This document shows positions 1 through 54,871 of a stretch of 54,871 bases of DNA, piece after piece (within the stretch, counting starts at the first letter, position 1; every line of letters begins with the position of its first letter). The translations under genes and the position numbers were made by a program. Source of the stretch: Aplysia californica (taxonomy: Eukaryota); the NCBI RefSeq assembly GCF_000002075.1, contig NW_004797825.1, positions 137,422 through 192,292 on the forward strand, written 5' to 3'. The notes under the pieces were generated by a model, which did not search any database, was not told the DNA's origin, and saw nothing but the letters and a program-made list of their open reading frames with translations.

Positions 1-12907: not shown

Positions 12908-13312
12908 CTGTCTCACTGGTACCGAGTTCTTCTGGATTAGAGAATCTAGTCAAAATCAAAACAATTGTTTCGCAGTTTCGGGAAAAACAGGAAGAGTAGC
13001 AGACCTTGGATTTCTAAAAACTTAAACTGATGTTTTGCGATTTGTGTGCAGAATAATAATATTAATCTCCTTTCAATTCAAGCTCTAACTAGATCTATGT
13101 CCACAAAATTGAGATGATTCCAAAAATAGAAATTAAAATGAACGGTAAAAAATATTCTAGAAAGAATTAGATATAGATCTATCTAAGTTATTCATTTTTG
13201 CTTTTTGCTTGGAAAAAGTAGAAAGTATGCTGCCACAGAATTCTGTGGCTGCAAGTGCTCCCACACGAAGGGGAATAACTCTGCCTGACAGTAACCATCG
13301 ACTTGTTTAAAC

Positions 13313-13377
13313 ATGGCGTCGTCCAATGTTCAGTACTACGAAAAACAAAAAGAATTGCAGGATACAATGTCGAGATG
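13313..13377 (+). CDS. KIZ: KIZ coding exon 1 ([21 protein letters not shown])
   Basis: Kozak context aaacATGG, donor TG|gtact, phase 2. Confidence 0.85.
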
Positions 13378-16300
13378 GTACTTATCAATATTATTCTCAC
13401 TTGATTATTGATTGATAACCGTACTCTTTATGTAGATCTAGATCTAGTTCTTTTGTTACTAGATCTAGATCTAGAATCTAGATCTACTTCCTTACATTTT
13501 TTTGTTACTAATCAAGATCTAGAATCATTTTTGTAACTTTAGCAGTGGGATGAACCCCTCTGCACCCCCCCTCCCCCCCATCTACACCCCCCCCTTCTAC
13601 CGGAGTAAATCTAGTAGTGGTCTGCTAATGATAATGTGAGGCCTACGGCCCTCCCTACAGTAGTACATATGGCCCTCTAAAGTATAGATTTCGATCTATC
13701 TAGCCTAATTAAAAGTATGCTCACGGCCTTGATAATCGCTCAGCTGGACATCGTCACTTTATCGATCGATATCTTGGCCAAGACAAAGATTGTGTATAAC
13801 AGGGAAGCTCACTGTCACTCCTCTATTTGAGCCAATTGAAAAAGTGTCCTCAAGATTCAGTGGTGCCCTATTTGAAAAAGACATGCCGTTAACATAGAAC
13901 GACGCATCTTTCTGATTAGCTGCTAATTTTATTAATGTGATGCCATCACTTCCTGGGATACCCACAGACTATTTTAAGAAGGCCATGGAGGTACCGCATG
14001 GAATGACGTGTTTTCGGTATGTAAAAACTTTTCGGAATTCCTAGATCTAGGCCTAGTACTAGTAGATCTACTTGGACATGATGGAAGAGCGCTTGGATCT
14101 AGATCGTTGATGCTCAGAACAGTAAGATTAAGAACGCTGATGCTTGAAATTGAAACACGGTAAATGCAAAGGCAATTCAATAAACCGCACGAAAACTTCA
14201 GTAAAGACGCTGGAGGATTAGATATAGATCTACCCCGCCTCTTGCATTCTTCATCACTAATTTACATTACAAAAAACAAACTACAAAGCAACAAATTCTA
14301 ATTTATGGGACTAACTGTTGGTCAGTCGGGATGAGGAGAAGAGAGAAAAAACCCCCACAAAAAAAACTTCCAGGACCGGGATCGAACCGCTCATAAAATA
14401 ATTGCAGACTTCAAACGCAGACGCGCTGTCCATTCGGCCATCAGAACTTCCAACAACGAGAGGTAAATTAGGCTTGATATACATAGACACTTCCATCTTT
14501 GGTGCCATGCAGTTGGCTATACTTAGATGTGGTCATGTGATCAGAGGGGTGTATCCTGGTCTGACGTCAAACAAGATGGGCGCCTTACCTAAAAATCGTT
14601 TGCGTCGTTCTCTGTTTAATCGCAGGTTCGAAAAAGTGTGGATATACCGATCAGAGTTGGGTACCCTACTTGTATGAAAAATAATAAAAAATCAAACTCA
14701 AACTGTGCTATTCCTATTCTTTTCCTGGAGAAATGAAAGAGAGCTTCAAAACACAGACTGCAGCATCATCTGAACCAATGCGTAGACTTCTGCGTACACA
14801 GGGTTCCTGCGGCCTCCTTGAATTCAAGGAATCCTTGAAAACTCCTTGAATTTGCATTCAAGGAAAAATCTCCTTGAAAACTCCTTGAATTTGAGGAACC
14901 TCCTTGAAAAGTCCTTGAATTTTGCCAGCTCGGGCAGAAGGTGACTGCCAGGGTGCGGGGCCCCCGGAAATTACCCCGAAATTTGAAAAAAAACGCCCGA
15001 GACCCTGGAATGCCCCTGGGAATTTGAAGAAGTCTCTGTAAATTGCCCCGGAAAAGACTCGGGAAAATATATAAATTTCTCTAATACTTAAAAACCGAAT
15101 CCAATGACGTCCTTGAGTTCATTTTTGCCAATCGCGATTGTGATATTCGGCTTTTCCCGGCCTGAGAGTATGTTACCCGAGCCAGGCGGCTATGGCAGCA
15201 AGCGGAAGTGTATGAGTGATAAGCCCCCTACTGAAGCTCGATCGGGAAAATCAAGATTTACTTTCGCTTTCGTTACCACCCAGAAATTTGCTGGTAGTAG
15301 TCTGATAACGCAACATTTGTGACATGCAGGTTGTGCATTGCAAACGCTGTGTCACTGTGAAAAAAATCATTTGTCCTGTGCTGTCACTTGTGGAAAAAAA
15401 GAAAGTTATACAAAAGCGTCTTGTTGGGCTTGCCATCGTGACCGGTCAGTGAACCTGTTCGTACGCATCATCGTGAGTATCGGCGTGAGGTCACCAAAGT
15501 TAATTCAAAGTCTGAACGCTACAAAGTATAGGACTCGGGAATGGGGGGGATTACTGATTTTAAAAAAATTAAGATGCTTGCGGGGGAGGGGGATGGGGTT
15601 GAAAGTAACACCGGATGACAAAAACTGAACTTGGAAGCAGATTTTACTTTTCCGAATTTTGACTACAACTAGATTCAGACCTAGAGCTCTCTGCAAACCG
15701 CGCGTTGGAGCAGGCTTTGTGTGGAATCGGGATCAGTGATACTCATACTCAAACCTTGTAAGCCATGTTTTATTTTAAACTAAAGGGTTCCCATTTCTTT
15801 TTGTATGATGAATTGTTTCTATATTTTAGCTTTCTGTTCAAGATTCCCGGATTTTCAGTGTCACTGCATCTTTCCCTCCCACAGTTCTTACATCTCTTTC
15901 CCTGAATAGTTCGACTTGAGCCATTCAAGTTGTTACTCTACTTTGAGTTTGTCTTTCACGTTTATTATGTATACTTTGACACCCATACTGGTTCTTGACA
16001 GTCGATATTCTGGCTCAAAACAAGATTCATTTTTATATTATAGTGTGAGTATGATGAGGGAAAAATATAAGTAAGAACAGACTGAAATACCTAAGTCACG
16101 CAATACCCCAGTGCCACACTGACATGTTGTTGACTAGATATAATGTGTACCTACATGCGCGTGCGTATGTGTGTATATTAGATACTGTTATATAACATGC
16201 CCCTGAAAAATGGATGAGACCCCTGGAAAATTGAGAAGCCGGGTTGGCAGTCACCCTGGAACAGAGTTTTTGTTGGTAAATAAAAACTATGATTTCTTTC

Positions 16301-19300
16301 GGATAAGTGTTGGCCTATCGGAAATAGGCTTTTGTCATGAATTTCTTGATCAAATCTTCTTTAATTTATAAAATTTCTCCTTGAAACCTCCTTGAAATCT
16401 CCTTGCTTTTGGTGGGAAGTTCATGACAGGAACCCTGCATACACTTTTTTTTTTTTGGCTGAGTGAACTATCTCGTTATGTATGATTCCAAGAGACGCTC
16501 TACAAGGTAACTTGCAAAGTCTTTGGTCACTATTTATAACTTTGACCTGTAATTTATTAATTCGTTTTCCATAGGAATGTTGAAATTTTCCATTGAAAAA
16601 GGTCAGCGTCTATACCTTTATATACGGCCTGCGCACTTCCCGATCGAAGTAGGTCAGCCCTATATAGGGCCTGCGCGCTTCCCGGGTAGCCCCAAAGATC
16701 GTTGCAGATAATCTTTTGTTGTCCAGCTCACGTCCTTTATATAGGGCCTGCGTGCTTCCCGGGTTAAGTTTGTTCACTTGAAGTGTCTGGTTTGATAGCT
16801 TATGTGCCGCCTACAAAGCCTAGATCTAGCTTATTATTATTATGTGAAGTGGAGGGCTGTACACATAGCCTCGATGCTATGCATACGGGAGCCGTACGCA
16901 TAGCCACTTCGAATAATAATAATACCTCAGCGGCTCAGCGCTTCAGTTGTTGAGATTGAGATCAGTTTGAGAGTGAAGAAGAGATTTCGACAACTTTGAC
17001 GGACAAGAGAGTCTTTGATACGATATAATCAATTGAATCTACTTAAGAAAATAATCATAAACAAAAACCAATCTTTATCCACCCCCCTCCCCCTCCTCCT
17101 TATAGCTAAATAAAATTATCAAACAACTATGTGCAAAAACAACTCAATATTTAAATTGGCTGGGTTTACCTGAAACTTCTGGTGTCACTAGTATCTTCTT
17201 TTCGGTTGGAACTTTAATTCTTGTGGGCTGAATGAATAGCCATTAAGCCTGTGATCTGTGATTGTTTTGGAATGAGGCTCTCATCAATTTTTGGGCATAT
17301 ATGGAGTTAGCAACATAATCTTATAGCCTGTTCATTTGTGTTGCTTTTGATGAAAAATAATGATCTATAGATCTTGAATAAAAGTTGAGATATTTGGGGT
17401 TGAAGGAGGGGGGGGGTTGTCTGGTGTAAACAGTAAAATTAGGGAAAAAATGTGGTTCCAAAGCTTGAGTGCCCTTGGTCACTGCAATTTAATTTTTTGG
17501 GGGGTACTTTTGATCAACTTTATCAATGAAATCCACACAGAAGTATCTTTTTTTATTGGGCTTAAAAGGTGCAGAGCCCACTAAAAATATTCTGTAAAAT
17601 ATGTTGATTTCTTTGATTTCATTAATTTGATAAGTGTTTGATTTCACCTTGATACCACAGAATTTTGCACTGTATTCTTTTTATTGTGAATATGTCATTC
17701 CTTGACTTTTTGAAGCATGCAACTCCCAAAATCAGTTAAGATACAAATGATGGATATTATCCTCAGTTCCAACCTTGATATTTTCCATAACTCATGACAT
17801 CTCTATTTATTTGGTTTTAGGCAAAAAAAAGAATGATTTTAAATTAAATTTTAAAAGTCAGAATGCAAGAATATTTGTAGATTGTTTATGAGTGGGATCT
17901 GTCTTGTGAGAATTCTTGTTCTTCACACTTAATGAGGTAACATATAAAGTAGTTCATCATTTTTGGCTGCCTTAAACGCATTCAGGACACATTTTTTCTG
18001 CTGTTGGAACTATTTGGACATGATTATTTTGTCACTGCGTGAATCAGTTTAAGAGTATGTAAATGAAATAGAGCAAAATCATCCCCAAACTGGAGGATTA
18101 TGTTCCAAGAAGCTTTCCTTTCATATTTTATATGCTCACTGATTTTACAAAAAGAAATAGAATAGAAATAACGAAATAAACAACCATGTTCAGATTGCCT
18201 GTAAATCAGTGATATGTCCAAAATGTGTTCCCTTGGAGTGACTGAATATCAACAATATGTCTGGGAAAAGTTAAGCTTGGTGTCCTAAGACCTACTGTAA
18301 TTTTGATGTGATATGAGTGAAGACAAAAAGGCTTTGTCTTTCGCTGTAATTCTTCTGATTCTTATATGACAGAAAGTTGACAGATTTGAACTTGAGCAAT
18401 CATTATCTGATGGAAAAAATATCCATTTAGTGTTTAATTGCAGTTATGAGTTTATTTGTTTTCTTTATTCTGCATTAAATTCGCCTTCAAAGAAGAAACT
18501 AGAGAATCGTTGTCTAAATTCGATTAAGTCAGAGTGCTTTCCTTTGATTTTTTTTTCAGTGAACAGCAGAGATTCAATCTTGAAAGAGAATTTAGGCTGT
18601 CTATGCAAGCTGATCAAACTTCGTAAGTATACTATTGTGAAAATTAGGGAAAATAACAAATTGAAAATATATTTGTCTGTTTGTTTTTTTGTGTATTTGT
18701 CCTTTGTATCCTCCTGCTCTGTGCCTTTGTGGGTCTATTTTTTTCTATTCTTTTGTTCTTTCCCATCTTGCTGCATCTTTTCATAATAGTCTCTTTATCT
18801 GTATGTATCTTTTGATTTAGACTCTTTTGATTCTTCACTTGTGAATGCTTGTGTATGTGTGAGTCTGTTCATGATTGTAAGTATGAGTATGTGCGTGTGC
18901 ACCAGTTAGTTTTTAACTTACATGTTTGTATACACAGTATGTGCTTGTATGTATATTGTGCTTTTGAGCATGCACATAAGCACANNNNNNNNNNNNNNNN
19001 NNNNNNNNNNNNNNNNNNNNNNNNNNNNNNNNNNNNNNNNNNNNNNNNNNNNNNNNNNNNNNNNNNNNNNNNNNNNNNNNNNNNNNNNNNNNNNNNNNNN
19101 NNNNNNNNNNNNNNNGTGTGTGTTTGTATCTGTGCATTGTGCAAGTAAGTGTGAATATGCCAATGTGTTTATAATGAGTGACTGCATTTAGTCATCATTT
19201 TTTTTTTGGGGGGGGGGGGTCAGTTTATCAGGTTTTTCAAAAATGTTTGTAAATTGTTCCTGTAACTATGTTATGACACATACTTTATCTTTAATGAGTT

Positions 19301-21257
19301 ATGTAACTGACTTTCATTAGCAAATTAGCTGCACATTACCATTTATTTTCATAGAATGAAAACAATATGCAGTTTTGGACTTTTCTGACAAAGGTGTATT
19401 TTTTCAGAAATTATTATAAATTTACTACTTTTTGTTTCTCAGTATAAATAAGAATATTGCTATAATTTAAATATTACTTTTGAAATTTTTAAATTTGGAA
19501 TTCATTTCTGTTGTAGCTGATCTTTAGACAACATTGATTTCATTTCATATTTATTTCAGAGCAAAAATGAAAGCAACAAGACTGCAAACGTACTGGAGAA
19601 AGATTTGTGATGATGAGAAAAGAGCAAAGCAACGAAATGAAATGTTAATACGAGAATTTGAGAGAATTGATGCCCATATGGCTGAAATGAATGCACGAAC
19701 ACAAAGGCTAGCTCTGATGAAGGTATACTTTTTTTTCAGTGGTTCTGATCATGTATTCTTTTTTTTAATGTGTATTTTGTGAACATGCTACTCGTGATTA
19801 CATGTGAAAGAAATCTGAATTTGGTCAACGATTATGTGTTTTGAGATTTTAAAGCATTGATTGCAAAGATATATGTGTGATTTGAATCTGTCAAAGTCCA
19901 GTCATTATGTTAACCCTTTGAACCCTAAAAACCAATATTTCGTCTGAGACAGGTCTCTGTGCCCCAAATGCCCGATACATTGGTATTCTATAATTACATT
20001 AAACCTGACAGTTCAAGCAGGCCCATAAATCAGGAACTGAGAGGAACTAGGACAATCAGGTTCGAGACCTTAGGATTCAAAGGGTTAAAACCATTTGTTT
20101 GAGCTCAGTGAATAGTGAATATAGAAAATGTTACATTGATAATATGTCATAGTTTATTATAGGCTACTTTAATTACATACTTTATGCTCCAAGGCCTGAT
20201 TTATGAGGACATTTTGCGTTCTCATTGTTTATAATATGAGTCATTCATATGCCAGACTCAAGTAAAATTCAAATGTTATACGCAAGATAGTCATCAAAAT
20301 GTACACAATTTTCCTATACAGAGACAGTATGAGGATTATGTGGCACGGACATATCCTGAATGGAATGAGCTCATGTACGGATCTCCTCAACAACAGCAGC
20401 AGCCCAATCCGGGGACTCAAGCACCAAGAGCAGAAGCTCAGCCACAGGTCATTGACAAAGCTAGCAGTTTTTGTTTGTTTTTACAGTAGGCCTACAATAA
20501 CATATGTGAAGGAAATCTCTGTCAGATTGTCGCAAGCAAAAATGATCAAATGTGTGTCAAACCCAGGGGCAGTGCCACTGACTGGAGTGTCTTTAGGCCA
20601 TTTCCAAAGGGGGGACATTTCTCATTCATGCACAGTAGAATTGTAAATGAGCTGATTCATCAATGTCACGCTCATAACTGTGCCTGATCTACAGCAAGGA
20701 ACTGTTGCTTTTTCTTTCCTAATCTTTATTATTGTCATTTTTACTCTACTTCTTTTGTATGTTTGTCACTCTCTTGTGACCCGCTATTTCCGGGGTGCCT
20801 TGATAGTCGAAGCAGACTTTGTGCTGTTGAAGCTAGAGAGGTGAGCAGAGTCAGCCTGGTTCCGTGTAAAGACTTCTCTGTTGACATCCACCCCTTGGCG
20901 CCCATATGACCTTATGCAGTTGCGAGTGCAGTAAAACCTCTACTAAATTTTTTTAAAAATTGTGTGTCGTCGGTGTAACTAAGTAGCTTTGTGTGTTGAT
21001 TTTTTCATGTCTGTTGATTTTTACCAACTTGGATTGGACATATACAGTGCGTACAATACCTTTATACCTGTATATATGTTTAGATAGCTTGTGTTTTGAA
21101 GCCATGATTTTCATCATTAATAGATAATAGTCTTTTTAAAAAAAAATTGTCAATATGTCTTTATCTTGGTGGCAATATTCAAATATGTAGGCAGCAGAAA
21201 ATTGTCAAATGGTTGCTGACTCATGTACCATGTCAAACACGCTTCTGTAATGTTGTC

Positions 21258-21294
<37 letters not shown>

Positions 21295-24200
21295 CAATAA
21301 ACTGTTTAACGTTGTTAACTTCACACAATTTTAAGAATGTGTAACTCAAATGCTAAACATCCAATAACTGACATTTTTACACATCTCACCAATTGAGCAC
21401 TTACGAGACATTTTAGCTCGAGCAATTCGTGCTAGACCACATCAGCTCCAGATCCCACTAAGTTAGAACAAGCTATAATTCAAGAGTGGAATAACATCCC
21501 TCAATAGACAATAACTCGACTCATTCAGTCCATGCATGTATGATGCAAAACTATGATCAACACCAGAAGTCATCGCACATGTTCATGAAGCTGTCACTTT
21601 GCACTTAAACCCCTGACAAATATGAGTTTAAAACTGAAGATTAGAAACAATCTTTTGTTTTTTCATTCAACATGTTTACCTTGTTGTAAAATTAATGCAC
21701 TGTCTTATCTGAAAATTTCAGACAGATTTGATCAGTATTAACCAAGATGCTGCCCTTAATATGAGGTGTGAAGTTAAAAATGTCGAAGAGTAGGCTATAT
21801 AAGCATTTATATCAAATATTAATTTCAGTCATTAGTGCTTCACTCATGACTTCTATTATTTCTTTTATATTTCTTTCACTTATCAGTCAAAGTTACAGCC
21901 CCAAAGTTCAACTTCTCCTCGAGTAAGCAAACAGCAACCGCCTACACAAGTACAAAAGCCAATAACTCCAAGGTCTCCTCAACGACAACAACAGCTAGCT
22001 ACGACACCCAGAGAGCAATTTCAGCGACAAGAAATTCAAGAAAGGCAAGAGCAAGTTGGTCAGTCAGGTAGTAGCAGTCATCCTGGGCCAAGGACACGAG
22101 CTGAGGAGAATGTACAGAGGTTGGGTAAGAGAATGCAGTTTTCACTTCAGATTAGTTCTCTCATTACTTAATTGAGTATAGGTATGTCACAATACAATAC
22201 AAGCCATTTAGATTAAATATAAACAAGTCGATGAACAGGCGGATAGTTGTTCCATCTGTTTTTGTAGTGTGTATTTGTTTTTATAATGATGTGACAAAAA
22301 TTGAATCTTTTATTATGTATGTTAAAATAGGAAAGGAAATTTGTACTCTAAAGAGTATTCTGTTGTTTTTTTAAACCCATGACACTGGCCTTTTTCTGAA
22401 TAGTTTTCTTTTCCATTTAGTTGTATACGTTGTTTTTTTTCTGTTCTTTGTCGTATTCAAGCAAAAATCACTGTAATGCAAACTTAAGCTGAAGGTGAGA
22501 TAAGTGAGACAAGGATTGTAAGTGAATATTATGTCGCTGTGTGAGTATTATTTGTTTTGTTTTTTCATGTTTAAAAAAGAATATAGTGATACAGCGGTTC
22601 ATTCTTTTTCAGGTGGACAGGCTGAACGAGGTCAAAGTGGAAATAGCTCTGTGCACCCGACGGTTAACCAAAATCAGAGTGTGAGCAGTGGTGCTGGGGT
22701 CTATCAGAATCTTCCCAGTGCTCGCAGCACCAAGGAAAATGATGGACTTCATGGTCAGCTGCAAGAATCATCTCTTGAGCAAGATGAGGAGATTTCCCAA
22801 CCAATCAGGAGTGTGGAAATACAGTCAAAGACATCGGGCAGGATGGTACAAGCCCCTCAATGTATGAACACACTGTTCTTGAAAATTCCATTTCCTTTTT
22901 TATTCTCATTTATTCCCAAACTTAAGATGAGTTAAAGAAAAAAACATTTCATATCTAGGGGTCTGATACTGAATGAAATTAAGTGCTTTCTGGACGTTTT
23001 GAAATGCGATGTGAAACTGGCAGTTATAGTGAGTAAGATAAACCTTATAATTCTGAATTTTTCATTTAGGTTGTTTGGCTCTCTGATGTTCAGGAACTAG
23101 TGTAACATTGTTAGGTAAAGAATAAAGTTGAAGCCTATTTATTTGAAAGTGAATATCTTCACTGCGTAAGTTTTTACTTGCTTGTAGTAGTGTGGGGTTT
23201 TGGATATTGTGTTACTAAAAAAATGCAGAGGCTTTCAGAAGATAACAGTATTTTCATTTGAGTTTATAGGTCTGCTTTATTGCAGGCTTACCCATAGATG
23301 CTATGTTTTCTGACTGAACTACCATTTCAGTGTGTGACAACTGACTGTTCTTGTGGTTATTTCACTGAGTTGAAGTCTTGTGTTCTCTTTGAGTCCTGCC
23401 TTAAGTCCGTTTCTTTTTCCCTCATCCTAGATAAACTAATCTGACTTTGTGTCGTCTTTTGGATTCTCATTCCTACATTCATGAAACACAGTCAGATTGT
23501 CTTCTCACTGATTTAAAAATGGACTTCACTTAAAACTCAAGTTACAAGGTGGCGACACCTGCATAGTTCCGGGATTTGGTCCATGTTATCACAGTAGAAA
23601 AGCTTCTTGCCCCAATGATATTAAAGAAGAGGTAGCGGGTTATAAAGATATTCTGTTTACACCAGCAGGGTATCCTGCCCCTCTCAACCCTTTCATGACA
23701 GCTCCCTCACAGAGCATTCAACGTCATGAGTCGAGTTGTTGTCCTCCCATACAATGTACATCCTAAAACCAGTTGTTTTGGGCAATTGTGTTGATCAATG
23801 ACATGCATTATGTGTGGTTTTATTACTGTACTGCAATGGCTTTGAATGTAATTTGACCTGAAAACTAATGAAAGATTCTAAATCTGCGATACCATTGATG
23901 TATGAATCACACAAATCTTCCATTTTGAAGGAGACTGCAAAATGACTGAAACTGCTCCATCCTGGCAAGCAAAAACTGGGCGCAGAAAAAGTTGATTAAA
24001 AAAAAGCTGGTCAACATGAAGGGATTAAGGAAGATTGTCTGATCAGATAACAATAGTGTATTGTCTCTATCCCTTCCTTCTTCCACCTATACTCAAGCCA
24101 GCAGAGAATATGTTGAGCCCCGTATGGAACATGTTATTTTTTTGTCTTCCTAGGCAGTGAACTCATACACAAATGTGAGGAGTGCTGACAAAATGAGTGA

Positions 24201-27200
24201 CTTTTCACAGTCTGTGAATGAAGATATTGGCCGAAAATGGATACCTGGGTCAATGCATTTTATACTAATCAGTTGTAAAAGCTCAACCTATAGATTTGAT
24301 GAAACTATGTCCATGAAGGCTAAAATTGGAAAAGTAACTCATTTTGTCAGGGCGCCTCTGAAAAAACCCTTTAACAACATGGTTAACAGTCCACTGAAAT
24401 TTGTTGTGATCTCAAAGATGCCATGGCACCTGGCACAGATGAAGATGATGATGAGGATGAGGAGACCAGTGACTTTGCTACCGAGAATGATCTTCCCATG
24501 GCTCAGTCTTTTGGGAACACCCAGGTCTTGGCCTCTGAGTTGAAAGGAAATTCTCAGAACCAGGAGAAGTCGAGAAACATTGGGTAAGGCTGTACACAAT
24601 GAGTGACTTTAGCTAAATACATACACCCTGCTTTTGTACTGTGTAGTGTTTGTCATTGAAAGCTCTCGTTACATAAGAAGCTTTACAATTGACTTCAAAT
24701 GCATTTTTTAAAAGCAAAGCACCACTTACCGCTTTTGCAATTATTTGGAAAGATCCCATTTTTTATCAAGATTGGGCTCCAGTATAATTAACCATAAGCC
24801 TGAAAAATTAACTGGCTCCTAGCTGCTAATCTTAAATATAATAGACACAGGGGTTTTTGCTACTGTTTTTTGGTTTGGAACTCTAAGAAATTAGCTTGTC
24901 TAAGAGCTCTGCTAGGTTGTAAAAGGTTGTAAAACCTCACTAGTTTGTCAAGGTTTATCCATAATCTCGTACAAGAATACAATGTGTNNNNNNNNNNNNN
25001 NNNNNNNNNNNNNNNNNNNNNNNNNNNNNNNNNNNNNNNNNNNNNNNNNNNNNNNNNNNNNNNNNNNNNNNNNNNNNNNNNNNNNNNNNNNNNNNNNNNN
25101 NNNNNNNNNNNNNNNNNNNNNNNNNNNNNNNNNNNNNNNNNNNNNNNNNNNNNNNNNNNNNNNNNNNNNNNNNNNNNNNNNNNNNNNNNNNNNNNNNNNN
25201 NNNNNNNNNNNNNNNNNNNNNNNNNNNNNNNNNNNNNNNNNNNNNNNNNNNNNNNNNNNNNNNNTCAGGCCAATAAAACCTGAACTCTCTATAGATGGAC
25301 TCATCCGACTTTTGAATCTGGTGGAAAGTGATATGCGGGAAGCCTTTTCACTTGAAGGATACTATCGTTCCTCCTGGCCCGACACTGCCAAGAAAAATGA
25401 CATCATCAGGTACAAAATCTTTATGGTCATACTGAGCTGAGATTTGTTTTGTGTTTGAATTGATGTTTTTCATCATTGGAAATGGTTTCTGGCACTGTTT
25501 CTTAGTTTTTGAAAAGTGTAAGACTTCCAAATGTGTTTGTTTTTAGGTGTGATTGAGTGTTGTGCTTGTTTTTGTGTGCTTTTGTACTTAAAAAGGTGAT
25601 TTTGTGTTTTGTTTTGTATTACTTTATTAGTAGGTTTCTTCAAGGCACTAGGAAGTCAGTGTTTGAAGCTTGGACATTCTTTTTTGACAATGGCCACCCA
25701 TATTTTAAACTTCCATAGTATGTGTGTGTGTGCACGTAAAATCTGTTTGGATGTACATTTTTAAGTAGTTGAGTGTGTGTGTTTGCTTTGAAATTTGTGT
25801 GTACATATGTGTGTATGTGCAGAGGTGAGGATATACAGTTGACATTGTCTAAGATGGCCACTTGTTGTAAAGGAAAAACGTGGCCATTATAGACAGGTGG
25901 ACGTCTTTCACGGTGTCATTTTAATGTAAAAACAACACAAAGGAGGTTATGGAAAGTGCCAGTTAGTACTGGTGATTGTCTTATACAGGTGGCCATTGGA
26001 GCAGGTTCAACTCTAGATGTATATTTTGCTTCTAAGAGACATGTTTTTTACACAGGCACTCAAACAGCGGAGATGACCTGAACCATGTCGATGCCAACCA
26101 GATCAGTATGGTCATCTTAGAGCAGATTACTTTGATTGTGCGCAGCCTAAGTGAGAAATGTGTCCTGCCAGAGAACTTGCTACAGGGCAATGTCAGCTCG
26201 CTCACTGCATCTAGGCTCAGGTAGTTCTACCTACACCTTTCGTGTTAAAACATTGTCAGGGTAGTAATTTTTGTGGAAAAACACAAAAAAATGTTGGTTT
26301 TTGTTGGTCAAGATTTTTAAAATTTGACGATTGACATTGAAAGTTTATAGTTTAATCAACCTTTTTAAAATGATTGTTTTGATTATGCTTTGTAAGTTGA
26401 TTGGAAAGGGGGTGGATGGGGTGGAGAGGAATTGAAACTATTTTGTAAAGTGACAATTTTGAAATGTCTTTTAGTCTTTTAAAAGATCCCTTTATTTGCA
26501 GAGTTGGAAAAAAAATAGACTCATGAAGTAAAGAAATGATGTTAAATTAGTTTTTGTGGTGTTAATGAGGATATATGTTTATGTTTTTAGCAACACAATT
26601 TTTAAAGCTCTTTGTTTTTTTATTTTATTGAAAAGAAATTGGAATGCATAAAAAAACATTTTTGGGATTTTTTTCTTTTCAGACAGCATTTATCACCGGA
26701 AGCCCAGATAATCTGGGATGCTCTTTTCCATCACTTCCAACAGTTGGTCAAACACCAAGCCATGGAGCCTCAGGAGTTGTCTGCCATTTTCACACCTTGT
26801 CTTGTTGGTGAAGGAGGATCTCAGGACAAGGTGGGGTTTGTTTTTAAATGGAGATTTTGAATCCTGCCTTCTTACTTAAGGACAAGGGAAAGCCCTCAAT
26901 GTAAAAAGAAGGGAGGTATTTGTTCTGAACTTAGAGGAAACTGTTTTTGTCAAATATTGTTCAAGGAATAGCAGTCTTCAATTAATTTTATCTCCTTTAA
27001 CATTTGAGTGATCTGCAAATCTCAGAAAATTATTTGAAAAAGTGATAAGGATTGTGTTTGCATGTAAGAATCTATGCTGAGCTAGAAAAGATGTAGATAT
27101 TAAGTATACAGATTATAATTTCAGTTAGAGTTTTACTGTACTTGCAACACAAATAGATGATTTAAGTGCCAAAGATTAGAGGTGTTTCTAGAGAGCAATA

Positions 27201-30200
27201 TACAATGAAAAGAAGGAGGAGAGATAAGGACGATAGATATCTGATGGGATACAAGGAGCAAGTCACACCAGAGCACCGGCCAACTACCCACAGATACAAA
27301 TTAAAATGGTTCATGTTGTGAATAGTTACTTAATTTTTGCCCATTTTATTTTGATATTTTCAGGGACACATGTTTATGGTACGGCTCTTAGAAGACTTTA
27401 GTATGAACAACCCTGAAATTCTACCCAAACAAAGTTTCAACACTATCAGCCCTGCTCAAACTCTGGAAGGATCTGGTAGTTTCATGGATGATGGGAAAGG
27501 TAACTGCCGTTCTTCTTTGCTGAGACAAATTCTCAAAAAACTTATATGGTTCACTTTTTGGACTCCTGAATTATTGATTTTAAATTCGCATTCAAGATTG
27601 CATTATAGTCATCAGCATGAAGGTTATTAATCTCCTGAGATCCTTTTGTGGCTCAAACATTTGATTCTGAAGGATTTATTTGTCATAAGCCTCTTTTTAT
27701 TTTGGCTACTCAGTGCTTCCCACCAGCACCTCTGTTGAATTGATTGCAAGCAAAAGATATTAGTTTGGTTATTAGAAGAACAAAACATTTTTACCAGCTG
27801 TTTTCTTTTTTCTGTTGAGATGTGGTATCCCACAGGTAGGGTTGAAGCAATTGACCTCTTAAATGTCTAAACTGTATTTAAAGGGATACAAACATGTACA
27901 ATAATTTAAAGTCTATTACTTATCTGCAGACATCTACTATTCTGAGCATCTCCTTCAATTTCTTAAACTTTGACAAGTTTCATTTGCTTTTCCTCAGTGC
28001 CGCCACTCAAATTTGGAAGTCTACTGGATAAACCCCTGAGTGATGATGAATCCAGCTATGTGAAATCTAGTCTACCTCGGGATCCAACACCTCTCAATGG
28101 TAACAATGGCCTAGTATACTTTAGTTGGGAGTTGAGATATACTTCATGGGAGATTGTTAATTTTTTTTTCTTTTTTCTTTTCAATTTCCGTTCTTGGTAT
28201 CAGTAGTTTTTGTGCAGTGTAATAATGATGTAATGTTAAGCAGTATTCACTGAAAGATATAAGTACTGTACTCTGATCATTTGTTAACAACCATATAGCA
28301 ATCTCTCTCTCTCTTGCCCTTTTTAATTTATGTCCCGTGCATCCTTTTCTAGCTGTTTCCATGATGTCTCCGCCTTTTCCATTTCTGCTTCTACCGCTTG
28401 CCTCCATGTCTTCTCTGGTCTTCCTTTCTTACGTTTTCCTTGTGGATTCCAAGTCAAAGCCTGTCTGATGATGCATGTCGGGGGTCTTCTCAGGGTATGC
28501 CCAATCCATTTCTATTTCTTCACCTGTATGTCTTCCTTTACTGGCCTTTTGCTTGTTCTTTCCCACACTTGAAGATTTGTTGCTTGATCGTACCACTTGA
28601 TCCCCACTATCCTTCTTAAGCATCCATTTATGAAGCTCTGCAGTTTCCTTGCTCATATAGCAATGGTTTACCTCAAAAAGTTGATTACATTTGTGACAAA
28701 ACAACTAATTATTACTCTCACGAATCTAGTTCTTTAATTCTTCTCATGTATGTATTGTAATAACAGCTTGCAAATGTTTTAAAATGTATTTCACACATCT
28801 TTTACTTTCATGAATCTAGCTCTTTAACTTGCCTCTTGTATGTGTTGTAATAACAGCTCACAAATATTTCTTAATGTATTGTCACACTTTACTGTAGAAA
28901 CAGAAGCCTACAAGAGCATGCTGTCTACGGGTGCCCGTTCTCAGATGAGGCGTCAGTCATCTGGTCCGGATGATACTGATGATGATGTGGAGAAGCAGAT
29001 TGCCACAGTTCTGACCCAGAAGCCTGGGTGTGTATGCATTGTCTCTCTGCTTGGTGCTCCCTGTTTTGAATTGAGCTGATGTGTTATTTACAACAAATTG
29101 GCACAAAAGTCACCTGCAGCAATTTAGAATAATAGAACAGTTGTTTTTTTAGCAGAGGTTTTACTGCGCTCGCAACTTGAGCGCCAAGAGGTGGATGTTA
29201 ACAGAGAAGCCCTCAGGGAATCAGGCTTACTCTGCTCACCTCTCTAGTTTCAGCAGCCCAAAGTCTACTTCGACTATCAAGGCACCCCGGAAATAGCAGG
29301 TCACAAGAGTGTGACAAATAGAAAAAGAAGTAGAGGAAAAAAGACGAGGTAAAGAAACTTCAGTCAGTGATGATGCCTTGCGGCTGCGTTTCGGGGGGGG
29401 GTTAATAGAAGAATATTAACATTGAGAAAAGCAGAAGGAAGGCATCATCATCATTGCCTTTCTCACCGTGCACCAGGGTATAGGCCACGAGCAAACACCT
29501 TCCACCTTTCTCTATCCTGGACTAGCCTTTTGATGTTATTCCATGTTAGAAGGAAGGCACTACATGAAAAACCCAACAGCTACCATATTCTTAGTGATAT
29601 AATTCTCCCTGATATCGTACATATACTGACTACATGATCCTTTCCACAATTTTTCTAAAGTATTGATGAGTGCAGAAAAAGTAAGTGAAAACCCCCCCTG
29701 GAATTTAGCTTGACTTTGTCTTGTGGGGTGGAGATTGGAAACACCAGAGTTCAAGTTTGATCTGAAAAGTTTTTATTGTTTGTAAACTGAAGGTAGTGAC
29801 ATTCTTACCAGTTCGAAGTAAAACAATTTTGTATTGAAAATGACTAGAACTAATATAAAGTTGAAATGTTATCTTTTAATTTTAGTAAGAGTTTTACAGC
29901 ACATGCAACACAATAAGGTCATATAAGTGCCGAAGATTAGAAGTGTTACAAGAGAGAAACAAACACAAAAACGAAGGAGAGAAAGGGACGAAAGATGTTT
30001 GATAGGAAAGAAGGAGCAAACCACTCCAGAGCATCTGCCAACTGCCTGCAAAATGTTATCTTTGAGAATAAATTCTCTTTGTGCTTATGTGATAATAATA
30101 GAATATTATTATGCTTGACATTTGCCGATAGAAGTATCTTCTAGGTTCTATAAACAAGCATAGTTTTTATTTTTATTACTTTTGAGCAGTATCAGATGGA

Positions 30201-33200
30201 GTCTCGACTGGTAAGTGCTAAATCAAGCGCAAAGATACAATTATTCCAAAATATTTTTAATACCATACTTGGAGTTGTTTTAGCCTTGCACTTCCGGTAA
30301 AATATATCCTTATATTTCACACGTGAAATATAGGCTAGCCCTAAGCTGACGATATCTCACACGTGAAATATAAAAATTTGCACAAATTACTGCGTGCAAT
30401 ATATTCGCCTTCTAGGCTAACCTTCTGTAGCTAAAGTAGATCTATAGACTTGAATCATAGTAGATATCTAGGCCTATTCCTAGACCAAGCAATGTTTTGG
30501 CAGCCTCTCCCCCCCCCCCCCCCTCGTAGAAAAACTTTGTTGCAAAACGTGCGCACCATAGGCACCTAAATGAAGTGCCAAACACCAGTCTCCCACAGTC
30601 CCTATAGTAGAGAGTAGGCACAGTTCTTTACGTTGGCCTTAATTTTGTTCCAAATTGAGCCAAATGGTGCGCACCATAGTAACACGCGATTACGTCAGAG
30701 TGCGGCAATGTATTTTAGTGCAATGCACAAGTCTATGCTAGCAAACGACCTAGATCTAGATCTAGCCTTTGATTTGTTTTGGTTGCAAAGTTTAAAATCA
30801 AAGTCATCTCTATTCTCACGACAACATGTCATTTGAATGCAGTTTCTTAATCTTTCAACTTTTGAATTGTACGTTTTCTGCTTGCTTTGCTTACGCTTAC
30901 GTCATTGTTGTTTTATTTGAGGTTTATTTTGCGGACGGAGAAATAGGCCTACGGATAGCACAATAAAGATCTAAATGAAAACAATCCAGGTTTTTCCAGT
31001 CCCCACTCTGACTCCCAAGGAGGTGCAATTTTTTTCGTCACATAGAACTAGATCTAAATCTAAAACGCTTGAATGGATCTTCTTGTCGAATTAATTGGTT
31101 GTTCATTTGAACTTTGTTGGTCCGGATCAAATTTGGCCAGCTGATGTCAGTATGGTTTAACAAATTTATTACAATCGTTAAGGTGGCAGACCATGATTCA
31201 CTCGTTGAAACTTGGGATTACAACTTGGCAATTTCACTCGTAGGATAAATCATGATCTACCACCACAACTCATGTAATAAATTCTTTATCATGTTTACTT
31301 TTTCTGTTATTTTACTTGTAGATCTGAGCTCTTAGTTTTAAACAAGAGATTTGTCTTATTGTATTTAAAGCTGTAAAGGCAATTATTAATGCATTATTTG
31401 TGCTTTTAATGTTTTTCAGACCTATGATCTCACCTAAAAGACGTGTAGAATTGGATGACCCATCAGAAACAAGCTCACAGACACTGCAGACGGCCTCTCA
31501 TGTCTACGTCCCAACTGCTATGGAGTCCAGGTGATATTACGTACATAATACCAGTTCCTGTTCTTTTGCCTTTCAGTATTTTTATTTCTTTCTTCTGCCT
31601 CCTTGTTAAGCATGCTTACCTTTTTTCTCATCCATCTTAATGCTGTACTCAGCCTTGTGGATCAGCGAATTGTTCAGTTTAGTATTCCCACAGAAAAGCA
31701 TTTTGTCTCTGCCACAACTTACATTGTATTGTTGATTACCTTCTCATTCTATAAACATATAAATACTTGTGGCCTTTCTCATGCACATTTATGTAAATAT
31801 TCCTTTTCTTCATCTCCTACACCCACATTATGTATTATATCTATGATTTTTCTCGAGCATATTTAGGTAGTTGTTACTTTCCTTTTCCTTCCCTTAGAAG
31901 TCTATGAGTACCTTGCTGTCTTTCTTATGGCTATTTGTAGGATTGTTACTTTTGTTCTCCTCCTTTAAACATCATAAACGCTTACCTGTGATCCTTCTCA
32001 TGCTTATTTTTTAAATTGTTAATTTCCTTCTCCTTCCATAAGAAGCCTCTGCATAACCTGTGGTCTCTCTTATGACTTGTTATAGAATTGTTACTTTTGT
32101 TCTTCTCCTTCAAAAACACACATACGCACGCACGCATTTACACACACTCCCATGTGTGCCTGCTTTTCTCATACTATTTATGGATTTACTACTTTCCTTC
32201 TACTCATTCTGGAAATGTATGTACCTGAGATCTTTTGCTTGCCTGTTAATTAAATTGTCACTTTCTTTCTCCTTTTTCTCCTCCTTCTCCTTGAAAAGTC
32301 ACTTATGACGCAGCCTTACACTGAGAAGTCAATATATTTTCTATAGGCAGTAAAAATTGTCTACAATGGCCTCCCATTATTGAGGAGAAAAAAGGTTGTC
32401 TTTGATAGAAGATGGACATCTTGGACAGTGTCATTCTAATATGAAAAAATACAAGGGGGAAAGTCGGAAGTGATTGTTTATACAAGTGAAAGTCTTGGAT
32501 AGGTGGCTGTAAGAGCAGGTTCAAATGTCTCAGTGCTATGTCTGCATAATTAACAGAAAATCCCCGAAAAGTGTGGTACCAGGTATTATTCTTTATGCAG
32601 TATCATTTAATTTACAAGAATGTAGAAAAAATATGCAGGTTTCATAAAACACATTTACTGTTTTTATATTGCTAAAGAATATTTTGTTGTCTCCTCAGGC
32701 CTATGGGAGGTAATACCAGCAGTGGACAGCCGAAATTTCAAGGTAAGAAAATTTTACATCATTAGCTCAAAAGTTATTGATGTATGGAGATTATTATTAT
32801 GAGAGAGATAAAATTCAACCTTTACATTTATAATAAATAGACAAAGATGGATTGATGTTATACTGCAGCTGCTTCGTATTAACTCCTTTGACCCTCAGGG
32901 TCAGTTCGTGCGTTACCGGGCAGTTTTGGATCCCCAGGAACAAAGAGTAGTGCTAGATTTAGTGGTCAGTTGTATATGATTAGACCCAGTTTGTAAATAC
33001 TACTTACTATTTCTAAAAAGAAAAGATTTCTTTGTACAGGAAAAATATTGCTGAATGTGAATCTGGAATTAGTTTTATGTAGTTCATCTTATAGAAGCAG
33101 TGTGCCAAATACATCCCATGATGAACAGCTTTCGTCATCATGGTCCTCGTGCTTTGCAAGGCATGTCGCACCGTGTATGTCATAGCAGCATCTTGCCTCC

Positions 33201-34663
33201 TTTTCTGTATAACAAGAAGTGACAAATGGCAAATGTCATGAAGGGGTTAAATAGATCAGTTGTCCTCATTTATCTTGCTCAATTCATGTAGCCAATTTTA
33301 TTTTCAAAGATGTCAGAGGGGGCTGTCGCGGCCTAGAGGTTACGGTGTTCGCCTTTCATTCAAAGGTCCTGCTTTCGAATCCGGGTAGCGATGGAAATGT
33401 TTTTCTCTCTAAAATTGTCTCCTTTCACTTCCTTTTTTGCTCTCTAGCAATGTTCTGTCATCTGCTTCCGTCTTCACTTTCTTCCCCCACCCTCCTTTTC
33501 CCCCTTCTCTGGGCTTCTGACTCTTTCTGCAGCCTCTCAACTTCAACTGCTACTCCTTGGCTTCTTCTAACTGCTGTCTTTCAGCCATGCCCCTGATCTT
33601 CTGGTAGGAAAGATCTACACCTAGCTTTCTATCTGGAGGTCCCATGAGCAAGTTGCTCATGTTAAAGATCCCTTGCTGGTCTAAAATCGATAAGAGTAGG
33701 CCTCGGCCACCACCTGCGCAAAATTAAAAATTTCCTACCAACTGAAAATGTTTGGTGTGTTCTGCGCGCTCATATGACCTTATGCAGTTGTGAGCGCCGT
33801 AAAACACTTACCAAAAAAAAAATGTCAGAGTGGTGGTCATTCTGCTGGTACAGAACGTAAAAAATGCAAATGCTGTGAACTTGATGAAATATTTTTTAAA
33901 GAACATTGTTGATACGATGTGTCCTGATGGTTGGAGGTTCTGAGCCCTCTGCTATTTCACTTTCTCGTCTCTCTTTTTCCCAGCATTGAATGATATACTT
34001 AACATGTCAATGTACCTCTCTTATCCTCCATTGACTCAGATTTTGGTAATTTTTCTCTTTATAGAAGTTTTACGTCCCCATAAACATCGACACTTTTAGA
34101 TCATTTAGGAGGCAGGCTGTTCCTGCTTGCCAGGACCTACTCAGGCTAAGAGGGATACAATGTCCCAGAAGGAAGACAGAGATACTTGATAGAAATGATC
34201 CCCACATTAAAATCGAACCCTTGTTTTTTGCATGTAGTGGCAAAGTACAAAACCACAACACCACTGATGCCGATATGACTCAAAGACTCCCCTAATAATA
34301 AATGAATGAAATGAAATTTGTAATCAGATACTTTAGTTCTTCAGTGCTAGAACATTTTAAAATGACAAGAAGTCTGGATTTTTTTTTTTAGGGGAAAAAA
34401 AAAGCAAAGTTTTCTGACATGGTTAAAACTTTTAGACCCAGGAGTGTCTACAAGTAAGTATGAATTCAAACAAACATACTATCAAACAAACAATTGGGCG
34501 TGCCTCTTTGATTCAGTATTCCTACCACTACAACATTCTGCTGATGTTCTTTTCTCAAACAGGGGTGAAGATCAGCTCAGATTTGGATACTGATACTGAG
34601 GTGGATGCTGGCATTTTCGGAAGCAGCAAGAGGCCTGAAGATGACTTTGACTTTTATGACTGA
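13313..34663 (+). CDS. KIZ: Centrosomal protein kizuna (PLK1 substrate), 16 coding exons, about 715 aa
   Basis: Exons 13313-13377, 18560-18622, 19560-19722, 20322-20447, 21887-22124, 22613-22861, 24418-24583, 25269-25409, 26056-26220, 26683-26830, 27364-27499, 27998-28099, 28898-29027, 31420-31530, 32699-32742 and 34563-34663 join in frame (2148 nt including TGA). The N-terminal coiled coil ([49 protein letters not shown]), [12 protein letters not shown] and the C-terminus ([15 protein letters not shown]) match recalled kizuna motifs (DYYERLGQLQ, EKKRLDLEKK, ICESEKKAHTRNQEYLKRFERVQAH, DDFYD*). Confidence 0.9.
14368..14447 (-). mobile_element. tRNA-derived SINE head or tRNA-like pseudogene
   Basis: Minus strand has A box TGGCCGAATGG and B box GGTTCGATCCC; no proper acceptor stem. 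Confidence 0.6.
14799..16437. mobile_element. hAT-like non-autonomous element with a 6-bp TSD
   Basis: Perfect 11-bp TIR CAGGGTTCCTG/CAGGAACCCTG, subterminal (c)tccttgaa arrays at both ends, flanks cgtaca/cataca. Confidence 0.8.
14937..16258. mobile_element. Nested related element inside 14799-16437
   Basis: Inverted GGTGACTGCCA/TGGCAGTCACC(CTG) with its own subterminal cc(t/c)ggaaa repeats. Confidence 0.65.
16617..16767. repeat. Three direct copies of tata(c/g)ggcctgcg.(a/g)cttcccg ending GGG|TTAA: orphan piggyBac-like terminus
   Basis: Copies at about 16619, 16661 and 16737; no partner end found. Confidence 0.55.
18560..18622 (+). CDS. KIZ: KIZ exon 2 ([21 protein letters not shown])
   Basis: Poly-T cag acceptor, gtaag donor. 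Confidence 0.88.
18985..19115. other. Assembly gap
   Basis: N run. Confidence 1.
19560..19722 (+). CDS. KIZ: KIZ exon 3 ([39 protein letters not shown]...)
   Basis: Within ORF 19534..19782; conserved coiled coil. Confidence 0.92.
19914..20084. mobile_element. piggyBac-like MITE
   Basis: TTAA|CCCTTTGAACCCTAA ... TTAGGATTCAAAGGG|TTAA. Confidence 0.85.
20322..20447 (+). CDS. KIZ: KIZ exon 4 ([20 protein letters not shown]...)
   Basis: cag acceptor, gtcat donor, phase 0 to 0. Confidence 0.85.
20735..20950 (+). mobile_element. SINE-like repeat (3' part), inverted copy at 29145-29345
   Basis: About 200 bp reverse-complement homology (cttgtgacc.gctatttccggggtgccttgatagtcgaag...); 3' tail shared with the SINE at 33320. 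Confidence 0.75.
21260..21291. repeat. (TA)n microsatellite
   Basis: Seen directly. Confidence 0.95.
21383..21588 (+). pseudogene. Tc1/mariner transposase C-terminal relic
   Basis: [16 protein letters not shown]...[30 protein letters not shown] matches the Tc1 pattern PIEHLW...EW..IP..I..LI.SM..RC; lies next to a (TA)n run at 21260-21291. Confidence 0.85.
21887..22124 (+). CDS. KIZ: KIZ exon 5 (Q/P/S-rich low complexity)
   Basis: Open 238-nt exon, cag acceptor, gtaag donor. Confidence 0.82.
22613..22861 (+). CDS. KIZ: KIZ exon 6
   Basis: Within ORF 22522..22935; cag acceptor, gtatg donor. Confidence 0.82.
23689..24024. mobile_element. Degenerate piggyBac-like MITE
   Basis: tcaaCCCTTTCATG ... 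CATGAAGGGAttaa ends. Confidence 0.5.
24418..24583 (+). CDS. KIZ: KIZ exon 7 (acidic: [19 protein letters not shown]...)
   Basis: Phase-compatible open exon with gtaag donor; the aag acceptor is weak, so the 5' boundary is less certain. Confidence 0.72.
24988..25264. other. Assembly gap
   Basis: N run. Confidence 1.
25269..25409 (+). CDS. KIZ: KIZ exon 8 ([35 protein letters not shown]...)
   Basis: tcag acceptor immediately after the gap, gtac donor. Confidence 0.85.
25835..26014. mobile_element. Degenerate Tigger/pogo-like MITE related to 35898-36715
   Basis: tacagttgac...tggccac...caggtggcc...caggttcaactcta. Confidence 0.55.
26056..26220 (+). CDS. KIZ: KIZ exon 9 ([41 protein letters not shown]...)
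   Basis: cag acceptor, gtagt donor. Confidence 0.88.
26683..26830 (+). CDS. KIZ: KIZ exon 10 ([41 protein letters not shown]...)
   Basis: Within ORF 26612..26860. Confidence 0.88.
27125..27295 (+). repeat. Dispersed repeat, copy 1 of 3 (also 29870-30050 and 45720-45880)
   Basis: Shared aagtgccaaagattaga...gatagat.t.tgat.gga..aaggagcaa..cac.ccagag. Confidence 0.7.
27364..27499 (+). CDS. KIZ: KIZ exon 11
   Basis: cag acceptor, gtaac donor. Confidence 0.85.
27998..28099 (+). CDS. KIZ: KIZ exon 12 ([19 protein letters not shown]...)
   Basis: cag acceptor, gtaac donor. Confidence 0.85.
28320..28650 (-). mobile_element. RTE-clade LINE 3' ORF fragment
   Basis: Minus strand reads [44 protein letters not shown]...[11 protein letters not shown], the typical RTE C-terminus. 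Confidence 0.88.
28722..28890. repeat. About 90-bp degenerate tandem duplication just upstream of KIZ exon 13
   Basis: gaatctag.tctttaa.t...tgtatgt.ttgtaataacagct at about 28722 and 28812. Confidence 0.75.
28898..29027 (+). CDS. KIZ: KIZ exon 13 ([12 protein letters not shown]...[12 protein letters not shown]...)
   Basis: tag acceptor, GG|gtgtgt donor. Confidence 0.85.
29145..29345 (-). mobile_element. SINE-like repeat, inverted copy of 20735-20950
   Basis: Direct reverse-complement comparison. Confidence 0.75.
29870..30050 (+). repeat. Dispersed repeat, copy 2 of 3
   Basis: Homologous to 27125-27295 and 45720-45880. Confidence 0.7.
30240..31282. mobile_element. Non-autonomous element with palindromic ends, Crypton-like (tentative)
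   Basis: Left: two tat.tcacacgtgaaatata palindromes. Right: nested inverted repeats aatttattaca/tgtaataaatt and ggtggcagaccatgatt/aatcatgatctaccacc. Confidence 0.45.
31420..31530 (+). CDS. KIZ: KIZ exon 14 ([20 protein letters not shown]...)
   Basis: cag acceptor, gtgat donor, phase 2 to 2. Confidence 0.8.
31600..32290. repeat. Degenerate pyrimidine-rich minisatellite, about 70-bp unit
   Basis: Recurring ttgtta(c/a)ttt..ttctcc...tacctg...ttct(c/t)atg. Confidence 0.6.
32290..32528. mobile_element. Degenerate Tigger/pogo-like MITE
   Basis: Right end aggtggctgtaagagcaggttcaaatgt resembles the ends of 25835-26014 and 35898-36715. Confidence 0.45.
32699..32742 (+). CDS. KIZ: KIZ exon 15 ([14 protein letters not shown])
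   Basis: cag acceptor, gtaag donor, phase 2 to 1. Confidence 0.78.
32883..33246. mobile_element. Degenerate piggyBac-like MITE
   Basis: TTAA|CTCCTTTGAC ... GTCATGAAGGGG|TTAA. Confidence 0.5.
33320..33821 (+). mobile_element. Full-length tRNA-derived SINE with Meta/MESC-like core and TSD
   Basis: A box GGCCTAGAGG, B box TTTCGAATCC, core gaggtcccatg...catgttaaagatccc, A-rich tail, TSD atgtcagag on both sides. Confidence 0.85.
34563..34663 (+). CDS. KIZ: KIZ last coding exon ([32 protein letters not shown])
   Basis: Conserved DDF.FYD C-terminus, TGA at 34661-34663. Confidence 0.9.
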
Positions 34664-34864
34664 TTCATTAAATTGTATTGACAAGTAGAACAGTTGATTG
34701 AGACCAAGGTTCTCCGACATGCTTAAAACATTCCATTACAACTTTCAAGTCTTTTCTTTTGTTCCCTATTAAAAAATCCGTCCACATAGTTTTAGCTTTG
34801 CAGATGTTCAACATCTCTAATGTATGCTTATGTGAATTTTGATTTGGAAAAAGCTGTTTGAATT

Positions 34865-34870
34865 AATAAA
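34865..34870 (+). terminator. Probable KIZ polyadenylation signal AATAAA
   Basis: AATAAA about 200 nt after the stop, followed by GT/T-rich sequence; further AATAAA at about 35001 and 35091. Confidence 0.5.
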
Positions 34871-35897
34871 AGGTTTTGTAAAAATATTTTTGTGTTCATA
34901 TCTATTTGTTAAGTCAATGTGTGGTTCAGTATTATAATTTTGTGCTTATTTAGATAAATAAGAAACTGTGCAGCATGATATTTTATTAGAATGGCTTTGG
35001 AATAAAATTTGAGGATTTAAATACTTAGCCTACAAAGTTTGTGTCATCCTTGAAGGCATGTTTCAGAAGTTTAATATCATGTGGAGGTCCAATAAAGAGT
35101 AATGATTTCAAGTTCTTGAATGTCCAAGACAACATATGTCAAAAGTTGGTAGCTTATTTATTAAACATTTTTGTTGATATGAAGATGAACTTTCTGAGCA
35201 ATTCATTTCCACAGCGCCATGAAGTTGTTACTTAATGTAGATAGTTTTTACATTTTTGTGGAAATCAGACAACGAAGGATCCTGACTTCATGTTCACAAA
35301 ATGAGTCCATGGTCACAAGACTATTTACAATTTTGTTCCCATTCTTTTACTAGCAAAAGAAATTGAATGCACTTCGAGTTTCAATACTTTTATTCACCCT
35401 CTAAGTGAGCACAAGCTGAGACAATATCATCACAAGGCAAACTGTAGCACAGATAAAACTTTCATAAATTCTGCTGGGACAAACATTTAATTTTCTGATG
35501 CAAGACTGAAGATTGTCCACTCAACGCCAAGGCTTTGACTTAATTCAAGTTCCAATGAGGTTAAAAATTACAACAAGAAATACATCAACCAACAATGAGT
35601 ATTTATCTCATACTCATACAGTGAAAAGACATTGGTGATTTAGTTTTAGATATTTCTTTAACATTGGGCATACAAGTTAATCACAAAGGAACATATAAAA
35701 TACATATTCATTGCATTCAACAGAAAAGATAATAATTATCAGAAATTTTTAAAAAGTAATAAATTGTGAAGAACTGGTAAGTACAAAGTATTACCAACAA
35801 GTCTGCCAATAAATGATTCAAACTGTAAACATTCGCTATGATTTAATCAATACTGACCATATAAGCATTATTTCTGTCCATATAAATATCATGTATA

Positions 35898-36715
35898 CAG
35901 TCGAACCTGCCCTGACGGCCACCTCTATAAGACGGCCACCTGTACAAACGGTCACTTTCCATTTCCCCCCTTGCGTTTTCTCTATATAATTTAACTGTGT
36001 AAAACGGCCACCTGTCCAACGCAGCCGCGGCCACCATAATTTAACACACAACACCTATCATACTAAGCAAAAACACCTGTCTTAGACGGCCACCTTAGAG
36101 ACTCCATTGCGTTTTGTCATAAATTGTGCACTGGCCCCTGGCGTTGTGGGCGAGCTGTCATAATTCAATCACCTGTCTTTGGTGTTAGGTAGTCCCTCCA
36201 ACCGATCATGTTGCGTAGACCCCTCCCACTGTTGACCAATAGCTACCAATTTTCAGCTGCTGGTGAGGTTAGCGAGTGATCCCTCATAACCCATAAGCCC
36301 CGCCCAGAACTCATACACACATCGTAAGTGAGATGAGTGGTCACTGTTTATCCAGTCTGTAACAAAGTAACAAAGGGCGTCAACATGAACTTGTGACAGA
36401 AGCGTCGCTCGTTCTGCGAGTGGTGGCGACCCGTGTGTTTGTTTTAACATGGCACTCCATTTCTGATACATTTCGTTTTATTGTCACCCTTGTGCAAAAT
36501 CAACAACAAAATAAAAATTACAAACGAAATACAAACCAACAACAACAACAACAAAAACAACAAAAATAACAACAATGGGGCTACTTTCGATTGGGACCTC
36601 AGATGGGAATGATTTGTTTTCTTCATCTTGATCAGTCCTGCCTAAGACGGCCACCTGTCTTATACGGCCATTTTCCTCCATGACAATGGGTGGCCGTCTT
36701 ACACAGGTTTGACTG
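35898..36715. mobile_element. Tigger/pogo-like non-autonomous DNA transposon, both ends intact
   Basis: TA|CAGTCGAACCTG ... CAGGTTTGACTG|TA with acggccacct subterminal repeats. Confidence 0.88.
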
Positions 36716-37691
36716 TATTTTAAATGCAAATTTCGGCTTAAAATTTTATCTTTGAAAACACTTTGATTAAACTGATGACACATGTTGGGTGAGGTCCTCA
36801 GCTGCTTTACGAAACCTTCAACACTTCACACTAGCATTTTAATCTGTTCAAGCTTGAGAGCATTTAAGTTTTTCAGTATATTTATTTTAATGAAATAATA
36901 ACGCACCTATCTGTTCAAAAGGTAGGTCAACCGTTACATTGCATTATGAACACTTGTTCTACCTTACCAAGATATAATCCATTTGACAGAAGGAACTACA
37001 TTATACTAGAAAATAATAATTCAAACACATATGGATGCATACTCACAAATTGTCAACATCAATCCAAAAGCGCCAAGTCATTTTTTTTACGTTTTGAGAA
37101 AATCAAAGAGAATGCCAAATCAGTTCCATTACTTGGGCAAATTATTTTTTCAATTAAGAGTAGGAGGGAAATAATGATACAGAATAAAACTACATTTTAA
37201 GATGCTCCTTGTTGTCATTATTTGAATAATGGGTTGATCTGGAAACCCGAAAAAATTGATTTACGTCATTGTGGCATGATGCTGATAATATACCTATAAG
37301 ATGATACTCCACATGAACTGGATTTGTGAGACTCACTCAAACATTATCAAACAGTGGCAAGAATTCGGTACATATATTGGCAATGGAAGAGACACAACCT
37401 ACCACAACAGAGCTATGAGCACCAATCATTTCTGTGCACTCACTGCAACTGATGTTTTCTGGTCCACAGTAGCTGAATTAGCCAGATACACCATCGTTTC
37501 AGACAAAAAATTGAAGACCAAAACAACAAAAACACAATTGTCTGTTGTTATGGAACAGTGTCTTTAAAGTGAGGGGAAACTCTTTCCTTGAGTATTGTTC
37601 TAGTTCATTAAAAAAATGAGCTCAATTATGTAAATGTGCCAAAACTCTAAATGTTATTCATGTAAAAATTAGGAATTAGGGTTATGGCATC

Positions 37692-38320
37692 AGTAGGCTA
37701 GTGATTAGGCACTGAACTCGCAACTGTAAAGGGCCTATTACACGTACAGGCCGACCGGACAGGTTTCTGGGCCATACGGCCAATCGTAACATGTAATAAG
37801 AAATGCAGCTCAAACCGTAGGTGAACATCCGGCGAATGGCCGGCCGGCCGGATGAAAAACCCCCACAGCCGCTGCCTGTGAATTTGACGTCCGGCCATCC
37901 AGCCTTCGAAGTTTGCTGCGCTGGGGACAACTGAAGTAAAATCATGTCGTAGATAAAAAATAATACCTGATTCAGAATCAGGGTATCAAAATTAGGGTAA
38001 TGGCTGCAGAGTGACTCGTTTCATTTTGTATTTAAGGATTTTCCATTCCAGCACATTTTTATGTTTTGTGCGTCATGGGGCACACACGTGTGTGAAGTTT
38101 CACCCAGACTAGGCCTAGTGTGTAGAATACGTTGCTCGCAAGGTGCGGCCGCCTTCAGGTCGATTGTGGTGTGTAACAAAAAACCAAGTTTCCTCGATTT
38201 CGTCTGGCCGTACGGCCTGCCTACGGTCAAAAACCTGTCCGGTTGGCCTGTACATGTAATAGGCTCTTAAGGTTGTGGGTCAAAATCCTGGTCAGGGCAA
38301 CATTTTGTGTCCTTGGGCAT
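37692..38320 (+). mobile_element. Truncated tRNA/CORE SINE split by the Harbinger-like MITE
   Basis: Removing the MITE gives agtaggctagtg...gtaaggttgtgggtcaaaatcc...tgtgtccttgggca (A box, B box, start of CORE). Confidence 0.6.
37730..38267. mobile_element. PIF/Harbinger-like MITE with about 40-bp TIRs and TAA TSD
   Basis: TAA|AGGGCCTATTACACGTACAGGCCGACCGGACAGGTTT ... AAACCTGTCCGGTTGGCCTGTACATGTAATAGGCTCT|TAA. Confidence 0.85.
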
Positions 38321-39327
38321 TATCATTATTAAAACAAAAACTATAATCATTATTGTTGTTGTTGCTGATAGTGATCCAGAAGCTTACGGGGCATCTGCTT
38401 TTGACCCAAGGTTTTGTCAGTTTACACTGATAATTCAATTACATTTGGCAACTCTTCTGCTTAAAGTGTACTTTAGTAACAGGATTTTTGCTGAACTTCA
38501 GCCAACCACTGGGTCATGTGTATTTTGTCCCCTTTAAACTTTGGAAAGCAAACACGGATATTTTCAAGGTCCATGGAAACTTAGGTCCACTGACAACCAA
38601 CAGATTTTTAAATGAAAACTCTTGCAAAAGTTTTGAAAATAATACTTCTGTGACCATTAGATGGAACATATTCACTACCCATGTTGAATTTTGAATGTGA
38701 CCATATACACATGTGTATGTGTGTGTGAGAACATCAGACAAAAAGTGCAAGTGCAAATGGTGGTGCATGTAGCTTTGAAAATGTACATGTTTGCTCTTTT
38801 AGCATGAATTGTTTATGCTTTGTATATATGTGTCCATTTGGATGTGTGCATGTATGTCTAGATGAGGGATTTCTTGGTTTTATACAACTGTAAGGTGAAA
38901 TTTGAAAAGGGCCGATATTATCATTATTGCTGTAAGTATTATTATCCTTACCATTGTTCTTTTGCACTGAAGCAAAAGAAACAGCTGTCAGAAACAAAAT
39001 GTTTGAGTGTAAATGTGAAGAACATCAGCAATTAAGGGATGAATGCATGCAGCCAATGGCAATGCTATTAAGAAGTGGATTTAAGTGCTGGTTTGACAAG
39101 CAGGAAAGGAGTTTGTGAATATTTTAAACAATGTAATGAGTATTTTGGGAATTTTTTTCCTTCCTATCTTAGATTGGAAGGAAGGGGTGGGGAGAAGGGG
39201 TTAAGAAAGCTTTTTTCACAACATGGGGAGAGACTTGAATGTCCATCAAGGGCAAAAAAATCTGCTTATTTACAAGGCTTTTTTGTGTATGTTATAATCT
39301 TAGGAAAAAAAACAATGATACGTTCAA

Positions 39328-39464
39328 TCACGTAACTTCTTCTAGAGTCAGTTTTCTGTTTTTTCTGTAGCTGTCAATGTTCTCCAAATCTGAGGGCCCC
39401 TCATCGTCATCATCAATCTCACCCTGGAACATGTGCTGTAGTAGCACTTCAACCTTTTTGCGAC
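39328..39464 (-). CDS. TPCN3: TPC3 last coding exon (RKKVEVLLQHMFQGEIDDDDEG...LTLEEVT*)
   Basis: Within ORF 39328..39540; TGA at 39330-39328. Confidence 0.9.
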
Positions 39465-42400
39465 CTGGAGGAGAAATAGAAAAAAAAGCAGCCTTTATTT
39501 TAACAGAGTCTTTGTTGTAGATGCAGATCCCCGTACCCACCTAATTGTTCCATCATTCTCTGTGCCTAGAGAAAATTTCTCTCTTCATAAAAGTTTAAAA
39601 GGTGGAACAGTTTGCAAGTGTAATGGGTAAACTCCCTAGACCACAATACTGTTACCATTATTTTTCAACAACATTTCAATACAAATGAACAGTTTGGCTA
39701 CGCTAATGTTATATTAACATAATACAAAGAGAATCTTACAGATGGACTGTTAGAACAACAATGCTTTTGCTCCTCCTTGGATCCTTCCTAAAGCCCAATG
39801 AAAACCAGATTTCTTCTTTTTTTTTTCTACATTCCATGGCTAGCTTTCAGGGGTAGTCTATTGTAGGGATAACTTACACCCCAGCAAATTTTTATGAGTA
39901 AAGGCTCCTTGCCTTTAAGGCCACCTCGCACTTCTTTTAGGTTTTCTTTGTTGTTAAAACCAAGCAGAATTTATTTAGTTTTTAATTCAATTTTGTACAG
40001 CCAGGCTTGGTTTTATTTCAACTTCTACAAAAACCTGTCTTTATTATAAAAATACTTAGTGTGCATGTGTACGTAGGACTTCTGAGTGTTTTGTCTTTAT
40101 CAAAGAAAGACTTGGTGCTTTATCTTCTCTACCATGAGCATCAAGAACCAAGAGAAAAGTTTCCACTAGCACTGCCATGGAAGCCTAGGACCTTCCCTCT
40201 CAGATAATGAATCCCCGTAAGAAATTTCTTTGACTTTGAGGTGGAAAAAGTACAAAGAAAGTTTACTTTTTTTCTTCAGGTGAAACTTCAAGCCTTTCTC
40301 TTTGGATAGATCAGGAATGCTGTCTGTGTCACTGTCGTCTCCCTGGTCCTCTCCGTCACCTTCTCCGCCCCCTTCCACATCAGTCTCGGGCAAAACCTCC
40401 TCATCTACCAGCTCTATCTTATCACCTGATGGCCCTTGAATGGATGCCGAACGAGGTTTCCTGTGTATTCAAGAAAAGAAAAGTCAAGCAAGCATGTTGA
40501 CAAAAAAATGAAATGATAAGGTGTTGGAGGACGATGTTGATGGGTATTATTAATTGCAAAATAAATTTCTTGAGAATAACTTAAAAATTTTTTTTAACTT
40601 TTTCCCTTTTGTTTTGGAGGCTGCAGTTTTTTACCGCACTAACTATCATGGTGTTTCTCCGTTAGTGTCTTTTTTCAGACAAAACAAAGGAACTGTTGCC
40701 TTACTTCTAGTTGATTTTTATCACTAGTCATTAAATTACATTTAATTGGAAATTCTCAGAAAAATAAAACCAAAAAACTAAATGAGACAGCTACAGTTGC
40801 TTTTTTTTTTTGGCTGGAACATCCTAGTTAATAGTACAGTCCATGCCGGCTTTAAGTACGGTCATCGGGAGAAAGCTTAAGCGTGCTTAAAGCCGAAGCG
40901 TGCTTAAGTGCGAAGTAGACATAATCCAGAGATTTTCATGTAGAGAATTCCCAGTGCTATTTCCCTTTGTTTGTAAGTAGGCCTATAGCGGTCCCGCAAA
41001 AGTGTGCACTGTTATTTAGACACCCACCATGGTAGTTTTTGTTTGCTTGTTTGTTTTTGTTTTGTGGTCGCATGGGAAATGAAAACTTAATTTAGACGGC
41101 CAGTCACGATACAGCACACTAGGCCTACTGTAACACACTGCCTGTGCGTACTACTGCCCGCTGTGCCACTCATACCACCGCCTTCATCCCACCTCGCGCA
41201 TGATACACAATCAGGATTAATGGGTAGTGAGGGTCAAAGGTGAAATCACAGCCAGCCTCCCTTTCTCATCTCCCCGACTCTCTTTTTTTGGGGGGATCGT
41301 GTGTAGCTTTGCCCTAGGCCTAGGCTAGATCCTATGTCCGCGCGAACGGCTGTGTGTATATCTCTGCCTTCCTCTCCGCCTGTGCGGGTGTGTGTGTCCA
41401 TCACTTGCATTCTTCGTGTTTCTCTTGACACACTCCACTGTTGCAGTGTAAACTGTGTTCGAACTTCGATGGGTCATCATGAAAATATTGACTGTCTTGT
41501 AAATGAAGCGTGCTTGAAGCCGAAGTTACCGTGCTTATAGGCGTGTAATTTATATAGCAAAAATTCGGTAAGAGCCGTTTAGCGTGCTTGAGTCCGAAAC
41601 GTGCTTAAGGCCGGCATGCTTATAGCCGGCACGGGTTGTAATAGACCAACAGATAAGATAGTACAGATATGGACAATGTATAAGATAAATATACCGAGTG
41701 ATATTCAAAATTGCCTGTGCACATTTTTTTACCCAACGTTTTAACAATTCTCCTGCCAAACAGTGGCCCAAGTGAATTTTAAATACTTTAATATCTGGGG
41801 AGTTGCGAAGACCAATTAGAAGTAATCATTAGTATGATGAGAAGCAACACCTTTTACTTTTACCTAAAAAATTGAGAAACTAAAATAATAACGTTTTAAT
41901 CTATCCTTTCTCTTGTGTAGAAAAGGTTAAATGTTTTAAATGAGTGAGACAGTAGAGAGGTCAATTATGAAATAATAGAAATATTACAATAAGGAACAGC
42001 TGTGTAGATCTGTGCCACTTAAGGTCATGTGTTGTTGCACTGCCACTCACTATGGTATACAACGTAGTTGTGACCATTAACTGGAAGTATTTTATAAACA
42101 TAGCTAAGAAAAAAGAAATGACTTTACTCATTCAGCACAAATCTCTCAAAACGAAAGTGAACTAAAACTATATGACAAGTTTGACTTTTGGATCATTTGA
42201 CTGTAATCGGAGAGGCTTTGATGAGTTCTGCAGTCTTTTTTTTTCTTGTACCCCATCTGGAGCGCCAGGGGTAAGTGGCTGTAAGATCTTAATATCACAG
42301 TGCTGTAGTTTTAAAGTACATTGCTGTTTTATCTACATAGAATGTACTTGTTCCTTGCTTAACAGGCAGCTACATGCCATTTTGGAAGGCACTCTTAAAT

Positions 42401-45400
42401 ATTTATACTGACTAGAGTGGCTTCAGTTTGAGGTAGGAATTGATTTTGAATTTTGCTCAGACAGTGGCCCAGAAGGTCTAATTTTTCCAATTTTAGTACC
42501 ACCAAGGGATCTTAAACATGCAAAACTTCAACACTGGACCTCCAAGATGTTTCATTCATATCTGCCAAGACTAGCTGTTTAATCTTATCTACCTCAGGTA
42601 TAGAAAACATGAGAGAATAAAAAAGTCAACACTGGTGAGGATTGAACTCCAGATCTCCAGATTGACAGGTGAGCACCATACCTGTTGAGCTACTGAACTA
42701 AGCAGCCGTGGGTCAATTATGCAGGACAAGTTACAAAATAAGAAAAAATAAACAAATAGTCAAAATAAGGGAGAACCAAAGATATGACTGTTGGTTGATT
42801 TGCATAATCCCTAAAAACCTCTTCAGACTTTTGTGGAAAGAGAACTGTGGCTGGGATAAAAACACAGATGGGCGGTAATTTGTATAACAAACAAATTCTG
42901 GATCACAATAGAAAAGGTGTTAATGGATTTGGAGGAGGGGGTAGGGGAATAAGCTTCATAGATGATGATAACCCTCTTCCTTTTTAGTACTCACATTCCA
43001 ATGCCAAGACCCAGCTCCTTGATTTTGGCTTCCACCAATGACTCCAGTTTTGGCACAGTTTGCAAAGTGTACTCCAAAATGAATGCTTCCAGAATGAAAG
43101 CTATGAAGATGCTGAAAGTAAAAAAGCAAGACAAATTTGTGGCAAATTCCCATTACATTTATAAAATTAAGATAATTTCTAATTTATTATAACATACTGT
43201 GGTTAAAGAAAAAAACAGCAAAAGCCACAAAATAATTTGTAGAAAAATTTGTAAATATCTCCATGATAAAGTTAATTTAAAAAATCCTATTTCCTAAAAG
43301 AGAGTCATAAAATGAAGATACAATGATTCACAAAAACTTTTGACTTAGGACAATCCATCCCCCCCCCAACCCCACCCCTCCACCCATTTATTTAAAGTGG
43401 GATGAAGGGATATGTTGTGTGTTTCATGCCCCTTTCATTACAGTGTGGTTCTCTAAGACTCTTAGTAAGAGATTGGAAATGTGACTTAATCTTTTCTTGT
43501 AAAAACATTTTAACGACAACAAATATAAGAGGCTATGTGTGGTCAACCCTTCTATACAGTGGTGAATGCCAGATAATTACCACAGACAGATAAGATAAAC
43601 TGAAAGCAACAACAATGCGGCTTCTCAATAGACTGTTAAAAATTTCATGAAAAGAAAAGGTTTCAAATGAGACACTTCTAAAAGAAGTATGAGTGAGCCG
43701 CTCACTAATTAAACACAATTACAAATAGATCAATTCAATTTCTGGGACACTTGAATCAACATTAAGGTCTTGTGATCTCACTGGAAAAAATAGAAGGCAA
43801 AAGTGGCAGAGGTTAACTAAGAACAACTTACTTAGTGAACTTGAGCAGACGGGTGACACGGAAAGACCAGAATAATATATATAGGTTTTCAATGAGCATC
43901 CAATAAATGAGTGGTGAACCATGATTGCTGATGTTTATTTCAGATCTAGCACTCGATGATGATGATGATAGGACCAAGCCAAGTGAATAAGGAGATTTAA
44001 AAAACTCCCCAAACAACATAAGTTCAAATATAATTATAAAATGACACTTCTTGGTATGGGTGGTCAGCACCACAGTCCTGTATTACTTCATTGAGCTGAT
44101 GTTACACCCAAAGCAGTTTGATGTTAAATATTTCATGGGAAACTGCACAAAGCTTTTTAGTTGAGCTTAGTGCCACAATATGAACTAATTTGTAAATATT
44201 ACTGATAAGAGAAGAATGTTTAATCTCCCCATCACAGGAAAACTTACTTTAAAACTACAACGACGCAGCATAAATGAAATGCGAAGAAGTAAAGTCTGGC
44301 CACTTTACTCGTGACAAGGACGAATCCTGAAGTAATGATTGCAGAATGTTAAGGAAAACACAAGCGATTAGTAATAGATGCTTTGTCTTACCCACTTCAT
44401 AGAATGGTTCCTTTAAAACAACGAACATCATATTTGAGTCTTGCAACTCAATTAATACTTTTCTTCTCTTTACATTGAATCTTCACATCAACATAATGTT
44501 TTCATAAGCACTGTGATGATGGTAATTAAAGCAGGAAGTGAATGCATTATGTATGAAAAGTATTAGACAGAAATGGGACTGCCGAAGATTGAGTACGGGC
44601 TGAGGACTGGCATAATTTTTTTTTAAAGGCAGAATAAAAGACGAGGATAAAAGAAGGACAGTAAATAAGAAAACTGTGCTGAATGACCAATCAGTTCATG
44701 TAGAATAAAAACTTTTATTTCATCAATCTGTCAAGCAAATGAATAAACAAATCAAGATGTGTACAGAGCTCTTGGAAATCCTACCAATGTATTCTCTTGA
44801 CCCAATAGATCGACTGAGAGATTGAGAGATGGAAAGAAAGAGAAGGAAATTCTATTAATGTATTCTACTGACCTTATANNNNNNNNNNNNNNNNNNNNNN
44901 NNNNNNNNNNNNNNNNNNNNNNNNNNNNNNNNNNNNNNNNNNNNNNNNNNNNNNNNNNNNNNNNNNNNNNNNNNNNNNNNNNNNNNNNNNNNNNNNNNNN
45001 NNNNNNNNNNNNNNNNNNNNNNNNNNNNNNNNNNNNNNNNNNNNNNNNNNNNNNNNNNNNNNNNNNNNNNNNNNNNNNNNNNNNNNNNNNNNNNNNNNNN
45101 NNNNNNNNNNNNNNNNNNNNNNNNNNNNNNNNNNNNNNNNNNNNNNNNNNNNNNNNNNNNNNNNNNNNNNNNNNNNNNNNNNNNNNNNNNNNNNNNNNNN
45201 NNNNNNNNNNNNNNNNNNNNNNNNNNNNNNNNNNNNNNNNNNNNNNNNNNGAAATTAAAGAGAAACTCCTCAACACAATAATGATCACTTATTGAGCTGG
45301 GAAAACAGAAATATAATATAAAGAGAATGAATAAATGTAAACCGAGCAGGGCTAAGCACTTTCAGTAAAGGATATCATGCCACTGATTGACAACGGACAA

Positions 45401-48400
45401 CTCAAACATGACAACCATTGACTGAACGATGTCATTGAAGTTGTTGTTGCAGTAGTGAGCCTTGTAGAACAGTGAATTGTTCAGTTTGACATTGCCACAG
45501 AACAGCATCTTGTTTGTTCCATGACTCCCAATGTATTGCTCATCATATCCATAGTAGTGAATGTAGCCACTGAAGAGTTCCATGCCGATGATAGCAAAGA
45601 AGTAGTAGAAGACCTGGAGAGTTTCAGCAGATGATTATTCCTATGATTCCATCTGTCTAATAGCATTAATATTAATAATTGCACCCTGTTTTTAGCTTTT
45701 AATGAACAGAAAGAACATATTTTTACAATTTATTAAGATTTTATGGCACTTGCAACACAATAAGGTTATATAAGTACTGAAGATTAGAGATGTAACACAG
45801 AGAAACAAACACATGAAATGAAGAAGGAGAAATAGGACGATAGATGTTTGATAGGAAAGAAGGAGCAAACCACACCAGAGACCCAAAAAGAATGTACATA
45901 TATTGGAACATTAAGAGGGAACACCATAGGACAACTGACATCTTAAATTGTCATGTCTTAGGGAACAAATTTATGGGTGGACATTTGCCCATTTTTTCCC
46001 TTCTTGTAAGAGAGATGGAACTGAAAATAAAATGATCCCTTCATTTAAGACATGATTGAAGGAAAAAAAACCATAGTAATTTTGTGTAGGTTTTCCAAAC
46101 ACAGCAGTACTTACAAAAATGACTCCTCCGTAAGTGACAATGGATGGTCCAATGTTGACCAGAGTCTGTAGGATGACTTTGAATCTAAGAGGATAAAAAT
46201 AGACAGTTCAGCTCTTTTCATCAAACAAGATTATACTTTTTGGACACTGTTAAAAAATGTACCGCACAGCAAACATTATCAAGGTTTTCATATTAGAGAG
46301 TTTGAGGTTTCATTTAAAAAAGTTAAATTGACAAAAGAGAGCAGACAGTGAGGCATAGTTTATTCATTAACCCTCATCTTGTAGCTACTTTTCTGCATAC
46401 ATAGCACATATTGCATTGTTAAGGGTCTAAATTTAGGAGTATTTCATCAGGAACTCAAGTGAATTGCCAAGAAGGGAAATCAAATTAATCTATTGTAGTG
46501 GTTAATATACAATTTGAATCAGTAATACACTCAAATATCTGTTTCTATCTTTTGCAACCTAATCCTTTTAAACATATTTAGGGTTCTCAAGTGAGGCATT
46601 AGCTTAATACCAGAGCTTTGAAGAACAATTGAACTGGGAAAAAAATGCAGCAAAACAAAGAGCAATAATAACTTTAAAAATTACCTTTTAATGCTACCAA
46701 AGATTTTGACAAGTCTCATCACCCTGAGCACAAGCAGGACATCCAGAGTGCTGATCTCTTCATTTGCTGTGAACAAAAAAAACATTTTAACGTACGTGTT
46801 TTCACGCCCCCATCTACACAATTTAGATCATTAAAGAGGTCAGCCTCTGACTCTGTCTGTCAGGGCCAACCCAGGCTGAGAGGAATACAACATCCCAAAG
46901 GAAAGACTAAGATACTCAAAAAAATTCTCCCCAAAAGGGAATCAAACTTGGATCCCCTGAGTGTCACAGCACAGAACCTGACTGTTACAGGACATTAGCT
47001 GGCCATTTACTGTTAAAGAAAAGAGAAATAAGTAAAATGTATTAGTTACATACTTTAAATATGACATATTAAAAGAAAATAGTGTTCCCGTCTTTGTAAG
47101 AATCGACTGTATAAAATCTATTCTCATATCTTGTTCTTTTGTTCTAAAGAAGTGAGTTTTACTGTATATGACACTTAAGTCCACAGCTAATTGTTTAGAG
47201 CTGAACTTACCTGAGAAAAGAAGAAAATCTAAGAAACAAAGAGAATACCTCTCATCATTCATACCTTTTTCTGTGGCTTTTTCAATGATAGATGCCATAA
47301 GAGCAGATCCAATGACGAGGAAGTCAAATCTGAAAAGTCAAAATTTGGTATTCTTTATATATCTCAGTTCGTGGATGAGGCCATTAATATAACTCGCGGC
47401 AATAAATCAGGTACACGCAAGTAACGATAACACAATTACAAAGACTACTTACATGCAGGAAAATTCAACAGATAACCAGGAAACTTAAGGCATAACAAAG
47501 GAAAGACTTTCAGAGAGAATGCATCAACCATTTTTGGACATTCCTTTCATCAGCTTATAGCAGTTTTGGACTCTGTGATGTTTGGTTGATAAAAAGTTCA
47601 ACCTAATAATTCAAAAACTGTAACTAAAATATTTTTTTTAATGAGCATATAGAGAGCGCCTATTTATTAGAGAAAAAAATTCACTGAGTAGAAACGTGTA
47701 CTGTAATAATTTCTAAGAAGAATTATTGACTCACATGTTCCAAAATCGTAAGAAGAATTCTTTAGCGCCAAACACATACAGCTTGCAGAGGATCTCCACA
47801 GTAAAAATTGAGAGGAAAAACCAGTCGGCAACATCCAAATCAATGGCAATAAAAACCGCGTTAATGACAATCAGGAAGTCAAACAAGTATCGGAATGCTC
47901 TGTGAAGAGAAGAATAAGTGTACATGTTACTTTTATATATCTTTACATGCTAAAAGGACATAGATGAAAAGAAATTAAAACTAATCAGATAAAAAGGAAA
48001 TGCAATGAAAGCATTAAAACCAGATTGATAGACAAAGAGACAGGGAAGGAAGAAAGAGTAAAAGCTGAGTTGAAAACTGAAATGTGAAAGAGAATGTGAT
48101 GAAAATGCACTATGCTTTTGCTGTTTTGGAGAGATATTTATTCCTACTCAAAGTTTTGCCAATGGGAAGACAATCTATACAGGTTATATAAAACAACATG
48201 ACCTACTCTCATTTGTAAAGGACATGCTTCACAGGTTTAGTAAAGAATTCGATGGTATTTAAAAACAGCTGCTCAAGACCGCTGATAAAAAAGGCTTAAA
48301 AATGATTACTCATCACTTATATACCAAATACCTTCCATTTAACTTCATGAAACAAGAACACTCAAATAGATACATAAGTAATTTACATATAAATACACTC

Positions 48401-51400
48401 ACATGTGTTAACACCCCCCCCCTCCCCCCCCCCCACCTGCCCCAATCTTATCACATCTCTCTCAGCCTTCTTTTTTTACGAAAATACTCAAACATACCAC
48501 ACTCCTCGCTCCCCTCTTCCCTGTCTCTTCTTCCCTCAGGAAAGCATACATATGCGCTGCTCCTTCTCTCTCTCTCTCTCTCCCTCTCTCTCTCTCTCTC
48601 TCACTCTCTCTCTCTCTCTCTCTCTCCCTCCCTCCCTCCCTCCCTCCCTCAGTCCTTCCCTCCATTCCTCCGTTCCTTACTTGTGTCTGACGAATCGCTT
48701 GAAAAGCTCACTGTAGCGATGGTTATACACATCGGGGAAATACTTCTCAAACAAAGTCTGTCTGTCCTTCACCTCGGACAAAGGCAGATGTAGCAGGTCT
48801 GACAAATGAAGAAAGTCTTTCTTGTCTGTTGAAAAATTAAAATTCATTTTGGACATGAGTCATTTCAGAGCATGTGCAATTAATCTCATTTACAATCTTT
48901 TAAATACCAAAAAAAAAAGAGATCACATTATAAATTATTGTGATATCTGTGATCGTTTGCACAGCACTTTACATTGAGCATGAATTTACAGAACACGAAA
49001 GGATATGCAGGATAACTGATTTCCTGCTTGCGACTAGACTCACTGAAAACCAGAATATAAGCAGGTTTACATTGAGTTGAAAGAAAAAATAAAGTGATAT
49101 AGAGAAAAAAAGAAGAGGTCCTGTATTCCAGTAAACACAAAATATTTGAGACGAAACAGCTTATTTTGTAATTATATTGATGTATCAGTATTGACTTGAT
49201 TGTCAGATGAAAAGTTTTATCAATGTTCAATCATTTTATTTTATTTCCGTCAGCCCATGGAGTCATTTGGAGTTCTCATACCTTTCAGACTGCTTTCATT
49301 TACTCAAAGCTTTCAAATCTTTGAAAAAAAAATTCACGCTGAAACATTGAGAAATCTTTTTTTGTCCACAATATTATATGCTTCTTTTTTTTAGTTCCTT
49401 TTCAAACTGTGTGTGAATACAGTGGAACTTGCACAACACTGTACAGCAAGGAGCAAAATTCACTGCAAACTGACGAATTAGACACTCATTTCATTATTCA
49501 CTTTAGTGTCATAGTTGACTACATGAATGGCTTCTTTCTTCAGACAAATAACTGAAAGTGTCAGACAGTCTTACAGTCTTACCAAGAACGTTTTTGTTTC
49601 CTGTGTCCAAAATTTTCATCAGAAGATCAGTGTGAGCGGCAGATTTATTAGGCAGTAATAGACCCATGAGTTGCTTCCATCGGGAATGTGTGATCACATG
49701 TTCATCATGTCTTGATACTTTCAAGATGTCAAAAGCCTTTGCAAGTTGCTTTCGCTTTGTGAATACAGCTGCTCTGATTTCATTCTGAAGAAAGAATTTA
49801 ATGAAGATCATTTTATCTATTACATATGTAACAGGACAAAAGAAGTAATTGATTATACATCATGGGAGAGAATAATTGAGGCTCTCGGATTCAGGTTCCA
49901 GGCAATCAGTAAATGATCTGAACGTTCCAAGAAAAAAATGAGGAAAGCAGAAAAAAACACCAAACATTTCTATTCTCTTTCCTTATATACACAAACTGTT
50001 GTTGAAGTTTAGTTTTATTTCTCAAACAAAGGTTTCCTTGCATCAATTTTTACTCCTCCACTTCATATAAGAGATAAACTTTTCCTAAAAATTGTATCCT
50101 TCGAATAATTATGTAGGCGAGGCCACTCGTGTTATTAAGGATGTTTAGTTTCACATCTCAAAAAAGATTACTATATATCTTATAGTGTACAAACTTAGCT
50201 GGCACAAAAAAACCCAACACTTTTAATCTTAAGTTCTGTGACAGAGCATAAGTCTTTGCATTGTGTGCGGAGTTAATATTACACAAGAAATAAAACGATA
50301 TGTTGATAACAATATAGTCATCATTATATTCATTTTTAAAACTGTAGAAAAGAGACAAATTCAGACACTTCTTGCATCTCCTGTAAAATAAACATTCTGG
50401 GGGTAGGTCACTTTGTCACTGCTGCTACTGATACATGAAGACAGCTTGTGACAAGAGTTCCACACAAGAGTAACATGAACAGTTGGGTTTGTTTTTTTTT
50501 TTTTTTGGGGGGGGGGGGGGCAGAGTCAATACTAGTACTGTTCAATCACAGCAAAATTTGTGTTTACAACAGTAACATCAGAAATATATATAGGGCATGT
50601 GAGATTCTTTATAAACACAAGCTCTTAATAGTCGACAACCAAATCGTAATAACTTACCTTGAGATTTTTCTTGTAATTATTGTAGATTGTGGCAAGGACA
50701 ATACTCATGAAAATGTACAAGCATAAGATCAAATATATCAAAAAGAAGATGAAGAACCATTTGCTGTAGTCATAGGCTGGCATCCTGGGAATACAAAAAA
50801 AAAAAAGAGTCAGTCGCTATATTAAGAGTTGAAAAGAACAAACAAATCCAACATCAAATTATTTTTGTATCTGTCAACTCTCAAAATTTAAATTTTCAAA
50901 TTAAACATGTATAATAAATTGAAACAGCTTTTAGATTACATCTAGATTAACTATCATTCCCCATTTGTTAACTTGCCAATAATCTCCACCTCCTCCTCCA
51001 CTGCGCACAAAGAGTGAATCTACATAACAACAAAGGTCAATTTTGATATGTTGAACACGTTTTGTGAGTTATAAAATAACCAAAGCTTCTATGCTTTAAT
51101 CGTTGAAATTGGCAAAGAAAGAATCTATCCCTAAAATAATGATTGAGCACACATAAAATATACCACTTGAAAACCCCCCCCAACAAAACAAAACAAAAAA
51201 ACCGCAACCCATAAACAGAGATTACTTACATGACATCTGGGTTGTTGGCAGTGGTCACTAAGACGTACAAGTCCCAGATGCTATCAAAGTAGTTGCTAAA
51301 ATAAGGAATTCCCGTTGGGTACTTCAGGCCTCTGTGAAGCATAACACAAAATGAAAATTAATAGGCTTCATCTTTGGCAATTTGTTCACAATATGACACA

Positions 51401-54400
51401 GAAGAAACTAGCTTCTTTCATTACTAAGTGGATTTTGATGTGATATTACTATAGTTGCAAGTTATTATGAATTTTCCAAAAGAATATTAAAATTGGAAGA
51501 AATCTCTTGCAAATAAAGTAAAAAGCCACAGAATCTTGACTACGAACAAGGCACTTCTATGAAGCAAAAATAATAATTCTACCTTTTTGCAAACAACTTC
51601 AGGGCCAGCAATCCAAACAGAAGTACACTCATCAGGAACAAAAACAGGACATTCATGATATCAGGAACAGTGCGTCGAATGTTGCGGAATGCTCTGCGAA
51701 TCTGCAGAAAAAAATTAAGGAAACTTTACACGGGTACTACGTAATGTTAGCTCAGTAGTTTGATCTATCTACTTGGCTCTACTTCCTCTGCGATAATAAT
51801 ATGTGAGTAGAATAAATTGATGGCAGATCAGTGGAGAAAAAGATCATCATTAACGCTGATGATCTATTCTCTGTTCTGACATGGTAGTTTGATATTTAAC
51901 GAAGTCAAGTGGTTAGGCCACCGAACTCATAATCCTGAGGTTGAGGGTTCTGGGGTTTAAGCCTCAAGCCCAACGTTGAGTCCTTGAGAAAGGCACTTTA
52001 CACAAATTTTCCTCACTGCACCCAGGTAGGAATAGGTACCCAGCCATAAACATCAAAAGATCTTGTCAGTATTTAGTATTTAAGAGCCATTAAAGAATGG
52101 CAGCTTGTACTGTATGCTTCCCACGAAGTTGAAATTGTTTCAGAATGCTATCAGGTCTGCTGGGGTAATAATATAGATTGTAAAGTGCATACAGCTTGCC
52201 GTTGGGAAGGGATTTGTGCTATACAAATGCTATCTATTATTATCATTATCTTTGCTTCATCTATTGAGTTCTCCTGATCATGCAAATTCCATCAAATATT
52301 AAACAACACAACTGTGGGGGGGGGGGGGATCCCACTGAGCTGTACCTGCAGCAACAAATACTGATAAAGATCTGAATCATTAAATCACTCCTCAAATTAT
52401 CCAAAACTAAATATTAAATGAAGCATGCTATGTGATAGCTGAGGTATAAAACTTTAAAGATAGGGTTGATAACTTTAAATCTTGTCCCTCATGTGCTTAC
52501 CACTGTTGGAGATGTTGTACCTGCCTCTTACTCCTCCTCATTATTATCATCCCCTCCTCCTCCCCTTCCTTCCAAAATCAGCAGAACATACCCTATCTTT
52601 GTGATAAAGGAAACAAACCTGCTTTCCATCTGGGAAATTGACAATGAAAAGAGGACGCAGTGGTCTCGACCATCTCACTGGATGAGTATCTGGCGACATA
52701 TTCTGCCATATGATGTAGCAGATCATATCTATGAGAGTCAGCTGAAAAAAAAGACTTTGATCAAATCTTCACCTTATTCATGTACATGTAGAGTTAAAAT
52801 CAGGACCAACAGCTGATCTTTGACTTGGGTGGCTAGAAGTTGTCACTGGAAGATCCTTCTTTTTCACTCCTTCTCCCCCCCCCCCCCAATTTAAAAATGT
52901 ACCTGATATTTTTAAAAGTGAGAGTAGCAAGTCATTGCAAGAAATATCAACCTTTTCACACACAAAAATAAATGAGCCCATCACCTCGTGTTATGTATCT
53001 GAAATACCTGATCCAGATATTGTTGAAATTTCAACTAACATCACTAAAAGCAGGCCGTCATCATTCCAGGGCCTTAGACTAGGAACCTTAGATCTTCCAT
53101 CCTGATGTGTCTGCTTAGATATTTGAATATTTGAGAATTTTCAGGCTAAACATTTACATTGAATTCACAAAAGTGTACCCCTAATACTTACCACAATTGA
53201 GACCATCACAATTATGTTCTTGGCATCCTTGAAGAAAACTCTTGAGTATTGAAAGAACATGGCATGAAGAATCCGAAAGGAGAAGTAGCACATGCACGCA
53301 AACTCCATTACCATGGTTCCCTGAATGATTTGAATAAACAAACATATTCTTAAAAAACGGTGCAGTTTTAATTAAACAATTGTAAACATAAATTTTTCAA
53401 GCCAGTGATATAGGTTTAAGGTGAAACTGAATTTCAGGCAAAAGATATCTATGACAAAATATGGCACGGGTTCATTGCCTTTTCAACTCTGTGTTCAATA
53501 TTATTTTCATCCGTGATAGGACCCACTCAGGTGGGTAGAGAATGCTAAAAATTCCTCATACAACTTAAGTTGAGAAAATAGCCCTTATGAGATTTGATCC
53601 TTAGTTACCAGCACAGAAATTCAAGATGAGTTTACATCATGTCACTGAATAAACAGATTTGTTTGTTGTGGGGAACAGATGGGGGGGTGGGGGGGGGGGG
53701 GGGGTGGGGGGGGGGTTAGTGGTGAACGTGTGTGTGTGACAATGTCCTTACTCATCTTTAGGTACTTTGAAGTGAGGTTAAAAAGTCAACAAAACAGAAA
53801 GCAATTTAACAACATTTACACACGTCCTGAAAGAAAAAAAACATCCTTTGATCCTCACTGTCAGGGTGCTGTAAACAATTTGCAAAAATAGAACAATTAT
53901 TATAGATCTATAATGTCATTTTGATCTACTGCCTAATATGACTTTTCTACTAAGGCCTACTTTACTTTTTACTTTTTGTCCTTATGTATCGCAAGATGTC
54001 AAGAAGAATGCAAATAGTAAAGATGTGGGCCAGATTGTAGCAAACTTTTTCAAACGGTCAACTTCTAATTTATACAATTTTCAATGTTAGTTACTTAGTG
54101 CCATGAATGAGACGAGTAAGGTGGCCGAAACATTTGCAAATGCACAAACAATATTCACCAGCTATAATTAAATAATAGAGGAAACAACAATGTTTGTTTG
54201 TTTGTTTGTTTGTTTGTTTGTTTGTTTCTGTGTTTGTTGGTTGGTTGGTTGGTTGGTTTGTTTGTGTGTTTGTTTGTTCGTTTGTTGGTTTGTTTGTTTG
54301 TGTGTTCAGGCAAAAAGAAGCACATTGACAGAAAGGCTATCATTCAGTGCAAGAAAGTAGTAAGACAAACAGAAACAAAACAGGTAAAGTAAAGTACAAG

Positions 54401-54710
54401 CTACTAAACTAACAACATTTTTCTTCTAAGAGAACACAATAACAATCACAATCAGAGTAACAATACTGTTACGTTTTTCCCTCTAGCGCTGCCAAGAGCT
54501 AAATGATCGCAGCTAAAGGAATTTGAAAACAACAACAACGTTTTTCCCTTGGATATCAACACTTTTATGTTTAACACCAGGAAACATACCCAATACGGAA
54601 TAGACGCATTTGGCACCGCAGGCTCTTCAAATATAGCCAGGGTGAGGTCTAGAGCAATGAAAACATACAGTATCCAGCGTAAGAATGGCTCGTTGTAGAA
54701 TATGTAGGAT
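39328..54710 (-). CDS. TPCN3: Two-pore channel, TPC3-like (2 x 6TM endolysosomal cation channel), 17 coding exons, 5' end outside window
   Basis: Exons 54590-54710, 53192-53320, 52619-52741, 51583-51701, 51230-51331, 50658-50784, 49583-49784, 48681-48825, 47735-47899, 47265-47329, 46685-46766, 46115-46184, 45376-45613, 44248-44338, 42995-43111, 40267-40460 and 39328-39464 join in frame (2227 nt). Motifs: IS4 VRWSRPLRPLF, filter I TTANNPDVMMPAY, IIS4 LRVMRLVKIF, luminal loop CGN..L.NS.FY..HYCNNNFND, filter II VVNQWH, IIS6 NIFIAFILEAF and C-terminal LLQHMFQGEI. VVNQW and the tail favour TPC3 over TPC1/TPC2. Confidence 0.9.
40267..40460 (-). CDS. TPCN3: TPC3 exon (acidic C-terminal tail ...GLKFHLKKK)
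   Basis: Overlaps ORF 40166..40393; cag acceptor, gtaaa donor. Confidence 0.88.
40837..41638. mobile_element. Tigger/pogo-like non-autonomous DNA transposon, second family
   Basis: TA|CAGTCCATGCCGGCTTTAAG ... CTTATAGCCGGCACGGGTTG|TA with cgtgctt repeats. Confidence 0.82.
42424..42700 (-). mobile_element. Old tRNA-derived Meta/MESC-like SINE related to 33320-33821
   Basis: Minus strand has A/B-box-like head (agttcaatcc), core gaggtccagtg...catgtttaagatccc and ttcctacc block. Confidence 0.65.
42995..43111 (-). CDS. TPCN3: TPC3 exon (IFIAFILEAFILEY...KIKELGLGIG)
   Basis: cag acceptor, gtgag donor. Confidence 0.92.
44248..44338 (-). CDS. TPCN3: TPC3 exon (VITSGFVLVTSKVARLYFFAFHLCCVVVVL, IIS6)
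   Basis: U12 acceptor, gtaag donor. Confidence 0.9.
44339..45375 (-). other. U12-type (minor spliceosome) intron with AT-AA termini
   Basis: 5' splice site ATATCCTTT at 45375-45367; branch point TTTCCTTAAC at 44357-44348; the in-frame junction matching WHVITSGF ends in ...ctgcAA. Confidence 0.85.
44879..45250. other. Assembly gap
   Basis: N run. Confidence 1.
45376..45613 (-). CDS. TPCN3: TPC3 exon (IIS5 and pore II: ...FELSVVNQWH), followed by a U12 5' splice site
   Basis: Within ORF 45362..45583; ends G|ATATCCTTT. Confidence 0.92.
45720..45880 (+). repeat. Dispersed repeat, copy 3 of 3
   Basis: Homologous to 27125-27295 and 29870-30050. Confidence 0.7.
46115..46184 (-). CDS. TPCN3: TPC3 exon (FKVILQTLVNIGPSIVTYGGVIF)
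   Basis: tag acceptor, gtaag donor. Confidence 0.92.
46685..46766 (-). CDS. TPCN3: TPC3 exon (IIS4: NEEISTLDVLLVLRVMRLVKIFGSIK)
   Basis: cag acceptor, gtaat donor. Confidence 0.92.
47265..47329 (-). CDS. TPCN3: TPC3 exon (IIS3: FDFLVIGSALMASIIEKATEK); alternative in-frame donor at 47211
   Basis: cag acceptor; donors G|gtatga (47265) and CAG|gtaagt (47211). Confidence 0.85.
47735..47899 (-). CDS. TPCN3: TPC3 exon (IIS1-IIS2: AFRYLFDFLIVINAVF...FWN)
   Basis: Within ORF 47731..47925. Confidence 0.92.
48565..48650. repeat. (CT)n/(CCCT)n microsatellite
   Basis: Seen directly. Confidence 0.95.
48681..48825 (-). CDS. TPCN3: TPC3 exon (KKDFLHLSDLLHLPL...FVRH)
   Basis: cag acceptor, gtaag donor. 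Confidence 0.9.
49583..49784 (-). CDS. TPCN3: TPC3 exon (EF-hand-like interdomain linker)
   Basis: Within ORF 49509..49811. Confidence 0.92.
50658..50784 (-). CDS. TPCN3: TPC3 exon (IS6: MPAYDYSKWFFIFF...IYNNYKKNLK)
   Basis: cag acceptor, gtaag donor. Confidence 0.93.
51230..51331 (-). CDS. TPCN3: TPC3 exon (pore I: YFSNYFDSIWDLYVLVTTANNPDV)
   Basis: cag acceptor, gtaag donor. Confidence 0.93.
51583..51701 (-). CDS. TPCN3: TPC3 exon (IRRAFRNIRRTVPDIMNV..., IS5)
   Basis: cag acceptor, gtaga donor. Confidence 0.92.
51903..52250 (+). mobile_element. tRNA-derived CORE-type SINE with L2-like 3' tail
   Basis: Head agtggttagg...gagggttc, core gtccttgagaaaggcactt...cctcactgcacccaggt...ggtacc, tail tgtaaagtgc...gctatacaaatgctatctattatt. 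Confidence 0.82.
52619..52741 (-). CDS. TPCN3: TPC3 exon (IS3-IS4: LTLIDMICY...VRWSRPLRPLFIVNFPDGKQ)
   Basis: cag acceptor, gtttg donor. Confidence 0.92.
53192..53320 (-). CDS. TPCN3: TPC3 exon (IS2-IS3: GTMVMEFACMCYFSFRILH...KDAKNIIVMVSIV)
   Basis: cag acceptor, gtaag donor. Confidence 0.9.
54192..54302. repeat. (GTTT)n/(GGTT)n microsatellite
   Basis: Seen directly. Confidence 0.95.
54590..54710 (-). CDS. TPCN3: TPC3 exon (IS1: SYIFYNEPFLRWILYVFIALDLTLAIFEEPAVPNASIPYW)
   Basis: Within ORF 54452..54724; cag acceptor, gtatg donor. Confidence 0.9.
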
Positions 54711-54796
54711 CTGTGGATGAACAAGAACCCAAAACCAAATATATGTATGTTGTTTTCATTGAAAAATTAATAGCATTACTCTATATAAATGACTTT

Positions 54797-54798
<2 letters not shown>

Positions 54799-54849
<51 letters not shown>
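54799..54849. repeat. (CAT)n microsatellite
   Basis: Seen directly. Confidence 0.95.
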
Positions 54850-54871
54850 TACCCTCTCACCCCCTCATTTC

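Follow-up and report, generated by a model that had tools for sequence, protein, structure and literature searches.

Kizuna is known as a PLK1 substrate, as a protein of the centrosome and the distal appendage, and as the product of a retinal dystrophy gene, and its knockout leaves cilium formation unimpaired (PMC11984956, PMC7618310). The protein is probably recruited to the distal appendage through SCLT1 (PMC11984956), and no biochemical activity is assigned to it in either report (PMC11984956, PMC7618310). A literature search, which covered papers as distinct from automatic structure-based domain databases, returned none linking kizuna, KIZ or PLK1S1 to RhoGAP or GTPase terms, and kizuna is unmentioned in an AlphaFold survey of centrosomal proteins.

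The RhoGAP-like domain of OCRL and the BH domain of p85 are inactive, OCRL being without the finger arginine. To go by the title of entry 2qv2, OCRL acts in the endocytic pathway. In canonical RhoGAP complexes the positions of Lys122 and Asn194 of p50RhoGAP touch the GTPase; Asn194 bonds Tyr34 of RhoA, and Asp65 of switch II faces a positively charged helix of the GAP (PMC12240320). The kizuna domain described here is best filed as a highly diverged addition to this known fold family, within a known protein.

The kizuna gene of Aplysia californica

The window, by which the whole analysed stretch of 54,871 nucleotides is meant, contains the kizuna (KIZ) gene at 13313..34645 on the + strand. The gene was delimited with tblastn by placing on it, exon by exon (16 coding-exon matches), the 715-aa protein P0027, which is the database protein 'centrosomal protein kizuna [Aplysia californica]'; the identity is 100% for most of the exons and lower where the local match overruns an exon border. 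The protein carries the N-terminal coiled coil Kizuna_N (PF28416) and is collinear with the kizuna of 20 or more molluscs, which places it in the Kizuna family, and both its name and the exon-by-exon match agree with the identity given to the gene in the preliminary description. When the exon 10 peptide alone served as the query of a full HMMER search, 20 proteins were found, the long ones being centrosomal protein kizuna from gastropods and bivalves; the homologue searches with exon 10 and with kizuna names returned molluscs and three ENA/Logan homologues only. The Aplysia genome (4,332 contigs, 927,310,431 bases) has a single copy of this locus, save for an intronic repeat. The exons of the window were used singly as queries, and analyses at full length were done with P0027.

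Exons 8 (25269..25409), 9 (26056..26220) and 10 (26683..26830), all on the + strand, have canonical AG/GT borders, and the frame is preserved between them by the split codons AG/G and AG/A (the slash marking the split). Their peptides, borders and Arg codon match those of the preliminary description exactly. Exon 11 (27364-27499, +) was delimited by its splice borders, transcript contigs and the match to P0027. Exons 8-9-10-11 are joined at exact GT..AG borders in transcript contigs of 2703 and 1239 nt, with zero mismatches and from two runs belonging to two studies, and the spliced kizuna message is therefore real. Exons 8-11 had no depth in the raw poly-A RNA reads from two runs; the contigs come from two other runs. 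A run of N at 24988-25264 stops two bases short of the exon 8 acceptor.

Predicted structure of the domain encoded by exons 8-11

An AlphaFold2 model of P0027 was built from an alignment of 29 homologues of kizuna, 26 of them from named molluscs and the other three being the ENA/Logan sequences; this alignment is shallow and consists mostly of molluscs. The N-terminus is modelled as one long helix (residues 6-107, pLDDT about 95), followed by a disordered stretch at 123-357; the pLDDT is below 50 at 158-357 and 528-583, and most of the protein past the domain is of low confidence. Between these disordered regions lies a compact, all-helical domain at residues ~359-523, with block means of the pLDDT of 85-96 at 361-520 and with helices at 365-381, 396-408, 417-433, 443-446, 455-460, 464-482, 488-499 and 506-523. 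The ordered block amid low-complexity regions that had been proposed from the DNA letters is thus recovered in the model.

By the splice borders, the translation, the transcript contigs and the model helices, exon 8 codes for the start of the domain, helix A (365-381) and the finger loop with the motif EGYYR, and exon 9 for the helices 396-408 and 417-433 and two short helices. Exon 10 codes for the helices 464-482 and 488-499 and has M-E-P[11 protein letters not shown] as its motif, with support from the Pfam match, hhalign and column counts. The last helix (506-523) starts at the end of exon 10, and most of it is predicted to be encoded by the first part of exon 11 (27364..27408 on the + strand, the end being approximate), in keeping with structure matches that extend to model residues 520-523. 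The block had been assigned to exons 8-10, which stands, except that its end has to be moved into exon 11 (from 27364 to about 27408).

In the Foldseek search against the PDB, all top matches listed are RhoGAP or BH domains (E-values from 3e-4 to 5e-3, probability 1.00), namely those of ARHGAP12, Myo9b, RICS, p50RhoGAP, ARHGAP15, p85 (BH), OCRL, p190, DLC1, chimaerin and GRAF, with TM scores by target of 0.39-0.62, mostly 0.5-0.6. Re-alignment with VIA gave 44 RhoGAP/BH entries with Z-scores of 10.6-15.3 over 143-166 aligned residues (model residues 359-522), the next entry having a Z-score of 6.4. The match with the highest Z-score is Myo9b, and among those with the lowest rmsd are OCRL (2.4-2.5) and the p85 BH domain (2.9). 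An exhaustive VIA scan of 48,161 PDB representative chains, which is independent of the Foldseek preselection, found a Z-score of at least 8 in 21 chains, all of the RhoGAP, BH or OCRL type (Z 10.3-14.7), while the best matches outside this superfamily were coiled coils with a Z-score of 7.0 that matched the N-terminal helix only. A structure search of this kind had been proposed as a check in the preliminary description, and every strong match in it is a RhoGAP or BH domain and covers the whole block.

The ESM Atlas model of residues 355-520 has TM scores of 0.72-0.74 when compared with clusters that include those of ARHGAP8, FAM13A and ARHGAP39. Against a chordate cluster named 'centrosomal protein kizuna', on which Kizuna_N is the sole Pfam label (Pfam 38.1), its TM score is 0.95, with all 166 residues covered. 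In a comparison of ESM language-model features RhoGAP clusters were ranked first (0.90 and 0.89). The domain is a constant part of kizuna in molluscs and, to go by the predicted structures, in chordates too, and a fold search on the public predicted KIZ models would show the same domain to anyone.

Sequence similarity to RhoGAP domains

At the sequence level the exon 10 peptide alone matches the Pfam RhoGAP family (PF00620), the sole family reported for it, with an E-value of 0.0019 and 18.5 bits at profile positions 102-144 of 148. The full-length P0027 matches the same family with an E-value of 0.0074 and 16.6 bits, residues 430-500 being aligned to profile positions 71-144. Both scores lie under the gathering threshold of PF00620 (24.5 bits); the other 28 of the 29 kizuna homologues have no PF00620 match at an E-value of 1 or less, and in a six-frame PF00620 scan of the whole genome, which found 56 RhoGAP exon matches, the kizuna locus is absent at an E-value of 0.1 or less. 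Nothing relevant was found among PDB sequences when the exon peptides were searched singly with phmmer, and a profile made from 10 kizuna proteins of molluscs returned from the same sequences no RhoGAP, only a poly-Q artefact. It is because of this weak sequence signal that the domain has so far gone unlabelled.

Profiles of the RhoGAP paralogues of the same genome, built exon by exon, were used as hhalign targets. The KIZ domain is aligned to the profile of the RhoGAP C-half (14 exons) with an E-value of 1.7e-4 and a probability of 49%, residues 457-500 of kizuna being placed on the region LP..N...L..L..V....NKM...NLA.VFGP.L. This gain was confined to the 14-sequence C-half, the alignments to small RhoGAP exon sets being not significant (E-values of 0.22 and 0.044). 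Against the N-half profile the E-values are weak (0.11-0.22), and the best local alignment sets E-G-Y-Y-R on the finger motif [VI]-G-[VIL]-[YF]-R; a permissive extension, which is of low confidence, runs collinearly onward to the helix LLK..FLR.LPEPL.

It might be argued that the domain is an unrelated helical bundle and that its RhoGAP matches stem from predictor bias or from a widespread way of packing helices. Indeed, the fold rests on predicted models from a shallow alignment of 29 sequences, mostly molluscs, the sequence E-values are marginal, and helical models can reach Z-scores of about 13-14 by chance. This explanation is nevertheless very improbable, given that 21 out of 21 chains with Z-scores of at least 8, among the 48,161 compared, belong to one superfamily, that they cover the whole domain and are separated by a gap from the next score of 7.0, that two independent predictors concur, and that the motifs in the sequence follow the order of the fold and fall on the right elements. 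The resemblance to RhoGAP domains that had been noticed in the sequence thus goes beyond chance, mainly on account of structure, with sequence support that is weak but collinear. Because two predictors and three comparison methods concur, exons 8-11 of kizuna can be said with high confidence to encode a domain with the RhoGAP/BH fold.

Finger arginine and GTPase-contact positions

The residue equivalences given below come from motif and profile alignment together with the order of the secondary-structure elements, and not from 3D superposition; conservation was counted in the 29 homologues. Arg390, the candidate arginine finger, has the codon CGT at 25366..25368 (+), lies past helix A in the finger loop 382-395 and is aligned by hhalign with the finger Arg of RhoGAP exons from the same genome, the position that the preliminary description had proposed for the Arg of EGYYR. 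It is kept in 26 of the 29 homologues, all three of the most divergent ones (P0051, P0052, P0055) included, and the remaining three have Lys (Patella), Gly (Babylonia) or Tyr (Batillaria) in its place. Babylonia and Batillaria are caenogastropods, as is Pomacea, which retains the Arg. Conservation of this residue in other molluscs, which the preliminary description had made the test of catalytic activity, is therefore extensive but incomplete: three lineages have replaced the finger Arg while the domain stayed conserved, which weighs against an indispensable catalytic finger and not against the fold.

Invariant in all the homologues are Tyr389, Asn407 (codon 26063-26065, +, in exon 9), Leu425, Trp470 and His476, as well as Glu490 in exon 10 (codon 26774-26776, +), which column counts and hhalign place in 29 of 29 sequences at the Asn of the RhoGAP N-L-A motif (Asn194 of p50RhoGAP). 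The basic pair formed in p50RhoGAP by Lys122 and Arg126 is matched in one half: in the extended hhalign alignment, the pairing of which is of low confidence, Glu426 (codon 26120-26122, +, in exon 9; 25 of 29 homologues) stands at the Lys122 position, with MVILE in place of AVILK, and Arg433 (codon 26141-26143, +, also in exon 9; 21 of 29) at the Arg126 position. Substitution of the conserved Lys and Asn had been suspected, and the alignments point to Glu426 for Lys122 and Glu490 for Asn194. As far as the aligned sequences indicate, kizuna thus retains both arginines with the charge reversed at two GTPase-contact positions, and a canonical RhoGAP is unlikely.

A catalytically active GAP, in which Arg390 would be the finger for a small GTPase of the centrosome or cilium base, of the Rho family or a Rab, and the acidic substitutions would set the specificity, fits the near-conserved finger Arg, which persists even in the most divergent homologues, and the Arg433 aligned at the Arg126 position; a GAP with unusual substrate contacts would fit these two residues also. 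The finger loop is modelled confidently (pLDDT about 88), and Myo9b, the match with the highest Z-score, is an active GAP. As to the possible target, the BH domain of p85 is reportedly a GAP for Rab. Such an activity is nonetheless unlikely in our estimation, considering that Gly, Tyr and Lys replace the Arg in orthologues that are otherwise well conserved (Babylonia, Batillaria and Patella, respectively) and that the Asn194 position is Glu in every homologue and the Lys122 position Glu in most, both being positions that contact the GTPase (PMC12240320).

Possible role of the domain

Since Glu occupies the Lys122 and Asn194 positions and the finger Arg has been lost in three lineages, the domain of the RhoGAP/BH fold in kizuna is taken, with moderate confidence, to be a diverged, pseudo-GAP-like recognition module. 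The earlier suggestion of a divergent GAP or pseudo-GAP domain is supported at the fold level, by strong structure matches confined to RhoGAP/BH domains and by the TM scores of the ESM model (0.72-0.74). The domain follows the coiled coil of the N-terminus (Kizuna_N) and precedes a predicted disordered C-terminal half with short conserved motifs. Its putative partner at the centriole distal appendage would be bound through the surface that faces the GTPase in canonical RhoGAPs, made up of the finger loop, the helix 417-433 and the helix 488-499. The partner would most probably be a small GTPase, recognized in a non-canonical manner, and canonical GAP action on Rho, Rac or Cdc42 would be lacking.

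Among single-exon genes of small GTPases, the search yielded only four kinds: one Rap-like, one atypical Rho-like, one Arl-like and one divergent Rab-like gene.

A RhoGAP-like fold might also serve in docking or stability, for instance toward SCLT1 or the C-terminal motifs of kizuna itself, and make no contact with a GTPase. Knockout of SCLT1 in cells makes kizuna unstable, and SCLT1 probably recruits it (PMC11984956); short motifs in the C-terminal half of kizuna are near-invariant, and OCRL, one of the low-rmsd matches, binds peptides, judging from the title of entry 3qis, those bound by its RhoGAP-like domain being F&H peptides. By alignment, however, the polar residues with the highest conservation (Y389, R390, E426, Q427 and E490) are located on the GTPase-facing elements, and a pure docking module seems a rather improbable account of the domain.

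We consider it possible, though doubtful, that a small GTPase of the centriole distal appendage has in kizuna a functional GAP, or an effector specific for its GTP state, in which Arg390 and the invariant Glu490 would form a new, acidic mode of substrate recognition within the RhoGAP fold. If that were true, the retinal dystrophy gene KIZ would obtain a defined biochemical role at the base of the cilium. A conserved domain of the RhoGAP fold turns a scaffold of unknown mechanism into defined questions, namely which GTPase or other partner is bound and what Arg390 and Glu490 do, and raises the question of whether the domain bears on ciliary membrane make-up rather than on cilium assembly. The RhoGAP superfamily would gain a diverged branch with charge-reversed contact residues, which is relevant to the evolution of pseudo-GAPs.

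Comparison with known systems

The Aplysia protein belongs to the same family as the kizuna (KIZ/PLK1S1) of the literature, with Kizuna_N at the N-terminus and orthologues so named across molluscs. In the papers that the search covered, no catalytic or GTPase-related domain is described for the latter, and the chordate cluster bears the Pfam label Kizuna_N only.

With the canonical RhoGAPs (PF00620), such as p50RhoGAP/ARHGAP1, Myo9b, MgcRacGAP and the chimaerins, the kizuna domain shares the helical fold (about 150-166 residues aligned with Z-scores of 12-15) and the order of elements, as well as an Arg past helix A in a motif of the G-x-x-R type, an Arg that is aligned, with low confidence, at the Arg126 position and a helix of the [ILV]-A-x-[VI]-F-x-P-x-L pattern. 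It differs from them in being about 25 residues shorter, in its low identity (8-19%) and its scores under the Pfam threshold, in having Glu for Lys122 and Asn194 by alignment, and in that the finger Arg is not universal among its orthologues.

The ASH-RhoGAP-like domains of OCRL/INPP5B and the BH domains of p85alpha/beta resemble the kizuna domain with an rmsd of 2.4-2.9 Å over 148-153 residues and Z-scores of 14.1-14.5, although OCRL and p85 are no closer to kizuna in detectable sequence than the active GAPs are. Unlike OCRL, kizuna has mostly kept the finger Arg, and its flanking domains are unrelated to those of OCRL/INPP5B and p85. What OCRL/INPP5B, p85 and kizuna have in common is a compact domain of this fold set within a non-GAP protein.

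Conserved regions of kizuna

The N-terminal long helix of the kizuna protein (KIZ, P0027), encoded by exons 1–4 (residues 6–120, window 13313–20447), is matched by the Pfam family PF15134 (CEP15-like) in 20 of the 29 aligned homologues, although at a sub-threshold level, with the best E-value being 1.4e-5. A distal-appendage role has recently been assigned to both KIZ and CEP15, so the coiled coils of the two proteins may be related.

The C-terminal half of kizuna is disordered and contains short motifs that are near-invariant among molluscs, namely [34 protein letters not shown] and the terminal DFDFY. This motif region spans residues 554–715 (window 27976–28098 and the exons downstream), and the motifs are likely to be docking motifs.

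Introns of the kizuna gene

A run of 277 N bases (24988–25264) stops two bases short of the AG acceptor of exon 8, which makes the end of intron 7 unreadable. A repeat roughly 190 bp long lies in intron 8 (~25831–26026). It is dispersed, with more than 40 copies of 69–87% identity spread over many contigs, and its 3′ part (~25949–26024) has a very high word depth in the transcript assemblies. Intron 10 contains a short element (~27165–27316) found at extreme depth in all four runs, among them raw poly-A RNA reads from both strands, with numerous loose ends at 27207–27209 and 27238. It looks like a transcribed repeat of very high abundance.

Genes outside the window

The search for single-exon GTPases yielded an intronless Rho-family-like GTPase gene (locus L040, contig G000:C10, 1429–2292), coding for a 287-aa protein which bears a long serine-rich insert.

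A 6.1 Mb contig (locus L006, 101–2674, ENA ERZ25767047) carries the gene for P0051, a divergent homologue of kizuna with 857 aa. This 2.6-kb gene was called as uninterrupted, whereas the kizuna gene of Aplysia californica maps as 16 coding-exon matches.
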